Source: Candidatus Fervidifonticultor quintus (GTDB lineage Bacteria; Sysuimicrobiota; Sysuimicrobiia; Sysuimicrobiales; Humicultoraceae). Taken from it: a stretch of DNA of 64,000 nucleotides. The notes below the pieces were generated by a model. It was not told the origin of the DNA. It did no database searches and saw nothing but the letters and a program-made list of their open reading frames with translations. Positions within the stretch are counted from its first letter, which is position 1. Each line of letters begins with the position of its first letter. The position numbers and the translations under genes are program-made. The stretch spans positions 68,503-132,502 of the forward strand of contig JAVKIJ010000001.1 of assembly GCA_031459535.1 (NCBI GenBank), given 5' to 3'. This document shows positions 1-64,000 of the stretch, in pieces.

Positions 1-447
1 GCGGTGCGCCGCAAGGTGGCCGCCGCCCTCGCCAACGAGCTCATCCCGATCCTGTGCGTGGGGGAGTCGCTGGAGGAACGGGAGGATGGGCGGACCGAGC
101 GGATCGTGCAGACCCAGGCGCGCATCGGTACCCTGGAGGTGCCCGACGGCCAGGCGGGCCAGCTGGTCATCGCCTACGAGCCGGTGTGGGCCATCGGGAC
201 CGGCCACCCGGCCACCGGGCAGGAGGCCAATCGGATCGCCGGCCTGATCCGTGGCTGGCTACGACAGTGGTTCGGGAGTGCCGCCGAGGCCGTGCGGGTC
301 CTTTACGGGGGCAGCGTGACGCCGGAGACCATTGCCGAGTTCGCCGGTCAGCCCGAGATCGACGGCGCGCTGGTCGGCGGCGCCAGTCTCGATGCGGACG
401 CGTTCGCCAGCATTGTGAGGACGGTGGCCGAGCAGAAGAGATCCTGA
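1..447 (+). CDS. tpiA: Triosephosphate isomerase, C-terminal part (5' end outside window)
   Basis: AYEPVWAIGTG, LYGGSV and DGALVGGASL motifs. Confidence 0.97.
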   Translation, partial: AVRRKVAAALANELIPILCVGESLEEREDGRTERIVQTQARIGTLEVPDGQAGQLVIAYEPVWAIGTGHPATGQEANRIAGLIRGWLRQWFGSAAEAVRVLYGGSVTPETIAEFAGQPEIDGALVGGASLDADAFASIVRTVAEQKRS

Positions 448-458
448 CCGGGCTCCGC

Positions 459-899
459 CTACGACTCCACCGTTACCCGCACCGGGCGCGGCCGCACCGC
501 GGGGTTCTTGGGCAGGATGATCTCCAACACGCCTGACCGCAGGGATGCCTTCACCCCCGATGCGTCAATCTCCACGGGGAACTCCACCAGGCGGGCAAAC
601 TTCCCTGACAGGCGCTCACAGCACAGGTAGCCCTCGGGCCTGCCTTCTGCCGGCCTCCGCTCGCCGCGTAGGGACAGCACCGCGCCTTCTACAGAGATCT
701 CCAGGTCCTCGGCTCGCACCCCGGGGAGGTCTGCGCGGACCACGAAGTGCTCGCCGCCGTCGTACACGTCCACCTCGGGCGCGAACACGTACTCGGCCTG
801 CCCACCCCGCGCGCCGGCTCTGCCCTCGATGCGCATCGGATGCCAGCCCATGCGACCGTACGGCCCTTGCCGCCACGGTCCGGTTCCCCATGTCTTCAT
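459..899 (-). CDS. Hsp20/alpha-crystallin small heat shock protein
   Basis: PEVDVYD, ADLPGV, ERLSGKFAR and ASLRSGVLEI motifs; ATG at 899 preceded by GGAGGA. Confidence 0.9.
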   Translation of the reverse strand: MKTWGTGPWRQGPYGRMGWHPMRIEGRAGARGGQAEYVFAPEVDVYDGGEHFVVRADLPGVRAEDLEISVEGAVLSLRGERRPAEGRPEGYLCCERLSGKFARLVEFPVEIDASGVKASLRSGVLEIILPKNPAVRPRPVRVTVES

Positions 900-942
900 G
901 CGCGTGTCCTCCTGTGGCAGGCGCACTCACTGACACCCTGGA

Positions 943-1392
943 TCATGGTCCGCTCACCGCCGGGTACCCTGCCGCGACCCAGGCCTGGATGCCGCCCGCC
1001 ATGCTGGTCACCTTCGTGTACCCGGCGCGGCGCAGGATGTCTCGACCCTGGCGGCTCCGATTGCCAGTTCGACAGACGACGACCACGTCCCGATCGCTTG
1101 GCACCTCGTTGACCCTCGACGCCAGGGCGCCCAGCGGAATCAGCGTGGACCCGGGAATGTGCACCTGGTGCCACTCCTGGGGTTCGCGCACATCGAGGAT
1201 GAACGCCCCGTTCCCACGCCTGGCGGCGGCCTCGGCTGTCGAGATCTCGTCTGGATACGACGCGCGACCGCTGCCTCGCAGCCCCCAGGTCGCTGCTGCG
1301 GCCACGGCCAGGAGCACCACGAGGCCGACGACCAGATAACCGGTCGTTGACGGCTGCTGGGCACCGCCTCGCCTCGTCGTCCTCAAGCTCAT
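943..1392 (-). CDS. Rhodanese-like sulfurtransferase with N-terminal TM/signal segment
   Basis: LDVREPQEW, HIPGS, active-site loop CRTGNRS, GGIQAW. Confidence 0.9.
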   Translation of the reverse strand: MSLRTTRRGGAQQPSTTGYLVVGLVVLLAVAAAATWGLRGSGRASYPDEISTAEAAARRGNGAFILDVREPQEWHQVHIPGSTLIPLGALASRVNEVPSDRDVVVVCRTGNRSRQGRDILRRAGYTKVTSMAGGIQAWVAAGYPAVSGP

Positions 1393-1430
1393 CGGTTCAC
1401 CTCGGTCACCAACGCTGTGGAGGGCGCTGT

Positions 1431-1473
1431 GTCCCGCGCCGGCACCCGGCCGGCGCTAGAACCGGACCCCTCA
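1431..1473 (-). promoter_or_regulatory. Candidate bacterial SECIS element
   Basis: After the UGA: 8-bp stem GCGCCGGC/GCCGGCGC closing loop CGGGU, loop 22 nt after the UGA, plus a GUCC/GGAC lower pairing. Confidence 0.5.
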
Positions 1474-1674
1474 GCCCCCTCCGGTCGAGCACGCGCCCTC
1501 CCCGCCGCCCGCCGTGGAGCGGCCGCGGCCGATGGCCGCGAACGCCGAGATCCTGCGTCTGATCTGCTGGCTGCCGCAGTGGGGACAGCCGACGTCCTTG
1601 ACTTCGCTGTGGCTCCAGACCAGCGCCTCGAAGGCCTCGCCGCACGACTGACAGGTGAATTCGTAGACCGGCAC
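1456..1674 (-). CDS. FmdB-family zinc-ribbon protein; ends at TGA 1471-1473, or at TAG 1456-1458 if the UGA is read as Sec
   Basis: MPVYEFTCQSCG...CPHCGS motif; Gly-rich tail CSTGGG-TGA-GVRF-TAG. Confidence 0.85.
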
Positions 1675-1675
1675 C

Positions 1676-2086
1676 TCACTCACCCTCCAGGAGCGCCGCC
1701 ACACGATCCAGGCGCGCCCGGGCCTCCTCGGCTATAGGGCGCAGGTCGGCAGCTCCGATCACACCCAGCATGGCCACCGGATCGACCAGCGAGACCTCGT
1801 TGACCCCGGGCTCGACCTCCGACACGGTGACGTTGCAGGGCAGCAGCAGGCCCACCGCGGGCACGACGCTCAACGCCCGGTACGCCAGCGGAGGGTTGCA
1901 CGCGCCCAGGATCGTGTACGGCCGGAACTCCACGTTGAGCTTCTGTTTCAGGGTCTCTCTCACGTCGATCGTCGTCAACACCCCGAATCCCTCGGTCTTG
2001 AGGGCGTCGGTCACCCGCGCGATCGCCTGACGGTGGTCGGCCCTGAGGCGAACCGTGCGGCCAATCGCGCTTGGCGCAACGTTCAT
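1676..2086 (-). CDS. DUF302 family protein
   Basis: EGFGVLTTIDV, YTILGACNP, GLLLPCNVTV motifs; AAGGAGG RBS. Confidence 0.88.
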   Translation of the reverse strand: MNVAPSAIGRTVRLRADHRQAIARVTDALKTEGFGVLTTIDVRETLKQKLNVEFRPYTILGACNPPLAYRALSVVPAVGLLLPCNVTVSEVEPGVNEVSLVDPVAMLGVIGAADLRPIAEEARARLDRVAALLEGE

Positions 2087-2154
2087 GGTGGTGTGCACCT
2101 CCTTGTGTGACATGGCAGCGATGACCAGTGTCCGACGAACCTCGAACGCGGCAC

Positions 2155-3543
2155 TCACTCGACCGGGAAGCCGCTCCGCACCCAGGCGGCAGTGCCTCCG
2201 CTGACGTTGTAGACCGCGGCGAACCCTCTGTGGACCAGCAGCGCCGCCGCCGACTGGCTGCGGTTGCCGGTTTCGCAGATGACCGCCGTGGGCCGGGCCG
2301 GATCCAGCTCGCGCACCCGCTCGAGCAACTGGCCCAGCGGGAACAGCCGCGCCCCTGGCACGTGACCCTGCTCGAATTCCCAGGGCTCGCGCACGTCCAG
2401 CACGACCGGCGCGCTGCCGCCGCCCGCCCCGAGCATGGCGCGCAACGCTTCGGCGGAGAGGTCGTGCACGCCTCCGCTGGCAAGCGGAAGACCCATCGCC
2501 TGCCAGGCGTTCAACCCCCCGTTGAGACAACCGAGTACTTGCTCGAATCCCACACGGGCCAGCGCCAGGACCACCCGGCTATACGCGGCGTGATCGTCGA
2601 GCAACAGGATCACCGGTGCATCCGCCGGGAGGACGAAGCCGCTGCGGTTGCTCAGTTGAGGATCGGCCTGCAGGTGCACCGACCCGAGGATGTGGGCCCG
2701 GACGTACTCCACCCGCGGCCGCACATCGAGCAGCACCGCGCCCTGGTCGAGGCGCGCGAGGGCTTCACCGATCGGAATGGCTCGCGGGGTGACCTCACCG
2801 AGCGGGGTCGGACCTCGTCGGTTGGCCTGTTTGATCCACGCGTGGTTGGCCGGCTGTTCCGGTAGCCGGTCAGTGGCGAACTGGACGAAGCCGGGCTTCG
2901 GGCGCGGGCGCAGCGCCGGGTTGAACCGCCGCTCGAATCCCAGGGTCGTGGTCGGCATGGCGCCGATAGACCTGCCGCACAACGATCCCTTGCCGTGCCC
3001 CGGGTAGACCAGCACGCTGTCGGGCAGCGCCAGGAGCCTGCCGAACAGGCTGTCGTACAGGTGGCCCGCAAGCTCGCGCGCCGCGTCCAGGCCGACCAGG
3101 TCCGGCCGGCCCACGTCGCCTACGAAGAGCGTGTCGCCGGTAAACGCCAGCCACGGTTCGCCCGAGCGCCGCAGGTCGGCCGCCAGCACTGTGACGCTGT
3201 CAGGCGTGTGCCCCGGCGTATGACGCACCTGCAGCCGCGCCGTGCCGAGCTCGAGGATGTCGCCGTCTCGCATCGGAGCGTGCGGAAACTCGGCGCGGCC
3301 AGCCTCGTGGACGCAGATGGTCGCCCCGGTCCGCGCGGCCAGATCGGTATTGCCGGAGATGTGATCGGCGTGGAGGTGCGTTTCGATGATGTGGCTAATG
3401 CGCGCGCCGCGGGCCGCGACGGCGTCCAGGTACCGTCTGGTGTCGCGGTCGGGATCAATGACCGCCGCGACGCCGTGCACCTCGCAGCCGATCAGGTACG
3501 ACGCGCACCCGAGCCCATCCACGGTGAACTGCTGGACGTACAT
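2155..3543 (-). CDS. MBL-fold persulfide dioxygenase-like protein fused to two rhodanese domains (CstB-like)
   Basis: THLHADH, GHT, GDTLFVGDVGRPDL, PGHGKGSLCG; C-terminal rhodanese with CETGNRS. Confidence 0.9.
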   Translation of the reverse strand: MYVQQFTVDGLGCASYLIGCEVHGVAAVIDPDRDTRRYLDAVAARGARISHIIETHLHADHISGNTDLAARTGATICVHEAGRAEFPHAPMRDGDILELGTARLQVRHTPGHTPDSVTVLAADLRRSGEPWLAFTGDTLFVGDVGRPDLVGLDAARELAGHLYDSLFGRLLALPDSVLVYPGHGKGSLCGRSIGAMPTTTLGFERRFNPALRPRPKPGFVQFATDRLPEQPANHAWIKQANRRGPTPLGEVTPRAIPIGEALARLDQGAVLLDVRPRVEYVRAHILGSVHLQADPQLSNRSGFVLPADAPVILLLDDHAAYSRVVLALARVGFEQVLGCLNGGLNAWQAMGLPLASGGVHDLSAEALRAMLGAGGGSAPVVLDVREPWEFEQGHVPGARLFPLGQLLERVRELDPARPTAVICETGNRSQSAAALLVHRGFAAVYNVSGGTAAWVRSGFPVE

Positions 3544-3578
3544 GACCGCCCCCTCCGCGCCTCGGGCGTGTCAGGGCC

Positions 3579-3863
3579 CTACCGCAGCATCAGAAACACC
3601 TTCCGCAGGCGCGCCATGTTTGCCCGAGCCTGCGGAGTGCCCCCGGCGTCTGTGCGCAGACACTTCTCCATGCCGGCGGCGATCAGGTCGATCGCCACCC
3701 GATCCAGCGCGGCCCGCGCCGCCGCCACCTGCTGGGCCACATCGGCACAGTCGCGACCCTCAGCCAGCATCCGCTGGAGGCCCTGGACCTGCCCTTCAAC
3801 CCGGCGCAGCCTGCGGATGATCTCGTCGACCTCGGGCTCCCCCAGCTGCAGCACCGGCGTCAT
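3579..3863 (-). CDS. CsoR/RcnR-family repressor, CstR-like (persulfide sensing)
   Basis: RLRRVEGQVQGL..RDCADV..QVAA; second Cys in GMEKC lacks the Cu-ligand His of CsoR. Confidence 0.88.
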   Translation of the reverse strand: MTPVLQLGEPEVDEIIRRLRRVEGQVQGLQRMLAEGRDCADVAQQVAAARAALDRVAIDLIAAGMEKCLRTDAGGTPQARANMARLRKVFLMLR

Positions 3864-3875
3864 CGTCTTCTCCTG

Positions 3876-4541
3876 CTACGCAGCGTTCAGGATCTCAGCC
3901 AGGAACGCGGCCTCCGGCTGGGCACCTTCGAAGCCGCCGGTCTCGTTGATAACGACCTTCGGCACCCCGTAGACATGGTAACGGGCTGCCAACTCGGGGA
4001 ACTCCATGGCCTCGTACACATCGGCCCGAATCCGGGCTGACTCCTGCGCAAACGCGTGCGCCAGGCGCGCGGCCTTGGGGCAGTAGGGACAGGTCGGCGT
4101 CACGAAGACTTTGAGGTGCACATCCCTCTGGAGGCTGGCCAGCGCTGCCCGGGTCTGCGCCGACAGCCCGCTGTCGCCGCGGGAGACCGCCACTAAGTCG
4201 TCGAGGAAAGCCGCGAACTCGAACCCCGACGGGATCCCGTAGTACCGTAGGTTGTTCTGGCCGTTGCGGCCGATCAGCACCGCCGGCAGGTGCTCGATGG
4301 CCAGGGCGCGGGCGGTGACCGGGTCGCCGGCCGTGCTGTGGACCTGCAGGCGAATGCGGGGGTCGAGGGCCGCGACCTCCTCGAGGAGCTGCCTGGTGGT
4401 TTCGCAAGTCTCGCAGTCGCGGCCGGGAACCGCCAGGCCCCCGATAGTGTTGACGAAGAGCCTCACCGTGACGTCGCCGGCTAGCTCAGCCTGGAGCCGC
4501 TGCCGGACCTGCTCGGCCTGCTTGGCGCTCATGAGAGCCAT
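3876..4541 (-). CDS. Protein-disulfide oxidoreductase (two thioredoxin folds; AhpF-NTD/PDO-like)
   Basis: CETC and CPYC motifs, GIPSGFEF, VYGVP. Confidence 0.88.
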   Translation of the reverse strand: MALMSAKQAEQVRQRLQAELAGDVTVRLFVNTIGGLAVPGRDCETCETTRQLLEEVAALDPRIRLQVHSTAGDPVTARALAIEHLPAVLIGRNGQNNLRYYGIPSGFEFAAFLDDLVAVSRGDSGLSAQTRAALASLQRDVHLKVFVTPTCPYCPKAARLAHAFAQESARIRADVYEAMEFPELAARYHVYGVPKVVINETGGFEGAQPEAAFLAEILNAA

Positions 4542-4588
4542 TGCGCATCGCTCCTTCCCAGGAATGTTCCCAGACGCGGGCATAACCG

Positions 4589-4631
4589 TACCCTGTAGGG
4601 TATAATAGCAAACGTCTTGCGGATCTGTCAA
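4589..4631 (-). promoter_or_regulatory. Sigma70-type promoter with overlapping CsoR/CstR-type operator
   Basis: TTGACA (4631-4626), 18 nt, TATTAT (4607-4602); palindrome TACCCT-GT-AGGGTA at 4589-4602. Confidence 0.75.
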
Positions 4632-4738
4632 CAGGCTGGCGAGGCTGGCGCCGGCGGTTGCCGGTGGCGGAGCTGGGTGGTAGGATAAGTTGACTTCGGG
4701 GGCCGCGGGGCCTCGAGGCCGCGTCTGGAGGGGTGGCG

Positions 4739-4957
4739 GTGAATGAAGTCATCCTGATCGTTCACCTGGTCGTGTCCTTGGCTCTGATCGGGATCATCCT
4801 GCTGCAGGGGCCCAAGGGCGAAGGGCTCGGCGCCATCGGCGGCAGCGCCCGGATGTTTCACGGACCGCGCCCGCGCGAGACGCTGCTCACGCGGATTACC
4901 GCCGGCGCCTCGGTGTTGTTTCTGGTGACGGGTGGACTGCTGGTCTTCTTGAAGTAG
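4739..4957 (+). CDS. secG: Preprotein translocase subunit SecG
   Basis: Two TM helices around LLQGPKGEGLG; LTRIT; tpiA-secG-tRNA-Leu context. Confidence 0.92.
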   Translation: MNEVILIVHLVVSLALIGIILLQGPKGEGLGAIGGSARMFHGPRPRETLLTRITAGASVLFLVTGGLLVFLK

Positions 4958-5037
4958 CGCGACTGGCCGCGTGGGCGCCCAGGCGGCAGTGGAGGGAGCT
5001 CTGGCAGGAGGCCTGCCAGGGCTCCTCGCGTGGTGAG

Positions 5038-5412
5038 ATGCCCCCTGTCCTTGCCATAGCCCTGATGGTGGCCGCCGCGACCGCTCCGGCGCCGTCGTGG
5101 AAGGCGCTGTACCCCGGCGCGTATGGGGTGACCGTGCCGGCTGGAAGCGTCAAGATGCTGACGCTGCCCATCCCGTCCAGGCTTGCCAGCGCCGAGCGCC
5201 CGATGAGCTTCGCCTGGATTGTCCTCCGCCCTCTTCCCATCCCGGTCATGGTCGTCATGGAGCAGTGCAACCAACCCGACGTCTGCATTCCGTTGATCAT
5301 GCGCGCGAGCGGTCAGGGGAGCGGGACGACGGTGACCACCTTCAGGGTGACCAATCGGAGCGGGCGGGCGCTGGACGTCCAGTTCCGTTACACCATCTGG
5401 GACGCGCGCTGA
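5038..5412 (+). CDS. Hypothetical secreted beta-rich protein
   Basis: Signal-peptide-like N-terminus; no recognisable family. Confidence 0.55.
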   Translation: MPPVLAIALMVAAATAPAPSWKALYPGAYGVTVPAGSVKMLTLPIPSRLASAERPMSFAWIVLRPLPIPVMVVMEQCNQPDVCIPLIMRASGQGSGTTVTTFRVTNRSGRALDVQFRYTIWDAR

Positions 5413-5433
5413 GGGCGCTGGCGTCGGCGGCGT

Positions 5434-5463
5434 TTGACACCCCGAAATCGGCGTTCCTATAAT
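5434..5463 (+). promoter_or_regulatory. Consensus sigma70 promoter for tRNA-Leu
   Basis: TTGACA 5434-5439, 18 nt, TATAAT 5458-5463. Confidence 0.8.
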
Positions 5464-5513
5464 GAAGTGCGCTTTCTCCCGACGGCCTCGGTCGGGCCCA
5501 CCGCGCGTGCAAT

Positions 5514-5599
5514 GCCGGGATGGCGGAACTTGGCAGACGCGCACGCTTGAGGGGCGTGTGGGGTTTCCCGTGGGGGTTCAAATCCCCCTCCCGGCACCA
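5514..5599 (+). tRNA. tRNA-Leu(GAG)
   Basis: GCCGGGA/TCCCGGC acceptor stem, CACGC-TTGAGGG-GCGTG anticodon arm, long variable arm, GGTTCAAATCC T-loop, encoded CCA. Confidence 0.97.
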
Positions 5600-5610
5600 A
5601 GTGTTGTCAA

Positions 5611-5657
5611 GGCGATGGAGTCCGCCTGAACCGCCCTGACGGGCTGATGGCTCCTAC
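5611..5657 (+). ncRNA. Fluoride riboswitch (crcB motif), copy 1
   Basis: GGCGATGGAGTCCGCC...GCCC-TGAC-GGGC-TGATGGCTCCTAC matches the crcB consensus including the GGAG/CTCC pseudoknot. Confidence 0.92.
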
Positions 5658-5688
5658 CCAACTCAGCGGGTAGGAGCCCTCTCTGTTC
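5649..5688 (+). terminator. Riboswitch expression-platform terminator-like hairpin
   Basis: GGCTCCTACCC/GGGTAGGAGCC stem overlapping the aptamer 3' end; weak pyrimidine tail. Confidence 0.6.
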
Positions 5689-5711
5689 CCGCTGTCAACA
5701 GAGGCGGATCC

Positions 5712-6908
5712 GTGGAGCAGGTCTGGTTCACCGCAGCCATCTGGCTTGGACTCGCCCTCATCGCCACCCTCCTGTCGATCTGGCTGCGGGTGTCCGTCGC
5801 CCTAACCGAGATCACCGTGGGCATGGTGGCCCAACTGGTCGTCGCGGGAATCGCCGGGCCGGGGGCGCTGGGTGCCCGGGAAGGATGGATCGCCTTCCTG
5901 GCCGGCCTTGGGGCGATGGTGCTCACGTTTCTGGCCGGCGCAGAACTCGACCCGGACTCCTTCCGAAGGAACTGGAAAGAGGCAACCGTCATCGGGCTCG
6001 TGGGATTCTTCGCGCCGTTTCTGGGAGCCACGTGGGCGGCGCGGGCCTTGCTGGGGTGGGGTGTCCAGGCCAGCCTGCTTGCCGGCGTCGCCCTCTCCAC
6101 CACATCGGTCGCCGTCGTCTACGCCGTACTCCTGGAGCTCGGCCTCAACCGGACTGCCTACGGCAAGATCATTCTCGCTGCCTGCTTCATCAACGATCTG
6201 GGCACGGTGGTCGCTCTGGGCCTGATCTTCGCACCGTTCACGCTGCGCAGCCTGGCGTTTGTCGTGGGCCTGGGGGCGGGCCTTGCGGTATTGGTCCGGG
6301 CCACCGGCGCGCTTTTTGGGCGGTACGGGGGGCGGACTTCAGAGCTCGAGGCCAAGCACCTGCTGTTCGGCCTCTTTGTGCTGGGCGGGCTCGCGGTATG
6401 GTCGGGCTCCGAGGCGGTGCTCCCTGCCTACCTCATCGGCATGGTCCTGGCGGGCACCGTGGGCCGTGATCAGGCCCTGGTCAGGCGGCTCCGGACGCTG
6501 ACCTTCGGGTTATTGACCCCCTTCTACTTCATCCGGGCCGGATCGTTCGTCGATGTGCCTGCGGTGGTGGCGGGTCTCGGCGTGTTCACCGTGCTCTTCC
6601 TGGCGAAAGCGGTCAGCAAGTTCGTCGGCATCTTTCCGCTGACGCGCCGGTACGGCTATCCCCACAATGAGGGCATGTACACCACGCTGTTGATGTCCAC
6701 CGGCCTGACGTTCGGCACCATCGCCGCGCTCTACGGCCTCTCTCACGACATCATCACCCAGAAGCAGTACTCGTTCCTCGTAGCCACGGTGATCGCGAGC
6801 GCTGTGGTACCCACCTGGGTGGCCAACAAGTTTTTCCTGCCGGTGCGCCATCTCCCGTCCGAGGAGGCACGCGACCCCCAAGATGCGCTGACGGCTGAGC
6901 CCGAGTAG
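5712..6908 (+). CDS. Cation:proton antiporter (CPA2/Kef-like, membrane domain only)
   Basis: Many TM helices; FLAGAELD, ALSTTSVAVV, ACFINDLG, LMSTGLTFG. Confidence 0.88.
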   Translation: MEQVWFTAAIWLGLALIATLLSIWLRVSVALTEITVGMVAQLVVAGIAGPGALGAREGWIAFLAGLGAMVLTFLAGAELDPDSFRRNWKEATVIGLVGFFAPFLGATWAARALLGWGVQASLLAGVALSTTSVAVVYAVLLELGLNRTAYGKIILAACFINDLGTVVALGLIFAPFTLRSLAFVVGLGAGLAVLVRATGALFGRYGGRTSELEAKHLLFGLFVLGGLAVWSGSEAVLPAYLIGMVLAGTVGRDQALVRRLRTLTFGLLTPFYFIRAGSFVDVPAVVAGLGVFTVLFLAKAVSKFVGIFPLTRRYGYPHNEGMYTTLLMSTGLTFGTIAALYGLSHDIITQKQYSFLVATVIASAVVPTWVANKFFLPVRHLPSEEARDPQDALTAEPE

Positions 6909-6936
6909 AGATGCAGGAATGCGGAGGGAGCGGACA

Positions 6937-7356
6937 ATGATCACGCACATCCTCATTGCTCACGACGGTTCCGATGTGGGGCGGCGGGCGGTTGAAGTCG
7001 GCACCGACCTGGCCCTGCGCTATGGGGCGAAAGCGACTCTGCTGACGGCGATTCAATATCCCGCCTATGCGGCCACGGTGGACGAGGTCCAGGGCGCCGA
7101 CGAGGAGCAGCGGGCCTTCGCCGAACGGGTCCAGCGTCAGGCGATCGAGTACGCTCGGATGCGCGGCCTCGACATGTCGGTCGCGATTGTGGCGGGCCAT
7201 CCGGCCGAGGTGATCGTGGACTATGCAGGGCAGCACGGGATTGACCTGATCGTGATGGGACATCGGGGGCTGTCCGGGTTGAGGCGGTTTCTGGTGGGCA
7301 GTGTTGCGGACCGAGTGGTGGATCACGCACCATGCATGGTGTTGGTGGTGAGGTAG
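6937..7356 (+). CDS. Universal stress protein (UspA family)
   Basis: ILIAHDGS; DLIVMGHRG...FLVGSVADRVV. Confidence 0.93.
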   Translation: MITHILIAHDGSDVGRRAVEVGTDLALRYGAKATLLTAIQYPAYAATVDEVQGADEEQRAFAERVQRQAIEYARMRGLDMSVAIVAGHPAEVIVDYAGQHGIDLIVMGHRGLSGLRRFLVGSVADRVVDHAPCMVLVVR

Positions 7357-7468
7357 GGGGCCGGGACGCGGCCCGGCGGCTGACGCCCACTGTGACCGGT
7401 GTGGGACTGACCAGCCTGTTCTTTTGACTGGAGTCATAAGCTGGTCCCGGCGCTCATCGACGCCGGGC

Positions 7469-9085
7469 CTACGGGCTCGCCGCAGACACGGGGCTTGGGG
7501 GCATGCCGAAGACGCGCCGATACACGTCCTCTCCATGGCTGGTGGCGAGCGGCTCGCCTTCCAGGATTCGGTAGGTCCGACGCCCGTCGGGGAGTCGTTC
7601 GGCGCGAAGGAAGAGAGCCTCATCCAGTTGCTGCCGGTGCAGTGAGCGTGCGAGATCGAACAGGTGGGTGACGAAGACGATTCGCACACCGAGGTCCGCG
7701 AGCGCTCGGAGCACCTGGCGCGCGATCTCTGATCCTTCGCGCTCGTTGGTGGCAGCAAAGGACTCGTTGAGAAGAATGACAGAGTCCGGGCGGACGTGAT
7801 CGATGATCTCACTCATACGCCGCAGTTCTTCGTCGAACTTGCCGCTTCTCATCTCGACGTCCTCTTCCCTCTTGAAGTGGGTGAAGAGACCGCGGCAGAG
7901 GCTGGCGTGGAACGAGCGGACCGGAACGATCATACCCGCCTGCATCATCAGTAGCGCCGTGCCGATCGTGCGCAGGAAGGTGGACTTGCCGCCGGAGTTG
8001 GGACCGGTGATGATCAGGAGATTCTTCCGGTTCGCGTAGAGGTCGTTGGGGACCACGGGGCTATCGAGAGTCAGGGCGAGAGTGACGTCGTGCAGGCCCT
8101 GAAACGACAGCCGCCGCTCGCTCGCGGGAGAGGGCAGGGGCAGGGACGTGGGGTACCCCTTGCGGGTCAAGGATTCGTGGAGATTCAGACAGCCGATGTA
8201 GAAGGCGAGTTCCGCTCGCAGCATGGTGAAGAAGTCGCGCACGTGGTTGGCGGCTTGGCCCAGGGCGTCGGCGGCCGAGGCAGTGGCCCGATTGCGGAGC
8301 TCGGCCAGGGCCTGGACGCCGGCTTCGTCGCGGGGGGAGAGCTCGAAGCGATAGGTGGCTGGGTGCTCTTCGAAGAGGTTCTTCCACCAGTCGATCCAGG
8401 CTCGCCTGCGGGCCGAGGTCCGGTGCAAGCGGTAGTGGGTGCCCTTGTTGGCGGGGCCGAGCTCGGCACTGAACAGCAGGCCGTGTGGGAATGTGAGGTC
8501 GTGCAGGTGGCGTTCGACCGCTGTGAGGTAGTCGCCGCCGAGGTTCTGTTGGACCATGGCGAAGAACGTGGTCCAGGCCTGGGCGCCGAAGTGCCGTGCG
8601 TGGAACTCGGCGAGGTCGCGGAGCTTCCGGAGCGGTCCGAGGAGCTTCGTCATCGTCTCGCGGGAGTCGCGGAGCACCCAATCCGGGTAGCGAGAGAGCA
8701 CGCCGAGATAGTGCCCCCTCAACGGTTCTGTGGCTTCCACCGCGAGGGCGTAGAGATGGCGGACCACAGCCGGTTGGCGGAGGCAATCGGCCAGAACACA
8801 CTGACGATACAGAATCGTGTCGAGATCACCTTGCACGGCCTCCAGGAGGACTCTGCGGCTGACCTCAAAGACCCAGTCGTCGCCCCGTGCCATGGCGTCC
8901 AGGAGGGGAATCAGGGCCAGGTCCCGCTCGAGGTCCTCGGCGTTCCAGGGAAAGCCGGCATGGGGATTGAAGCCAGCGGGACGGGAGCGTCGTTGTCCAG
9001 TACGCGCGGCGGTGCGCTCCACTGCCGCCTGCTGTACGTGCTCCCAGTCCAGATCCAGCGTGGGATGCAGAAGGTGGGCCTTCAT
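7469..9085 (-). CDS. MutS-family ATPase (truncated type, no mismatch-binding or Smr domain), subunit B
   Basis: IITGPNSGGKST Walker A, THFKREED, SGKFDEEL, LLNESFAATN, VTH; ATG overlaps the upstream TGA. Confidence 0.88.
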   Translation of the reverse strand: MKAHLLHPTLDLDWEHVQQAAVERTAARTGQRRSRPAGFNPHAGFPWNAEDLERDLALIPLLDAMARGDDWVFEVSRRVLLEAVQGDLDTILYRQCVLADCLRQPAVVRHLYALAVEATEPLRGHYLGVLSRYPDWVLRDSRETMTKLLGPLRKLRDLAEFHARHFGAQAWTTFFAMVQQNLGGDYLTAVERHLHDLTFPHGLLFSAELGPANKGTHYRLHRTSARRRAWIDWWKNLFEEHPATYRFELSPRDEAGVQALAELRNRATASAADALGQAANHVRDFFTMLRAELAFYIGCLNLHESLTRKGYPTSLPLPSPASERRLSFQGLHDVTLALTLDSPVVPNDLYANRKNLLIITGPNSGGKSTFLRTIGTALLMMQAGMIVPVRSFHASLCRGLFTHFKREEDVEMRSGKFDEELRRMSEIIDHVRPDSVILLNESFAATNEREGSEIARQVLRALADLGVRIVFVTHLFDLARSLHRQQLDEALFLRAERLPDGRRTYRILEGEPLATSHGEDVYRRVFGMPPSPVSAASP

Positions 9086-10614
9086 GGACGAACGCGTTCT
9101 CGGATCGCGTCGTACGTCAGGCCGTGCTTCCGCGCCAGTGTCAGGGCGTAGGCAAGGCCGTCGGCGGGCCGCCGGACGATCTTGAAGGTGCGCACCTCGG
9201 GATTGTCGGGGGTGACCGTGGCGACCATGCTGACGGTCTTGGCGCTCCACGAGGCCAGCTCATCGAGGAATGTCACCCACACGCAGAAGGCGTCGAGCTC
9301 CGAGATGGCAGAAATGACTTGTCTGGCCAGAGAAAGAGCATCGCGCAAGGTGGTGGAGGAAAAAACCTCGTTGATGACGAGGACACTGCTGGCTGTGGCA
9401 GCTTGGAGGATCTGGTGGATCCTGAGCACGTCGTGCTCCAACTGGCCCTGGGGGCTCGCGACGGGCTCCCCTCGTTCGAAGTGGCTGAAGATCCGATCCG
9501 GCAGAGATAGCCGCGCTGAGGCGGCTGGGACGGGGCATCCCAGTGACGCTAGGTAGTGAAGCTGACCGAAGGTGCGGGCAAAGGTGGTCTTTCCACCCTG
9601 GTTTGGACCGGTGACGATGATGATGCGCTCCGGATCATTCAGGCAGAAGTCGTTGCACACCGGCAGGGAGCCCTCTCGGACGAGTCTGGCCGCCAGCGCC
9701 AGATCGAAGCACTGATGAGCGTACACCCGCTGGGACGAATCGCCGATCCGAGGATAGCAGAAGTTCAGACCCGCACGCTTCATTGGTGCGATGTACTCGA
9801 GATAAGCCATGTAGAATTGCACTTCTCGGTCAAAGGCCTCGATAGCGGGTTCGAGGAACGATCCATGGGCGCCGCGAAATGCGGCGAGGTCGGCGAAGAG
9901 TTCGGGGTACAGGGCTGCGACGCCGTCGAGGACTTGGGCCTCGACGTGGTTCATGTTGGAGGAATTTGGGAAGGTGAACTGGTAGCCAGAAGAGTGGGTC
10001 TGGCGGAAGCGTTGGAACGTGTGGGTGATTTCTGCGCTGTAGTCGGTCTCACCCTGGTGGTGGCGCACCTCGACGAGCAATCCGCGGATGAGGGTAGCGT
10101 AGCGGAGCGAGGAAAGCGCAGCCCGAAGACGGTCGGCTTCGTCTCTGAGTTGCCTGAAGGCCGGCCCAGATGCGTAGGCGAGGAGGAAGCGGCGAAACTC
10201 CAGGAGCCCGGCGGACTGAAGTCGCGCGGCGGAGAGGTGCTCGGCTAGGCGGGAAACGGCGTGGCAGTAAAGCCCGACGGCATCCAGGAACCAGCGCTCC
10301 TGCTGCCGCTGCCAGTACGCTTCTCTGGAGAGAGCGAGATGCGATCGAACGGTGCGCATGGCCGATGCAAAGTCAGCCACCTGGGCGAACAGCATGGAAT
10401 CTTCCAGATCCTTCATGACCGCCTGGCGGAAGAGGACCCCGCGGACCGAGGGGAGAGGGGTGTAGAAGAACGGGTTGAGATGATACTCCTCGCGGCCGGC
10501 GGCGACGCCGTTGACGACTTGGTCGAGAAGCAAGTCGGTAAAGAACGGCGGAGGCTCTGGCTGGAGGACCAGGCGCGCCTGATCGGGCGGAAAGAGCAGG
10601 CTCAGCCTCGTCAT
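9082..10614 (-). CDS. MutS-family ATPase (truncated type), subunit A
   Basis: IVTGPNQGGKTT Walker A, SHFERGE, GQLEHDV, VINEVFSSTT, AYALTLARKHGL. Confidence 0.88.
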   Translation of the reverse strand: MTRLSLLFPPDQARLVLQPEPPPFFTDLLLDQVVNGVAAGREEYHLNPFFYTPLPSVRGVLFRQAVMKDLEDSMLFAQVADFASAMRTVRSHLALSREAYWQRQQERWFLDAVGLYCHAVSRLAEHLSAARLQSAGLLEFRRFLLAYASGPAFRQLRDEADRLRAALSSLRYATLIRGLLVEVRHHQGETDYSAEITHTFQRFRQTHSSGYQFTFPNSSNMNHVEAQVLDGVAALYPELFADLAAFRGAHGSFLEPAIEAFDREVQFYMAYLEYIAPMKRAGLNFCYPRIGDSSQRVYAHQCFDLALAARLVREGSLPVCNDFCLNDPERIIIVTGPNQGGKTTFARTFGQLHYLASLGCPVPAASARLSLPDRIFSHFERGEPVASPQGQLEHDVLRIHQILQAATASSVLVINEVFSSTTLRDALSLARQVISAISELDAFCVWVTFLDELASWSAKTVSMVATVTPDNPEVRTFKIVRRPADGLAYALTLARKHGLTYDAIRERVRP

Positions 10615-10946
10615 GGCTTCGGCATCTGACGCTCGCATCGTAAGAGCAGCCCGCGCGCGGGCTCGAATCCTGGTTGGTCGTCGAGGATCTCGCGCAGGAT
10701 CTTCGCCGCGTCGGCGAACTGGCGTTGCTCGACGAGACTGTGGGCGAGGTGTAAGCGAAAGTGTGGTTCATACGGGTTGAGCCAAACAGCCAGCCGGAAG
10801 AAGCGCTCGGCAGGTTGGTACGCTTCGCACTTCATGAGATGTGCGCCGATTCGATCCTCGGCGTATCCCAGATGGGGACTAGGGCGCAGCAGTTCGTTGC
10901 GTCGCTCGTGAGGCGTGCCCCGGGTTCGACGCGCCGCCGCTACCAT
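10611..10946 (-). CDS. Small tetratricopeptide-repeat protein
   Basis: AERFFRLAVWLNPYEP and AAKILREILDDQPGF TPR patterns; overlaps both neighbours. Confidence 0.75.
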   Translation of the reverse strand: MVAAARRTRGTPHERRNELLRPSPHLGYAEDRIGAHLMKCEAYQPAERFFRLAVWLNPYEPHFRLHLAHSLVEQRQFADAAKILREILDDQPGFEPARGLLLRCERQMPKP

Positions 10947-11668
10947 CGCCACACCACGCCCGGCGCACCCACGTACTTGTGGAGCACACGCTGCCAGGAG
11001 GTGGCCTCCCCCTGGCTCATGGGCTCGTGCCTAAACCGATAGTCGTGCTTTCGCCAGAATTCCGACAGGTCGTTCAACAGACCCTCCAGGAGCGCTCGCT
11101 CCGCATTCGTTAGCCACTCGAGGTCCGAGGAGGACTCGGTCTGGGTCATCACGGTGGCGAGATGTCGGAGACACAACCCCAGGCTCGACGCGTAGCGGGC
11201 GCGGAAGTCCTCGTCCGGCAGCGCCTGGGCCGTGGCCCACGTGTACCGCTCCTCCGCCTGCCACTGGTCGGCGCAGGCGAGGCAGGGCCGCTGGGGAGTC
11301 AGCCATGCTGACAGGCTGCGGCCGAGCCCTCCGTTCGATCCACCGAACAACGCCAGGCGCAGCCCGACGGGCTGACTCACGCGTCCAGCGGCTTCCGTAA
11401 TGAAGGTGTCATAGAACTCCTGCAGCAGATGGCGATAGACAATGGCGATGCCGGTCTGGCTGTCCAGGATGTGTGTCAACCGCCAAGCGTGCGCCGCGCA
11501 GAAACCGCGCGAGGCGAGCAGGTCCTCTCGGGTCCAGGGGTCATTGACCCGCTCGTACAGAAATCCGTCGATCAGCCGCTCGACCCCCTGCACGCTGAGA
11601 TGACAGACCGCGCAGTGCTGCCAGTCGAGGGCATGATAGACCGCGAGGAACAACTGGTCGTGCTGCAT
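10940..11668 (-). CDS. DUF6062-like protein with duplicated CxxC...CxxH motifs
   Basis: CAVC...YERVND...GFCAAH and CLAC...GLCLRH; C-terminal RKHDYRF. Confidence 0.8.
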   Translation of the reverse strand: MQHDQLFLAVYHALDWQHCAVCHLSVQGVERLIDGFLYERVNDPWTREDLLASRGFCAAHAWRLTHILDSQTGIAIVYRHLLQEFYDTFITEAAGRVSQPVGLRLALFGGSNGGLGRSLSAWLTPQRPCLACADQWQAEERYTWATAQALPDEDFRARYASSLGLCLRHLATVMTQTESSSDLEWLTNAERALLEGLLNDLSEFWRKHDYRFRHEPMSQGEATSWQRVLHKYVGAPGVVWRW

Positions 11669-11671
11669 GGG

Positions 11672-12118
11672 CTATCGGCGCTCTCCAACGGGGCTGTCGC
11701 GCCCGGGCCGTGGTCCTGCACCATCGCCGGTGCTGATCAGACTGGCCTCGAGCTCGGCCACGGCCCGACGCAGCCGATCGTGCCGTGCCCGCTGGATGGC
11801 CAGCGATCGCTGATACTGGGCGTTGGACGCTTCCAGCCCCGTGATGTTGAGACGGAGAGTGCGGATGGCCTCATCGGCCAGGTAGGCCCGGTGCCGGAGG
11901 ATAGCCATCTCGGCCCTGGCAGCCGACCACTCATTGTGGAGCTGTTCGGTGGGTCGCTCCGATGCCGTCAATGCGTCAGCGGCATATGCCAGGAGGATCT
12001 TGACTCCCTCCTCAGGCGTCCAGCCCCTCTCGCGGATGAAGGCCTCGAACCGCGTACGGAGCCGGGCCGGGATCGGAACGGCGATCCGCTCCATCCGTGG
12101 AAAGACGAACTCACTCAC
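11672..12118 (-). CDS. Hypothetical protein: RHH-like N-terminus plus coiled coil
   Basis: IAVPIPARLRTRFEAFIRERGWTPEEGVKILL followed by a heptad-rich helix; coupled to the upstream stop. Confidence 0.7.
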   Translation of the reverse strand: MSEFVFPRMERIAVPIPARLRTRFEAFIRERGWTPEEGVKILLAYAADALTASERPTEQLHNEWSAARAEMAILRHRAYLADEAIRTLRLNITGLEASNAQYQRSLAIQRARHDRLRRAVAELEASLISTGDGAGPRPGRDSPVGERR

Positions 12119-12593
12119 GCCTGAACCTGCCCACGCCAAGGAGCCTGGCCAACCGGTTTCCCAGCGCCTGTGGACGCCTAGGCGATGGCGTCGGTGCAGT
12201 CAGCGCCTCTCGAAGTGATCGAAGCTTCGCGTCCAGCGCGTCCGTCTCACGTCGCAGAGGCCACATCTGCCCCCGGTTGGTCCGTAGCTCAGCCCCCAGG
12301 GCGTGCACCCTCTCCGAGAGCTCATGCATGAGTTTCTCGCTGGCAATGGTGCGGGCACGCAGGGACACCAGGAGGGCCTCGGTCTCCCGTCGCTTGAGTT
12401 CCTCACGCCGCCTCTGGGCGTCGAGGCCCGATTCTCCCTCCAAGGCTCGCCAGGAGGCTTCGTCCTGGGCGAACAGATCGATCCCCTGCTCCAGGAGCCA
12501 TGGCAGTCCCGCGTCGACTTCACGGCCGGCCATCTCAAGGGCTCGCCGGATCACAGCCCAGTCGTCGCTCAGCAACTCTACATCGATTGTCAT
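12111..12593 (-). CDS. Hypothetical protein: RHH-like N-terminus plus coiled coil; first gene behind riboswitch 2
   Basis: IDVELLSDDWAVIRRALEMAGREVDAGLPWLLEQG followed by a long coiled coil; AGGAG upstream. Confidence 0.7.
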   Translation of the reverse strand: MTIDVELLSDDWAVIRRALEMAGREVDAGLPWLLEQGIDLFAQDEASWRALEGESGLDAQRRREELKRRETEALLVSLRARTIASEKLMHELSERVHALGAELRTNRGQMWPLRRETDALDAKLRSLREALTAPTPSPRRPQALGNRLARLLGVGRFRRE

Positions 12594-12619
12594 TGCTTCA
12601 GCGAACTCCTGCATCCCGT

Positions 12620-12658
12620 AAACAAGAAGCCCCTACCGATCCACAGATCAGTAGGAGC
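12620..12658 (-). terminator. Intrinsic terminator of fluoride riboswitch 2
   Basis: GCTCCTACTGATC-TGTG-GATCGGTAGGGGC followed by TTCTTGTTT. Confidence 0.8.
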
Positions 12659-12699
12659 TATCAGCCTCGCGACATGAGGCGACGGCGAGCTCCATCGCC
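12651..12699 (-). ncRNA. Fluoride riboswitch (crcB motif), copy 2
   Basis: Minus strand GGCGATGGAGCTCGCC-GTC-GCCTC-ATGTCGC-GAGGC-TGATAGCTCCTAC. Confidence 0.9.
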
Positions 12700-12727
12700 T
12701 ATTCGATTTGAGCCTGCTTTGTAACAC

Positions 12728-12757
12728 AGTCTACCTTACCGGAAGTCACTGTGTCAA
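12728..12757 (-). promoter_or_regulatory. Sigma70-type promoter for the riboswitch-2 operon
   Basis: TTGACA (12757-12752), 18 nt, TAGACT (12733-12728), ~30 nt before the aptamer. Confidence 0.6.
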
Positions 12758-14112
12758 CGCGCCGAATCGCGCCGCCTGAGATCTTACCCTGGGGCCTATC
12801 GTCGCGTCATAGAAGATCTTACCGAGCCAAACCGGCATGCCAGGGTCCTGGGAGTAGAGATGAGCCCTACGTCGAGACGAGAATACATCCAGGCAATCCG
12901 CCAGCGCTATGTCCGCGCCCCGCGTGCTGTCAAGCAGCACCTGCGCGATGAGGTCTGTGCCGTGACTGGGTACCAACGCAAGTACGCTAGCCAGGTCCTC
13001 AACAGCGCGTCCCCGGCCAAGCACCCGTGTCCCCGGCGGCGCCGGGCTCCCACGTACGGCGCCAGGACCATCGCCCTCCTGGCCGCAATTTGGGAAGCCG
13101 CCGGGTACCCCTGGTCGGCGCGGCTCAAGGCCCTGCTGCCGCTCTGGTTGCCCTGGGCCACGCCGCGGTTTGCGATCACCCCCGAGCAGGAGCGCAGTTG
13201 CTGACGATCAGCCCCCGGACCATCGACCGTCGCCTCGAGGCCACGAAAACCCACCTGCGGTGCCGCCTCTATGGTCGCACCAAGCTTGGCACGCTACTCA
13301 AGCACCACATCCCCCTCAAGACCGATCGGTGGGACGTCACCACCCCCGGCTTCGCCGAGACGGACTTGGTCTCGCACTCCGGCAACGCCGCCGACGGCGA
13401 GTTTGTCCACTCCCTCAATCTGACCGACATCCAGTGCACCTGGGTCGAAACCCGCGCGGTGCTGGGCCGCGGGCAGACCGGCGTCCTCGCAGCCGTGGAC
13501 GAGATCGCGGAGGATCTCCCCTTTCTCCTGCGAGGACTAGACGCCGACAACGGCTCCGAGTTCATCAACCACCACCTCTTCCGGTACTGCCAGGACCACG
13601 GGATCCAGCTCACCCGCGGCCGGCCCTACAAGAAAGACGACAACGCCCACGTTGAGCAGAAGAACTGGACGCACGTCCGCAAGCTTCTGGGCTGGGATCG
13701 CTACGACTCCCACCAAGCCCTGGAGGCGATCAACGACCTCTACCGCCACGAGCTCCGGCTCATGATGAACCTGTTCCAGCCCTCGGTGAAGCTCGTCCGG
13801 AAAGTCCGCGTCGGCTCCCGGCTCAAGCGGGTCTATGACCGGCCCCAGACGCCCTTGGATCGTCTCCTGGCCACCGGCGCTGGCGACCCGGCGAAGGTCG
13901 CCGCCTTCCAGCAGCTGCGCACGCGCCTGGATCCCTTCGCGCTCACCCAGCCGATCGATCGGAAACTCGCCCGAATCTACCGCCTCGCGAACCACCGCCC
14001 CAGCCTCCCGTGCGTCGCCCCGCCACAAGGTCCGCCAGTGAAGTGCAAGGGGTGGGGTCCCGGCAGTGCCGCCGCGGAGGACTGGTTCGTCATCCGCGCG
14101 AAAGCAGACTGA
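12752..14112 (+). mobile_element. Defective insertion sequence (rve/DDE transposase, ISNCY/IS481-like); right end not found
   Basis: Possible TGT left end; 22-nt repeats TCGCG(C/T)C-N5-AGATCTTACC at 12767-12788 and 12802-12823; transposase downstream. Confidence 0.7.
12860..14112 (+). pseudogene. Integrase-core DDE transposase with a frameshift near 13194
   Basis: N-terminal ORF 12860-13204 continues in another frame (QLLTISPRTIDRRL); ETDLVSH, DADNGSEF and DNAHVEQKN catalytic motifs. Confidence 0.85.
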
Positions 14113-14149
14113 GAAAGCCCTGGGGCATCCTTCGGTGGAGGATTTTGCC

Positions 14150-15991
14150 ATGTTCGGATGGACCGGAAACATCCTCAGAGTCGATCTGACGCACAAGACA
14201 TTCCGAAGAGAGACGTTCGACGAGGCATTCGCCCACAAGTGGATCGGCGGCCGGGGATTCGCCGTGAAGACTCTCTGGGACGAGCTCGAACCGGGCATTG
14301 ATCCCTTGGGGCCCAAGAACAAGTTCGTCGTGGCCCTGGGCCCCATCGCCGGCATTGCCGCGCCCAATACGGGCAAGACCGTGGTCGCGGCCAAGTCGCC
14401 GCTGACCGGAGGGTACGGGGACGGCAACCTGGGCACCCGGGTCACGGAGCAACTCCGAAAGGCCGGCTACGACATGCTCATCGTCGAGGGGGCGGCGGAA
14501 GCACCCACGGTCCTCTTCATCGAGGATGATCGGGTGGAGTTCCACTCTGCCGCCGAGGTCTGGGGCCAGGGGACGTACGCAACTCACCACTGGATCTACG
14601 AGCGCTACGGCAAGACGGTTGGGGTGCTGGTCATCGGGCCCGGAGGGGAAAACCTCAACCGCTATGCCGTGGTCCGGAGCATGGAGGGACGCTCGGGCGG
14701 CCGGCCCGGGATGGGCGCGGTGATGGGGTCGAAGAAACTGAAGGCCATCGTGGTGAGGGGGCGCGGGTCCGTTCCCCAGGCCGATCCCGCAGCCATGAAG
14801 AAGCTGGGCTCCGCCGACCTGCGCGCGGTGCACCAGATCGACAAGAAGACCGGTTGGTCCCTCCAGGGCACCACCGGCATTCTCGCGTGGTGCAATGAGG
14901 TGGCCGCGCTGCCGGTCCGCAACATGAGGAAGACCCATCACCCTGATGCCAGGTTCATCGACGGGGAGCGGCTGCACGAAGCGCGGGTGGCGACCTACGG
15001 CTGTCCGATCTGCACCATGCCCTGCGGGATCGCCATCCACGACCGCGAAGGCCGGGAGTCCGAACTCGACTACGAGAACATCGGCATGCTAGGCAGTAAC
15101 CTGGAAATCTTCGAACTCGACCAGGTTGGCTCCCTCAACTTCCTGTGCGACGACTACGGCCTGGATACCATCTCTGCCGGCGGCGTCCTCGCCTTCTACG
15201 CCGACGCCATCGACCGGGGAGCGGTCAGTGGCGATTTCCGGTTCGGCGATGGCGAGCGAGCCAAGGTGCTGCTCCGTCTGGCGGCCCTCAGGGAAGGGGA
15301 GGTGGGCAACCTGCTGGCCGAGGGCACCATGCGCATGGCGCAGAGATTCGGCCGGGGCTCAGACGCCTACGCCATGCACGTCAAGGGGATGGAGATCTCC
15401 GCGTACAACTGCAAGCTCTCGCCCGCCATGGCCCTGGCGTACGGGACGAGCCCGATCGGTGCGCATCACAAGGACGCCTGGGTGATTACCTTCGAACTCA
15501 ACCAGACGGTTCGGGATTCCTACGGCCGGGAGAAAGCTCAAAAGGTCGTCGAGCTGCAGAGGATTCGGGGAGGCTTGTTTGAGTATCTGATTGCGTGCCG
15601 CTTTCCCTGGATCGAGGTCGGCTGGGAACTCGATCACTATCCGGTGTATTTCAACACCGTCACCGGGCTCCACTGGACGCTGGACGACTTCTGGAAGGTC
15701 AGCGACAGGATCTACGCACTCATGAAGTTCTTCTGGTTGCGGGAGTTTCCGGATTGGAACCGCAAGATGGACTACCCGCCTATGGTCTGGTTCGATCCCG
15801 CCAACGCCGATACCGACGGACCCATCGCGGGCAAGGTCCTCGATCTGGCACAGTACGACCGCCTCCTGAGCCACTACTATGATCTCCGCGGCTGGGACGA
15901 GAGAGGCGTGCCAACCCGGAGGACGGCGGCAGCCCTCGGCCTCGAGGACGAAGCTCGGCGGGCGGAGACGTTCGGAAGGTTGGAAGACTGA
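14150..15991 (+). CDS. Tungsten-dependent aldehyde:ferredoxin oxidoreductase (AOR family, FOR-like)
   Basis: IGGRG, KSPLTGGYGDGNLG, GRPGMGAVMGSKKLKA, CPICTMPC, DDYGLD, YYDLRGWDERGVP. Confidence 0.92.
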   Translation: MFGWTGNILRVDLTHKTFRRETFDEAFAHKWIGGRGFAVKTLWDELEPGIDPLGPKNKFVVALGPIAGIAAPNTGKTVVAAKSPLTGGYGDGNLGTRVTEQLRKAGYDMLIVEGAAEAPTVLFIEDDRVEFHSAAEVWGQGTYATHHWIYERYGKTVGVLVIGPGGENLNRYAVVRSMEGRSGGRPGMGAVMGSKKLKAIVVRGRGSVPQADPAAMKKLGSADLRAVHQIDKKTGWSLQGTTGILAWCNEVAALPVRNMRKTHHPDARFIDGERLHEARVATYGCPICTMPCGIAIHDREGRESELDYENIGMLGSNLEIFELDQVGSLNFLCDDYGLDTISAGGVLAFYADAIDRGAVSGDFRFGDGERAKVLLRLAALREGEVGNLLAEGTMRMAQRFGRGSDAYAMHVKGMEISAYNCKLSPAMALAYGTSPIGAHHKDAWVITFELNQTVRDSYGREKAQKVVELQRIRGGLFEYLIACRFPWIEVGWELDHYPVYFNTVTGLHWTLDDFWKVSDRIYALMKFFWLREFPDWNRKMDYPPMVWFDPANADTDGPIAGKVLDLAQYDRLLSHYYDLRGWDERGVPTRRTAAALGLEDEARRAETFGRLED

Positions 15992-16001
15992 GCCGCCGAC
16001 G

Positions 16002-16229
16002 ATGAAGGTCACGGTGAAGCTGATCGGCGGCTTTGTCTACGCCGCCGGATTCAGCGAGAAGACATTCGAGCTCGCCCCCGGCAGCACCGTGGAGACCGTG
16101 CTCGAGTCGCTGGGGCTGGACGCATCGATACCGAAGATCGTGGCCCGCAACGGCGCCGTGGTCGCCACGGAAGAGGCGCTGGAAGAAGGCGACCGTGTGG
16201 TCATCTCCCCCATCTATTCAGGAGGATGA
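16002..16229 (+). CDS. MoaD/ThiS ubiquitin-like sulfur carrier
   Basis: C-terminal GG (LEEGDRVVISPIYSGG); follows AOR. Confidence 0.88.
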   Translation: MKVTVKLIGGFVYAAGFSEKTFELAPGSTVETVLESLGLDASIPKIVARNGAVVATEEALEEGDRVVISPIYSGG

Positions 16230-17435
16230 CCGCCGTACCCGCGGCAGCAGGGCCAGGGCGCTGCCGGCAGCGACGCACCCGCTGATCGCCAGGGCCACCG
16301 GCGCACCCAGCAGCGTCGCCAGCAGTCCGACCCCGAATCCCGTCACCTGGTTGAACCCGATGGTGGCGGAGTAGAATCCCTGCACCCGTGCCCGCATCTG
16401 GTCAGACGCCGCCAGCAGCAGCACGGTGGCCATGCCAGCGTCGTAGAGGCTGCCGAGCGCGCCCACGGCCCCGACCAGGGCCAGCGACGCAGGGTACCAG
16501 GGCGATAGGCCGAACAGCGCAACTGCCAGCCCGAAGCCGATGGCCGTGGTCACCGTGAAGCGGTCCTTGTGGGCGAGATCACCCTGCGACGCCAGCCCCA
16601 GGGTGGCGGCCAGTTGCCCCAGGCCGCCGGCCGCCGAGAGATACCCGAGCCCGAGGCCGCCAACCTGGAGCACGTCGCGGGCCACGACGGGGAGCATCGA
16701 GCTGTAGGAGAACCCAAACCCCTCGGTCATCAGGCTGAGCCAGAGGAACTGACGGACCTGCGGCGTGCGCGCCACGTATCGGACGCCGCTGGTGACCGCC
16801 GCCAGGAACGGCTCGGCCACCCTGCTGGGTGTGGCCTGAGTCTGCAGGGCCAGCACACAGGCAGCCCCGGCGACGTGCGCTGCCGCCGCCAACACGTAGT
16901 TCTGGCCGATGCCGAAACGGTCGATGATGTAGCCGCCGGCGACGGCCCCGATGACGCGCACGGCGCTGCCCGCCATGAACCGGAAGACGCTGGCGTTGAG
17001 CAGCCGGGCCTGCCCCACCAGGTCGTAGGTGAGCCCGCTGGAAGCCGGCTTTTCCAGCGCCGAGGTGACACCCGTCAGCAGGGAGAAGGCGATGACGTGC
17101 CCGAGGCGCACAGCACCCCACAGCACCAGCGGCGCCAGTACCAGGAGCCCCAGCGCCGGCAGGATCTGACTCAGGAGGAGGAGGCGGCGGCGGTCCATGC
17201 GATCCCCGAGTACTCCACCCGGCACACTGAAGGCAAACAGGCCGACGCCGCGCACACCCGCCACGATCCCCACCCAGAACGGCGAGTTGGTCATCTCCAA
17301 CGCCAACCAGCCATTCGTGAGCGTCTCGACGGTCCAGGCCACGGCGCTGAAGAGGGCGCTCAGCCACAGCCAGCGGAACCCGGGCGCTTCGAACGCCCGG
17401 GTCGTCCCGGCGCGTCTCGTCCGGTCATGTTGCAT
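16218..17435 (-). CDS. MFS transporter
   Basis: GVLGDRMDRRRLL motif A; about 12 TM helices; MRARVQG. Confidence 0.9.
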   Translation of the reverse strand: MQHDRTRRAGTTRAFEAPGFRWLWLSALFSAVAWTVETLTNGWLALEMTNSPFWVGIVAGVRGVGLFAFSVPGGVLGDRMDRRRLLLLSQILPALGLLVLAPLVLWGAVRLGHVIAFSLLTGVTSALEKPASSGLTYDLVGQARLLNASVFRFMAGSAVRVIGAVAGGYIIDRFGIGQNYVLAAAAHVAGAACVLALQTQATPSRVAEPFLAAVTSGVRYVARTPQVRQFLWLSLMTEGFGFSYSSMLPVVARDVLQVGGLGLGYLSAAGGLGQLAATLGLASQGDLAHKDRFTVTTAIGFGLAVALFGLSPWYPASLALVGAVGALGSLYDAGMATVLLLAASDQMRARVQGFYSATIGFNQVTGFGVGLLATLLGAPVALAISGCVAAGSALALLPRVRRSSS

Positions 17436-17458
17436 GGGCCATCAGGGGAAGGGATTGA

Positions 17459-18709
17459 TTACCCTGACGGCCGCGCCGTAGGGTCGGACGCCTGACCGAT
17501 TGCGATTGGTTGCTCCGGGTCGATCGCCTGCAGCTGCGGCTGCACCAAGTCCGCGTACTTCATCCCGGCACCGGTCAGCAATAAGAGCACACGATCATCA
17601 GGGCGGAGCGCTCGGCTCTCCAGCAACGGGTCCAGGGCCGCCACAGTCGCCGCCGCCTCTGGGGCCGCGAAGACGCCCTCGAGCCTGGCCAGCTCGGCCA
17701 TGCCGGCCTGCAGGTCGGCGTCGGTGACCGCGAGCGCGCCCCCCTCGCTCTTGCGGATGGCCCGCAGGATGAGGTAGTCACCGATCGCCGCCGGCACGCG
17801 GAGGCCGGCGGCGATGGTGTGCGCGTTCTCGAACGGCTCCGCATACGGCTGGCCCGAGCGGAACGCGCGGACAATGGGCGCGCACCCGGCGGCCTGGACG
17901 GCGAACATCCGAGGCCGTCGCGGGCCAATCCAGCCCAGGGCGTCCATTTCCTCGAAGGCCTTCCAGATGCCGACGATACCGGTGCCGCCGCCGGTGGGGT
18001 AGACAATGGCGTCGGGGAGATCCCAGCGGAGTTGCTCGGCGATCTCGTATCCCATGGTCTTCTTGCCTTCGACACGGTACGGTTCTCGGAGCGTGGACAG
18101 ATCGAACCAGCCGCGCGCCCGTGCTACCTGACGGAGCACGCGACCGGCGTCGTCGATCAGACCCCTGATGCTGTATGCGCGGGCGCCATAGATGGCACAC
18201 TCGGCCTTGTTGATCGGCGGGGTGTCCTCGGGCATGACGATGTAGGCGTCCAGTCCACCCCGGGCCGCATAGGCCGCCAGCGCCGCCCCCGCGTTGCCCG
18301 CCGTGGGCATGGACACCGCCCCAACCCCCAGTTCCCTGGCGCGCGATGTGGCCACGCATAGCCCGCGGGCCTTGAAGGTCCCTGTGGGGTTCTTGCCCTC
18401 GTCCTTCATCAAGATCTGACGGAGGCCGTAGCGGGAGGCCAGTCGGCGGGCTTCGAGGATAGGGGTCATGCCCTCGCCGAGGGTGAGCACGTGGCGCGGG
18501 TCGCGGATCGGGAGGACCTCGTGGTACCGCCACATGTCCGGGGGCCGGGCGCGCAGGGCGTCTTTGGTCAGCGAGCGGCCTGCGGCGACCAGGTCATAGC
18601 GTGGAAAGAGGACCTTGCCGCACTGCGGGCAGGTGCCGTGCAGGGCGTCGGCGTCGAGGATCGTCCCGCAATGGGTGCACTCCAGGTGGGAGAGAAAGCT
18701 GAAGGCCAC
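17459..18709 (-). CDS. thrC: Threonine synthase (PLP fold II)
   Basis: CTHC..CPQC, LGEGMTP, NPTGTFKARG, TAGNAG, YPTGGGTG. Confidence 0.82.
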   Translation of the reverse strand: MAFSFLSHLECTHCGTILDADALHGTCPQCGKVLFPRYDLVAAGRSLTKDALRARPPDMWRYHEVLPIRDPRHVLTLGEGMTPILEARRLASRYGLRQILMKDEGKNPTGTFKARGLCVATSRARELGVGAVSMPTAGNAGAALAAYAARGGLDAYIVMPEDTPPINKAECAIYGARAYSIRGLIDDAGRVLRQVARARGWFDLSTLREPYRVEGKKTMGYEIAEQLRWDLPDAIVYPTGGGTGIVGIWKAFEEMDALGWIGPRRPRMFAVQAAGCAPIVRAFRSGQPYAEPFENAHTIAAGLRVPAAIGDYLILRAIRKSEGGALAVTDADLQAGMAELARLEGVFAAPEAAATVAALDPLLESRALRPDDRVLLLLTGAGMKYADLVQPQLQAIDPEQPIAIGQASDPTARPSG

Positions 18710-18796
18710 GTCGATTCCTCCTCGGGTCTTGGACGGCAGGGCGATCGCCCCAGTCCAGAGTATACCCTGCGCAGCACTCACCCGAGGTGTGGTCGC

Positions 18797-19834
18797 ATGG
18801 AGCTCACTATTGTCGGTGCGGGTGCCGTCGGTGGCGTGATCGGTGCGCACCTGGCCAGGGCCGGCCACCGCGTCCAGCTCATCGACCGAAACCGCGACCA
18901 CGTGGAGGCGATCCAGCGTCATGGCCTACACGTGGGCGGCGTCGTCGACTTCACGGTGCACGTACCGGCGTGCCTGCCCGATGAGGCCGCCGGTCCGATC
19001 CACACCATCATTCTGGCGGTGAAGACCCTCCACACGCGCGAGGCGCTGGCGCCGCTGGTACCCGCCCTGTCCCCGGATGGGTGTGTGGTCTCCATGCAGA
19101 ACGGCCTGGAAGAGCCCAAGGTTGCTGCGCTGGTCGGCTGGCCGCGCACAGTGGGGGCGTTCCTCACCTTCGGTGCCTACTACGAAGGGCCGGGCCGCCT
19201 GGTCTACAGCGGTCCGGCATCGCTGCGGGTCGGCGAGCCCGACGGTCGCATCACCCCCCGCGTCCTGGCCCTCGCTGGGGTCCTCTCAGACTTTCACCCC
19301 ACGGAGCCGACGGACAACATCTGGGGATTCCTGTGGGGGAAGCTGATCCTGGGCACGATCTACTTCGCCACGGCCACCGTCGACGCCGATGTGACGGAGA
19401 TCCTCGCCCGCGATGAAAACCGGCGCGTCCTGGCCGAGCTCGCCACCGAGGCGTGTCAGGTCGCCGATGCCCTGGGGGTCCGCGTCGAGTCCGTGGATGG
19501 CTTCAATCCTCATGCCGTTCGGACCGATGCGATGGCCAGTCCGACCGCGGCCGACGCCGCCTGGGCGGCGCAGGTGGCCTACTGGCAGCGGGGCACAGCG
19601 CGGCGGGCCGGCGTCTGGCGCGATCTGGCGATCCATCACCGGAAGACCGAGGCGGAGCCGATCCTGGGAGCGCTGATCGAGGCCGCCCTGCGGGCCGGCC
19701 GGCCGGTGCCCCGCGTGCGGGCGCTCCTGCGGATCATCGGCGAACTGGAAGGAGGGCGCCGGCGGATGGGGTGGGCCAATCTCTGGGAGATCGCGCGGGC
19801 TGGCCCCGGCTCGTCAACCCGGTTGCCGGGCTAG
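18797..19834 (+). CDS. Ketopantoate reductase-family (PanE/ApbA-like) oxidoreductase
   Basis: GAGAVG, AVKT, SMQNG, LWGKL, RKTE. Confidence 0.82.
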   Translation: MELTIVGAGAVGGVIGAHLARAGHRVQLIDRNRDHVEAIQRHGLHVGGVVDFTVHVPACLPDEAAGPIHTIILAVKTLHTREALAPLVPALSPDGCVVSMQNGLEEPKVAALVGWPRTVGAFLTFGAYYEGPGRLVYSGPASLRVGEPDGRITPRVLALAGVLSDFHPTEPTDNIWGFLWGKLILGTIYFATATVDADVTEILARDENRRVLAELATEACQVADALGVRVESVDGFNPHAVRTDAMASPTAADAAWAAQVAYWQRGTARRAGVWRDLAIHHRKTEAEPILGALIEAALRAGRPVPRVRALLRIIGELEGGRRRMGWANLWEIARAGPGSSTRLPG

Positions 19835-20628
19835 ACCCGGGTGCCGAGGCCGCTGGCTGCGGCCATGTGCGTGCGGCCGCAGTGCGCCCCGCCCGTGACA
19901 TAGAGGATCTCGCCGTGGACGTAACTGGCGCGCTCCGACGCCAGAAAGAGCACGGCGCTAGCGACCTCGTTCGGGCTGCCGGTCCGTGCCAGGGGAATGG
20001 CCGCGAGCATGTCGCGGACATACGGGTGGGGCGCTTCGTCGCCCTGGCGCAGGACGCCGTCGAGGAACAGACCCGGTGCCACGGCGTTGACGCGGATCCC
20101 ATACGGCCCCAGTTCAATGGCCAGCACGTGGGTGAGCATGTTCACGGCTGCCTTCGATCCGCAGTAGTGGGCTGCGCCGGCCCGGGCGGAGGTCGCCGCT
20201 GCCGACGAGATGTTGACGATGGCGCCCCGGGCCCGGCGGGCGATCATCTGGCGGGCGACCGTTCGGCAGGTCAGCATCGTTCCCTTGACGTTCACGTCGA
20301 AGACCTGATCCCACTCTTCTTCGTCCATGTCCACCACGAAGCGCGTTGGGACATACCCGGCAAAGTTCACGAGGACGTCCACGGGGCCAAGCAGGCGGCT
20401 CCCTTCGCTGACGACCCGCTCGATGTCGGTCGCCGATCGCACGTCGGCTGGAATCGCGGCAACCGGCGCCCCCGCGTCCCGGGCCGCGGCGGCTGTTTCG
20501 GCGAGCGGGGCTTCGGCCAGGTCGGTGAGCAGCAGACATGCTCCTGCGCGGGCAAAGGCCAGCGCGCACGGCGTGCCCAGGCGGCCCGCCGCGCCGGTGA
20601 TCATGACCACGCAGTTCTCAAACTCCAC
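19831..20628 (-). CDS. SDR family NAD(P)-dependent oxidoreductase
   Basis: TGAAGRLG, VNISS, YCGSK, IRVNAVAPG. Confidence 0.9.
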   Translation of the reverse strand: MEFENCVVMITGAAGRLGTPCALAFARAGACLLLTDLAEAPLAETAAAARDAGAPVAAIPADVRSATDIERVVSEGSRLLGPVDVLVNFAGYVPTRFVVDMDEEEWDQVFDVNVKGTMLTCRTVARQMIARRARGAIVNISSAAATSARAGAAHYCGSKAAVNMLTHVLAIELGPYGIRVNAVAPGLFLDGVLRQGDEAPHPYVRDMLAAIPLARTGSPNEVASAVLFLASERASYVHGEILYVTGGAHCGRTHMAAASGLGTRV

Positions 20629-20680
20629 AAGGTCCTCCTCAGGCTGGGGCCGCACGGTGTGCGGCCCGACGTGATGCTGG

Positions 20681-21535
20681 CTACCGCGGCAACATCCGAC
20701 GCAGATCGACCCCGCGGGAGAGTGCGAACGCCAAGGCCAGCAGCATCCCTGCAAACCCGATCAGCAGCGTCGAGAGTGCGGCGATGGTCGGGTCCTGCCA
20801 CTTCTCCATGTAGAGGAACATCTCGATCGGCAGGGTGTTGTTCTCGCCCCGGGTGAGGAAGATCGAGCTCTCCACCTGATCAAAAGAGACGATGAAGGCG
20901 AACAGGGCGCTGATGACCAGGCCCGAACGGATCTGCGGCAGGACGATGCGCCACAGCACCGTGACGGCCGACGCGCCCAGGTCTTGAGCCACTTCCTCCA
21001 GTGAGACGTCAAGCCCGACCAGGTTGGCGGCCAGAATGTTGATGACGAAGGGCAGCACCACGATGGTGTGGGCCAGGGTGATGGGCACAATCCCGCCCTG
21101 CATGCCCAGGCGGGCGAAGAAGATGAACCACCCCACGCCCAGCACGATCTTGGGCATGACGATCGGCGACAGGAGGAAGCCGCGGAGCGGCTCTTTGCCC
21201 GGGAATCTGGCGCGCACCAGAGCCAGGGCGCACAGCAGGCCCGAGACCAGGGCCAGCGTCGTGGCCAGCAGGCCGATGACCACACTGCGCAGGAACGCCG
21301 CTCGAAACGCCCCCTGCTGGAGCAGGTGGCTGTACCAGCGCAGCGACAGCCCCGGCGGCGGGAAGACGCCGTAGGCGACGCTGCTGAACGAGTAGATGAC
21401 CACGATGGCGAGCGGCAGCAGAATGAACCCCACGCCCACGGCCAGGGTGGCACGCAGCAGGGCCGTGCGGATGGTTTCGGCCCGGGCTTCTTGCGCCTCG
21501 ATGCGAGCCTCCCCCATGGCTGCCCCGGCGTTCAT
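20681..21535 (-). CDS. ABC transporter permease (PotC-like)
   Basis: SLRWY, LEEVAQDLGA (EAA loop), AFIVSFD, TLPIEM. Confidence 0.9.
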   Translation of the reverse strand: MNAGAAMGEARIEAQEARAETIRTALLRATLAVGVGFILLPLAIVVIYSFSSVAYGVFPPPGLSLRWYSHLLQQGAFRAAFLRSVVIGLLATTLALVSGLLCALALVRARFPGKEPLRGFLLSPIVMPKIVLGVGWFIFFARLGMQGGIVPITLAHTIVVLPFVINILAANLVGLDVSLEEVAQDLGASAVTVLWRIVLPQIRSGLVISALFAFIVSFDQVESSIFLTRGENNTLPIEMFLYMEKWQDPTIAALSTLLIGFAGMLLALAFALSRGVDLRRMLPR

Positions 21536-22392
21536 CGGGACGCCTCGATGCTGGGGAGCCTGCGCAAGAGGGCGTTCAGGGCCCAGACTGCCGCGACCGA
21601 CATCAGCAGCAGCGCGAGGCCCGTGACGGCGCCGCTCGGCCAGTTGATTTCCACCGTGTTGTTGTAGACTGCAAGCGGCATCACCTGGACCCGGCCCCCT
21701 CCCAGTAGCCGCGGCGTGACAAAGGCGGAGAGGGCCAGGGTGAAACAGATCAGCGCGCCCGCGACGACACCCGGCATGGTGAGGGGCAGGGTGATGTGCC
21801 GGAAGGTCTCCCACCAGCCTGCGCCCAGATCCCGGGCGGCTTCTTTCAGCGAGATTTCCAGCCTCCCCATGACACTGTAGATGGGGAAGATGGCGAACGG
21901 CAGCAGAATGTGCGTCAGGCTGATCACGACCCCCGTGGCGTTGAAGAGCAGGCTGAGCGGCTGGCCGATGACGCCCGTCCGCAGCAGGACCGTGTTGACC
22001 AGCCCCTGCCCGGCCAGCAGGATGAACCACCCGTAGGTGCGGACTACGACGCTCACGACCAGGGGCGAGAAGATCAGCAGGGACACCACCGCGCGAGCCG
22101 CAGGGCTGGAGACGCGGGTGTGCAGGGCATAAGCGATCGGATAGCCGATCAACAGCGCCAGGCCGGTGACGATGGACGACAGGCGGATCGACTCACCGAT
22201 GATCTTGTAGGAGAACGGGTCCGTAAAGTACTCGACGTAGGTCCTCAGCGTCCAGACGGGCAGGATCCGGCCATCCTTGAACAGGTGGAAGCTGTTGATG
22301 AGGTAACTGCCGAGCGGGATGACATAGAGGAGCACCATCAGCACCACCGCGGGTGCCAGCAGCCCCAGGGCGACGGGGCCGCGAATCCTCAT
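21532..22392 (-). CDS. ABC transporter permease (PotB-like)
   Basis: VVRTYGW, LKEAARDLGA, LPLTMPG, TPRLLGG. Confidence 0.9.
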   Translation of the reverse strand: MRIRGPVALGLLAPAVVLMVLLYVIPLGSYLINSFHLFKDGRILPVWTLRTYVEYFTDPFSYKIIGESIRLSSIVTGLALLIGYPIAYALHTRVSSPAARAVVSLLIFSPLVVSVVVRTYGWFILLAGQGLVNTVLLRTGVIGQPLSLLFNATGVVISLTHILLPFAIFPIYSVMGRLEISLKEAARDLGAGWWETFRHITLPLTMPGVVAGALICFTLALSAFVTPRLLGGGRVQVMPLAVYNNTVEINWPSGAVTGLALLLMSVAAVWALNALLRRLPSIEASR

Positions 22393-23519
22393 TCGTTGGG
22401 TACCGCCACGGCCTGCCTGGGATCCCAGTGGGCGGCGACGACCTGATCGATATCGTAGAGGGGGGTGTCGCTCGCATAGGGCACGGTCGCATGGAGGCGT
22501 AGCCCATCGGCCAGCAGTCGGTACTTGACCACGTGGCCGGAGAAGGCTCGCTCTTCGATGCGGGCGAGCACGGCGCCGGGGGCGCCCGGCGCCGTCTCCA
22601 GGCGCACCCGCTCCGGGCGCACACAGACGGTGAGCGACTGCCCGACCCGCTCCCACCCCTGGCGTCTGGCTCGCACCAACCGCTGGCCGGCCCGGACGGT
22701 GATGGTAGCCCCCTCATCGAGGCTCTCCACGGTGCCGTCGATGAGGTTCGCGTCCCCGATGAAGTTGGCGACGAAGCGGGTGGTGGGACGCTCGTAGATC
22801 TCCATGGGCGATCCCACCTGGTAGAGGCGGCCGCCGTCCATGACACCGATCCGGTCGCTCATCGCCAGCGCTTCACCCTGGTCGTGGGTCACGTAGATGA
22901 ACGTGGTCCCGAGCTCACGTTGGAGGCGCTTCAGTTCCTCCTGCATCTGCAGCCGCAGCTTCAAGTCCAGTGAGGAGAGCGGCTCGTCGAGGAGCAGGAC
23001 CCGGGGCCGGTTGACCAGGGCCCTGGCCAGGGCGACCCGCTGCTGCTGGCCGCCCGAGAGTTCCGCGATTCGACGGCTCGCCAGGCCCGGCATCTGCACC
23101 AGGTCCAGCGCCTCACCGACGCGATGCCTGATCAAGGCCTCGGGCATCCTCTTCATGCGTAGCCCGAAGGCCACGTTGTCGAAGACCGTATAGTGCGGGA
23201 ACAGGGCCAGCCGCTGGAAGACCATGTTGGTCGCCCGGCGGTTCGGCGGGGTGCGCCCCATCACCTGACCGTCGATGCGGACCTCGCCCTCGTCCACGTG
23301 CTCGAAGCCACCGATGATCCGCAGCGTCGTGGTCTTCCCGCATCCAGACGGCCCGAGCAGCGAGAAGAACTCCCCCGCCTGCACCGCAAAGGAGACCGAC
23401 CGGACGGCCGTCACCGGTCCGAACCGCTTGGTGATCTCCCGGACCTCGACGCCGGCGCCGTGGGCGCCGGGTGTGTCCGCGCAGACCGCTACAGCCGCGA
23501 CTTGACTTCCTTCTCCCAC
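22389..23519 (-). CDS. ABC transporter ATP-binding protein (PotA-like, TOBE domain); start uncertain
   Basis: [28 protein letters not shown]. Confidence 0.9.
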   Translation of the reverse strand: MGEGSQVAAVAVCADTPGAHGAGVEVREITKRFGPVTAVRSVSFAVQAGEFFSLLGPSGCGKTTTLRIIGGFEHVDEGEVRIDGQVMGRTPPNRRATNMVFQRLALFPHYTVFDNVAFGLRMKRMPEALIRHRVGEALDLVQMPGLASRRIAELSGGQQQRVALARALVNRPRVLLLDEPLSSLDLKLRLQMQEELKRLQRELGTTFIYVTHDQGEALAMSDRIGVMDGGRLYQVGSPMEIYERPTTRFVANFIGDANLIDGTVESLDEGATITVRAGQRLVRARRQGWERVGQSLTVCVRPERVRLETAPGAPGAVLARIEERAFSGHVVKYRLLADGLRLHATVPYASDTPLYDIDQVVAAHWDPRQAVAVPNE

Positions 23520-24562
23520 CGCACACGCCACTCGCTGGCCTTCTGGCCCATGGTTGCCCAGTCCAGCCAGATCGCCGAGTCGAGCAGTCGGGGATTCAGG
23601 ATGTTCCTCACCGTTTCCGACACCTCGGCCTCGGGCAGCGACGGGATGCCGAAGGTCAGGCGCGCGTACCGCGCGTTGTTCTCGGGCAGCAGCAGTTCGT
23701 TGACAATCTCCTCGGCCACCCTGATCTGCTCCGGGGTGCTTCCCTTGACGATCTGCAGGTAGATCGGAAACGCCACGACCCCTTCCTTGGGGACAGAGAA
23801 GCCCAGTGGCGCGCCGTCCATCTCCCAGTACTTCCAGATGCTGGTGAACCAGGGGGCAACCCACGCCTCGCCCGTGACCAGCAGCTGCAGCAACTGGTCG
23901 TTGCTGTTGGCCAGCGCCCGGATGTTCTTGGCGTTCTCGGTCCAGACCTTGAAGCCTGGATCGATGTTTGTCTCGCTGCCGTTGTGGAAGCGCGCGGCCA
24001 GGACCAGGGGGATGAAGTTGTTGTCGAAGATCGTCACCTTACCCCGCCACTTCGGGTCCCACAGCGCGGTCCAGGATGTGGGCGGTTCTTTGACCAGGTT
24101 CTTGTTGTACATGAGGCCGACCCCGCTGATGCCGTATCCGATGCCGCGGTTGCCCGGACGGCGCAGGGTCCTGTGGACGCGGGTCATGTTGGGGATCCGG
24201 GCGGGATTCATGGCGATCCACATGTCGTCGGCGTCGCCGCGGTTGCTGATATCCACGTTGAAGTAGCCGAAGTTGATCAGCGGTTTGTTGGGATCGACCT
24301 GCTTTGCCGCGATCATGCGGGGGTAGGTCACCGCGTTGTTCGACTCCCAGAACTCGATCTCTACCTCCGGGTGCGCTCGCAGATAGCGGGCTACGACCTC
24401 ACGGGGCACCACGCCCTGGTTGGAGCCGGCCCAGATGAACATGGTAAGCTTCACCTTGGGGGCTGCGCTGACCGGGGGGAGCGTGAACGCGCCCACGGCC
24501 AGGCCGGCGGCCACTGCCAGGGTCAAGAGCGCTCGACGAGACGGCGCGCGGACCACTCTCAT
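23489..24562 (-). CDS. ABC substrate-binding protein (PotD/AfuA-like)
   Basis: Signal peptide; GLMYN, PPTSWTALWDP, PKEG. Confidence 0.85.
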   Translation of the reverse strand: MRVVRAPSRRALLTLAVAAGLAVGAFTLPPVSAAPKVKLTMFIWAGSNQGVVPREVVARYLRAHPEVEIEFWESNNAVTYPRMIAAKQVDPNKPLINFGYFNVDISNRGDADDMWIAMNPARIPNMTRVHRTLRRPGNRGIGYGISGVGLMYNKNLVKEPPTSWTALWDPKWRGKVTIFDNNFIPLVLAARFHNGSETNIDPGFKVWTENAKNIRALANSNDQLLQLLVTGEAWVAPWFTSIWKYWEMDGAPLGFSVPKEGVVAFPIYLQIVKGSTPEQIRVAEEIVNELLLPENNARYARLTFGIPSLPEAEVSETVRNILNPRLLDSAIWLDWATMGQKASEWRVRWEKEVKSRL

Positions 24563-24664
24563 CAGAGACCTCCTCTTTCCCTTCACGGGATTTGGCACCG
24601 GTTTCTACGCTGGAATTCGCAATCCTGCAGGGCCGCGCGGCAGCGGCGAGGCCAGGAGGCCGTC

Positions 24665-24703
24665 TTGACGGCGGCGAGACTTCTTTATAGGCTTTGTTAT
24701 AAC
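24665..24703 (+). promoter_or_regulatory. Putative promoter and AT-rich palindrome in the divergent intergenic region
   Basis: TTGACG (24665), 17 nt, TAGGCT (24688); GTTATAAC palindrome at 24696-24703. Confidence 0.45.
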
Positions 24704-24731
24704 GCAATTCAAAAGTTCCGCTCCGGGGGCG

Positions 24732-25946
24732 GTGCCGGGAGTGCCACGGTCTGGGGCCAAGCCGCAATCGCGGGTGCGCACCCGCCGTCCGTCTCCCGAG
24801 CTGTTCGCCGGCTCCCTGGCCGTGCTTGGCGCACTGCGCGGGCGCACCTGCTCCGTCGCTGAGCTCGAACGGGCCACCGGCTTGAGCCAGCTCACGGTCC
24901 GCCGCCACGTCTCGGCACTCGCCGGGTTGGGGCTGGTGGCGCCGGCCGGGTTCGGTCGGTCGAACGGCGGCCGGCAGCCACGCCTCTTCACGCTGGTCTC
25001 AGACAGCCGTCTGGCGGTGGCCATGCACCTCCAGTTTCCCGGTGCCAGCGTGGCCACTGTCGGGCTGGACGGCACCATCGCCGCGACACGCCACGTGCCG
25101 GCAGACGGCGGTGAGGACCCCGTCACCGTGCTGGACCGGCTTGCCGCTGCCGCGCGGTCCCTCGTGCGGCGGGTGCCCGAGGGACGGCTGATCGGCGTTG
25201 GCGTGGCCCTGCCTGGGTACGCGGACCTTCCCCGGGGGATCGCGCTGCGCATCGGCCGGGCGCCGGCCTGGCGGGACGTCCCTGTCACCGACACCCTGTC
25301 CCGGTGCCTGGGGCTTGCGACCTTGCTGGTGCACGACACCGCGGCCATGGCGCTCGCCGAGTCCGAGGTGGGGGACGCGCGCGGGCAGCGGCACTTCGCG
25401 TTCGTCCTGGCTGAAGAGGGCGTCAGTGCCGGACTGTTCCTGGAAGGGACCGTCTATCAAGGCGCGTTCGGCAATGCTGGCCTCCTCGGCCACATGACGG
25501 TCCGGCCAGCCGGCCGTCTCTGCCTCTGCGGCAGCGCGGGGTGCGTGGAAGCCTACGCCTCAGCGCGCGCCCTGGTGGAGCGGTCCAGGGAGCTCGCTCC
25601 TGAGCTCACCGAGCCGTCGCTGTCGCACCAGGACGTGATCCGGTATGCCCTGTCCGGACGCGAGCCCTTCCGCACCGTGCTCGAGGAGGCCCTGGAGCTC
25701 CTCGGTATCGCCATCGCCAACCTGGCCAAGATCCTGGAGGTCCGCGCGGTCTTCGTGGGAGGCTACCCCGCCAGCCTGCCGGAGGGGGCCCGCCACCGCG
25801 TCTTCGAGGTAGCGCACGCGCACCTGCAGCCGCCGCTGCGGGTCAACTTCGAGGTCCGCTCCAGCCGGGTCCGCGAGGCCGGGCTGATCGGCGCGGCCAT
25901 TCCCGTGATCCGCCGGTTCCTCGGGATGCCGGTCGCCACGCGATGA
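24732..25946 (+). CDS. ROK family transcriptional regulator (start uncertain)
   Basis: N-terminal HTH (ELERATGLSQLTV), GGRQP, GLLGHM, CLCGSAGCVE. Confidence 0.88.
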   Translation: MPGVPRSGAKPQSRVRTRRPSPELFAGSLAVLGALRGRTCSVAELERATGLSQLTVRRHVSALAGLGLVAPAGFGRSNGGRQPRLFTLVSDSRLAVAMHLQFPGASVATVGLDGTIAATRHVPADGGEDPVTVLDRLAAAARSLVRRVPEGRLIGVGVALPGYADLPRGIALRIGRAPAWRDVPVTDTLSRCLGLATLLVHDTAAMALAESEVGDARGQRHFAFVLAEEGVSAGLFLEGTVYQGAFGNAGLLGHMTVRPAGRLCLCGSAGCVEAYASARALVERSRELAPELTEPSLSHQDVIRYALSGREPFRTVLEEALELLGIAIANLAKILEVRAVFVGGYPASLPEGARHRVFEVAHAHLQPPLRVNFEVRSSRVREAGLIGAAIPVIRRFLGMPVATR

Positions 25947-27709
25947 GCGCCGTGGAAGCCGCGCTGGTGAGCTCCGACCGGGTCCGTGCCGGTGCGCAGA
26001 CCCGGGTGGAACTGCGGCTGCGGCTGCGCGAGGCGCTGGAGGCCGGGGCGTCGCTGCGCCTGGCCGTGCCGCTGGGTTGGACGCCGCCTGCGCTGGAGGG
26101 CGGGGCCGGGCTGACCCGCTGGCGCGTGTCGGGCCGCGCGATGGTGCTGGGTGAGGTCGTGCGCCGACGCTATCTGCAGTTGAACGTGACCGGTGGCCGC
26201 CTCCGTCGTGACGACGAGATCCTCATCACCTACGGCGCCGGACCAGACGGAGCGGTGGCCCAACCGTGGGTGACCGACGTTTCGGCCGCCTTTGAGGTGG
26301 AGATCTGTCGGCACAGTGAGGGGTCGCACGTCCCAGACTGCTCGGTCCCCGTCATCGTGGACCCCGGCCCGCCCGCGTACCTGCACGTCGTGGCGCCCTC
26401 CGGCGCGTCGCCTGGCGTCGGAGTCCCGATCCGCCTGCGGGTGCTCGACCAGTTCGGCAATCTCTGCCAGGGCTGCACAACCGAAGCGCTGATCGCCGGG
26501 GCGCCGGCTGTCCCCATTCATACCGGGTGTGGCGAAGCATGGCTCACCTTTCCTGCGGAGGGGATCTATCGGGTTGATGCCACCCTGGACGGGCTGGGGC
26601 TGTCGGGCCGCTCGAACCCGTGTCGGGTCGCGCGGGACGCTGTCGGGATCTGGTGGGGGGATCCCCATGTGCACACCACGCTCTCCGACGGCGTGGCGTC
26701 GCCTGAGTTCGCCCTGGCATACGGGCGCGATGTGGCCTGCTTGGACTTCGCCGCCATCACCGACCACGACATCGAGTACCATCACGCCTGGTTCACGCGG
26801 CGGTGCCAGCGTCTGACGGACGAGGCGTGGCTGGCCCTGGCCCAGACTATCGGCCGGTACCGTGCCGACGGACGGTTCGCCGTCCTGCGGGGGTACGAGT
26901 GGACCGGCCGACCGTACGGCGACCGCTGTGTCTACCTGCGCTCCGATGGGACTGCCATGTACCGGTACGAACCTGGTAGCGCCCCCACGCCGGAGGCGCT
27001 GTGGAGGGAGCTGAAGCGCACGGCTCCCCGCGAGGCGCTCGTGGTCCCCCATACCCCTGCATCGGGCTTCATGGGGACGGACTGGACCGAGCACGATGAG
27101 GACCTGGAGACCCTCGTGGAGATCTACTCGATGCATGGAGCGTCAGAGTGCCCCGGCGGGCCGGCCGAGATGACCGGAGCAGTGCCGGGCCGATACGTCC
27201 GGGACGCGCTGGCCCGGGGATACCGGCTGGGGTTCGTGGCCGGAGGCGACATGCATAGCAGCCAGCCGGGCAATCCGTTGCTGGCCTTCGGTCCGTACCG
27301 CACGCTGCGCTTCAAGCCGGGCCTGACCGCGGTCCTGGCTGATCGCCTCGACGAGGGTACGATCCTGGACGCCATGCGAGAACGGCGCACGTATGCCACC
27401 ACCGGGGCCCGAATCCTGCTGCAGTTCTCGGTGAACGATGTGCCGCTGGGGGGCAGCCTCGTCCCCGGCGCTGGCCGACCGGTCATCGTGCGCGGCCGCG
27501 TCCACGGCACGGCCGCGCTGGCAGAGGTGGCCCTGATCCGGGACGGGGTGGCGGCGTACGCGGCGCACCCCCGGCAGGAGGACTTTGAGGTCACGTGGGA
27601 GGACCCGCAGCCCGTTGCCGCTGGAGACGCGTCGTACTACTACTTGCGTGCGGTCCAGGCCGACGGCGAGGTGGCCTGGTCGAGCCCGGTCTGGGTGAGG
27701 CGCTCGTGA
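25943..27709 (+). CDS. PHP-like metallohydrolase (DUF3604/CehA-McbA-like) with Ig-like N-terminal domains
   Basis: WGDPHVHT, AITDHD, GYEWT, EIYSMHG, GGDMH, RRTYATTG, YYYLRA, AWSSPVW. Confidence 0.78.
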   Translation: MSAVEAALVSSDRVRAGAQTRVELRLRLREALEAGASLRLAVPLGWTPPALEGGAGLTRWRVSGRAMVLGEVVRRRYLQLNVTGGRLRRDDEILITYGAGPDGAVAQPWVTDVSAAFEVEICRHSEGSHVPDCSVPVIVDPGPPAYLHVVAPSGASPGVGVPIRLRVLDQFGNLCQGCTTEALIAGAPAVPIHTGCGEAWLTFPAEGIYRVDATLDGLGLSGRSNPCRVARDAVGIWWGDPHVHTTLSDGVASPEFALAYGRDVACLDFAAITDHDIEYHHAWFTRRCQRLTDEAWLALAQTIGRYRADGRFAVLRGYEWTGRPYGDRCVYLRSDGTAMYRYEPGSAPTPEALWRELKRTAPREALVVPHTPASGFMGTDWTEHDEDLETLVEIYSMHGASECPGGPAEMTGAVPGRYVRDALARGYRLGFVAGGDMHSSQPGNPLLAFGPYRTLRFKPGLTAVLADRLDEGTILDAMRERRTYATTGARILLQFSVNDVPLGGSLVPGAGRPVIVRGRVHGTAALAEVALIRDGVAAYAAHPRQEDFEVTWEDPQPVAAGDASYYYLRAVQADGEVAWSSPVWVRRS

Positions 27710-28734
27710 TAGGTGGGCGTCGCGATCAACGCGCGGTGGATCGTCTGGCTGCGTCTGAGTCGGGCACTGAGACCCGTGGGGGGACCGTGGTCGGGATCGA
27801 CCTCGGCGGCACAAAGATCGCGGTCGGGCTCGTGGCCCGGTCTGGGGATGTCAACGTGTTTCACAGCCGCCCGACGCTGGCCGCAGACGGCGCGAGCGCC
27901 GTGATCGACCGACTCGCTGGGCTGGTGCGCGAGGTGCTTGCCACCCTGCCAGGCGGGGCGCGCGAGGTGATTGGCGTCGGGCTCGCCACCCCGGGCATCG
28001 TCGACGCGGGCACCGGCACCGTGCGCTACGCGACGCCGGCCCTGCCAGGCTGGACGGGCCTCGCGCTGGGGCCGCGCCTGGCCGAGGCTCTCGGTCTGCC
28101 GGTGGTCGTACACAACGACGGGCACGCGGCGGCGATGGGCGAGTGGGCCGTAGGGGCGGCGGCCGGCGCGGCGGATGCCGTCGTGGTTGTCCTCGGCACG
28201 GGGATCGGCGGCGGGATCATCGCCGGCGGCCGCCTCCTACGGGGCTATCTGGGCGGCGCGGGCCGGATTGGCCACCTGAGCGTCGAGGCCGGCGGCCGAC
28301 GCTGCTGGTGTGGTGCGCGAGGGTGCATCGAGCAGTACGCATCGGGGTCGGCGGTCGCGCGCGACGCGCAGGTCGCCATCGGCGGCGGCGCGGCCACGTC
28401 GTTGCGCGCGCTCCGGCGGCCGCTGACTGCTGCCGACGTGGTTCGGGCCGCGCGGCGGGAAGACAAGCTGGCCCTTGGGCTCCTCGCCGAGGCCGGCCGG
28501 CACCTCGGCGCCGCCCTGGTCTCGCTGGTGAACATGCTGAGCCCGCAGGTGATTGTCGTGGGCGGCGGTCTCGCGGACGCGGGCGCGCTCCTGCTCGGTC
28601 CAGCCGAGGCCGTCCTCCGCGAGCGGTTGCCGCCTCCGGTCCGGGCGTCCGTCGAGGTCCGACCCTCGAGTCTGGGGTATTGCGCGGCGGTGGCAGGCGC
28701 GGGACTCCTGGCGTGGGAGCGTCTTGGGACATGA
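27706..28734 (+). CDS. ROK family sugar kinase
   Basis: [31 protein letters not shown]. Confidence 0.88.
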
Positions 28735-29492
28735 GTCGCCCGGCCGCGGCCCCCAAGATCGTCGTGAGCCACGTCAGCCGGCAGTTTCCCGCTGAGGACG
28801 CCGAGCGCGGACTGGCCCTGCAGGACATCAACGTGACCATCATGCCCAATGAGTTCGTGGCCATCGTGGGTCGCAGCGGGTGTGGCAAGACTACGCTGCT
28901 GAACCTGATCGCGGGGCTGCTGCGGCCCACAGAGGGTGAGGTACGCATTGACGGACGTCTGGTCCAGGGGCCCGGTCCGGACCGCGGCATGGTGTTCCAG
29001 AACTCGGCGCTCTTCCCGTGGCTGACCGCGATCGAGAACGTGGAGTTCGGCCCGCGCAACCTGGGTGTGCCGGCGGATCGCCGCCGGGCCCTGGCACGGG
29101 AGCTGATCGACCTGGTACGGCTTCGCGGCTTCGAGAACAGATATCCGCGGGAGCTGTCCGGGGGTATGAAGCAACGGGTAGCCATCGCTCGGGCGCTCGC
29201 CACCGATCCCGAGATCCTCTTGATGGATGAGCCCTTTGGTGCGCTCGACGAGCTCACCCGGGCCGAGATGCAGGAAGAGTTGCTGCGCATCTGGGAAGCG
29301 CGCCGCAAGACGGTGGTCTTCGTGACCCACAGCATCATGGAGGCGATCTACCTGTCGGACCGCGTCATCGTCCTCAGCCCCCATCCCGGCCGGGTGCGCA
29401 AGGACGTGCCGATTTCGCTGCCCCGGCCCCGCCAACGCTCGTCCGGCGCATTCATGGCCTACTACGAGGAGATCCATGGCAGTATCTTCTAG
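28731..29492 (+). CDS. NitT/TauT-family ABC ATP-binding protein
   Basis: [32 protein letters not shown]. Confidence 0.92.
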
Positions 29493-30294
29493 GCTCCAGC
29501 CGGGCCACAGCAGGGGTTGGGAACGCGTCGTGGGTGTGGTGACCATCGCCGCGCTGCTGGCCACCTGGGAGCTGGCGGGCCGCGCCGGCAGACTCAGCTC
29601 TTACCACTTCCCGCGTCCGTCGCGCCTTCTGGCGACCATCTGGGATCTGGTCGCGATCGGGTTTCCTGTCGGGGTGACCGTCTGGCAGCACGTGGGAGCC
29701 ACGGTGGCACGGATCGTGCAGGGGTACGCGCTGGCCGCGGCGCTGGCGATCCCGCTCGGGCTGGTGGTCGGCGGGATACCCGCCCTCGACCGAGCCTGCG
29801 CACCCGTGATCACGTTTGCCCGTTCAGTGGCGACGATCAGCCTGCTGCCTCTGGCCGTGGCGTGGTTCGGGGTCGGGGAGCTGTCGCGGGTGCTGTTGAT
29901 CGCCTATGGGTGCTTCTGGGTCATCCTGACCAACGTGATCGAGGGCGTCAAGTCGGCAGATCCCGACCTGATCCGGGCCGGCCGCGTGTTGGGTGCCACA
30001 CCCCGGCAGGTGTTCACCCGCGTCGTGCTCCCGGCCTCGACCCCTCGGATCTTCGCCGGCATGAAGGTCGCCCTGGGGCTGGCGTTCATGGTCATCGTGG
30101 GCGTGGAGATGATCGGGACGATCAAGGGTCTGGGTGCCCTGATCATGGAGGCACGCACCTTCTACCGCAGTGACGCGGCCATGGTCGGGATGGTGTTCAT
30201 CGCCCTCTTCGGCTTTGCGTTGTCTCGACTGCTCGACCGGCTCGAACGCAGACTCTTGCCCTGGAGCGCGGGCGTGGAGGAGGCGGAGCGGTGA
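29476..30294 (+). CDS. NitT/TauT-family ABC permease
   Basis: [27 protein letters not shown]. Confidence 0.88.
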
Positions 30295-31061
30295 CCGCGC
30301 GCTCCTCGCCCCGCGACGTCTGGGCCTCGTGGTCAGGGGTCCTCGTGGTCCTGGGGGTCTGGCAGGCTATTGCCACCCTCAGGCTGATCAATCCGGTCAT
30401 CTTTCCCGGTCCGGTGGACGTCGTGTGGGCCGCGCTGACGCTGGCGCCACCCGGGCGGGTCCTTGCGCATGTCCACAGCAGCCTTGTTCGCATCGTGTGG
30501 GGGTTCTCGCTGGGCGCCGGGTTGGGGGTGCTCATCGGCGTGACGTCGGGATGGTACCGCCGGCTGGGCAGTGTGCTGCGGGCACCCATCGAGCTGTTGC
30601 GGCCGATCCCACCGCTGGCGTGGATCCCCCTGGCCATCATCTGGTTTGGCCTGGGCGAATCGTCGAAGGTGTTCATCATCTTCCTGGGCGCGTTCTTCCC
30701 GGTCGTGACCAATGCCTACAAGGGAATGATCGGGATCGATCCGGATCTGTTCCGGGCCGCCCAGACCCTGGGCGTGCGCGGATGGCGGCTGCTCCTGCGC
30801 GTCGCCCTGCCGGCGGTCCTGCCCGATGTCGCCACGGGCGTCCGCGTCGGGTGGAGCCTCAGCTTCGGCGCCCTGGTCGCCGCAGAACTCATCGCTGCCG
30901 ACCGCGGCCTGGGCTTCATGATCATGAACGCCCGCGAGCTGGGCCAGATCAGCGTGATCATGTACGGCATTATCGTGATCGGCGCGTTGAACTTCCTCAC
31001 CGACTGGGTAATTCGCGAGGCGCTGTTTAGGCGGCGGCTTCGCTGGCATTTCGCGTCGTGA
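30291..31061 (+). CDS. NitT/TauT-family ABC permease
   Basis: RPIPPLAWIPLAIIWFGLGE, VAAELIAA. Confidence 0.92.
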   Translation: MTARSSPRDVWASWSGVLVVLGVWQAIATLRLINPVIFPGPVDVVWAALTLAPPGRVLAHVHSSLVRIVWGFSLGAGLGVLIGVTSGWYRRLGSVLRAPIELLRPIPPLAWIPLAIIWFGLGESSKVFIIFLGAFFPVVTNAYKGMIGIDPDLFRAAQTLGVRGWRLLLRVALPAVLPDVATGVRVGWSLSFGALVAAELIAADRGLGFMIMNARELGQISVIMYGIIVIGALNFLTDWVIREALFRRRLRWHFAS

Positions 31062-31103
31062 CGGGCACGAGGAGGGCATGAAGTCAAGAAGGAGGGATCC
31101 CCT

Positions 31104-32141
31104 ATGGGTTGGTTCGCGAGTCTGGTGGTGGTCGCCCTGATGCTGGCGGTTGCCGGGCAACCGTTGGCTGCTCCGGCCGGGACGCCGGAGATCAAGACGC
31201 TCTCGATGGGGTTCGGCGTGGACCCCGTGTTCGCCCCGCACATCATGGCCATGGAGAAGGGGTGGTTCCGCGAGGCCGGATTCGAGCGGGTCGAGACCAA
31301 GACGTTCACCGCCGGCGCGCTGGCCGGCGAGGCGCTGGCGGCGGGGCAGATCCAGTTGTGGACGCCAGGCAATCTGCCCCCGATCAGCATGCGGCACAAC
31401 GGGTTGCCGATCGTCATTTTGGGCACCAACACCCTGGCCTACATTGACCGGCTGGTGGTGCGGGCCGACGCCAACGTCCAGCGGCCAGCCGACCTCTACA
31501 ACATCCGCATCGGGTTGTTGGAGGGGTCTGTGGCCTCCGCGGTCCTCGATCGGATCGCCGAGTACTACCGGCTCGACGTCCGGCGGTTGCAGGTCGTGAA
31601 CCTCCCGCCGCCGGAGCAGCTCACGTCCCTGATCAACAACAACATTCAGGCCTTCATTTGCTGGAACCCGTGGCCGTATCTCGCCCAGCAGCGCGCCAAC
31701 GTGAAGATCCTACATACCGGTACCGTGAGCAACTTTGCCGACGACGCCGGGCGAAAGGTTCAGACCTCTAACACCCGGTCGATCTTCGTGGCGTCCGAGG
31801 ACTTCGTCCGTCGGTCGCCCAACGCCGCCCGGGCCATGATGCGGGTGCTGCTGCGGGCCCAGATGTACGTGGCGGATCCGAAGAACCGCGACGAGGTCAT
31901 CACCACCATCTCCCGGTTCCTGCAGCAGCCGGTGGAGCAGAACCGGGCGCTGTGGGGCGACTACTCGTTCGACCCCCGGTTCGACAAGAAGTACTGGGAG
32001 GACATGAAGGTCTACACCGACTTCCTGGCCAAGACCGGGCGCATCCGCAACCCGGTGGATCCGCTGGAGTACACCTACACCGGGTACGTGGAGGAGTTCA
32101 ACCCGGCCCTGGTGACCCTGAAGGGAAGGTGGAAGCCGTAA
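31104..32141 (+). CDS. NitT/TauT-family substrate-binding protein
   Basis: Signal peptide, EKGWFREAG, WNPW; operon context. Confidence 0.82.
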   Translation: MGWFASLVVVALMLAVAGQPLAAPAGTPEIKTLSMGFGVDPVFAPHIMAMEKGWFREAGFERVETKTFTAGALAGEALAAGQIQLWTPGNLPPISMRHNGLPIVILGTNTLAYIDRLVVRADANVQRPADLYNIRIGLLEGSVASAVLDRIAEYYRLDVRRLQVVNLPPPEQLTSLINNNIQAFICWNPWPYLAQQRANVKILHTGTVSNFADDAGRKVQTSNTRSIFVASEDFVRRSPNAARAMMRVLLRAQMYVADPKNRDEVITTISRFLQQPVEQNRALWGDYSFDPRFDKKYWEDMKVYTDFLAKTGRIRNPVDPLEYTYTGYVEEFNPALVTLKGRWKP

Positions 32142-32146
32142 GCAGT

Positions 32147-33181
32147 ATGAGGTATGACCGTCTTGGCTTTGGGATCATCGGCGCCGGCCACATCAGCGAC
32201 TACCACATCGTGGGTCTGCGGGAGGCCGGCGCCGAGGTGCTGGCCCTGTGCGGGCGCCGAGCCGAGGCCGTGCGCGCCAAGGCGGCGCGCTACGGTATTC
32301 CCCAGGCGGTCACCGATCCCGACGCGCTGCTGGCGCGGGACGATATCGACGCGGTGGTCATTGCGACCCCTGATGCCACCCACGAGCCGCTGGCCCTGGC
32401 CGCGGTGCGTGCGCGCAAACCCATGCTGATCCAGAAGCCGATGGCGCGCAATGCGGCCGAGTGCCGCCGGATTCTGGCGGCGGCAGAGGCGGCCCGGGTG
32501 CCGGTCTTCGTGAGCTTCATGCACCGGTACTTCGACGAAGTGGATGCGGCGCGCCGCCTGGTGGCCGAGGGGGCGTTGGGCACGGTGCTGAGCGTGCGGC
32601 AGCGGAACGCCACGCCCGGGGCCGGGTGGGCAGGGTGGTTCTACCGCCGGGCCGATGTGGGCGGCGGGGTCGTGCTGCAGCTCGGCACCCATGGGATCGA
32701 CCTGCTGCGCCACCTGTTCGGAGATATCGTGCAGGTCTGGGCCACCACGGCGACGCTGCGCCGGGAGCGCGTGCTGGACGATGGGACGGTCGTGCACCCG
32801 GACAACGAGGACCACGCAGTGGCGATCTATCGGTTCGCATCCGGGCTGCAGGCCGTGCACGAGATGGACTACGCCGAGGTGACCGGCACCGACCGGTTCC
32901 GGATGGAGATCTACGGCGAGCGAGGTGTGGCTTGGCTGCGCACGGAGCGCGGGCGGCTGGCGGTCGCCCTGCCCGATGCGAGCGGCCGCCCCGCGTGGTC
33001 GGCGGTTGACCTGCCGCCCGAGTGTCCGGGGCCCGGACAACACGCGCACCTGATTGCCATGCTGCGGGGCGAGGTGCCTCCGGACGACTCGGCCCGGGCC
33101 GGGTTGCACGCGGCGCTCGTGGCCGAGGCGATCTACCGGTCGGCAGCTTCGGGCCACTGGGTGGACGTTGAACGGCCGTGA
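32147..33181 (+). CDS. Gfo/Idh/MocA oxidoreductase
   Basis: GIIGAG, IATPD..H, IQKPM, GGGVVLQLGTHGID. Confidence 0.9.
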   Translation: MRYDRLGFGIIGAGHISDYHIVGLREAGAEVLALCGRRAEAVRAKAARYGIPQAVTDPDALLARDDIDAVVIATPDATHEPLALAAVRARKPMLIQKPMARNAAECRRILAAAEAARVPVFVSFMHRYFDEVDAARRLVAEGALGTVLSVRQRNATPGAGWAGWFYRRADVGGGVVLQLGTHGIDLLRHLFGDIVQVWATTATLRRERVLDDGTVVHPDNEDHAVAIYRFASGLQAVHEMDYAEVTGTDRFRMEIYGERGVAWLRTERGRLAVALPDASGRPAWSAVDLPPECPGPGQHAHLIAMLRGEVPPDDSARAGLHAALVAEAIYRSAASGHWVDVERP

Positions 33182-34230
33182 GGGCGCCGGTCAGGGTCGG
33201 CCTGCTCAGCTTTGCCCACTACCACGCCGAGTTCTGGGCGCGGGCGGTGGCAGGCCATCCCGAGGCGCGCCTGGCGGGTGTGTGGGACGACAACCGGCCC
33301 AGGGGAGAGGCGGCCGCCGCCCGGCACGGCACCCGGTACTTCGATGAACTGGGAGCCCTGTTGCGCGAGTGCGACGCGGTGGGCGTGACCTCCGAGACGG
33401 TTCGGCACGCCGACCTCGTGGAGGAAGCGGCCCGCGCCGGCGTGCACATCCTGTGCGAGAAGCCCATGGCGGCCACGCTCGCCGACTGCGATCGCATTCA
33501 GCAGGCCGTGGAGGCATCAGGGGTCACCTTCATGCAGAACTTTCCCAAGCGCTTCGACCCGGTCAACCACGAGCTGGTCGCCCGGGTCCACCGGGGTGAG
33601 CTCGGCCAGGTGGTCCTGGTGCGAGTCCGGCACGGCCACGGACAGGGCCACCAGCCGGAGTTCGTGCGGCAGTGGTTCGCCGACCCCGATCTCGCCGGCG
33701 GCGGGACGCTGCTCGACGAGGGCGTGCACGCGGCGGACTTTCTCCTGTGGCTGCTCGGCCCGCCCGAACGGGTGACCGCGGTGGTCTCACACCGCGCGCT
33801 GCAGTTGCGCACCGAGGACACGGCCGCGGCGATCTTCACATTTCCCGGCGGCGCCCTGGCTGAGGTGGTGACGAGCTGGAGCTTCGTTGCGGCCGAGCAG
33901 TCGGTGGAGATCTACGGGCTCGAAGGGACTGCCCTGCTCTCGGGCGTCGACCTGGCGTCGCGGGCGTTCGCCCGTCCTCCCCATCTCAAGGTCTTCCGGC
34001 ACGGGGGCACGGCGGGCAGTTGGGAATCGTCGCCGGCGGCGACGTCCTTCGGTGACGAGCGCTTCCATCAGGGCGGCCCCAGACACTTCATCGACTGCCT
34101 GCGCAGCGGGCGGCGGCCGTCACTTGGAGTGGAGGAGGGCCGCCGGGCGGTGGAAATGATTCTCGCGGCGTATCGCGCTGCGGCCAGCGGGCGCAGCGAA
34201 CCCGTGATCTTCGCCAGGGGACGCCCATGA
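33178..34230 (+). CDS. Gfo/Idh/MocA oxidoreductase
   Basis: CEKPMA, GGGTLLDEGVH, TED. Confidence 0.9.
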   Translation: MRAPVRVGLLSFAHYHAEFWARAVAGHPEARLAGVWDDNRPRGEAAAARHGTRYFDELGALLRECDAVGVTSETVRHADLVEEAARAGVHILCEKPMAATLADCDRIQQAVEASGVTFMQNFPKRFDPVNHELVARVHRGELGQVVLVRVRHGHGQGHQPEFVRQWFADPDLAGGGTLLDEGVHAADFLLWLLGPPERVTAVVSHRALQLRTEDTAAAIFTFPGGALAEVVTSWSFVAAEQSVEIYGLEGTALLSGVDLASRAFARPPHLKVFRHGGTAGSWESSPAATSFGDERFHQGGPRHFIDCLRSGRRPSLGVEEGRRAVEMILAAYRAAASGRSEPVIFARGRP

Positions 34231-35738
34231 CGTTGCCGGGTTACGAAGGGCTCGAGGTGTACTTCGGGGATCTGCACAGCCATTGCGACGTGGGGTACGG
34301 GTACGGCACGCCCGAGGACGCCTACGCCAACGCTCGGCTGCAGCTCGACTTCGCCAGCGTGACCGCCCACGGGGTCTGGCCCGACATGTCTGCATCCGAC
34401 GCGCGTCTCGCCGACACCGTCGAGTACCACCGGCGCGGTTTCGCTGCCGCAGCGGCGCGGTGGCCCCATTTGCGGGCGGTGACCAACGCGGCCAACGACG
34501 ACGGACGGTTCGTCACGTTTCTCAGCTACGAATGGCACTCCCTGCGCTACGGCGACCACAACGTCTACTACCGGGACGGCGACGGCGAGATCGTGGAGGC
34601 GGCGGACCTGGACGAGCTACGGACAGCCCTGGGAGAGATCGCGGCCTCGGGCAGGCCGGCGCTGCTCATCCCGCATCACATCGGATACCGGGCCGGCTAT
34701 CGGGGCATTGATTGGGCGACGTTTGTGCCTGAGTGGTCGCCCGTCGTCGAGATCGTTTCCATGCACGGTGCCGCCGAGTCCGACGACGCTCCCTATCCCT
34801 ATCTCCACACCATGGGACCGCGCGACGGCCGGGGTACCATGCGGCACGGTCTCCGGTTGGGGAAGGTTTTCGGTGTCATCGGTTCCACCGACCATCACGC
34901 CGCCCACCCGGGCAGCCATGGTTGGGGTCGCGCCGCGGTCTGGGCCGCCGGCCTCACGCGGGAGGCGATCTGGGAAGCCTTGACGCGGCGGCGGACGTAC
35001 GCGCTGACCGGCGATCGCATCGTGCTCGCGTTCGCCGTCAACGGGCAGCCGATGGGGTCGGTGCTCGGCTCTGCACGCCGGCGGCATATCCAGGTGGCCG
35101 TCGACGCCGGGGACGCCATCGACTATGTGGATGTGGTGTACGACGGGAGACTGTTGCATCGGTGGGTGCCTGCCGCGGGTGAGGGGGCCTTCGGCCCCTG
35201 GAGGGTGGCCCTGGAGCTCGGATGGGGGGATCGGACCGCGCCCGTCACGTGGCGGGTGGACCTCGGCGTCGAGGGTGGTCGGCTGCTGGGTGTCGAGCCG
35301 AGGCTGCGAGGCCACGATGTGGTGTCCCCCAGGGAAGGCGGTGCCGGAAAGCTGGTCCTCAGCTCATGGGAACGTCGCGGGGACCGGGTCCTGCTCGAGA
35401 CCACGACCAGAGGCAACCCCAATCCGTTGACGCCTGGCATCCAGGCGATCAGCCTCCACATGGCCGGCGACGGGTCCACGAGGCTTGCCGGTCGAATCAA
35501 CGATCGAGAGGTAGTTGTCCCGCTCGCCGCGCTGTGGAAAGGCGCGGAGGTTGGATACCTCGGTGGCTTCCGAACGCCGGCGTACCGCTTCAGCCGCGCG
35601 GTGAGCGCCACTGAGTTCTCAGGCTCATTTGCGCTGGAGCACGACGGGGAGGGCGAGGGCGACTGGTACTACGTCCGGGTCCGCCAGACGAACCATCAGT
35701 GGGCCTGGAGCTCGCCTATCTGGGTGGGGGCGCGATAG
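34227..35738 (+). CDS. PHP-like metallohydrolase (DUF3604-like)
   Basis: FGDLHSH, SYEWH, PHH, EIVSMHG, GSTDHH, RRTYALTG, YYVRV, AWSSPIW. Confidence 0.78.
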   Translation: MTLPGYEGLEVYFGDLHSHCDVGYGYGTPEDAYANARLQLDFASVTAHGVWPDMSASDARLADTVEYHRRGFAAAAARWPHLRAVTNAANDDGRFVTFLSYEWHSLRYGDHNVYYRDGDGEIVEAADLDELRTALGEIAASGRPALLIPHHIGYRAGYRGIDWATFVPEWSPVVEIVSMHGAAESDDAPYPYLHTMGPRDGRGTMRHGLRLGKVFGVIGSTDHHAAHPGSHGWGRAAVWAAGLTREAIWEALTRRRTYALTGDRIVLAFAVNGQPMGSVLGSARRRHIQVAVDAGDAIDYVDVVYDGRLLHRWVPAAGEGAFGPWRVALELGWGDRTAPVTWRVDLGVEGGRLLGVEPRLRGHDVVSPREGGAGKLVLSSWERRGDRVLLETTTRGNPNPLTPGIQAISLHMAGDGSTRLAGRINDREVVVPLAALWKGAEVGYLGGFRTPAYRFSRAVSATEFSGSFALEHDGEGEGDWYYVRVRQTNHQWAWSSPIWVGAR

Positions 35739-35788
35739 AGCCCATCGAGCCCATAATGGAGGTGCCCCGTCATGCGAGGGAACGCCCA

Positions 35789-36703
35789 ATGAGCCCGACC
35801 GAGACAGCCTTCCACGGGATCTTCCCGTACCTGGTGAGCCCCATCGACGTCCAGGGCCGGGTGATGGAAGACGTCCTGCGGCGCCTCGTCGCCGACCTGA
35901 TCGACGCCGGCGTCCACGGTCTGACGCCGCTGGGGAGCACGGGCGAGGGCCCCTATCTCGGCTTCGAGCAGCGCGTTGAGTTGGCGCGGGTGGTGGTGGA
36001 CGCCGCACGCCGTCGGGTCCCCGTGGTCCCGGGCGTGGTCGCGACCGGGACCGACGACGCGATCCGGCAGGCGCGGGCCATGGCGGATCTGGGTGCCGAC
36101 GGCCTGGTGCTGGCGCTGGTTCCCTACTTCCCGCTGTCGGAGGACGCCGTCGTCGGATACTTCACGGCGGTAGCCGACTGTGTCAGCCTGCCCATTGTGG
36201 TCTATTCGAATCCGCAGCTCCAGCGGTTCGTGCTGACGCCGTCGATGGTGGAGCGTCTGGCCCAGCACCCCAACATCCGCTACCTGAAGGACACCTCGGG
36301 GGTCACCGGCCTGTTGCTGACCATCAGGCAACGCGTGGGCGATCGTCTGGGTATCTTCAGCGCATCGGCGCACGTGCCGCTGTTCGCATTGATGGCCGGC
36401 GCCGTGGGCTGGATGGCGGGGCCCGCCTGCCTGGTGCCCAGGCTCAGTGTCCGCCTCTATCACTTGGCGAGGGCTGGGCAGTGGGAGGAGGCGCTGGCCG
36501 TGCAGTGGCCCCTGTGGGCTCTGAACGACGCGTTCCAGCGCTTCAACCTCGCGGCCTGCATCAAGGCAGGGCTCGAGCATCTGGGGTATCCGGTGGGTCC
36601 ACCGCTGCCGCCGCAGAGGCCGATGGCGCCAGCCGACCGCGAAGAGCTCGCCGGGATCCTTGACCGCCTTCTGACCCTGGAGCGGTCGGCCGCCAAGACG
36701 TAG
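35789..36703 (+). CDS. DHDPS/NAL-family class I aldolase or dehydratase
   Basis: GSTGE, YSNP, Schiff-base Lys in LKDTSG. Confidence 0.9.
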   Translation: MSPTETAFHGIFPYLVSPIDVQGRVMEDVLRRLVADLIDAGVHGLTPLGSTGEGPYLGFEQRVELARVVVDAARRRVPVVPGVVATGTDDAIRQARAMADLGADGLVLALVPYFPLSEDAVVGYFTAVADCVSLPIVVYSNPQLQRFVLTPSMVERLAQHPNIRYLKDTSGVTGLLLTIRQRVGDRLGIFSASAHVPLFALMAGAVGWMAGPACLVPRLSVRLYHLARAGQWEEALAVQWPLWALNDAFQRFNLAACIKAGLEHLGYPVGPPLPPQRPMAPADREELAGILDRLLTLERSAAKT

Positions 36704-36790
36704 CAGCCCCGCGCCCGACCCTGACGACAAAGCGCCTGTCCGACGGCCGGCCTAGCAGGAACTGCAGGCCAAGACGTCGCAAGATGTCTC

Positions 36791-37624
36791 ATGACGTCTT
36801 CGCCAACAATGCCCTCCGTACAGCTCAGGCACAGCGCGGCCACGGCCCTGTACGAACAGGTGGCGGATGCGCTGCGCCAGCAGATCCACGCCGGTGAGCT
36901 CAAGCCCGGGACTGCCATCCCCCCTGAGAGCGAATTGACCGTAACCTTCGGGGTCAGCCGGGTCACGGCGCGCAAGGCACTCGACCTGCTGGTGGAAGAG
37001 GGGCTGATCGTACGGCGCCAGGGGAAGGGGACGTTCGTGACTGGCGGCAAGATCCAGCAGGACCTCCACGCCCTGCGCGGGTTCGCCGAGTTGATGGCAG
37101 AGCGCGGAGATGAGCAGGCGATGGAGGTGATCGAGTTCGGCGTCGTCCCCGCCGACGTCCACGTGGCCCGTTCGCTGCGATTGGAGCCAGAAGCGAGCGT
37201 GCTGCGCATTCGCCGCCGTCATATCCTACAGGGCGCGCCAATCGCGTACGCCATCATCCACGTCCCCTACGACCTGGGGCGTCGGTTCACCCTGGAGGAG
37301 GTCTCGACGACGCCCATCTACGCACTCCTGGAAACCCGGGCGAGCGTACACGTCAAGCGGGCGACGCAGATCATCCGGGCTGTGGCGGCCGATCAGCTCA
37401 CGGCCAGGCAGATCGACCTGCCCAGGGCCGCACCGGTCATGATGATCGAGCGGGTCACCTATTCGTCCGAGGACGTCCCGGTGGAGCACATTGTGTTCTT
37501 CTACCGCGGCGACCGCTACGAGCTGGCTATCGAGTTGTTCCGCGACCCCACCCACAACGTCCTCTGTCCGAGGAGCAGCACGCCGGAGCCATCGCCAGGG
37601 ACGAACGTCGTGGAGGGATGCTGA
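36791..37624 (+). CDS. GntR family regulator (HutC subfamily, UTRA domain)
   Basis: LYEQV, PPESEL..FGVSRVTARKAL, QGKGTFV, RGDRY. Confidence 0.92.
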   Translation: MTSSPTMPSVQLRHSAATALYEQVADALRQQIHAGELKPGTAIPPESELTVTFGVSRVTARKALDLLVEEGLIVRRQGKGTFVTGGKIQQDLHALRGFAELMAERGDEQAMEVIEFGVVPADVHVARSLRLEPEASVLRIRRRHILQGAPIAYAIIHVPYDLGRRFTLEEVSTTPIYALLETRASVHVKRATQIIRAVAADQLTARQIDLPRAAPVMMIERVTYSSEDVPVEHIVFFYRGDRYELAIELFRDPTHNVLCPRSSTPEPSPGTNVVEGC

Positions 37625-38373
37625 TGAAGGGCGTGTGGTTGTCACATCTGACGTGGGAGGAGGCCGCCGAGGCCTTCAAACGCTGCCCTGTCGCCGTCCT
37701 CCCGGTGGGCGCGGGCACCAAGGAGCACGGCCCCCATCTTCCACTGGGCACGGACCTGATGGTGGTCGAGGAGCTGGCGCGCCGCGTCGTGGAGGCTGCG
37801 CCGGTGATCATGCTGCCGCCACTGGCGTACGGTTATTTCCCGGCGTTCGTGGACTGGCCTGGCAGCGTGTCGGTGGAGCCGCCGCACTTTGCCGGGACAG
37901 TCGGCGACATCATTCGCTCCCTGGCGCGGCATGGGCTTCGCAAGTTCCTGATCCTCGACTACGGGTTCTCGACTCATCCGCCGCTGCGCACGCTGTCGTA
38001 CCAGTTGCACCAGGAACTGGGTGTGCACGTGGCGGTGACCAACGCCATGGCGCTGGGGGCTGATGCGGCGCGGGCTGTGGCCGAGCAGGAGTCAGGCGGG
38101 CACGCCGACGAGCTGGAGACGTCGTGCATGCTGGTCATCCAGCCGAACCTGGTGAAGATGGAGCGCGCGGTCCGGGAGATCGCGCCAGCCCTGCGCGGAA
38201 CCCGGGCCGGGAAGGGCATGATGCCGGTGTTCGTGATGGGCGGCAAGATGGGAACCCGCAGCGGCGTCAACGGTGACCCGACTCTGGCCACGCCGGCGAA
38301 GGGCGAGAAGATGCTGGCGGCGATGACGCAAGAGATCGTGGACTTCCTGGCTGAGTTTGCGGCGATGCCGTGA
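37618..38373 (+). CDS. Creatininase-family amidohydrolase
   Basis: KEHGPHLPLGTD, GHADELETS, GVNGDP..AT..KG. Confidence 0.9.
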   Translation: MLMKGVWLSHLTWEEAAEAFKRCPVAVLPVGAGTKEHGPHLPLGTDLMVVEELARRVVEAAPVIMLPPLAYGYFPAFVDWPGSVSVEPPHFAGTVGDIIRSLARHGLRKFLILDYGFSTHPPLRTLSYQLHQELGVHVAVTNAMALGADAARAVAEQESGGHADELETSCMLVIQPNLVKMERAVREIAPALRGTRAGKGMMPVFVMGGKMGTRSGVNGDPTLATPAKGEKMLAAMTQEIVDFLAEFAAMP

Positions 38374-38392
38374 TGCCAGAAGGGAGGCAGGC

Positions 38393-39199
38393 GTGGCGAT
38401 CGTCGTCGACGCGCACACCCATCTGGGCCTCGAGGCATTCATCGTGCGTCCGATTCCGAACGAGAAGCGGAGGCGGCCGGCCTTCCGGGACCCGATGGAG
38501 AACCGCATTGAGACCCTTATCGCCCGCATGGACGCCAACGGCGTCGGGCGAGCGGTCGCCTTTCCTTATCCCCTGGAAGAGGTGGACAGCGTCCAGGCCA
38601 ATCGCTATGTCCTGGAGGCGCAGCGCGCGTTCCCGAACCGGATCTACCCCTTTGTGCTGGTCGGCGACGATGTGGATGACTGGCTGCGGGCGGGAGCCCG
38701 GGGGTTCAAGCAGCATGCGATCCTGCAGCGTCCCCAGCGCTTCGATTTGCCCCGCGCCTACCGGACGATGGCCGACGCCGGAGTCCCCTTGATCATCCAT
38801 GCATGGTCGCGGCCGGGGTATCCCACGGTGCCCGATCAGATTCGGATCGTCCTGCGGGCGGCGCCGGCGTTGCGGGTGATCGTGGCGCACATGGGACGCG
38901 GTGCCCCCAACACCAGCGAAGGCGTCGTCGCTTGCCTGGAAGGCCTGCGGGACGAACCTACTGTGTTTTTCGAGACGTCGACGGTGCGAGACCCAGGCGC
39001 CCTGGAGTATGCCGTGCAGGTCGTGGGTGAGGATCGCGTCGTCTTTGGCTCAGATTTCCCGTTCAACTCCCACCTCGACGCCGATCCCCTGGCTGTTGAG
39101 CTCGAGGTCGTCTCGCGCACCACGCTGTCGCCCCGGGTCAAGCGGAAGATCCTGGGCGACAATCTGCTGGCCTGCCTGGGTGATCAGGCGGGCACGTGA
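38393..39199 (+). CDS. Amidohydrolase_2 family metal-dependent hydrolase
   Basis: DAHTH, IVAHMG, VFGSDFP, ILGDN. Confidence 0.88.
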   Translation: MAIVVDAHTHLGLEAFIVRPIPNEKRRRPAFRDPMENRIETLIARMDANGVGRAVAFPYPLEEVDSVQANRYVLEAQRAFPNRIYPFVLVGDDVDDWLRAGARGFKQHAILQRPQRFDLPRAYRTMADAGVPLIIHAWSRPGYPTVPDQIRIVLRAAPALRVIVAHMGRGAPNTSEGVVACLEGLRDEPTVFFETSTVRDPGALEYAVQVVGEDRVVFGSDFPFNSHLDADPLAVELEVVSRTTLSPRVKRKILGDNLLACLGDQAGT

Positions 39200-39211
39200 G
39201 GAGGGAGGACA

Positions 39212-40831
39212 ATGGAACCGATCAGACGTCGGTCTGCGGGGGTCGCCGCGCTGACGGCGGCGTTGGTCATGGCCACGTGGCCGATGGCACAGCGGGTCCA
39301 TCGTGCTGGCGTTGCGGTCGCGGCGCCGGGCGGCGAGGGAAGGGTGGTGCGGGTGCGCTACTCTCGCGACCCGAGGACGTTGGAGCCGGGGCTGTTCCTC
39401 GAGTTGATCACCGGCTGGATCTCCAAGGACCTGCACGCCGGGCTCTTACGTTTCGATGAGAAGATGCAGCCCGCGCCGTTTATCGCCAGGAGCTGGCGTG
39501 TCTCCGCCGACGGGTTGATCTACACCTTCAGCTTGCGGGACGACGTCAGGTTCCACAATGGCCGGCGGGTCGTCGCCAGCGATTTCGTCTACACCTTCAC
39601 CCGCATGCTGACCCCACGCATCAGGGCGGCCGCCGGTCCGCAGGCGCTGAGCCGGGTCAAGGGCGCCAGGGAGTACATGGAGGGCCGGGCGGCGTCCGTC
39701 GAGGGGTTGCAGGCCCCCAACGACACCACGTTCCGCATGGTGCTGGCGCAGCCGGACCCGGCACTGCCCCTGCGCCTGGCCACCGTGTTCCTGTCTGTGA
39801 TCCCCCGGGAGGCAGTGGTGGACGGCGAGCCGCGGTGGCGCGACAAACCCGTGGGCGCGGGCGCGTTCAGGTTCGTGGAGTGGCAGCCGCAGGTCCGGAT
39901 CGTGCTCGAGGCCAATCCCGACTACTTCCTCGGCCGTCCCAAGATCGATCGCATCGAGAGTTACACCGTGCCCGACGTGGCCACGGCGCTGGCCCAGTAC
40001 CAAAGGGGCGAGCTGGACATCATTGACGTGCGCGGCGCGCAGCTTGCACAGGTGAACAGCGATCCGGCCCTCAAGCGAGAGCTCAAGGAGTTCCCACGAG
40101 CGCAGCTCCTGTGGTTCGGGTTGAACCAGCGGCGCGTGCCGGCGTTCCGCGACAAGCGCGTGCGGCAGGCGTTCGTGTACGCGCTCCATCGCCAGGCGCT
40201 CATCGAGAAGGTGATGCTCAACGATCGCTACCTGGCCACAGGGTTCGTGCCTAGGGGGATTCCTGATGCCGACCCCACCGAGCAGGCGTACCCCCACGAT
40301 CCAGCGAAGGCCCGTCAGCTCTTGGCGGAGGCCGGGTTCCCCGGCGGCCGAGGCTTCCCCCGGATCGAGGTGGTCTCCACCGCGGACGAGACCACCCTCG
40401 TGGAAGCCATCGTGGCACAGCTCAAGACCAAGCTCGGCATCGACGCCGTGGTGCGCATCGGTGAGAGCGGCGACGTGCTGACCGGGATGTGGGCCAAGGA
40501 CAAGTGGGACATGTGGAGCTGGGGGTGGTCGGCAGACCGGCCGAGCGCCGAGGTCTGGCTCTACGAGTTGATGTACGGCGGGCTTGAGAGCAATTTCGTC
40601 AGCTACAACAACCCCGAGTACAACCGGATGGTCGATCGGGCACGTTCCGAGACCGACCCGAACAAGCGGATCGCCGCGTGGCGCGAGGTGGCGAGGATGG
40701 CGCACGAGGAGGTGCCCTACGTGCCCTTCGGCTTCGCCAAGTTCCTTTATCTGGTCAAGCCCCACGTACGAGGGTTCTCGGCAGACCTGCTGGGCCCCAA
40801 GCGGCTGGAGACCGTGGAGGTCGTGCGGTAG
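39212..40831 (+). CDS. Peptide/nickel ABC substrate-binding protein (family 5)
   Basis: YTFSLRDDVRFHNG, PVGAGAF, VRQAF, YNNPEY. Confidence 0.9.
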   Translation: MEPIRRRSAGVAALTAALVMATWPMAQRVHRAGVAVAAPGGEGRVVRVRYSRDPRTLEPGLFLELITGWISKDLHAGLLRFDEKMQPAPFIARSWRVSADGLIYTFSLRDDVRFHNGRRVVASDFVYTFTRMLTPRIRAAAGPQALSRVKGAREYMEGRAASVEGLQAPNDTTFRMVLAQPDPALPLRLATVFLSVIPREAVVDGEPRWRDKPVGAGAFRFVEWQPQVRIVLEANPDYFLGRPKIDRIESYTVPDVATALAQYQRGELDIIDVRGAQLAQVNSDPALKRELKEFPRAQLLWFGLNQRRVPAFRDKRVRQAFVYALHRQALIEKVMLNDRYLATGFVPRGIPDADPTEQAYPHDPAKARQLLAEAGFPGGRGFPRIEVVSTADETTLVEAIVAQLKTKLGIDAVVRIGESGDVLTGMWAKDKWDMWSWGWSADRPSAEVWLYELMYGGLESNFVSYNNPEYNRMVDRARSETDPNKRIAAWREVARMAHEEVPYVPFGFAKFLYLVKPHVRGFSADLLGPKRLETVEVVR

Positions 40832-40859
40832 CAATGCGCGCCAGGGCCCCTTCCCCGCG

Positions 40860-41786
40860 ATGTCTGGATACCTGCTCCGACGCCTCGGCGCCACCGTGAT
40901 CAGCCTGTTCAGCGCGGCGCTGATCGCGTTCCTGGCCTCCCGGTTCACCCCGGGCGATCCCATTCGGCTCATGGTGGGGGACCAGAACGTCGCCCCCGAA
41001 GTCGTCCGTCGGTTGCAGCGGCAGTACGGGCTGGATCAGCCCCTGGCCCTCCAATATCTGTACTTTGTTCGCAACGCGCTCGGGGGTGATTTCGGAACCT
41101 CCTACTACTATGTGGGCAAACCCGTGCTCCAGGTCATCGCGCCCGGTCTGACGGTCACGCTCAAGTGGCAGACGCTAGCGCTGGCCCTGGCCGTGGTCGG
41201 GGCGCTGGTCATGGGCCTGATGTCGGCGACCCGGCACAATTCCTGGCTGGATCACGGGATCATGCTCTTTGCGCTGGCCGGGATCTCCCTCCCGAGCTTT
41301 GTGCTGGCGACGATCCTCATCCTCATCTTTTCGGTCCGCCTGGGCCTGCTGCCGGTAGCGGGTCTCATCTCGCCCGCCCACTACATCCTGCCGAGCCTGA
41401 CCATGGCGGCCCAGCCGTGCGCCCTGCTCACGCGGCTGCTGCGGGCGTCGATGCTCGAGGTCATCCACCAGGACTACATGATGACCGCGCGCGCCAAGGG
41501 ACTGCGCGAGGCAGTCGTGGTGGTCCGCCATGGCCTCAAGAACGCCCTCCTGCCCACGTTCACCGTACTGGGTATCATGGTGGGACGCATCCTCGCCGGG
41601 GCGTTCCTCATCGAAACCGTGTTCAGCATTCCGGGGATTGGCCGCATCGGCGTGCAGGCCGTTGTGCACCGGGACTATCCTGTGATTCTGGCCATCACGG
41701 TCCTGCTCGCGGCGGCGTTCTTGGTCGTGACGCTTGTGGTCGATGCGCTCTACGGGCTGCTCGACCCCCGCATCAGGTACGCGTGA
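40860..41786 (+). CDS. Peptide ABC permease (OppB/DppB-like)
   Basis: PGDP, GLDQP, DYMMTARAKGL, RDYPVI, LDPRIR. Confidence 0.92.
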   Translation: MSGYLLRRLGATVISLFSAALIAFLASRFTPGDPIRLMVGDQNVAPEVVRRLQRQYGLDQPLALQYLYFVRNALGGDFGTSYYYVGKPVLQVIAPGLTVTLKWQTLALALAVVGALVMGLMSATRHNSWLDHGIMLFALAGISLPSFVLATILILIFSVRLGLLPVAGLISPAHYILPSLTMAAQPCALLTRLLRASMLEVIHQDYMMTARAKGLREAVVVVRHGLKNALLPTFTVLGIMVGRILAGAFLIETVFSIPGIGRIGVQAVVHRDYPVILAITVLLAAAFLVVTLVVDALYGLLDPRIRYA

Positions 41787-41791
41787 GGGGA

Positions 41792-42706
41792 ATGCACACT
41801 TGGCCGGCACGGACTGAACGGTTGCCGCCGGCGGAGCCACCCGAGGCCGGCGGCGCCGCGTCCACGCTCTGGGCCGACGCGTGGCGCCGCCTGCGTCGCA
41901 ACCGCGCCGCAGTCGCGTCGCTGGTGTTTCTCGTCGCGCTGGGACTGTTTGTGGCGGCGGCGCCGCTGTTGGGGCTGCCCTCTCCGATCGAGCAGGATCT
42001 GGAGCGCATCAACGAGGGCCCCAGTGCCGCGCACCCGCTGGGGACCGATGAGCTGGGGCGGGACATGCTCAGCCGCCTGGTTCACGGCGGGCGCGTCTCG
42101 CTCCTGGTCGGGTTGGGTGTGCAGACGGCGACGGCCACAATCGGCATGGCCCTGGGCATCGCGGCCGGCTATCTCGGCGGTACGGTGGACGTGGCCGTCA
42201 TGCGGGTGGTGGACACGATGTATGCGTTCCCGCCCTTCCTGTTCGCGGTCTTCATGGCGGCCATACTGCCTCCGTCGGTGTGGAGCATCGTGCTGGTGCT
42301 GGTGCTCGTCGGGTGGCCGTGGGAGGCCCGTGTGACGCGAGGGATCGTGCTCTCCCTGAGAGAGCGCGAGTTCATCGCGGCAGCCAGGGCCGTGGGCGCG
42401 CCCACCGGGCGCATCATGGTCCGGCACATCCTCCCCAACGCGCTGAGCCCTATCATCGTGGGGTTCTCCATCGGCATTGCGGGCACCATCATCGCGGAGT
42501 CGGGGTTGAGCTTCCTGGGCATCGGCATACGCCCGCCCACACCGAGCTGGGGCGGGATGATCGACCGGGGGAGGTTGTTTCTCCGCGTCTATCCCCATCT
42601 GGCCCTCTACCCCAGCATCGCGTTGGCCTTGACCGTGCTGGCGTTCAACTTCCTGGGGGACGGTCTGCGGGACGCCCTCGATCCGCGTCTGCGGGGGCAC
42701 CGCTAG
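41792..42706 (+). CDS. Peptide ABC permease (OppC/DppC-like)
   Basis: HPLGTDELGRD, ESGLSFLG, GDGLRDALDP. Confidence 0.92.
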   Translation: MHTWPARTERLPPAEPPEAGGAASTLWADAWRRLRRNRAAVASLVFLVALGLFVAAAPLLGLPSPIEQDLERINEGPSAAHPLGTDELGRDMLSRLVHGGRVSLLVGLGVQTATATIGMALGIAAGYLGGTVDVAVMRVVDTMYAFPPFLFAVFMAAILPPSVWSIVLVLVLVGWPWEARVTRGIVLSLREREFIAAARAVGAPTGRIMVRHILPNALSPIIVGFSIGIAGTIIAESGLSFLGIGIRPPTPSWGGMIDRGRLFLRVYPHLALYPSIALALTVLAFNFLGDGLRDALDPRLRGHR

Positions 42707-43652
42707 CGGACGTCCCCGCATCGCGCTGGCCGAGGGCCTCAAGACACTTGACGAGGGCGGCCAGGGCGCGATTCACAGGGACAGTCATGCCCACCCGCTC
42801 GGCTTCCCGCGCGACCGCGCCGCTGATGACGTCGATCTCGGTGCGGCGGCGCGCCTCGATGTCCTGGAGCATCGAAGAGCGATTGGCCGCTGTCAGGCGG
42901 GCGACCTCCTGCACGTGGGCCCACGGATCGGCAATGGGAATCTCCACGCCCGCCCGGCGGGCCACGGCCGCGCCTTCCTCGACGGCCGACCGCATGATCT
43001 CCAGCGCCTCGGGTAGCTCCAGTAGTCGCCCGTTCCGTACCCGCAGGATGGCCGTGAGCGGGTTGATGGCCACATTGACCAGCAGCTTGCCCCACAGGAC
43101 GCTCAGCACGTTGGGGCTCGACGAGCACGGCAGGCCGGCCGCATTGAACGCGTCAACCAACCGGTGGAGCCGCGCCGAGGACACCCCATCCAGCTCACCG
43201 ATGACCGTGGCCCCGATCCCGGCGTGGTGGATGCGGCCGGGCCCCAGGACATTGGCCCCGTGCCCCGTGGTCCCGGCCATCAGGTGGCGGCGCGGCACGT
43301 GCCTGGCCAGCACATCGACGTTACCCAGCCCGTTCTGCAGGGTCAGCACCACGGTGTCCGACCGCAGCAGCGGGCCCAGCGACACCGCCGCGGCCTCGGT
43401 GTGATAGGACTTCACGAAGATCAGGACCAGATCGCAGGGACCCGCGGCTGCTGGCGCGCTCGCGGCCCGCGGCCGGACGACCCGCTCCTCTCCAGAAGGC
43501 TCTATAATGACGAGGCCGCGCTGCCCGATGGCCTGCACGTGCTCCGCCCAGGTGTCTATGAGCCAGACATCGTGACCGCCGGCGCACAGATAGCCGCCGA
43601 ACAGCGATCCCATGGCCCCGGCGCCGACGACACCGACCTTCAGAACGTCCAC
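42645..43652 (-). CDS. panE: 2-dehydropantoate 2-reductase
   Basis: GAGAMG, VKSY, LQNGLG, WGKLLVN..INP, SSMLQD..RRTEID; directly downstream of panB. Confidence 0.9.
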   Translation of the reverse strand: MDVLKVGVVGAGAMGSLFGGYLCAGGHDVWLIDTWAEHVQAIGQRGLVIIEPSGEERVVRPRAASAPAAAGPCDLVLIFVKSYHTEAAAVSLGPLLRSDTVVLTLQNGLGNVDVLARHVPRRHLMAGTTGHGANVLGPGRIHHAGIGATVIGELDGVSSARLHRLVDAFNAAGLPCSSSPNVLSVLWGKLLVNVAINPLTAILRVRNGRLLELPEALEIMRSAVEEGAAVARRAGVEIPIADPWAHVQEVARLTAANRSSMLQDIEARRRTEIDVISGAVAREAERVGMTVPVNRALAALVKCLEALGQRDAGTSASGAPADADRGRPADRPPGS

Positions 43653-43682
43653 GGCTTCTGGCCTCCGACTTCCGCCGGTCGC

Positions 43683-44573
43683 TCAGGCGGGCGCCTCGGT
43701 GCCAAGGAGGCCCGAGCGCAACAGCGCCTCGCGCAGTGCTGCGGCATCTTCGGCCTTCATCGTGTAGCAGTGCTCCGGCGCCGGAAACGACCCGTCTCGG
43801 ACTTCGGTGGCGAACCGCCCAAGGGCCTCCTGGGCGGCAGCCCCCAGGGCGGCGTATCGCTTCACGAACTTGGGGACGAACCGCTCGAAGAGCCCGAGCA
43901 GGTCGTGCAACACCAGCACCTGGCCGTCACAGTCCGGACCGGCGCCGATGCCGATGGTCGGCACCCGGATGGCCTCGGTGATCATGCGACCCAGCGCGGC
44001 GGGTACCGCTTCCAGCACGATGCTGAAGACACCGGCCTCCTGCAGCGCCAGTGCATCCTCCACCAGTGCGCGCGCGGAATCCACATCGCGCCCCTGCACC
44101 CGGAAGCCGCCCAGCTGCGAGATGCTCTGGGGCGTCAGGCCGATGTGGCCCATGACCGGAATCCCGGCGCGGACGATGGCCCCGACGGTGGCTGCCGACC
44201 GGCGGCCCCCTTCGAGCTTCACGGCGTCCATCCCGGCCTCTTTCAGGAAGCGGCCTGCATTCTCGACTGCTCGATCGGCCGACACCTCATACGACAGGAA
44301 CGGCATGTCGCCCACCAGGAAGGTGTGCCGCGCTCCCCTTGCGACCGCCCGCGCCATGGTCAGCATCTCGTCCATGCTTACGGGCACCGTGGTCTCGTAT
44401 CCCAGGGTCGTCATCGCCCCGGAATCGCCCACGAGGATCATGTCAATGTCCACCGCATCCACCAGGGTGGCGAAGGCGTAGTCGTATGCGGTGACCATGG
44501 TGATCTTGCGGCCGCTCCGCTTCCGTTCCAGCAAGTCGAGGATCGTGGGTTTCTTCTTGTTGGGTGTCGTCAC
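43683..44573 (-). CDS. panB: 3-methyl-2-oxobutanoate hydroxymethyltransferase
   Basis: TAYDY, LVGDS, VKLEGG, GHIGLTPQ, IGIGAG..CDGQVLV. Confidence 0.97.
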   Translation of the reverse strand: MTTPNKKKPTILDLLERKRSGRKITMVTAYDYAFATLVDAVDIDMILVGDSGAMTTLGYETTVPVSMDEMLTMARAVARGARHTFLVGDMPFLSYEVSADRAVENAGRFLKEAGMDAVKLEGGRRSAATVGAIVRAGIPVMGHIGLTPQSISQLGGFRVQGRDVDSARALVEDALALQEAGVFSIVLEAVPAALGRMITEAIRVPTIGIGAGPDCDGQVLVLHDLLGLFERFVPKFVKRYAALGAAAQEALGRFATEVRDGSFPAPEHCYTMKAEDAAALREALLRSGLLGTEAPA

Positions 44574-44707
44574 ACGCGCACCTCCCCGGTGGGTGGAAGC
44601 TTCCACACCAGATGGGTGAACCTAGATCTGCCTTAGGCTTCTGGAAGACCGCGTGGGAATCCCGCTGGTCGAGGCCCTCAGACGGGCCACCAGGTTGACT
44701 GGAACGC

Positions 44708-45028
44708 TCAGGCAGCCTTCTTGAAGAACCGCTCCAGATAGGGGAGCAGGCGCCGGCCCTCGGCTTTCAACTGCATGTAGATGGCCTGATAGTTTCGGGC
44801 CTCGGCCTGCATCTGGCCGACCACTGCGCGGAAGATGCGGGTGTGCTCCCGAACGGCCTGCCGGTTGATTGCCCTCTGCGCTTCCAGCGTCCGCCGTGCA
44901 AGGCCGGCCATCTCGCGGTTGGCACGCTTCTGACGCTGGAGAACCCGTGCGCCCTCCAGCAAGTTGTTGGCAAGGGACGCGCGCACCTCCATCAAGACCC
45001 GCTGGTGCTCCGGGACGAGATGCAGCAT
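44708..45028 (-). CDS. Hypothetical alpha-helical protein
   Basis: ORF with GGAGGT RBS; no recognised motif. Confidence 0.6.
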   Translation of the reverse strand: MLHLVPEHQRVLMEVRASLANNLLEGARVLQRQKRANREMAGLARRTLEAQRAINRQAVREHTRIFRAVVGQMQAEARNYQAIYMQLKAEGRRLLPYLERFFKKAA

Positions 45029-45183
45029 GTGGCCACCTCCGCGGTCACCGTAACGCGGGAGCGTCGGGCGGGGCTATCGAGGGCCAAAGGGATTTCCGGT
45101 AACGCTTTTGGGCCGGCCGCGGGGCACGAAAGGACTATGACCGGGGGGCCAGAAATAGCAGGTCTTCAAGACGGGGGGTGGAG

Positions 45184-45696
45184 ATGCTCGGAGGCAAGAA
45201 CCGGTCACTGACCGCAGAGGAGGCCGGCCGCGCGCTGGCGCAGTGCGCGAGCGGGCTTACGGAGACCATCGCCGCCGCGCTTGGCCAGTTCGGTGCCGTT
45301 GACGCCCGGGAGGCGCTGATTCTGGCGATTGTGGCTGCGGCGTGGACCCTGGACCACGGTGAGTCCCTGAAACCCCTCCCTGCGGACAGACGCCAGGCAG
45401 CCCGCGTGGCGTTCTACGAACGCATCTGCGCCAGCGCCGTGGAGAAGTTCCACCTGGACGAAGCGGGTCTGGATGAGTTTCTCGCGACGCTGGAGAGCCG
45501 GTTGAGCGAGTACGAGCGCCCGGCTCGGAGGGCCCTGATCGCGGGGCAGCGGGACGGGGCCGACCTGGGGCATCTGATCCTTGCCCGTCTCACCGGCTCG
45601 CCCGGGGGCGCGGAGGCCGCGTCCGCCGGGCGTGCCGTGTTCACCGACTCGGTCCTCGCCGCGGCAAGGATGCTGCGGGACGCCAGAGTCCGATGA
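45184..45696 (+). CDS. Hypothetical helical protein
   Basis: ORF with GC3-rich codons; no recognised motif. Confidence 0.55.
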   Translation: MLGGKNRSLTAEEAGRALAQCASGLTETIAAALGQFGAVDAREALILAIVAAAWTLDHGESLKPLPADRRQAARVAFYERICASAVEKFHLDEAGLDEFLATLESRLSEYERPARRALIAGQRDGADLGHLILARLTGSPGGAEAASAGRAVFTDSVLAAARMLRDARVR

Positions 45697-45747
45697 GTTT
45701 CTCTTTCGGAGCCGCCCGCGGTATGCTGACCTGGGGGTGTCGGTGCC

Positions 45748-46587
45748 ATGGATGCCGCAGTCCAGGCCCTGGCGGCGCGTGTGGATGCGCTGGAACGACA
45801 GATGGCGCTCGCGGGGCAGTCAGTCGAGGGCGCGCTGCGCCGTCGCGGATGGCGGCCGAAGGCGCATTCCTCCCTCGAGCATATCCTGCTCCCGGTGCCA
45901 CCGGAGCCGGCGCGGCTCGACCGGTACTATCAGGATCTCCGACACTATCACTTCCGACGCCTCCTGCAGGAGGCTGTCGAGCAGGGCGTACTCTCGCCCC
46001 CGGCCGTGCGGAGCCTGGAAGCCCGCTGGGGCGCCCGGGCCGTGGCACGGACGCTGAACCGCCTGGTGGACTACGGCCTGCTGGTGCGCACCCAGGCCGG
46101 ATTCGCCGCCTGCGGGAAGATCCGCTCCTTTGGAGGGACGCTTGAGTGGTTTGTCGCCCAGGTCCTCATCCGTGAGCACCTGGCGCCCGCCGCATGGGAC
46201 GTGCGTTTGCACGAGATCCGCCAGGGCGGTGACTTCGACGTGCTGGCGGTGCTGGACGGCCGGCTGGGCTACTTCGAGTGCAAGGGCAGCCCGCCCTACA
46301 ACGTGTCCGCCGACGCCCTGGCGCAGTTCCTCGACCGCTGCCGCCGGCTCCGGCCCGACTTCGCGGTGCTGGTCCAGGACACGACCCTGAAGATCGACCG
46401 CAACATCATCGCCAACCTGCAGGCCTTGCTGGGCGCCGGGGCGGGACTGCCGCGGCACCTAGTGCGCACCTCCGAAGGCATCTACGAGGCCGAAGATGGC
46501 ATGAAGCTGTTCGTCGTCACCGGCCGCCGCAGCCTGGCCGCCAATCTGGCGCGGTGCCTGCGGCGGCTCCATGGCGCCGGCGGCTAG
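45748..46587 (+). CDS. Hypothetical protein with wHTH-like region and PD-(D/E)XK nuclease-like domain
   Basis: GTLEWFV...GDFDVLA...YFECKG. Confidence 0.65.
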   Translation: MDAAVQALAARVDALERQMALAGQSVEGALRRRGWRPKAHSSLEHILLPVPPEPARLDRYYQDLRHYHFRRLLQEAVEQGVLSPPAVRSLEARWGARAVARTLNRLVDYGLLVRTQAGFAACGKIRSFGGTLEWFVAQVLIREHLAPAAWDVRLHEIRQGGDFDVLAVLDGRLGYFECKGSPPYNVSADALAQFLDRCRRLRPDFAVLVQDTTLKIDRNIIANLQALLGAGAGLPRHLVRTSEGIYEAEDGMKLFVVTGRRSLAANLARCLRRLHGAGG

Positions 46588-46609
46588 ACGTTCCCGCGAG
46601 GAGGCTGCG

Positions 46610-47662
46610 ATGCGCATCGCCCACATGGTTGCGGCCGTGGACGCCCATGCCTGCGGTGAGCCTGGCCGGGTCATCATCGGGGGGGTCCTGGATGTCCCGG
46701 GCGCCACCATGTTCGAGAAGATGCGCCACCTGCAGGCGCATGCCGACGGGCTGCGCAAGCGCATGTTGCGCGAGCCGCGGGGGTATCCGGCGGCCAACTG
46801 CAACATCATCCTGCCGCCCACGCATCCAGACGCCCAGGCCGGTTTCGTCATCATGGAGCAGACCGAGTATCCCGGCATGTCGGGCACCAATACCATCTGC
46901 GTTGCCACGGTGCTGCTCGAGACCGGTATGGTGCCCATGCGTGAGCCGGTCACAGAGCTGACCCTGGAAGCGCCGGCCGGGTTGATCCGGGTGCGGGCCG
47001 ACTGCGCCGGCGGCAAGGTCCGCCGCGTCACGTTTCAGAACGTGCCTGCCTTCGCGGTGTACCTGGATCGGCCCGTCGAGGTCCCACGGCTTGGGACGGT
47101 CGTCGTGGATGTGGCCTACGGGGGGATGTTCTACGTCATGGCGGACGCTGCGGCCTTTGGCCTGCGGCTTGCGCCCGACGAGGGACGCGACATCGTGCGG
47201 ATCGGCGAGATGGTGAAGGCGGCGGCGCGGGAGCAACTGCCGGTCCGGCATCCGGAGCAGCCGGAGTTTGAGGGCCCCACGATCGCCCTGCTCTCCGGGC
47301 CACCGTCGCGTCCCGACGCGCACCTGAAGAACGCCGTGGTGGTCTCTACGGGCCGGCTCGACTGGGATCGGCCGAGCACCTGGACCGGCGCCATCGACCG
47401 CTCTCCGTGCGGGACCGGCACCTGCGCCAAGATGGCGGCGCTGCACGCCAAGGGTCGGCTGGGGCTACACGAGGACTTCCGGCACGAGGGGATCCTGGGG
47501 ACGGTGTTCGAGGGGCGGCTGATCGGCGAAACCAGCGTCGGCGCCTATCGGGCCGTCATCCCCACCCTGGGCGGGCAGGCGTGGATCACGGGGTTCGCCA
47601 CCTACGTCCTCGATGCGGAGGATCCGTTCCCGGAGGGATTCACGGTAGGGGACATCTGGTGA
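46610..47662 (+). CDS. Proline racemase superfamily protein (Ser/Cys dyad)
   Basis: DAHACGEP, EPRG, MSGTN, DVAYGG, DRSPCGTG, DPFPEGF. Confidence 0.9.
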   Translation: MRIAHMVAAVDAHACGEPGRVIIGGVLDVPGATMFEKMRHLQAHADGLRKRMLREPRGYPAANCNIILPPTHPDAQAGFVIMEQTEYPGMSGTNTICVATVLLETGMVPMREPVTELTLEAPAGLIRVRADCAGGKVRRVTFQNVPAFAVYLDRPVEVPRLGTVVVDVAYGGMFYVMADAAAFGLRLAPDEGRDIVRIGEMVKAAAREQLPVRHPEQPEFEGPTIALLSGPPSRPDAHLKNAVVVSTGRLDWDRPSTWTGAIDRSPCGTGTCAKMAALHAKGRLGLHEDFRHEGILGTVFEGRLIGETSVGAYRAVIPTLGGQAWITGFATYVLDAEDPFPEGFTVGDIW

Positions 47663-47733
47663 TGGCCGCAGAGGCTACGGTTCTCTCAACGTCGGGTCGA
47701 GCGTGTCCCGCAGGGCATTTCCGAACAAGTTGA

Positions 47734-48687
47734 AAATATTCCAATCTCGGGTATGCGCTCCTCGGAGAGGTCATTGGAGTGGTGAGCGGACAGCCGTATG
47801 AGCGCTACGTCGAGCGCCAGATCATACGGCGGCTGGGCCTGACCCACACGAGCCCCACCCTCACCCCAGTCGTGCGTCGACGACTAGCGCAGGGATATGG
47901 CAGAGACATGCCTCCGGGGCCACGTGCCACGTTCAGGCAGGTGGAGACCAACGCTCTGGCCGCGGCCACCGGATTCAGTTCCACTGTGCGGGATCTCTGC
48001 GCGTTCATGTCTGCCCACTTTCTGGGGAGCCGCGCACTGCTGTCCGATACGAGCAAACGGGAAATGCAGCGCGTTCACTGGCTGAACCGCACTGCGGAAC
48101 ACCACTATGGCATTGGCACCGAGATCTGGAAGGTCGACGGGAACGTGATCGTGGGCCACGGTGGGGGATTCCCAGGCTTCATCACCAAGATCGGGTGGGA
48201 CCCTGAGAGGAAGATCGGGGTCGCGGTACTCACCAACGCGCTCGACGGGCTGGCCGGCATCTTGGTGAACGGTGTGTTCTCCACGATCTATGAAGTTCTG
48301 CGGCGTGGTGCTGAGTGGCGGACGCCGAGGAAGGCGCCGCTGAACCTGGCCCGGTATGAGGGGCGGTTCTGTTCCCGGTGGTCTGATACGGAGATCGTCC
48401 GTGTCGGGCACCGGTTAGTGGCCTTCGCGCCACAGGGGGAGAAGCCGCTGGCGGAGAGCGCAGTCCTGGAGCCTCTCGGGCGGCATAGGTTCAGAATCAG
48501 TTCGGGAAGCGAGTTCGGTTATCTCGGGGAGCCCGTCACATTCCGGTTTGATGGGCGAGGGCGGCTGAGGGGGCTCTCGTGGGGCCAGCTGCCCCTGAGG
48601 GCCTCCTTCCCGCCCGAGTCCTCGGCGTCCTCGCGGGGAGCACCTATGCCACGGCGGGCCCCCGAACGAGGGAGGGGGCGGCGGTAA
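47734..48687 (+). pseudogene. 5'-truncated beta-lactamase-family serine hydrolase
   Basis: YSNLGYALLG directly after an in-frame TGA (47731-47733); HGGG..GF present; SxxK half absent. Confidence 0.7.
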
Positions 48688-49987
48688 ACTCCAACAGTCC
48701 CTCGCACCACCGCGCCACGTCCAGCAGCCGCGCCTCGGCGTCGGCGCCCGCGGCCAGCTGGATCGCCAGCGGGAGACCAGCTCCGGTCAGCCCACTGGGC
48801 AGCGCGATGGCGGGCTGCCCACCGAAACTCCACGGCGCGCACAGCACCGGATCGCCGGTCGTCTCGAGCCCTCTGGGCGCAGGCGAGGGCGCCACCGGCA
48901 TGAGCAGGGCGTCGAACTGTCGCAGGATCGGAGCCATCTCGTCTCGGAACTGCGCGCGGGTCCGCTGGGCGGCCACGTAGTCCACCGCACGCTCGCCCAG
49001 CCCCGATTCCACCAGTCCGCGAATGCGCGGGGGGTAGGTGTCCCGATGCGCGGCGAACTGCCCGGCATGGTACGCCGCGGCCTCGACGCGCAGGACGAGC
49101 TGCCCGGCCGCATGCAACGCCGCCGCGCCGCGAGGCACGGCGACGTCGTCCACCGTGGCGCCCGCGCGCGCCAGGCGCTCCGCCACCGCTTCCACGTGGG
49201 CCGTGACCTCGGGTGTGGCGACGCCGACAAACAGCGCCCGCGGGATCCCCAAACGGGGCGGCCGCCGGTCGCCGCCCGTCGCGGCACGAGCGGGGTCGGC
49301 CAGCACCGCCAGGGCCAGGGCTGCGTCCTCGACGTCCCGGGCCAGGATGCCCACGTGATCGAGGCTCCACGCCAGGGGGGTGACGCCCATGGCGCTGATG
49401 ACGCCGTAGGTCGCCTTCAGCCCGACGATGCCACAGTAGGCCGCCGGACGCAGGGTCGAGCCGATGGTCTGAGAACCGAGCGCGAGCGGGACCATGTGTG
49501 AGGCGACCGCAGCCGCCGAACCGCTGGACGACCCTCCGGGCGTGTGCTCGAGGTTCCAGGGGTTGCGGGTGCCGGTGGGATCGGCGTACGCGAACGCCGT
49601 GGTGGTGGTCTTGCCGATGATGATGGCACCCGCGCCCCGCAAGCGCGCCACGGCTGCGGCATCGGCAGCGGGCAGCCGGTGCGCAAACGCCGGCGCGCCA
49701 GAAGTGGTCACCATCCCGGCGACGTCGAAGATGTCCTTCACGCCGACCGGGACGCCGTGCAGGGGTCCGCGGAACCTTCCTGTCCTGGCCTCGGCCTCCA
49801 TGGCGCGGGCGGCCTCCAGCGCGCCGGAGCGGTCGATGTGCACCCACGCGCCGACGGATCCCTCGAGCTGGTCGATGCGGGCCAGGTGGGCTTCCAGCAC
49901 CGCCACCGGTGACAGCTCGCGCCGCCGGATGGCCCGGGCCATGGCCCGGGCCGAAAGGTCGGTGATCGGCGTCATCGCTTCCGCCAT
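48644..49987 (-). CDS. Amidase signature family protein
   Basis: GVKD, GKT, PGGSSSGSAAAV, GSQTIGSTLRPAAYCG. Confidence 0.93.
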   Translation of the reverse strand: MAEAMTPITDLSARAMARAIRRRELSPVAVLEAHLARIDQLEGSVGAWVHIDRSGALEAARAMEAEARTGRFRGPLHGVPVGVKDIFDVAGMVTTSGAPAFAHRLPAADAAAVARLRGAGAIIIGKTTTTAFAYADPTGTRNPWNLEHTPGGSSSGSAAAVASHMVPLALGSQTIGSTLRPAAYCGIVGLKATYGVISAMGVTPLAWSLDHVGILARDVEDAALALAVLADPARAATGGDRRPPRLGIPRALFVGVATPEVTAHVEAVAERLARAGATVDDVAVPRGAAALHAAGQLVLRVEAAAYHAGQFAAHRDTYPPRIRGLVESGLGERAVDYVAAQRTRAQFRDEMAPILRQFDALLMPVAPSPAPRGLETTGDPVLCAPWSFGGQPAIALPSGLTGAGLPLAIQLAAGADAEARLLDVARWCEGLLEFTAAPSLVRGPAVA

Positions 49988-49988
49988 G

Positions 49989-50450
49989 TCATGATTCCTC
50001 CCGACGGGGCTCTTCTCTCGGCGTCCACGTCCGATCCCGCTCGATGATGTGCACCGCGCGCCAGCCACGCGCCTCCAGGGCCCTGGCGATGAACCGGCGG
50101 TGGCAGCGCCACGGCAGCCGTTCGCTGCAGATGATGGCGCCCCGCTGCTGGCGCAGCAGCGGCTCGATCTGGTCGAGCCCACCCTGGAACAGGCGCGTGG
50201 TCATGTGGGCTTCGTACCCGCCGTGGCGGTATCCTCCCAGGCTCTCGCCCATCCAGAGGTAGCGCATGCCCCGGTCACGGGCCGCGGCTGCCAGTGAGGG
50301 CTGGGTGAACTGCGGATACCGGCGGCTCGTGGGAAACCGCCGAGCGTCCACGACCAGCTCGATGCCGTAGGCCGCCAGCAGGTCGAGGAACTCCTCCAGT
50401 GTGCGCGTGCTCGTCCCTGCGGTGTAGACCACGTCCGACTCGTCCGCCAT
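49989..50450 (-). CDS. DUF488 family protein
   Basis: YTAGTS, VDARRFPTS, LGG.R, CSE..PWRCHR. Confidence 0.85.
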   Translation of the reverse strand: MADESDVVYTAGTSTRTLEEFLDLLAAYGIELVVDARRFPTSRRYPQFTQPSLAAAARDRGMRYLWMGESLGGYRHGGYEAHMTTRLFQGGLDQIEPLLRQQRGAIICSERLPWRCHRRFIARALEARGWRAVHIIERDRTWTPREEPRREES

Positions 50451-50533
50451 GCGCTGTAGCGATCATTCGACCACGGGGCGAGTGTGCCTGCGGCCGGCCG
50501 CGGGTCGCGACAGGAGGTAGAATAGAGAGAACC

Positions 50534-52114
50534 GTGACGTTCGCCGAATTTGCTGCCCTGTGCCGAGACCTGGCTGCGACACGCAGCCGCCTGGCCAAGA
50601 TCGACCGGACCGCCCACTTCCTCAGGCGGCTGGCGCCGGAGGAAGTCGGCATTGCCGTGGCGTTTCTGACCGCGCGGCCGTTTCCCGCCTCAGACCCGCG
50701 GGTCGCAGAAGTCAGTTTCGCCACGCTGTCGAGCATCCTGGAATCAGCCGGCCCGCCGGCGGCGGCCTCCAATCTGTCGCTGCTCGACGTAGGGCAGGCG
50801 TTCGCGGATATCGCGGCCGCGTCTGGGCCAGGGTCCAGACGGGCCAAGGCCGAACGGCTCTCGACCCTCCTCCGACGGGCCACCGCGGATGAGCGGCAGG
50901 TCATCGCCGGCATCCTGCTCGGCGAGATGCGGATCGGCCTCCACGACGGACTCATTCAGGACGCGATCGCCGCTGCCGCCGGTGCGCCCCTCGACCAGGT
51001 ACGCCGCGCCGCGCTGTTCGTCTCCGACCTCTCGGAGGTCGCCCGCATCGCCCTCGGCGAGGGCGGCGACGGGCTCGGGCGCGTGGGCGTCCGCCTGTTC
51101 GTGCCGCTGCTGCCCATGCTGGCCGAGCTCTCGGGGGATTTCGACGAGGTGTTTGCGGCGCACGGCGGCCACACCGCGCTCGAGTTCAAGTACGACGGTG
51201 CACGCATCCAGATCCACAAACAGGGTGATCTGGTGCGCATCTGGAGCCGCCGCCTGACCGAGGTGACCGCCAGTCTGCCGGAGGTGGTAGACATCGTGCG
51301 GCACAAGCTCCGGGCGCAGACCGCGATCCTGGACGGCGAGGTCGTCGCCGCGGGTCCCGACGGACGGCCGCTGCCGTTTCAAGAGTTGATGCGCCGGTTC
51401 CGTCGCGTCCACGAGGTCGAACAGCTTGCAGGCCAAGTTCCCCTGGTCCTGTATCTGTTCGACTGCCTGCTGATCGATGGCCGGTCGTTGATCGATCAGC
51501 CGTACGAGGCCCGCTGGGCCGCGCTGGAGCGTGCCACCGGTGGCGCGCACCTGGCCCGCCGTATCGTCACCGGCGATGCGGCCACCGCGCAGGCCTTCCT
51601 GCGCGAGGCCCTGGCTGCCGGACACGAGGGCGTGATGGCGAAGGAGTTGGACAGCCCCTACGCCCCGGGTAGCCGCGGCAAGCGCTGGTTCAAGATCAAG
51701 CCGGCCGACACCATTGACTGCGTCATCATCGCCGCGGACTGGGGATCGGGCCGGCGCCGTGGCTGGTTGTCGAACTACCATCTCGCCGTACGTGACGGCG
51801 ACGACGGGTTCGCGCCGGTGGGCAAGACCTTCAAGGGGCTCACCGACGAGGAGTTCCGGGCCATGACCGAGCGGTTGCAGGCTTTTCGGGAGAGCGACGA
51901 CGGCTACACGCTGACGGTGCGGCCCCGCATCGTGGTCGAGGTCGCCTACAACGAGATCCAGCGCAGCCCCCAGTACTCATCGGGGTATGCCCTGCGCTTC
52001 GCGCGCATCGTGCGCATCCGCGAGGACAAGAACCCGCAGCAGGCCACGTCCCTGGCGGAACTGCACGCGCTGTATGAGGGGCAATTTGCTGCAAAGAGCC
52101 GACCGGATGCGTGA
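50534..52114 (+). CDS. ATP-dependent DNA ligase (LigB/archaeal type)
   Basis: EFKYDG, LDGE, LFD, EGVMAK, WFKIK, VGKTFKG, LRFAR. Confidence 0.93.
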   Translation: MTFAEFAALCRDLAATRSRLAKIDRTAHFLRRLAPEEVGIAVAFLTARPFPASDPRVAEVSFATLSSILESAGPPAAASNLSLLDVGQAFADIAAASGPGSRRAKAERLSTLLRRATADERQVIAGILLGEMRIGLHDGLIQDAIAAAAGAPLDQVRRAALFVSDLSEVARIALGEGGDGLGRVGVRLFVPLLPMLAELSGDFDEVFAAHGGHTALEFKYDGARIQIHKQGDLVRIWSRRLTEVTASLPEVVDIVRHKLRAQTAILDGEVVAAGPDGRPLPFQELMRRFRRVHEVEQLAGQVPLVLYLFDCLLIDGRSLIDQPYEARWAALERATGGAHLARRIVTGDAATAQAFLREALAAGHEGVMAKELDSPYAPGSRGKRWFKIKPADTIDCVIIAADWGSGRRRGWLSNYHLAVRDGDDGFAPVGKTFKGLTDEEFRAMTERLQAFRESDDGYTLTVRPRIVVEVAYNEIQRSPQYSSGYALRFARIVRIREDKNPQQATSLAELHALYEGQFAAKSRPDA

Positions 52115-53711
52115 TCGCATGCGACCGGGCAAAGCGCCCTCGGGCTTGGCGCGCGCCGCCTGTGGCGTCGTGGTCGGCCTGATCGTCGCGGCGGTGGGCG
52201 TGGGATCGGCCGCGGGCCAGGCGTCGCTGCTCAGGCTCACCTGGTGGACCGATGTGGGCTTTCCGACCCCGTTCGCCTTCTCGACACTGGGGCCGGCGGG
52301 GGTGGTGCGGCTCTCGCTCCTCTACGACACGCTGGTCTGGAAGGACGAGCGAGGCCTCATCCCGTGGCTGGCCGGGGCCTGGCGCACCAGCGCAGAGGGC
52401 CTCGCCTACGTGTTCACCCTCCAGTCGCCGGTCGCCTGGCACGACGGCCGGCCGCTGACCGCACACGATGTCCGGTTCTCCTTTGAGTACTACCGCCGGT
52501 ATCCGTTCCGCTGGGTGGACCTCTCGGTGGTGCGGGGGGTCGAGGTGCGCGACCGGCGGACCGCCGTGGTCCACCTGAGGCAGCCGTTCGCGCCATTCCT
52601 GGAAAACATTGCGGGCGTGGTGCCCGTGGTCCCGCAGCACATCTGGCAGGGCGTCGCACGCCCGGCGCAGGAACAGCACGTCGCGGTCGCGGTCGGGTCG
52701 GGACCGTACCGGCTCGTCGACTACCGGCCCGAATCAGGCGCCTACCGGTTTGCGGCCTTTGACGGCTACTTCAGGGGTCGGCCGCGCACCGACGAGATTC
52801 ACTACACCGTGACGCCGACCGAACGGCAGGTGCTCGCCGTGCAGACCGGCCAGGTGGACGCGGCCATGGCCACCACGTACGACGTGGCGCGGGCCTTCGC
52901 CGGACACCCCTACCTGCGGGTCCTGGAGACGGAGCCACTGTCGATCGCGCGCCTGCTGTTCAATCTGGAGCAGACACCGACCAGCGCGCGGCCGTTTCGG
53001 CAGGCCGTCGCGCACGCGCTGGATCGCCGCCGCATCGCCGAGACCATCACTCGGGGGCCGGCGCCCTCCGGCAGTGCCGGCGTGATCCCACCCGGCGATC
53101 CCTGGTACAGCGAGCGGGTGCGGTCGTATCCCTACGATCCTGCCCGCGCCCGGGTGTTGCTGGAAGAGGCCGGCTACACCGACCGCAATGGCGACGGGTG
53201 GCTGGAGGGTCGTGACGGCGTGCGCCTGCAGGTGGAGCTGGTGTCGACCGCGGCCCGCGACGTAGAGCTCATCCAGCAGATGCTGAGGGAGGTGGGCATC
53301 GATGTCCGCATCCGCACCGTGGATGCGGCCACCCGCGCGCAGCTTGGCAGCGAGGGGCGCTTCCAGATGATGCTGACGACGCACGTGGGCAGCGGCGGCG
53401 ATCCGGACTACCTGCGTACCTGGTTCGTCGGTGAGGACGCCAACCAGTTCGCCCAGGGGAGCAGGATGCGGTCGCCGGAATACCAGCGGCTGGCCCGCCT
53501 GCAGCTCCGGGTCCTCGACCGAGAGGAACGTCGCCGGCTGATCGAGCGGATGCAGATCATGCTCAGCGAGGAACTCCCCACACTACCTCTGTACTACCGC
53601 CGGTTCTTCTGGATCTATGACAGCCGGAAGTTCGCACCTATTGCAACGCGCGGCGGCCTGATGAACGGTCTCCCGTTGATCGAGAACAAGCTGGCGTTTC
53701 TGCCGCGCTGA
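52107..53711 (+). CDS. Peptide/nickel ABC substrate-binding protein
   Basis: LYDTLV, WHDGRPLTAHDV, GSGPY, FRQAVAHALDR, DRNGDG. Confidence 0.88.
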   Translation: MRDRMRPGKAPSGLARAACGVVVGLIVAAVGVGSAAGQASLLRLTWWTDVGFPTPFAFSTLGPAGVVRLSLLYDTLVWKDERGLIPWLAGAWRTSAEGLAYVFTLQSPVAWHDGRPLTAHDVRFSFEYYRRYPFRWVDLSVVRGVEVRDRRTAVVHLRQPFAPFLENIAGVVPVVPQHIWQGVARPAQEQHVAVAVGSGPYRLVDYRPESGAYRFAAFDGYFRGRPRTDEIHYTVTPTERQVLAVQTGQVDAAMATTYDVARAFAGHPYLRVLETEPLSIARLLFNLEQTPTSARPFRQAVAHALDRRRIAETITRGPAPSGSAGVIPPGDPWYSERVRSYPYDPARARVLLEEAGYTDRNGDGWLEGRDGVRLQVELVSTAARDVELIQQMLREVGIDVRIRTVDAATRAQLGSEGRFQMMLTTHVGSGGDPDYLRTWFVGEDANQFAQGSRMRSPEYQRLARLQLRVLDREERRRLIERMQIMLSEELPTLPLYYRRFFWIYDSRKFAPIATRGGLMNGLPLIENKLAFLPR

Positions 53712-53716
53712 CCGTG

Positions 53717-54706
53717 ATGACCACCGCGGTCCGGAGCCATCTTGTCCGCTTCACGATCCTGCTGGCCACCGTAGTGGTGGTGAACTTCCTGCTGCCGCGC
53801 TTGCTGCCCGGCAGCCCCCTCAGCGGGGCGGCGGGAGAGGGGGCCGTGGCGTTTCTCCCGTCTGGGGCCCTGGCGGAGATCCGCCGCGCATACGGTCTGG
53901 ATCAGCCGCTTGCCGCGCAGTTCGTGCGGTATCTGGACGGGTTGCGGCGCGGCGATCTGGGCCGGTCGCTGGCGACGCACCGGCCGGTTGCGACCATGGT
54001 CGGCGAGCGGCTGCCCTGGACTCTGGGCTTGTTGGGCGGCACCGTGCTGCTGGCCGCGGCGATCGGGGCGGTCCTGGGAACGGTGGCCGCCTGGCGACCA
54101 CACGGTTGGAAGGCCCGCCTGGCCGAGCCGGTCGTGGTGGGGGTCGGCGCGCTGCCCGAGTTCCTGGTCGCCATGGCGCTGATCGTGGGCCTGGGGACAG
54201 GGTTGAAGCTGTTTCCCGTGGGTGGGGCCACCGCGCCGTTCCTGACCCCGGCCGGCGCTGCGGGCTGGCTGCGCGCCCTGGGGGACGTCCTGGCTCACGC
54301 GGCGCTGCCCGGTGCGACACTGGTGATCGCCCTGGCGCCGGCCTTCTTCCTCCTGTCACGGAACGCGCTCGCCGCCGTGCTCGGCGAGCGGTACCTCCTG
54401 ACCGCGCGAGGGAAGGGACTAGGAGAGGGCCGCATCCTGTGGCACGCCTGGCGCAATGCGATCCCGCCTGTGCTCACGCTGCTGGGCCTGCGCCTGGCGT
54501 TCGCCGTGACCGGCGCGGCGCTGGTGGAGCGCATCTTCGCCTATCCCGGGATCGGCCTGCTGCTGTTCGAGGCCGTGGTCCGACGCGACTACCCGGTCAT
54601 CCAGGGCGTCTTCCTCATCGCCAGCGTGATTATCGTGACCACCAACGTCACCCTGGACCTGGCCGCCGCCTGGCTCGATCCCCGAACCCGGCAGGCGCGA
54701 GAATGA
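53717..54706 (+). CDS. Peptide/nickel ABC permease
   Basis: LPRLLPG, GLDQP, TARGKGL, RDYPVIQG, LDPR. Confidence 0.9.
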   Translation: MTTAVRSHLVRFTILLATVVVVNFLLPRLLPGSPLSGAAGEGAVAFLPSGALAEIRRAYGLDQPLAAQFVRYLDGLRRGDLGRSLATHRPVATMVGERLPWTLGLLGGTVLLAAAIGAVLGTVAAWRPHGWKARLAEPVVVGVGALPEFLVAMALIVGLGTGLKLFPVGGATAPFLTPAGAAGWLRALGDVLAHAALPGATLVIALAPAFFLLSRNALAAVLGERYLLTARGKGLGEGRILWHAWRNAIPPVLTLLGLRLAFAVTGAALVERIFAYPGIGLLLFEAVVRRDYPVIQGVFLIASVIIVTTNVTLDLAAAWLDPRTRQARE

Positions 54707-55548
54707 GACGGCAGGTGCGCCGGCGACTGCCGCCCTCGACCCTGATCGGCGGCCTGGTGCTGGGGATGGTGCTCGCCCTGGCGACGGCGGCCGGCATCGT
54801 GGCGCCGTACGCCCCGCGGGCGATCACCGGCGCGCCGATCGAAGGGCCGTCGGCCGCACACCGCCTCGGGACCAATGACCTGGGCCAGGATCTGCTGAGC
54901 CTCGTGCTGCACGGCGCCAGGTTCTCGTTGACAGTGGGGGTGGCAGCTGCCCTGGTCTCGACCGGCCTCTCGGGGACTGTAGGGGTCCTCTCGGTGCTCT
55001 GGCGTCGGGCGCGGTGGGCGCTGCTGGCGATGACAGACGGTCTGATGGCGATTCCCCATCTGCCGGTCATGGTCTTGATCGTGGCGCTGCTCGGTCCCGG
55101 GCCCGTCAATCTGGTCGTGGCGCTGGCGGTGCTGGGCTGGCCCGCGTTCGCCCGGGTGGTGCGCGCCCAGACGCTGACGGCGATCCGGCGGGACTACGTA
55201 GAGGCCTCCCGCGCCCAGGGCGCCTCGCAGGCGCGCATCGCCCGGACGTGCGTGCTCCCGGAGATCCTGCCGGTCCTGTGGACCAAGTTCTTGCTCACCC
55301 TTCGGTGGGCGATCTTGATGGAAGCGGTGCTGGCGCTGATGGGGCTGGGCGATCCGACCCAGGTGAGTTGGGGGATGATCCTGCAGACGGCGTTCGCCTA
55401 CCCCCTGTTGTTTGCCGGGACGGCGTGGGCGTGGTGGGCACTGCCGCCGGCGCTGGCCATCGCCGCCATCACCCTGGCGCTCTCGGCGATCGGACGGGAT
55501 TTCGAGGCGTGGCTCAATCCCGGTCCGCGGCATACGGGAAGCGGGTAA
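54703..55548 (+). CDS. Peptide/nickel ABC permease
   Basis: HRLGTNDLGQD, YVEASRAQGA, SWGMIL. Confidence 0.9.
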   Translation: MRRQVRRRLPPSTLIGGLVLGMVLALATAAGIVAPYAPRAITGAPIEGPSAAHRLGTNDLGQDLLSLVLHGARFSLTVGVAAALVSTGLSGTVGVLSVLWRRARWALLAMTDGLMAIPHLPVMVLIVALLGPGPVNLVVALAVLGWPAFARVVRAQTLTAIRRDYVEASRAQGASQARIARTCVLPEILPVLWTKFLLTLRWAILMEAVLALMGLGDPTQVSWGMILQTAFAYPLLFAGTAWAWWALPPALAIAAITLALSAIGRDFEAWLNPGPRHTGSG

Positions 55549-55610
55549 GCCGGGGATCCCAGTTACCCGCCTCCCGTGCCCGGCGTCGCGCGAGCGGTGC
55601 CCGGGCGTCC

Positions 55611-56108
55611 TCAGCGAATCTGGCCGCGGATCTCACCGCCAGGGAACTGGGTCGTGTGCACGTTTACGTACGCCGTCCCGTTGTTGAACCCGTTGATGAG
55701 GGCGGCAAACGGTTGGCCCTGCAGGGGACCGGTGAAGTTGGCGGTCGTGATCGTGCCCTGGCCGATGAACCCGCTCACTGTGCCGGAGATCAACCGAGCC
55801 GGTGGGGCGGGTGGGTACAGCCAGACCGCGATCGGGCCGTTCTGGCCCGCGGCGCCGATGTGGATGTGTGCCATCTGTACGTTCTGGATGTTGTCCACGA
55901 ACAGGTAGTACTGGAGCGCGTTACCGGCCGGTGCCAGCTCGAACGACGCGAAGCCGGTCCCCCTCGAGGCGGTTCGCGGAACCTGCTCATCGCCCGAGAG
56001 CGGCGCGTACCATGTGGTACGCGCCTGGCCGGTGGCCACGCCCGCCGGCGCCAGCATGACCGCCGGGAGCGCCACAGCCAGCATGACGCACAACCCCACA
56101 GTCCTCAT
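55611..56108 (-). CDS. Secreted CHRD-domain protein
   Basis: LSGDEQVP, AHIH, YVNVHT..FPGGEIRGQ. Confidence 0.9.
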   Translation of the reverse strand: MRTVGLCVMLAVALPAVMLAPAGVATGQARTTWYAPLSGDEQVPRTASRGTGFASFELAPAGNALQYYLFVDNIQNVQMAHIHIGAAGQNGPIAVWLYPPAPPARLISGTVSGFIGQGTITTANFTGPLQGQPFAALINGFNNGTAYVNVHTTQFPGGEIRGQIR

Positions 56109-56334
56109 TACATCGCCTCCGTGATTGTGGATTGGACGTCCCCGCAATAGTACCGAGGGCATCCGTATCGTCCCCGCTGTACGGTACCCGGGAATTGTCA
56201 CCGCACGGTAACGGCGCTCGCCAGAACACTCCCAGGCGGCGGCGTCCCAGGGGGATTCGCGGCACCGGTTGGAGAATCGGTGTGAGCATCGGTGTTCGCC
56301 CTGGTGTTTGCCTGCCGACGAACGGAGATGCCAC

Positions 56335-57534
56335 GTGACAGCCATCGAACGGCGCATTCGCGAGTACGCACAACGGGCTCGGGCCGTGCAGGCCGCTGGG
56401 CTCTACTTCTACCTCCAACCCGTTGACGCCATTGACGGAGCCTTCGTGACCATCCGAGGCCGGCGCATGCTGCTGGCGTCTTCCTACTCGTACCTGGGAC
56501 TGCTCGGGCACCCGGCCATCCAGGCCGCCGCGCAGGAGGCGGTGGCGCGCTACGGCACGGGCACGCACGGTGTGCGACTGCTGGCCGGCAACACCGACCT
56601 GCACGACCACATGGAGGCCCGCATCGCCCGATTCGTCGGCGCCGAGGCGGCCGCCGTCTACTCCAGCGGCTACCTGGCCAACGTGGCCGCGATCTCGGCG
56701 CTGCTTGGCCGCGACGACGTGGTGGTCTGCGACAAACTCGACCATGCCAGCATCGTGGACGGATGCCTGCTCTCCGGGGCCCGCTTCGTTCGGGTGCCGC
56801 ACAACGACATCGAGGCCTTCGAACGGGCCCTGGCCAAGGTGCCCGCCTCGGTCAGCAAGCTGGTGGTCGTCGACGCGGTCTTCAGCATGGATGGCGACGT
56901 CATCGACCTGCCGCCGCTCGTGGACGCCTGCCGGCGCCACGGTGCCTGGCTCATGGTAGATGAGTCCCACTCGCTGGGTGTGCTGGGCGACCGCGGGCAG
57001 GGGATCGAGGCCCACTTCGGCCTGCCCGGGGTCATCGACGTCAAGATGAGCTCCCTGTCGAAGAGCATCCCGTCGGCTGGTGGCCACATCGCCGGCTCCC
57101 GGGACCTGGTCACGTATCTCAAACATGCCTCACGCGCGTTCGTGTTTTCCGCGGCACTGCCCCCGGCCAGCGCGGCGGCCATTCTGGCGTCTCTCGACAT
57201 CATGGAGGCGGAGCCAGAGCGGGTGACGCGCGTCCAGGCCCTGTCGCGGCGCCTGCGCTCGGCACTGCGGGCCGGCGGAATCCCGGTGCGGGAGGACCCG
57301 ACGCCGATCGTGCCGGTCATCACCGGCGACGACGAGGCGGCCATGCGGATCGCCCGCTACCTGGACGATCACGACATCTTCGCGCTGCCCATCGTCTCGC
57401 CCGCGGTGCCGCCCAAGACGAGCCGTCTGCGCATCACCGTCACCGCCGCACACAGCGAAGCCGACGCGGACCGGATCGCCTCGGCTCTGGTCGCGGCCTG
57501 GCACACGGTCATCCCGACTCCTACCACGCCCTGA
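56335..57534 (+). CDS. PLP-dependent alpha-oxoamine synthase (BioF/Kbl/Spt family)
   Basis: SYLGL, DKLDHASIVDG, VFSMDGD, DESHSLG, SLSKS. Confidence 0.88.
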   Translation: MTAIERRIREYAQRARAVQAAGLYFYLQPVDAIDGAFVTIRGRRMLLASSYSYLGLLGHPAIQAAAQEAVARYGTGTHGVRLLAGNTDLHDHMEARIARFVGAEAAAVYSSGYLANVAAISALLGRDDVVVCDKLDHASIVDGCLLSGARFVRVPHNDIEAFERALAKVPASVSKLVVVDAVFSMDGDVIDLPPLVDACRRHGAWLMVDESHSLGVLGDRGQGIEAHFGLPGVIDVKMSSLSKSIPSAGGHIAGSRDLVTYLKHASRAFVFSAALPPASAAAILASLDIMEAEPERVTRVQALSRRLRSALRAGGIPVREDPTPIVPVITGDDEAAMRIARYLDDHDIFALPIVSPAVPPKTSRLRITVTAAHSEADADRIASALVAAWHTVIPTPTTP

Positions 57535-57706
57535 GCCGCCATCAGGTGTTTAACCGACGGCAGGCCGATCCGGGGCTGGGGGCGCAGGACCCTGGGCAGG
57601 AGCGCCCGCATCCCGCTCCTAATCAGCGAAGCGAGGGGACTGTTCGTGGCCCAGCGGCTGGGGCCGTGCGGGGTCCCAGACGATCCCCTGAAAGGGGGAG
57701 CCGGGT

Positions 57707-58561
57707 GTGAGTGACTTCCTGAACATCATCTGGATCCTGCTCCTGTTGCAGGCCTTCATCCCGTTGTTCCAGCGCCAGATGCTGGCCGCGCGCCGGCTCG
57801 CGATGATCCGCCTGCTGGAGCGCAAGCGTCAGTCGCGGGTCATCACCATGATCCACCGACAGGAGACCATGAGCCTGCTGGGGATTCCCATTGCGCGATA
57901 CATCGACATCGAAGACTCGGAACTGGTGCTCCGGGCCATCCGGATGACGCCGCCGGAGATGCCCATCGATCTTGTCGTGCACACTCCGGGGGGCCTGGTA
58001 CTGGCTGCGGAACAGATCGCCTGCGCGCTCAAGCGCCACAAGGGAAAGGTGACCGTGCTGGTGCCGCACTATGCCATGTCCGGGGGCACGCTGGTGGCGC
58101 TGGCCGCGGACGAGATCGTGATGGATCCGGACGCAGTGTTGGGTCCGGTGGACCCACAGTTGGGCAGCCAGCAGGGCGGCTACTACCCCGCTGCCTCGAT
58201 CCTCAAGGCGCTGGACCAGCCGAATCCCAACCGCGACGACCACACGCTGATCCTCGGAGACATGGCCAGGAAGGCGATCGATCAGGTCCGCGAGACCGTG
58301 CGCACGCTGCTGCTCGAGCACCACAGCCCCGAGAAGGCGGCCGAGATCGCGTCGATGCTGAGCGAAGGTCGCTGGACCCACGACTACCCCATTACCTATG
58401 AAGAAGCCAGGGAGTTGGGGCTGCTGGTCAGCGACCGCATGCCGGTGGAAGTCTACCATCTGATGGATCTCTACCCGCAGACGCGCCAGCGGCGGCCCGG
58501 CGTGGAGTTCATTCCGGCACCGTATCATCCAGGAGCGCCTCCACGCGGCGGCGAGCGTTGA
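57707..58561 (+). CDS. SDH-family ClpP-fold serine protease (DUF114)
   Basis: HRQE, HTPGG, AMSGGT, LGPVDPQ, WTHDYP. Confidence 0.88.
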   Translation: MSDFLNIIWILLLLQAFIPLFQRQMLAARRLAMIRLLERKRQSRVITMIHRQETMSLLGIPIARYIDIEDSELVLRAIRMTPPEMPIDLVVHTPGGLVLAAEQIACALKRHKGKVTVLVPHYAMSGGTLVALAADEIVMDPDAVLGPVDPQLGSQQGGYYPAASILKALDQPNPNRDDHTLILGDMARKAIDQVRETVRTLLLEHHSPEKAAEIASMLSEGRWTHDYPITYEEARELGLLVSDRMPVEVYHLMDLYPQTRQRRPGVEFIPAPYHPGAPPRGGER

Positions 58562-58683
58562 TGCATCGTCCGTTGGTGGCGGCGATCCACGGAGGCGTGG
58601 GCACCGGCCCGACGATCTCGCTGGGGAGGTCGTCAGTGTAGCGCGAAGGGCTCTCCTGGTTTCAACGAGTGGAGGGGATCGAG

Positions 58684-59646
58684 ATGGGGGACCAGTTCCC
58701 GAAGGTCAAGGCGGCGGTCGTGCAGGCCGCCCCGGTGTTGATGGACCGCGAAGCGACCATCGAGAAGGCCAGCCGGCTCATCGACGACGCCGCCGGAGCG
58801 GGCGCACGGCTGATCGTGTTCCCCGAGGCGTTCATTCCGGCCTATCCCTGGGGCGTCCGATTCGGGACACACGTGGGCGGCCGCAGCTCGCCGGGCCGAG
58901 CGGCCTGGGCGCGGTACTGGGCCAACGCGGTGGAGGTGCCGAGCCCCGCCACCGAAGCGCTCGGCGCGGCCGCGCGGCGCGCACAGGCCTACCTGGCCAT
59001 CGGCGTCATCGAGCGCGATGCGGCCTACAGCCGCGGCACGCTGTACTGCACGCTCCTCTACTTCGGCCCCGATGGGAGCCTGCTGGCCAAACACCGCAAG
59101 CTGATGCCCACCGCGGCCGAGCGGTACATCTGGGGCAGCGGCGACGGGAGCACGTTGCCCGCCCTCGCCACGCCGTACGGCCGGCTCGGCGGGCTCATCT
59201 GCTGGGAGAACTACATGCCGCTGGCGCGCATGGCCATGTACGCCAAGGGTGTGGAGCTGTACGTGGCGCCCACGGCTGACTCGCGTGAGCGGTGGCAGGC
59301 CACCATCCGGCACATCGCCCTGGAGGGCCGGTGCTTCGTCCTGTCGTGCTGCCAGTACGTGACGAAGGACATGTATCCTCCGGATTTCGAGGTGGCCGAC
59401 GAACTCGCCTCCGCACCCGAGGTGCTCTCGATGGGCGGGAGTGCCATCGTCGCGCCGCTGGGGGACTACCTGGCCGGACCGCTGGTCGGGCAGGAAGGGA
59501 TGCTACTGGCCGATCTGGATCTGTCACTGGTCGCCCAGGGCAAGTTCGATTTCGACGTGACCGGACACTACGCCCGGCCGGACGTGTTCCGCCTGGTGAT
59601 CAACGAGCAGCCGGCGCCGCCCGTGCAGACCCTGACGCCGTCCTAG
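58684..59646 (+). CDS. Nitrilase (carbon-nitrogen hydrolase branch 1)
   Basis: FPEAF, HRKLMPT, ICWEN catalytic triad; DVTGHYARPD. Confidence 0.92.
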   Translation: MGDQFPKVKAAVVQAAPVLMDREATIEKASRLIDDAAGAGARLIVFPEAFIPAYPWGVRFGTHVGGRSSPGRAAWARYWANAVEVPSPATEALGAAARRAQAYLAIGVIERDAAYSRGTLYCTLLYFGPDGSLLAKHRKLMPTAAERYIWGSGDGSTLPALATPYGRLGGLICWENYMPLARMAMYAKGVELYVAPTADSRERWQATIRHIALEGRCFVLSCCQYVTKDMYPPDFEVADELASAPEVLSMGGSAIVAPLGDYLAGPLVGQEGMLLADLDLSLVAQGKFDFDVTGHYARPDVFRLVINEQPAPPVQTLTPS

Positions 59647-60245
59647 GTGCCGCGCGCTCCTGGCGGCTTCGGCCGTGGCGGCAGATTGCGCGACGACCAG
59701 TCGTAGGCCGGGGAGTACCGATCGTAGTGGACGACCTCCTTGAGCGGCCGCCAGGGACGCTCGCGCGGCGGTTCATCGCCGTGGCCCAGGACGACCATGC
59801 CGATCGGGACCACGTGCGGGGGCAGTCCCAGGACCGCCTGGACGTGCTCCTCGTGCAGGTCGCCGATGAAGCCGCAGGCCAACCCCTCGTTGACCGCGCT
59901 CAGCATGAAGAGCAGCGCGGCGTACGCCACGTCCATGTAGAGGTACTTGCCGGCACCACGGGCGCCGTAGCGCTCGGCCTCGCGCAGTAGATTCCCGCAG
60001 AAGACCACGGTGACCTGACCGGCATCAGGTCGGGCCCCGCGGCTCCACGACGCGGCCGACAGTTCCGCGCGCACCTGGGGATCGCGGACGACGACCAGTT
60101 CCAGGGGCTGTGTGTGCCCGGCGCTGGGCGCACGCTGCGCGGCGCGCAGCAGCTGTCGCAGGACTGCCTCGGGTACCGGCTGGTCGGTGAAGTGCCGGAC
60201 CATGCGGCGGCGGCGCAGCACATCTCTGAAGTCCACGGCCGCCAT
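59643..60245 (-). CDS. Nitroreductase family protein
   Basis: RRMVRHF, APSAGHTQP, EGLACGFIG. Confidence 0.88.
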   Translation of the reverse strand: MAAVDFRDVLRRRRMVRHFTDQPVPEAVLRQLLRAAQRAPSAGHTQPLELVVVRDPQVRAELSAASWSRGARPDAGQVTVVFCGNLLREAERYGARGAGKYLYMDVAYAALLFMLSAVNEGLACGFIGDLHEEHVQAVLGLPPHVVPIGMVVLGHGDEPPRERPWRPLKEVVHYDRYSPAYDWSSRNLPPRPKPPGARGT

Positions 60246-60371
60246 CTTCTCCTCGGCGACAGACGACCTCTGCGCCCGTGCCGATGCAGGGCGAAGCGGA
60301 CCGAAGGGCACGCATTTGACGCCCGCAGTGGGCGGGCACTAGCATGAAGTGTATTCGTCTGGGGGTGGCCC

Positions 60372-61160
60372 ATGGCCGACCGTACCGTGATCGTGACGGG
60401 CGCGTCCAGCGGTATCGGTGAGGCGGTGGCTCGCGCGTTCGGCCGCGCCGGCGACCGCGTGGTCCTCGTGGCGCGGCGGGTCGACCGGCTCGAGGCACTG
60501 GCCGCCGACCTGCCAGATAGCCTGGTGGTGACCGCTGACCTCTCGCGCCCCGACCACGTTGCCCGGGTCGCCGATGCCACGCTGTCCCGCTTCGGAGTGA
60601 TCGACGTGCTCGTCAACAACGCCGGGCTGGGCCGATACGACTGGCTGGAGCGGCTCTCCCACGAGGACATCGTCGGCCAGGTGGACGTCAATCTCGTAGC
60701 GCCCATCCTGCTGACGCGCGCCGTGCTGCCGGCCATGCAGCGTCAGCGCCGCGGCGTGATCATCAACATCTGCTCGGTCGCCGGCAAGATCGGGACGCCC
60801 ACCACATCCATCTACAACGCCACCAAGTTCGGCCTGGACGGGTTCAGCCAGGCGATGCGTCGCGAGTTGCTGCCGCAAGGCATTCACGTCTGCGTCATCT
60901 ATCCGGGACCGACGTCCGGGACCGAGTTCGGGGCCCAGGCGAAGCGCGTGACGGTACGTGGTGCGAGCGCGCCCTGGCTGCGCACGACCACCGAGGCGGT
61001 CGCCCGGGCGATCGTGGATCTAGCAGACCGACCGCGGCCCCGGCGGGTAATCCCGCCGATCTACGGTGTGATGATCGCCGTCAACCACGCCGCGCCGGCC
61101 CTGGTGGACCGGTTGGTTGCGCGGGCGACGGCCGCTGCGCGGAGGGGGGCGGGAGCGTGA
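60372..61160 (+). CDS. SDR family oxidoreductase
   Basis: TGASSGIG, VNNAG, YNATK. Confidence 0.92.
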   Translation: MADRTVIVTGASSGIGEAVARAFGRAGDRVVLVARRVDRLEALAADLPDSLVVTADLSRPDHVARVADATLSRFGVIDVLVNNAGLGRYDWLERLSHEDIVGQVDVNLVAPILLTRAVLPAMQRQRRGVIINICSVAGKIGTPTTSIYNATKFGLDGFSQAMRRELLPQGIHVCVIYPGPTSGTEFGAQAKRVTVRGASAPWLRTTTEAVARAIVDLADRPRPRRVIPPIYGVMIAVNHAAPALVDRLVARATAAARRGAGA

Positions 61161-61992
61161 TCTTCGCGGCGCGTCCGAACCGTCCCACGAACCTGACCGC
61201 GCGGGGCCCCGTGCGCGTGGGGCGATCGTACGCCCAGGCCAGAATCCTCATTCCCTCCCTCAATGGGTAGTCGAGGCGTGAGCGCTCACCGGGACCCGAC
61301 GTGTCGATGCTTCCCGGGCCGACGCCGCACGCGGACTGGAGCAGACGGTCCAGGTGCTCCAGGAACACCGGCGGGCCCACGAACGCCAGGGAGCGGAGCC
61401 CCCGTGGCGATGGCGTCCTCGCCCCCGAGCCACCAAAGGGCGGGCGCAGACGGCTCCCCTCGAGGTAGCCCCGCACGAAGTCGGGCAAGCAGGTCGGTGG
61501 GATGAACTCCACGGGAACCACCGACTCGGCCGCCGTGCCCGCGATGCCCCACTGGCGGAGGACCTCGACCAGATGGCGATCCCGCACGTAGGCCTGGCGG
61601 CCGTCGAGGTTGCTGTCGGCCAGCTCCACGGCGGCGTGCCCGATGACTAGGTCGTGGAGGAGCGTCTCGATGTGCGGCTCATCCGCGGGATGGATGGCCA
61701 GGATCAGTGTGCTGTAGGCGTGCTGGCCCAGGACGCGGCCAGCTGCGGCGATGTAGCCCAACCAGTAGATCTGCACCGGCGCGTCCGACGGTAGCTCGTG
61801 ACGGGCCAACCCGTAGGGCGTGGCTAGCCCGCAGACCTGACTCGTCGCCTTGAGGAAGCCCGCCACCACCAGCGGCGGCAGACCGTGCTCGGCGGCAATC
61901 TCGGCCGTCGACAGCCCGGCCGCGTACTCGGCATGGATCTGATAAATGATCCGAGGATCGGGCCTGAAGGCATTCGTCTGGAGGGATCTCAC
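61081..61992 (-). CDS. HTH plus degenerate double-LAGLIDADG domain protein
   Basis: GLSTAEIAAEHGL HTH; YWLGYIAAAG and FVRGYLEGS helices. Confidence 0.65.
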   Translation of the reverse strand: MRSLQTNAFRPDPRIIYQIHAEYAAGLSTAEIAAEHGLPPLVVAGFLKATSQVCGLATPYGLARHELPSDAPVQIYWLGYIAAAGRVLGQHAYSTLILAIHPADEPHIETLLHDLVIGHAAVELADSNLDGRQAYVRDRHLVEVLRQWGIAGTAAESVVPVEFIPPTCLPDFVRGYLEGSRLRPPFGGSGARTPSPRGLRSLAFVGPPVFLEHLDRLLQSACGVGPGSIDTSGPGERSRLDYPLREGMRILAWAYDRPTRTGPRAVRFVGRFGRAAKITLPPPSAQRPSPAQPTGPPGPARRG

Positions 61993-62134
61993 CTACCAAG
62001 TGTAGCACTTCTGGGGATCTGGCGCCCTCGGGCAGCGCTGGCGCCGTCATCTGCATATGGTCGCTGGGGCAGGAGCGGCCACGCCGCGCCCCGAACCCTC
62101 TGCAGCGTTTGCACCCACGCCCGGGGGAGTCGCG

Positions 62135-63076
62135 GTGAGCCCTGTTGTCCGATGGATCGACATCTGCACGCTGGCCAGCGGCGCGCCCCTGCGCGTGGCT
62201 GTCCATGAGATCGCCGGGGCGCGCGACGGTCCGACGCTGGGTGTCTCGGCGCTGATCCACGGCGACGAGATCACCGGGCCCGAGATCGTCCGCCGGCTGG
62301 TCCGGGCGCTCGATCCCGACCGGCTGCGCGGCCGGGTGCGGCTGGTGCCGGTGGCCAACCCGCTGGCCTTCCAGGCCCTGACGCGGGGCATGCCCCTTGC
62401 GGTCGAGAACAGCAACCTCAACCGGGTCTTCCCGGGCGATCCGGCGCTGGACCTGCCGGCGCGGCTGGCCCACGCCCTCGAGACTGAGTTCATCGACGGC
62501 CTCACCCATCTGGTAGACCTTCATGCCGGCGGGACCTTTCCGATCGTGGACTACTGCATCAGCCTCCGCGATCTAGACATGGCGCTGGCGTTTGGCCAGC
62601 GGGTGGTCCGACAGGTGGAAGGCTACGCGGGCACGATGGGTGCCCTGGCCGCGGCCAGGGGCAAGCCCACCCTGGTGGCCGAGCTCGGCGGTGGCTATGT
62701 CCTCGATGACCAGTACGTCGAGATGGGGATGCGGGGCGTGCTCAACGTCATGCGCCACCTGGGCATGCTGGACGGCCGGCCCCAGCTTCCGGACTCGCAG
62801 ACCGTTGTGCGGGAGGTCGCCACGCTGCGTCCCGGGCACGGCGGGCTGCTCTACTCGCACGTCGGCCCTCAGCAGATGCATCAAGAGGTCCCGGGAGGCG
62901 CGGTGCTCGGCAGCGTCATCTCTCCGTTCACCTTCGACACGCTGGAGGAGCTGCGGGCGCCATTTGCGCGCAACGTGCTCCTCCTGTTGCGCTCGGGGAT
63001 CACCGCCGTCAATCCCGGAGACTACGCCTACATGCTGGGAAATCTTGAGGGCGCCCGGACCGTTGCACACCCATAG
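62135..63076 (+). CDS. Succinylglutamate desuccinylase/aspartoacylase family (M14-like)
   Basis: HGDE, NLNRVFPG, DLHAG, AELGGG. Confidence 0.9.
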   Translation: MSPVVRWIDICTLASGAPLRVAVHEIAGARDGPTLGVSALIHGDEITGPEIVRRLVRALDPDRLRGRVRLVPVANPLAFQALTRGMPLAVENSNLNRVFPGDPALDLPARLAHALETEFIDGLTHLVDLHAGGTFPIVDYCISLRDLDMALAFGQRVVRQVEGYAGTMGALAAARGKPTLVAELGGGYVLDDQYVEMGMRGVLNVMRHLGMLDGRPQLPDSQTVVREVATLRPGHGGLLYSHVGPQQMHQEVPGGAVLGSVISPFTFDTLEELRAPFARNVLLLLRSGITAVNPGDYAYMLGNLEGARTVAHP

Positions 63077-63108
63077 CACGGGGAGCACAGGCTGAAGGGG
63101 GGAGCGAC

Positions 63109-64000
63109 ATGCCACGTCGGATGAAGCGCCGCCAGTTCCTGGCAGAGACCACCAAGACCGGACTCGGGCTGTTCGCGCTGGCACAGCTCGGAGGTGTGAC
63201 CCTGGGGCTGGCCCAGGACGCGTCAGCGGGTGGCACCGAGCGGCTGACCCTGTTCGTCTGGTCAGGCCTCAACCTGCCCACCGTGGCCCATGAGGTGGCC
63301 AGGTTCTACATGCAGAACCATCATGGGGTCACCATCGACGTCCTCGAAGGTCAGAACTTCGAGATCTACCCCAAGATGGTCAGCACCCGGAAACTGACGC
63401 CGGATCGGCCGCTGGTCCACTTCGGCTACAGCAACACCCAGTTCACCTATCAGGGTGACGTGGACGACCTGTGGGAGTCCCTCGACCTGCGCAACATTCC
63501 CAATGCCGCCAACATCGCCGATGCCTACAAGCGACCGGGCAACAGGGGGATCGGGTTCTCCATCGCCCCAGTCGGCCTGATGTACAACACCAATTTTGTG
63601 AAAGAACCGCCCACCAGCTGGACCGATATGTGGCACCCGCGGTTCCGCGGCAAACTCACCTCGATCAAGTATGCGTGGTACGCCAACGGCCTGGTCATCG
63701 CCGCCAGGCTGAACGGTGGGAGCGAGAAGAACATCGACCCGGGGTTCAAGCTGTGGAGCGAGCGCGCCAGTCAGTTCGTGGCTTTTGCCAACAGCAACGT
63801 GGAGACCCGGGACCTGGTGGTGCGGGGCGACGCCTGGATCGCCGCCATGTTCGGCGGCAACGTGCTGGCGTGGAAGGAGCAGGGCGCTCCCATCGACTTC
63901 GCGATCCCGCGGGAGGGGACCATCGCCTTCCCGCTCTTCCTGGTGGTCGTCAAGGGGGTCAGCCCGCAGCAGAAGCGGATCGCCGAGGACGTGATCAACC
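63109..64000 (+). CDS. Tat-exported ABC substrate-binding protein (PotD-like), runs off the window
   Basis: MPRRMKRRQFL twin-arginine signal; GLMYN..KEPPTSW, IPREG; not listed in the ORF track because it has no stop in the window. Confidence 0.85.
   Translation, partial: MPRRMKRRQFLAETTKTGLGLFALAQLGGVTLGLAQDASAGGTERLTLFVWSGLNLPTVAHEVARFYMQNHHGVTIDVLEGQNFEIYPKMVSTRKLTPDRPLVHFGYSNTQFTYQGDVDDLWESLDLRNIPNAANIADAYKRPGNRGIGFSIAPVGLMYNTNFVKEPPTSWTDMWHPRFRGKLTSIKYAWYANGLVIAARLNGGSEKNIDPGFKLWSERASQFVAFANSNVETRDLVVRGDAWIAAMFGGNVLAWKEQGAPIDFAIPREGTIAFPLFLVVVKGVSPQQKRIAEDVIN

Follow-up and report, generated by a model that had tools for sequence, protein, structure and literature searches.

Two convergent fluoride riboswitches frame a probable fluoride-response module in a bacterial lineage in which known exporters were mostly not detected

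Introduction

Fluoride biology so far rests on two exporter families, Fluc (CrcB) and CLC-F; more than 85% of reference genomes contain exporters, and the genomes that lack both mostly belong to reduced symbionts, as stated in the accessible part of a review (PMC11139923). What, then, do fluoride riboswitches control in the 3-Mb genomes of a hot-spring lineage that carry up to three such elements but in which we could find no known exporter? We addressed this question in a stretch of 64,000 nucleotides from Candidatus Fervidifonticultor quintus (the window), in which two fluoride riboswitches face each other across eight genes. In the accessible sections of the literature, the genes recorded behind the crcB motif include mutS and K+ transport genes, and a link to DNA damage is proposed (Weinberg 2010, PMC2864571), and Na+/H+ antiporters rank as the second-commonest riboswitch-associated class, after exporters (PMC11139923).

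Results

The two crcB-type aptamers of the original prediction were recovered with the RF01734 covariance model (Table 1), the criterion being a full-model match that scores no lower than the curated gathering score of 34 bits. Both span model positions 1-64 and retain the consensus core nucleotides, and their P1 stems begin at positions 5611 and 12699; riboswitch 2 lies 6.8 bits over the gathering score, with a linker shorter than the consensus by 4 nt. When 53 aptamers from this order and other phyla were aligned, 97.6% of cells were paired, compensatory or double changes occurred in nine of 12 pairs, including two covarying pairs of the pseudoknot, and pairing in P1, P3 and the pseudoknot was maintained through compensatory changes; the covariation score was matched by none of 500 shuffles, in an alignment that was fitted to our own structure model and is thus biased toward the structure. 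The terminator-type hairpin expected after each aptamer is also present. Its 5' arm is the aptamer 3' strand in both switches, which in switch 1 is the pseudoknot strand, and the folding z-scores are -4.0 (switch 1) and -5.4 (switch 2), a stability that none of 200 shuffles reached. The same competing platform accompanies all 30 copies in the genomes of the order. The tail of switch 1, CTCTCTGTTC, has few T, so that its termination efficiency is uncertain. Judged by sequence and predicted structure, both elements are true aptamers of the fluoride-riboswitch class, each with a terminator as its expression platform, and would bind fluoride and switch expression.

The sole promoter-like site available to riboswitch 1 lies upstream of tRNA-Leu, and because only 2 nt separate the end of the tRNA (5599) from the start of the Rfam match (5602), the two are probably co-transcribed. 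This arrangement is the exception, as no tRNA abuts the aptamer in 22 of 23 upstream regions viewed across the order; a TTGAC-type box, judged by eye, lies within ~60 nt of the aptamer in most of these. The promoter-like site of riboswitch 2 contains an inverted repeat, for which no conservation was found in relatives.

Table 1 Features of the riboswitch-bracketed block and its upstream region (window coordinates)
Feature	Position	Strand	Evidence or remark
Sigma-70-type promoter TTGACA-18-TATAAT, 12/12	5434..5463	+	upstream of tRNA-Leu
tRNA-Leu (anticodon gag)	5514..5599	+
Fluoride riboswitch 1 aptamer (RF01734)	5602..5663	+	59.0 bits, E 8.4e-14
Terminator hairpin, riboswitch 1	5649..5688	+	11-bp stem (5649-5678), pyrimidine-rich tail, few T
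Cation/proton antiporter (Na_H_Exchanger), 398 aa	5712..6908	+	PF00999, 134.2 bits
Universal stress protein (USP), 145 aa	6919..7356	+	PF00582, 122.1 bits
Tail-to-tail spacer of the two arms	7357..7468	.	GC-rich hairpins
MutS-like ATPase b, 538 aa	7469..9085	-	PF00488, 80.7 bits; putative start
MutS-like ATPase a, 518 aa	9082..10638	-	PF00488, 74.3 bits
Small TPR protein, 113 aa	10611..10952	-	TPR_19, 25.5 bits, cut-off 25
DUF6062 protein, 242 aa	10940..11668	-	PF19538, 63 bits, cut-off 27
Coiled-coil protein, RHH-like N-terminus, 155 aa	11672..12139	-
Paralogue of the 155-aa coiled-coil protein, 167 aa	12111..12614	-	hhalign probability 96%
Terminator hairpin, riboswitch 2	12618..12659	-	14-bp stem (12659-12628), T-rich tail
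Fluoride riboswitch 2 aptamer (RF01734)	12645..12708	-	40.8 bits, E 7e-8
Promoter-like site TTGACA-18-TAGACT, 10/12	12728..12757	-	for riboswitch 2

The eight open reading frames between the switches, two on the plus and six on the minus strand, all point inward, and the map agrees with the proposal that every gene of this block just after tRNA-Leu lies behind one riboswitch or the other. Neighbours within each arm overlap or are separated by at most 13 nt, and no T-tract terminator was found in the spacer between the arms. The antiporter matches its family over its full length (residues 14-366; cut-off 26.2 bits), as does the USP (cut-off 24 bits). Among solved structures the antiporter is closest to NapA of Thermus thermophilus, a CPA2 Na+/H+ antiporter (4bwz, E 1.7e-6, aligned residues 41-364); NapA has two adjacent aspartates (D-D), whereas the window protein has N-D at the aligned positions. 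An N-D type motif is a mark of electroneutral exchangers. Assignment to the NapA-type CPA2 subfamily (TIGR00932) was rejected, with 95.6 bits against a cut-off of 238.3 and the paired aspartates absent.

In the minus arm, the gene directly behind riboswitch 2 encodes the 167-aa paralogue, and its 155-aa partner probably starts at residue 8. The N-terminus of the latter matches RelB-type ribbon-helix-helix (RHH) antitoxins weakly (E 3.6e-4 and 1.3e-3), and the RHH reading is weak because the top row of the same profile comparison is a designed ankyrin (DARPin, E 3.1e-5); structure rows from the atlas fall in CopG, NikA and VapB clusters, all below the bar of the tool, and there was no hit to a Pfam RHH domain. 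The DUF6062 protein contains two CxxC...CxxH sets, whose residues C19, C22, C57 and H60 and C129, C132, C166 and H169 are invariant among ten sequences, and its structure model, which is a confident one, matches no solved fold.

Both MutS-like proteins contain the domain V ATPase. The start of protein b is placed at 9085, where its ATG and the stop codon of the preceding gene overlap in the sequence ATGA, while the longest frame extends to 9250. With MutS, MutS2 and MSH ATPases the pair shares domain V with Walker A and the organisation as a pair whose motifs are asymmetric. It differs in that those ATPases have a D-E Walker B and further domains, whereas at E <= 0.01 only PF00488, and none of domains I-IV (mismatch-binding, connector, core, clamp), was found in either window protein, and Walker B reads N-E instead of the expected D-E in both; N-E recurs in 11 of 11 orthologues of a (the pattern did not find a twelfth) and in 12 of 12 of b. 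Matches to PDB sequences are limited to approximately residues 290-535, and no solved sequence matches the first ~300 residues.

The block had been proposed to be self-contained, a view that we abandon. A third RF01734 match elsewhere in the genome (contig C100:513-577, 39.1 bits) drives a conserved transporter of the major facilitator superfamily (MFS), which means that the regulon extends beyond the block; relatives carry this MFS gene inside the convergent block or module in seven of seven blocks inspected. The protein matches PF07690 (MFS_1; 92.9-97.5 bits, cut-off 33.4) and no NCBIfam subfamily at its cut-off; its fold match is generic, no solved relative was found for its profile, and identity across phyla is ~60%.

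Conserved synteny, which the original prediction had suggested looking for, was found: the convergent pair recurs in four relatives (G001, G004, G005 and G012), and antiporter plus USP, the MutS-like pair, the RHH-like pair, DUF6062 and MFS occur behind fluoride riboswitches in many phyla, in cassettes of variable gene order and often with crcB adjacent. In Neomoorella stamsii the order is riboswitch, antiporter, USP, MFS, MutS-like a, MutS-like b. In the order to which the window's genome belongs, 17 of 41 genomes carry riboswitches, 30 in total, and the first gene behind them is the RHH-like pair in 16 cases (one of them, L022, with only the 155-aa homologue detected), the antiporter in nine, MutS-like a in two, crcB in two and a USP remnant plus MFS in one. 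MFS is present in 15 of the 41 genomes; 14 of these have a riboswitch, and one of the 24 riboswitch-less genomes has MFS. Outside the order, a riboswitch of at least 23 bits lies upstream on the same strand at 25 of 80 MFS loci and none was found within the available flank at 55, while 67 of 80 metagenome loci of DUF6062 have a riboswitch upstream on the same strand, at most 300 nt away in 46 of them; related genomes and repeated metagenome contigs make such counts non-independent. crcB adjoins MFS at 13 of 80 loci (riboswitch, crcB, MFS in L104, L105 and L114) and DUF6062 at 5 of 80, and since both are often found beside crcB they are not simple substitutes for it.

As had been claimed, no Fluc or CLC-F was found: the assembly that contains the window, 88.85% complete with 3.12 Mb in 138 contigs, has 0 matches to CrcB/Fluc (PF02537) and 0 to CLC (PF00654), and when a relative's CrcB served as tblastn query against the genome, the best E was 0.37. 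Neither family was found in the other five members of the genus (84-98% complete, the window's genome included), in G012, or altogether in 36 of the 41 genomes of the order, one of them a four-contig genome 97% complete. CrcB is present in three of the 41 and CLC in three, PF00654 covering all CLCs and thus counting CLC-F and chloride CLCs together, and the same search recovered CrcB in 11 of 14 control genomes.

Discussion

Altogether, our results support, with a probability that we put at roughly three in four, a model whereby the block makes up most of a three-riboswitch fluoride regulon that works by transcription-termination ON switches and that consists, in this lineage, of a recurrent accessory set alone, the last point given that neither Fluc nor CLC was detected. 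Fluoride is bound by the riboswitch as a Mg-F cluster. Without fluoride, the aptamer 3' strand would pair into the terminator and transcription would stop; with fluoride, the pseudoknot would retain this strand and the polymerase would read through. Switch 1, lacking a promoter of its own, would probably be read from the tRNA-Leu promoter, in which case its hairpin would also terminate the tRNA transcript. It would turn on the antiporter and the USP, switch 2 the two RHH-like paralogues, the zinc-type DUF6062, the TPR protein and the two MutS-like ATPases, and switch 3, on the other contig, the MFS transporter. Our best guess is that the antiporter alters the pH gradient by taking in H+ against Na+ or K+, favouring formation and passive exit of HF, that MFS moves fluoride or a fluoride-linked solute, and that the proteins of the minus arm protect or control targets in the cytoplasm. 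We infer the function as a defence island, induction by fluoride, protection and the role of each protein from regulation and co-occurrence.

Related systems are known. The Enterobacter cloacae fluoride-resistance operon FRM reportedly contains crcB. The module in the window is without this gene. What the two have in common, as far as the accessible parts of the sources describe it, is a fluoride riboswitch and a multi-gene operon including a USP (PMC5533749, PMC11777429). The crcB-motif (RF01734) regulon of Weinberg 2010 and Baker 2012 shares the aptamer and the terminator-overlap ON design with the window, and its downstream classes, in the accessible print, include mutS-like genes and K+ or Na+/H+ antiporters that match ours (PMC2864571, PMC11139923); it differs in that, in this order, crcB lies behind only 2 of 30 switches and exporters are mostly absent. 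Thus the type of regulon is already known, and it is the exporter-less form, with testable new members, that is unusual.

We weighed four alternatives. The shortened linker of switch 2 and its orthologues, with modest Rfam scores of 34-42 bits, might suggest that the aptamers are relics or sensors of another ligand and that the genes are expressed regardless of fluoride, but we consider this most improbable given the layout of aptamer and terminator kept in 30 of 30 copies, the covarying pairs, pseudoknot included, and the consensus core nucleotides. That a canonical exporter is present and was missed, in an unassembled region or as a protein too divergent for the Pfam models, is very unlikely: CrcB is small and the assembly is fragmented and incomplete, but all six genomes of the genus and the nearly complete four-contig relative are also negative, CrcB was recovered in controls and in three genomes of the order, and tblastn likewise found nothing convincing. 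As the absence extends to relatives, assembly gaps are not the explanation.

The other two alternatives concern what the regulon does, and both are tentative. Because 13 of the 17 genomes with a riboswitch in the order lack both CrcB and CLC, the regulon must act through something else, and a riboswitch-controlled transporter might have replaced Fluc and CLC-F as the exit route for fluoride, MFS directly or the N-D antiporter via HF. The co-occurrence of MFS with the riboswitch within the order and its identity across phyla argue for this idea, as do 40 MFS-bearing genomes of other lineages, 15 of which are without CrcB and without any CLC (12 of these with a riboswitch match, one with 10 matches), compared with the more than 85% of genomes with exporters in the accessible part of the review (PMC11139923); these 40 are metagenome-assembled genomes of uncertain completeness, counted with PF00654 and its mixture of CLC-F and chloride CLCs. 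Replacement nevertheless seems rather doubtful, since MFS is often co-operonic with crcB and its fold match is generic. We are similarly hesitant about a minus-strand operon that is nucleic-acid-directed instead of serving ion homeostasis, in which the RHH-like pair would serve as a DNA-binding secondary regulator, with the MutS-like pair also acting on DNA. The weak RHH matches, the rows under the bar, domain V in both large proteins and the DNA-damage link in the accessible part of Weinberg 2010 (PMC2864571) point in this direction, but the designed ankyrin scores best, MutS is detectable as domain V only, and relatives show no conservation of the inverted repeat seen in the switch 2 promoter.

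With the accessory-set regulon as the preferred reading, relatives mostly without both known exporters suggest that little-studied helper genes may carry the defence. It is tempting to speculate, at rather less than even odds, that free-living members of the order and scattered genomes of other phyla cope without Fluc and CLC-F through an unrecognised riboswitch-controlled system, with the highly conserved MFS or an N-D antiporter that expels HF via the pH gradient at its core and DUF6062 (twin CCCH) as a dedicated fluoride-response factor. Such a lineage offers a natural background for testing the long-unexplained antiporter, USP and MutS-like pair. Moreover, fluoride stress limits the growth of strains engineered for the formation or cleavage of C-F bonds, according to the accessible parts of PMC11139923 and PMC11777429, giving accessory fluoride genes practical interest for such strains. 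DUF6062, MFS and the RHH-like pair are brought forward as candidate fluoride-response families that are testable by standard assays; we found no paper on DUF6062 or the regulon MFS, and none of the three families in the accessible print, although the gene lists of Baker 2012 may include them. Finally, we note that the commonest gene downstream of DUF6062 in metagenome loci is enolase (21 of 80).

Results

An Rfam scan of the entire window returned only two matches at gathering thresholds, both of them full-length matches to the fluoride riboswitch family RF01734, and the original prediction of two crcB-type aptamers, each followed by a terminator-type hairpin and facing inward around a block of eight genes, was confirmed. 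Relative to the consensus, the P1-P3 linker of switch 2 is missing four bases. In both leaders, the 3' strand of the aptamer doubles as the 5' arm of a strong hairpin, which was detected by a terminator scan and for which 0 of 200 shuffles were equally stable (z -4.0 for switch 1 and -5.4 for switch 2). When 53 aptamers were aligned to a model made from this order's own copies, a fitting that favors the structure, pairing was seen in 97.6% of cells and compensatory changes in 9 of 12 pairs, two of them in the pseudoknot (GGAG/CUCC vs GAGG/CCUC), and the observed covariation was reached by 0 of 500 shuffles.

Features of the riboswitch-flanked block (window coordinates)
Feature	Position	Strand	Evidence
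Sole promoter-like site for switch 1	5434-5463	+	Perfect TTGACA-18-TATAAT, upstream of tRNA
tRNA-Leu(gag)	5514-5599	+	ARAGORN
Switch 1 aptamer	5602-5663	+	RF01734, 59.0 bits, E 8.4e-14, full length
Switch 1 terminator hairpin	5649-5678	+	11 pairs, then pyrimidine-rich tail with few T
Na_H_Exchanger protein (antiporter)	5712-6908	+	Pfam, 134 bits
Universal stress protein (USP)	6919-7356	+	Pfam, 122 bits
MutS domain V protein (MutS-like b)	7469-9085 or 9250	-	80.7 bits
MutS domain V protein (MutS-like a)	9082-10638	-	74.3 bits
Small TPR protein	10611-10952	-	25.5 bits vs cut-off 25
DUF6062 protein	10940-11668	-	Pfam, 63 bits
155-aa protein	11672-12139	-	No Pfam match above cut-off
167-aa protein	12111-12614	-	Without Pfam match
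Switch 2 terminator hairpin	12659-12628	-	14 pairs, then T-rich tail
Switch 2 aptamer	12645-12708	-	RF01734, 40.8 bits, E 7e-8, full length
Promoter-like site of switch 2	12757-12728	-	10 of 12, just upstream of aptamer

The six minus-strand genes overlap or lie 3 nt apart, which fits a single operon, and for MutS-like b the probable start is the ATG at 9085, which shares bases with the stop codon of the gene before it. A 7-bp inverted repeat across the switch 2 promoter was considered as a shared operator, an idea that was dropped on finding the repeat absent upstream of orthologous switches.

On the plus strand, window 5434-5688 holds the promoter, tRNA-Leu and riboswitch 1 in succession, with no space for a second promoter. 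Because the gap between the tRNA and the Rfam match of switch 1 is just two bases, we infer that both are carried on one shared transcript. The switch 1 hairpin probably also terminates the tRNA transcript, in which case transcription of the antiporter operon in the presence of fluoride would start from the tRNA promoter. An aptamer-abutting tRNA occurs in 0 of 22 other upstream regions of this order's riboswitches, most of which, as judged by eye, have a TTGAC-type box ~60 nt or less from the aptamer. Among 16 loci searched with ARAGORN, 15 of them from relatives, tRNAs were found near the riboswitch in one (genome G001), where they are of other kinds and 234 nt away; with G001 the sole case among the relatives' loci, the tRNA-Leu junction appears to be specific to this genome.

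The block had been proposed to be a self-contained island, and this part of the original prediction did not hold. Another contig of the same assembly, C100, carries a third RF01734 match (switch 3; C100 513-577, 39.1 bits) with a TTGACA...TACAAT site just upstream. Two genes lie behind it within locus L127 (C100 513-2189, switch included): a USP remnant, which is missing ~47 N-terminal residues and goes out of frame close to its end, and a 401-aa MFS_1 transporter that is intact (MFS). The genes beyond MFS belong to sugar metabolism and were left out of the regulon. In all seven relatives' blocks that were examined, an MFS orthologue fills the gap between the recognized genes. MFS was found in 15 of 41 genomes of the order, 14 of which have the riboswitch, the exception (G029) being 72% complete.

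The convergent riboswitch pair recurs in four relatives (G001, G004, G005 and G012) with a spacing of only 4.4-4.7 kb, and the genes of the regulon recur across the order in modular orders as cassettes, namely the antiporter with or without USP (A), the MutS-like pair (B), the 167-aa/155-aa pair with or without DUF6062 (C) and MFS (D). Four metagenome contigs (L135, L138, L157 and L189) have a collinear form in which a switch is followed by cassette C, DUF6062 and MFS, and a further switch by the antiporter, USP and MutS-like a. Compared with this form, cassette A is in reverse orientation in the window version, B has moved to a place behind C, there is an additional TPR gene, and D has become separated from the block. 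The C100 copy resembles another A-USP-D operon, one that has lost its antiporter. Its aptamer belongs to the GAGG/CCUC type, which also precedes the antiporters (44-46% identical) of G004, G005 and G006. The first gene behind the order's 30 riboswitches belongs to cassette C in 16 cases (one of these, L022, yielded a homologue of the 155-aa protein alone), is the antiporter in nine, MutS-like a in two and crcB in two, and in one case is the USP remnant with MFS.

The window's assembly (G000; 3.12 Mb, 138 contigs, 88.85% complete, 5.24% contamination) has no match to PF02537 (CrcB) or PF00654 (CLC), and a relative's CrcB used as a tblastn query gave a best E of 0.37; when 14 control genomes were searched in the same way, CrcB was recovered from 11 and CLC from 12. 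Across the order, CrcB is present in 3 of 41 genomes (G022, G028 and G036), CLC in 3 of 41 (G020, G025 and G036) and neither in 36, G000 included, so that the predicted lack of a Fluc or CLC-F exporter extends well beyond this genome. The 36 include the whole genus (six genomes, 84-98% complete) as well as G012 (four contigs, 97% complete), which has the same convergent riboswitch pair. RF01734 occurs in 17 of the 41 genomes, 13 of them without either exporter; G022 is flagged as unpublished, and excluding it gives riboswitches in 16 of 40, CrcB in 2 of 40 and crcB-driving riboswitches in 1 of 29. Since exporters are absent across relatives, near-complete genomes among them, assembly gaps are not the cause. 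Outside the order, the 4.8-Mb Bacillota MAG with locus L058 (G052) has 10 RF01734 matches at E <= 0.001, three of them above the gathering score, and matches to CrcB and CLC are both absent, making it a further candidate for an exporter-less fluoride regulon.

Of 599 candidates from a scan of species genomes with an MFS alignment, 570 were confirmed as relatives, and the best 80 loci were analyzed. At these loci identity is ~56-75%, and the source lineages are Chloroflexota, Planctomycetota, Bacillota, Nitrospirota, Cyanobacteria, Desulfobacterota and archaeal MAGs; the closest named records bear the name Candidatus Fervidifonticultor (phylum Sysuimicrobiota). A riboswitch scoring at least 23 bits with our own model is present in 33 of the 80 loci and lies upstream on the same strand in 25, with less than 1.5 kb of upstream sequence available in 15 of the 80. 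By tblastn at a coverage of 50% or more, the genes beside MFS in these 80 loci include the antiporter (15), USP (15), CrcB (13), MutS-like b (10), MutS-like a (8), DUF6062 (7) and the 167-aa/155-aa pair (2). Whole-genome searches, which covered the genomes with the first 40 of these loci, found, in assemblies of unstated completeness, RF01734 in 31, CrcB in 11, any CLC in 18 and neither exporter in 15; 12 of these 15 genomes have a riboswitch match (11 above the gathering score).

A metagenome scan with DUF6062 similarly confirmed 521 relatives of 599 candidates. Among the best 80 loci, which were kept and whose counts are not independent because many contigs come from similar samples, 72 have a riboswitch, 67 have it upstream on the same strand and 46 within 300 nt; five of the 13 loci without an upstream riboswitch have less than 100 nt of upstream sequence. 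Downstream of DUF6062 and on the same strand, the most frequent genes are enolase (21 loci), MFS of the regulon family (18), Na_H_Exchanger (8), a second DUF6062 (7), AAA ATPase (6), TauE (5), CrcB (4) and Metallophos (4), in a tally that omits one cluster (12 ORFs, 6 loci, median 141 aa) whose ORFs were interpreted as alternative reading frames of the antiporter gene; a separate cluster, of 203 aa, matched nothing in Pfam. Riboswitch, DUF6062 and enolase, in that order, is the commonest arrangement at these loci (L128-L207). Enolase is a classic fluoride-inhibited enzyme. In another phylum, a homologue of the window's small TPR protein (48% identity; L125 4387-4833) lies directly behind a fluoride riboswitch.

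The closest solved relative of the antiporter is NapA (4bwz; E 1.7e-6), but at the ion-binding site the antiporter has N-D where NapA has adjacent aspartates (D-D); its score with the CPA2 subfamily model is well below the cut-off. MFS has no solved relative by profile search against PDB sequences and is labeled only 'MFS transporter' in the Atlas, and its predicted model (pLDDT 78.4, pTM 0.56) matches many MFS folds equally, SV2A, NorA and OxlT among them, and therefore gives no clue to the substrate. DUF6062 has two invariant CxxC...CxxH sets and a confidently predicted all-helical model (pLDDT 88.6, pTM 0.81), which resembles no solved structure convincingly: its best Foldseek match in the PDB had E 0.54, and its best match in a wide VIA-align search had Z 4.8, over helical hairpins. 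The DUF6062 profile found nothing below E 0.44 among PDB sequences. By hhalign (probability 96%, E 2.8e-9), the 167-aa and 155-aa proteins are paralogous to each other, and both combine a small domain at the N-terminus with a long helical stretch. A RelB match of the 155-aa protein (E 3.6e-4), outscored by a designed ankyrin, and Atlas structure neighbors named CopG, NikA or VapB, all under the tool's bar, point weakly to an RHH identity.

Against solved MutS, MutS2 and MSH chains, only the ATPase domain of the MutS-like pair matches (~residues 290-535). In a motif survey of window 7469-10638 and orthologues in L035-L040, L050, L058, L059, L087, L098 and L124, Walker B is N-E rather than D-E in 11 of 11 orthologues of MutS-like a, one further orthologue not being located by the search pattern, and in 12 of 12 of MutS-like b, from several phyla. 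MutS-like a has T-F at the site where MutS-like b keeps T-H, an asymmetry that fits the asymmetric heterodimer which we infer for the two proteins from their motifs. Any relation of these motif changes to Mg-fluoride inhibition of ATPases is speculative.

Discussion

The genome has three aptamers with competing terminators, and fluoride riboswitches are placed ahead of the same families of genes across many lineages. Fluoride binding in this class stabilizes the aptamer and blocks the terminator, turning the genes on (Weinberg 2010, PMC2864571; reviews including PMC11139923). In our model, fluoride-bound switches would let transcription run on into the block and MFS genes. The plus arm, antiporter and USP, would then adjust the proton and cation balance, and riboswitch-linked Na+/H+ antiporters have been read as serving pH homeostasis (PMC11139923). 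Because fluoride distributes along the pH gradient, a proton-importing exchanger would, as we suggest here, drive fluoride out as HF. MFS may transport fluoride itself or a solute linked to it, and DUF6062, the 167-aa/155-aa pair, the TPR protein and the MutS-like ATPases would act in the cytoplasm.

The system is a fluoride regulon of the standard kind that lacks its canonical effector across the order (none in 36 of 41 genomes), and it includes several strongly riboswitch-linked, still uncharacterized families. Exporters too divergent to recognize may be present in these genomes. That one of the regulon's transporters is the true fluoride exit route is conceivable, and we regard it as rather doubtful. 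Because MFS and DUF6062 often share operons with crcB, we read both as accessory functions that have been left standing alone in this lineage.

Earlier work covers the riboswitch class, its terminator design and its association with mutS, with USP and with transporters of K+ or Na+/H+ (PMC2864571, PMC11139923, PMC7266159, PMC11777429, PMC5533749). We found no mention of DUF6062 in the literature searched and, judged from listings, none of MFS as a member of the fluoride riboswitch regulon, while earlier supplementary gene lists (e.g., of Baker 2012) may include some regulon genes. Judged by title, none of the papers retrieved has the fluoride riboswitch and MutS as its topic, and none was found that treats the riboswitch, antiporter and MutS together. 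For fluoride biology of Sysuimicrobiota, likewise, none was found, and the main text of the description paper contains 'fluoride' and 'riboswitch' zero times.

The stretch is present in three DNA runs labeled hot springs metagenome, and, as the sole hint of expression, 0.55 of its sampled words are present in one metatranscriptome run, in which carried-over DNA is possible. The block is flanked by tRNA-Leu and by an ORF (13027-14112) with a sub-threshold integrase-core (rve) match (23.6 bits vs a cut-off of 32.6), GC content in 1-kb bins is 62-68% at window 4001-16000 vs 68-71% in the bins on either side, and the neighborhoods of the module differ among relatives; together, these features hint at a mobile ancestry of the block. 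Finally, we note that four loci (L067, L070, L086 and L094) have divergent, back-to-back pairs of fluoride riboswitches ~100 nt apart on opposite strands, and that one of these pairs leads into antiporter, USP and MFS.

Follow-up and report, generated by a model that had tools for sequence, protein, structure and literature searches.

The window, a 64,000-nucleotide stretch of contig JAVKIJ010000001.1 of Candidatus Fervidifonticultor quintus, contains six co-directional, translationally coupled ORFs (G1 to G6) on the minus strand behind a fluoride riboswitch. G1 (12111..12614, 167 aa) and G2 (11672..12118, 148 aa) are paralogs with a putative RHH-like N-terminus and a coiled coil. They are followed by G3 (10940..11668, 242 aa), an all-helical DUF6062 protein with two CxxC...CxxH modules, and G4 (10611..10946 or 10952, 111-113 aa), a small TPR protein. 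The last two genes, G5 (9082..10614 or 10638, 510-518 aa) and G6 (7469..9085, 538 aa), encode a MutS4A-like and a MutS4B-like ATPase, respectively. The GTG start of G2 overlaps the stop of G1 (GTGAGTGA), a 3-nt gap separates G2 from G3 (TAG-CCC-ATG), G3 and G4 meet in ATGGTAG, and the G4/G5 and G5/G6 junctions are ATGA each, the latter at 9082-9085. All five junctions have the overlapping or abutting stops and starts described in the first-pass annotation, which had also placed the riboswitch, ORFs, and other elements correctly. The GC3 is 0.70-0.84 across G1-G6, compared to a GC content of 0.68 for the window. An IS-like transposase lies just upstream of the operon. A convergent sister operon on the plus strand (5602..7356) consists of a second riboswitch (5602-5663, 59 bits), a Na+/H+ exchanger (5712-6908), and a Usp gene (6919-7356), and operons of this type end with a MutS4 pair in other genomes.

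Predicted riboswitch control and the leading genes

The aptamer (crcB motif, RF01734; 12645..12708, minus strand) scored 40.8 bits against a gathering score of 34 (E 7e-08, model positions 1-64) and 67.6 bits with our own covariance model R1. Approximately 20 nt 5' of the aptamer is a putative sigma-70-like promoter (12728..12757, minus strand; TTGACA, 18 nt, TAGACT), called as a consensus match only (10 of 12 positions) and the sole promoter-like site between 7200 and 13000, where shuffled sequences gave a mean of 0.6. A terminator-like hairpin of 14 pairs with a T-rich tail (12618..12659, minus strand) was found by pattern matching. As read from the coordinates, the hairpin (12659-12628) shares the 3' strand of the aptamer, the T-rich tail comes next, and G1 starts 14 nt beyond this tail. 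The predicted terminator would be the expression platform of an ON switch, a role assigned from the known design of the fluoride riboswitch class as given in the accessible text of Weinberg et al. (2010; PMC2864571). Fluoride would stabilize the aptamer, the overlapping terminator would then not form, and all six proteins would be made together. The aptamer, the overlapping terminator, the promoter-like site, and the location of orthologous genes behind the same switch elsewhere agree with the induction by fluoride predicted earlier. A fraction of 0.60 of the words sampled from the stretch was present in a metatranscriptome run, a figure that applies to the whole stretch rather than to individual genes.

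The proteins encoded by G1 and G2 have no significant match to each other by BLASTP (E 0.88), but comparing the profiles of their families reveals homology (95.6%, E 1.2e-8), in line with the earlier view that they form a related pair. Neither protein matched a Pfam family above the cut-off, and the G2 profile matched the RelB antitoxin weakly (E 0.008 and 0.027, residues 9-53). The GTG start of G2 is backed by conserved residues 5' of an internal ATG. G1 orthologs in relatives are located behind a riboswitch. The pair accompanies DUF6062 in 10 of the 12 DUF6062 loci of relatives, and the riboswitch is directly upstream in 9 of these 12 loci at the Rfam gathering score or in 11 using model R1. 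The pair is also found without DUF6062 but together with an MFS transporter. G1 and G2 are a lineage-specific paralogous pair, which may act as a fluoride-induced DNA-binding heterodimer.

G3 belongs to DUF6062 (PF19538, 63 bits; cut-off 27), a family without a described function, whose name is absent from the searchable literature and which comprises 5396 cluster representatives at E ≤ 0.001. Its two modules (C19 C22 C57 H60 and C129 C132 C166 H169) have Cys and His residues that are invariant or nearly so across 70 sequences, and these Cys3His modules probably bind zinc. The internal duplication suspected in this protein is borne out by the homology of the two halves of DUF6062 (hhalign 97.7%, E 1.9e-12), and the AF2 model has a pLDDT of 93.8. 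Among 80 DUF6062 loci from many phyla, approximately nine of which repeat loci of the relatives sampled earlier, a riboswitch lies ≤350 nt upstream of DUF6062 or its preceding coiled-coil pair in 36 and elsewhere within ~7 kb on each side in 11. No riboswitch was found within ~7 kb on each side in 33 of the 80. Because of these 33 loci, the family may not be fluoride-specific. When 16 distant loci with a direct riboswitch were re-run in Rfam, 8 reached the gathering score. These counts are new, and the link between DUF6062 and fluoride riboswitches does not derive from published work.

G4 is a marginal match to TPR_19 (25.5 bits; Pfam cut-off 25), and tblastn identified no relatives in 130 related loci. 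In Chloroflexota, a zinc-ribbon/HEAT protein occupies the position of G4.

The MutS4A/MutS4B pair

Pfam identified only MutS_V in G5 (74 bits) and G6 (81 bits). The two proteins align end to end with 23% identity, as expected from their earlier description as divergent ATPases, and their domain content, pairing, and overlap fit MutS4A/MutS4B, a subfamily described by Lin et al. (2007). Walker A is intact in both proteins and Walker B reads Asn-Glu, while the H-loop His is kept in G6 and replaced by Phe in G5. Judging from the sequences, Asn in place of the magnesium-binding Asp of Walker B is invariant in all 34 MutS4 proteins examined, each of which has the Asn-Glu pair, and this is a new observation. 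The H-loop residue is His in 29 of 29 B subunits and Phe in 5 of 5 A subunits. The canonical MutS and the MutS2-like gene of the host genome retain Asp-Glu and His.

The AF2 model of G6 (pLDDT 83.4) consists of lever, clamp, and ATPase domains only, and the mismatch-binding, connector, KOW, and Smr domains are all missing from the MutS4 proteins. The model matches MSH2 (Z 30.5), Thermotoga maritima MutS2 (Z 29.1, residues 1-477), and E. coli MutS (Z 28.7, residues 260-776). The suggestion that the pair does not serve mismatch repair is supported by the lack of domains I and II, by matches that begin at approximately residue 260 of MutS and at residue 1 of MutS2, and by the presence of the genome's own MutS and MutS2-like gene. 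Assignment to MutS1 was rejected (no Pfam MutS_I or MutS_II; NCBIfam mutS1 73-77 bits, cut-off 641.7), as was assignment to MutS2 (no Smr or MSSS in G5 or G6; NCBIfam mutS2 55-89 bits, cut-off 400). The true MutS2 in locus L077, which served as a control for the detection of Smr and MSSS, shows both.

Orthologs of MutS4B were found in 15 of 94 genomes of the window's phylum and in 27 of 251 genomes of one class of Chloroflexota, and these counts represent related rather than independent genomes. A riboswitch is in operon position at 11 of 12 assessable MutS4 loci in the former and at 21 of 23 in the latter, such that 32 of the 35 assessable loci in both phyla pooled are behind a fluoride riboswitch. 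This association in most MutS4 loci of two phyla is new. Many of the riboswitches are long-P3 variants below the Rfam threshold, and many of the calls rest on our own models R1 and R2. Of 19 MutS4 loci in Chloroflexota, only 5 were confirmed at the Rfam gathering score. When eight others were run in Rfam with permissive settings, six matched at the same place, at 26.5-32.4 bits and thus below 34, whereas L172 and L181 gave no match.

We propose that MutS4A/B may be an asymmetric heterodimer that clamps nucleic acid, with DNA as the most likely target, and whose nucleotide switch would depend little on magnesium. Such a switch could stay active, and MutS4 functional, under conditions in which ordinary NTPases that require Mg are poisoned by Mg-fluoride or metal-fluoride species, so that the pair might be a fluoride-tolerant stand-in for a task of the MutS family, such as the control of recombination or repair. 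The available sections of Lebbink et al. (2010; PMC2857095) report that the Walker-B Asp coordinates magnesium, that mutants with low metal affinity switch slowly, and that the change from Asp to Asn impairs the function of E. coli MutS. Against the proposal, the ATPase of MutS4 might be no more than a slow or regulatory one, and the specific mechanism of magnesium independence is a tentative one, which we consider more doubtful than probable. Homologous recombination in Mycobacterium smegmatis was increased by a MutS4 operon from mycobacteria, according to the accessible part of Kim et al. (2017; PMC5742357).

An unlikely alternative is that MutS4A/B acts not on DNA but, in the manner of MutS2, on ribosomes or RNA, where it would clear translation complexes that GTPases trapped by fluoride have stalled. 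The best PDB sequence match of G5 is indeed MutS2 (E 6.7e-16), and the match of the G6 model to the MutS2 core begins at residue 1, both in T. maritima (see above) and in Thermus thermophilus (Z 28.2), as well as in the MutS2 of B. subtilis bound to a collided disome (Z 27.3). However, DNA-bound MSH2, MSH6, and MutS were matched equally well (Z 27-30). The KOW and Smr domains give MutS2 its ribosome activity, and Pfam found neither in G5 or G6. Moreover, the sole published test of a MutS4 operon yielded a recombination phenotype, as far as the accessible text describes it (PMC5742357).

Joined modules or a single machine

The operon can be divided into three modules, each of which is found alone behind fluoride riboswitches elsewhere: the RHH-like/coiled-coil pair, DUF6062, and a helical-repeat protein with MutS4A/MutS4B. 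The host species is alone among six of its genus in having the third module joined to the first two, and the other five genomes have neither the TPR gene nor MutS4. Among 41 related genomes, 3 have both DUF6062 and MutS4 (approximately 2.2 expected by chance), 10 have only the former, and 4 have only the latter. Since the modules recombine freely, co-occur at close to the chance level, and are incomplete in the rest of the genus, the genes appear to be joined stress modules rather than parts of one machine. The operon is very probably a composite of separable fluoride-regulon modules, and it is best seen as a concatenation of them specific to this species, in which DUF6062 and the RHH pair would act beside MutS4A/B and not as obligate subunits.

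The first-pass annotation had instead envisaged one multi-subunit complex of all six proteins, and a form of this idea, in which DUF6062 and the repeat protein dock on the MutS4 heterodimer with the coiled-coil pair as a scaffold, was weighed. The overlapping or abutting codons at all five junctions would also fit a complex. DUF6062 and MutS4 share the same fetched locus in 9 of the 80 DUF6062 loci and occur together in no fewer than 6 of the 25 MutS4 loci from Chloroflexota, and the order DUF6062, helical-repeat protein, MutS4A, MutS4B recurs in Chloroflexota (L038, L073, and L091), with the four genes of L073 overlapping by 1-4 nt. A metagenome protein (P0125, 482 aa) is a fusion in which the first half of DUF6062 is followed by MutS4B from approximately residue 190, although it is represented by two member sequences and one contig, is missing half of each partner, and may be a deletion or an assembly chimera. 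Set against this are the near-chance co-occurrence, with ten relatives having only DUF6062 and four only MutS4, the MutS4 pairs elsewhere that stand alone behind their own riboswitch or follow the Na+/H+ exchanger and Usp, and the absence of MutS4 from all five other genomes of the genus. In addition, G4 has no relative in the 130 loci, and the RHH pair occurs without DUF6062. A single six-subunit complex was not upheld by these observations, and we regard it as a poor prospect.

Two further readings are very improbable. The riboswitch might govern only G1-G3, with G4-G6 inserted by chance under their own promoter and unrelated to fluoride, as the operon of same-genus relatives ends after DUF6062 and the IS-like transposase is nearby, but the codons overlap with no gap across G3/G4/G5, apart from a weak site within G3 and a further site within G5, nothing terminator-like lies between these genes, and nearly all assessable MutS4 loci elsewhere are behind fluoride riboswitches. 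Equally remote is a protein-remodeling 'reactivase' that frees enzymes locked by metal-fluoride, comparable to KamC of lysine 5,6-aminomutase, a MutS-type ATPase annotated in a protein-directed role; NCBIfam ATPase_KamC matches G6 (76.6 bits) and G5 (44.3 bits), but far under the 300-bit cut-off and in the ATPase domain only, and MutS4 keeps the lever and clamp present in MutS proteins that bind DNA.

The best overall explanation, to which we assign a probability of roughly 0.6, is a composite ON-type riboswitch operon whose MutS4 pair would act as a fluoride-tolerant clamp. The occurrence of 'mutS' genes behind fluoride riboswitches was published in 2010 and has gone unexplained since. These genes can now be tied to the MutS4A/B subfamily, whose conserved substitution at the magnesium site is directly relevant to the chemistry of fluoride. 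DUF6062, with thousands of members, gains weight as a fluoride-response family. CrcB was found in only 3 of the 41 relatives, and the host lineage is mostly without known fluoride exporters, which makes these modules and the accompanying MFS transporter candidates for an alternative means of surviving fluoride. A broader and rather improbable extension is that MutS4A/B and DUF6062 constitute an undescribed branch of the fluoride response, which would protect or replace nucleotide-driven machines instead of exporting the ion. The MutS4 site, without the magnesium-binding Asp, could then not be locked by Mg-fluoride or metal-fluoride, and DUF6062 would be the zinc partner of the lineage's P-loop NTPase (MutS4 here, and dynamin-like GTPases elsewhere according to Atlas structure matches). 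With a dedicated MFS transporter, this branch would be the main fluoride defense in lineages without CrcB or CLC-F. These results are relevant to fluoride toxicity, hot-spring ecology, and the engineering of fluoride-tolerant strains.

Comparison with known systems

Fluoride-riboswitch operons were reportedly described by Baker and co-workers in 2012. In the available text, 'mutS' is named among the genes downstream of the crcB motif (Weinberg et al., 2010; PMC2864571), and the FRM operon of Enterobacter cloacae is a fluoride-riboswitch operon (Liu et al., 2017; PMC5533749). The locus described here resembles these systems, as far as those sections present them, in having an aptamer followed by an overlapping terminator, with expression expected to rise with the ligand, and in the occurrence of stress operons of several genes, Usp and cation/proton antiporters among them. 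Unlike in known fluoride-riboswitch operons, the cargo is DUF6062, the RHH/coiled-coil pair, a TPR protein, and MutS4. No tested fluoride role for any of these four was found in the searchable literature, and no CrcB or CLC gene was found in the host genome (88.85% complete).

In the accessible part of Lin et al. (2007; PMC2190696), MutS4A and MutS4B are neighboring genes of unknown function, and the stop codon of the first overlaps the start codon of the second. G5 and G6 are likewise adjacent paralogs, in which only the C-terminal MutS ATPase region is seen by sequence and the A stop overlaps the B start (ATGA). The distribution is patchy and appears to be horizontally transferred, as in the consulted portions of both MutS4 papers (PMC2190696; PMC5742357). 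The words fluoride and riboswitch have 0 occurrences in PMC5742357, and no searchable paper pairs 'MutS4' with 'fluoride'.

MutS4 shares with the MutS2 core (7vuk, T. thermophilus; 9kce, T. maritima; 7qv3, B. subtilis) the lever-clamp-ATPase arrangement from residue 1 (Z 27-29). It differs from MutS2 in lacking KOW, Smr, and MSSS, in the predicted heterodimer of two paralogs as opposed to a homodimer, and in having Asn instead of Asp in Walker B. E. coli MutS D693N (PDB 3k0s) has the identical substitution of Asn for the Walker-B Asp that coordinates magnesium, and the available text presents it as an engineered mutant of a mismatch sensor with impaired repair (PMC2857095), whereas the Asn of MutS4 is natural, invariant, and present in both subunits.

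Leader, coupled genes and the DUF6062 protein

The operon consists of a fluoride ON switch followed by concatenated but separable, recurrent modules of a fluoride regulon, among which the MutS4 pair carries an altered magnesium site. Two fluoride riboswitches in the window reach the Rfam gathering score (RF01734, 34 bits): one on the plus strand at 5602-5663 (59 bits) and the operon leader on the minus strand at 12645-12708 (40.8 bits). Ahead of the leader lies a promoter-like site (TTGACA, 18 nt, TAGACT; 12757-12728, minus strand), and after the aptamer lies a terminator-like hairpin of 14 pairs (12659-12628, minus strand) with a T-rich tail at its end, the coordinates of which show that it uses the 3' strand of the aptamer. 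An aptamer with an overlapping terminator is the usual ON-switch layout of this riboswitch class (Weinberg 2010, PMC2864571). Six ORFs (G1-G6, 12614 down to 7469; GC3 0.70-0.84) follow on the same strand, and their successive junctions are GTGAGTGA, a 3-nt gap, ATGGTAG, ATGA, and ATGA. The riboswitch and six coupled ORFs seen in the first-pass annotation were thus borne out in every testable detail (Rfam score, ORFs, and junctions). The study that probably supplied the source DNA also includes a metatranscriptome run, and of the words sampled from the stretch, 0.60 were present in it, a whole-stretch rather than per-gene figure to which DNA carry-over may contribute. Divergent from the operon promoter, two overlapping ORFs (12860-14112, plus strand) with an integrase-core (rve) match of 23.6 bits, under the cut-off, look like a frameshifted IS transposase, and may be linked to a species-specific rearrangement that brought the TPR and MutS4 genes here.

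The first two genes have no Pfam family over its cut-off. BLASTP detected no similarity between G1 and G2, but comparing profiles of their ortholog alignments reveals homology (95.6%, E 1.2e-8, 119 columns). The G2 profile weakly matched the RHH antitoxin RelB (E 0.008 and 0.027), and an RHH fold for the pair is a lead at the level of sequence. Matches of the same profile to DARPin/ankyrin proteins were set aside, as they span only some 25 residues and seem to reflect a chance likeness to the ankyrin consensus.

G3 is a clear member of DUF6062 (Pfam, 63 bits, cut-off 27). Five of its Cys/His positions (C19, C22, C57, H60, and C166) do not vary across 70 DUF6062 sequences, and the other three (C129, C132, and H169) are almost invariant. 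The two halves of the protein are homologous to each other (97.7%, E 1.9e-12). Its AlphaFold model is confident and all-helical (pLDDT 93.8). Foldseek found no PDB fold at E <= 0.001, a wide VIA search gave no convincing PDB match (best Z 5.2), and the profile matched no PDB sequence below E 0.05; these missing matches do not show that DUF6062 is a new fold. In the ESM Atlas, the structure adjoins clusters with dynamin-family GTPase domains (TM 0.72-0.76). DUF6062 frequently occurs in tandem or in fused pairs. Two metagenome proteins appear to join its N-terminal part to other proteins, namely P0124 (968 aa; 8 member sequences, 3 contigs) to an H+-pyrophosphatase and P0125 (482 aa; 2 members, 1 contig) to MutS4B from about residue 190, and these may be true fusions, deletions or assembly chimeras. 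An H+-pyrophosphatase gene also follows DUF6062 in the loci L016 and L032.

Separable modules behind a shared switch

DUF6062 was found in 13 of 41 related genomes. Among the 12 DUF6062 loci of relatives, G1, G2 and G3 are all present in 10, and the riboswitch lies directly upstream in 9 at the Rfam threshold and in 11 with R1, a riboswitch model built for this analysis, the twelfth locus being cut by a contig end. The MutS4 pair is present in only 1 of the 12, where it closes the other operon (riboswitch, Na+/H+ exchanger, Usp, MutS4A, MutS4B). MutS4B orthologs occur in 15 of 94 genomes of the phylum and in none of 5 other genomes of the genus. In the set of 41 genomes covered by both searches, 3 contain both, 10 DUF6062 only, 4 MutS4 only, and 24 neither, so that co-occurrence is close to chance among genomes that are kin.

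The first-pass annotation had proposed that the six products form one fluoride-induced machine distinct from mismatch repair. A true six-subunit machine would account for the tight coupling of the ORFs; as an obligate complex, it is argued against by the near-chance co-occurrence of DUF6062 and MutS4, by the lack of any relative of G4 across the 130 loci searched, and by the coiled-coil pair being accompanied by an MFS transporter in loci that lack DUF6062 (L130-L132, L135, and L140). The TPR match of G4 is itself marginal (Pfam, 25.5 bits, cut-off 25). A complex prediction for G3 and G5 with G4 as partner (score 0.00, mark 0.32) counts neither for nor against binding.

The link between DUF6062 and the riboswitch extends to distant genomes. 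The scan used one genome per species and yielded 213 relatives, from which the best 80 loci were taken; about nine of these 80 repeat loci of relatives already counted. With R1 and a second such model, R2, a riboswitch was found at most 350 nt ahead of DUF6062 or of the preceding coiled-coil pair in 36 of these best 80 loci, elsewhere in the locus in 11, and nowhere in 33. When 16 distant loci of the direct kind were re-run with Rfam, 8 reached the gathering score, and these belong to MAGs labelled Omnitrophota, Thermodesulfobacteriota, Methylomirabilota, UBP3, and Anaerolineae, with one labelled only "bacterium". In the riboswitch-free loci, DUF6062 has mixed neighbors, among them GH116, multihaem cytochromes, and a P-type ATPase, and these offered no lead. 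The simple gene caller, noisy in high-GC DNA, served only to choose ORFs for Pfam.

The MutS4 pair and its altered Walker B motif

MutS domain V is the sole Pfam match of G5 and G6, which can be aligned end to end (23% identity), also with orthologs from two phyla. The G6 model (pLDDT 83.4) has MSH2 as its top match (Z 30.5), and its residues 40-521 superpose on chain residues 260-776 of E. coli MutS (Z 28.7). It also matches the cores of MutS2 from their residue 1, both in T. maritima (Z 29.1) and in the disome-bound B. subtilis protein (Z 27.3). On these structure matches, G5 and G6 consist of lever, clamp, and ATPase domains and no others. Being adjacent, paralogous, and joined by an ATGA overlap, the two genes resemble the MutS4A/MutS4B subfamily (Lin, Nei and Ma 2007, PMC2190696), a likeness of arrangement rather than a placement on a tree. 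Besides the pair, the genome encodes a canonical MutS and a MutS2-like protein. Among the MutS4 loci fetched, L180 contains a MutS4A ortholog (1655-2677, minus strand) without the part matching G5 residues 95-242, which reflects either a deletion within the gene or a fault of assembly. In L186, a match resembling a T-box leader (1074-1346, minus strand; 67.6 bits, gathering score 93) within or beside the MutS4B region is probably due to chance. A role in anti-phage defence was rejected, since PADLOC gave only P-loop-level matches for G6 and none for the other five proteins.

Motifs were read from alignments to solved MutS and MutS2 structures and tabulated over 34 MutS4 sequences. The Walker A motif is unaltered. 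At Walker B, all 34 have Asn-Glu where the host MutS and MutS2-like genes have Asp-Glu, and the "GRGT" motif after Walker B is replaced. The H-loop His is retained in 29/29 B subunits and is Phe in 5/5 A subunits. Magnesium or metal-fluoride complexes are the means by which fluoride inhibits phosphoryl-transfer enzymes, which makes a natural, invariant Asn in a putatively fluoride-induced ATPase the most suggestive single clue here. In E. coli MutS, magnesium is coordinated by the Walker-B Asp, and mutants that bind metal weakly are slow to switch and poor in repair (Lebbink 2010, PMC2857095; PDB 3k0s). We give a chance of about one in four to the reading that MutS4A and MutS4B form an asymmetric clamp on nucleic acid, the switch of which would tolerate fluoride by no longer depending on the Walker-B aspartate, with DUF6062 and the RHH-like pair acting in parallel beside it.

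Other accounts of the pair, each less likely, were weighed beside this clamp. A MutS2-like role at the ribosome has on its side the match to the disome-bound protein; against it, Pfam found neither a KOW nor an Smr domain in G5 or G6. A reactivase role, which would free fluoride-locked enzymes, sits badly with the lever and clamp domains that the pair shares with DNA-binding MutS proteins. An unrelated insertion into the operon has in its favor that the operon of same-genus relatives stops after DUF6062, and is set against a riboswitch in operon position at 11 of 12 assessable MutS4 loci of the phylum (L136 is without one, and L141 is truncated).

The same arrangement as in the phylum is seen in one class of Chloroflexota, where MutS4B occurs in 27 of 251 sampled genomes. 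Among 25 loci fetched, a riboswitch stands in operon position in 21 of 23 assessable (L173 and L192 are without, and L169 and L156 are cut). Only 5 of 19 loci were confirmed at the Rfam threshold; when 8 of the unconfirmed loci were run in Rfam at permissive settings, 6 matched at identical coordinates (26.5-32.4 bits) and 2 gave no match. In the R2 alignments, these leaders keep the conserved core of the aptamer, and their variable stem contains long insertions that probably explain the low scores. The elements constantly lie 60-180 nt before MutS4A, a spacing that supports the low-scoring calls independently of score. Many leaders in L170-L192 and L037-L050 have such insertions, the longest about 40 nt, and score 26-32 bits in Rfam against the gathering score of 34, and would therefore be missed by standard annotation. 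In L101 (6339-6940), L190 (4585-6543), and L174 (7216-8051), two or three riboswitch-like elements follow one another on the same strand, ahead of a single gene string.

Recurrent partners and known systems

In Chloroflexota fluoride-riboswitch operons, a conserved zinc-ribbon/HEAT protein of about 165 aa lies between DUF6062 and MutS4A, directly ahead of the latter, in L038 (5396-5911), L073 (7726-8220), and L091 (4790-5272), and also follows DUF6062 in L082 (4353-4877) and L083 (2570-3088). In the window, its position is taken by the TPR protein G4, which is unrelated: an alignment showed no homology between the two.

One MFS transporter subfamily (55-71% identical) recurs in fluoride-riboswitch operons beside DUF6062, Usp, or the coiled-coil pair (L017-L024, L131-L135, L060, L097, and L058). 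In the genome of the window, the transporter has moved to another contig (L113, 513-2189), in the order third riboswitch, Usp, MFS. This genome (88.85% complete) has three fluoride riboswitches, but searches for CrcB and CLC genes in it found neither. CrcB was found in 3 of the 41 relatives (one, G022, is flagged unpublished), and all three lack DUF6062. It was found in none of 4 Chloroflexota genomes with both modules, for which completeness is not given. In a lineage mostly without CrcB and CLC, the MFS subfamily is a candidate fluoride-related exporter.

The searchable literature contains no match for "DUF6062", for "MutS4" with "fluoride" or for "fluoride riboswitch" with "mismatch repair", and searches combining "fluoride riboswitch" with synonyms of MutS returned only matches without the riboswitch term. 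Among searchable papers, crcB, MutS, and a riboswitch are brought together only in Weinberg (2010, PMC2864571), and the gene lists or supplements of Baker (2012) may cover part of this ground. Riboswitch-led stress operons and a "mutS" gene beside the fluoride-riboswitch motif are already known. For MutS4 itself, the paper by Lin, Nei and Ma (2007, PMC2190696) gives no function for MutS4A/MutS4B, and the only functional report found is that a mycobacterial MutS4 operon placed in M. smegmatis increased homologous recombination (Kim 2017, PMC5742357).
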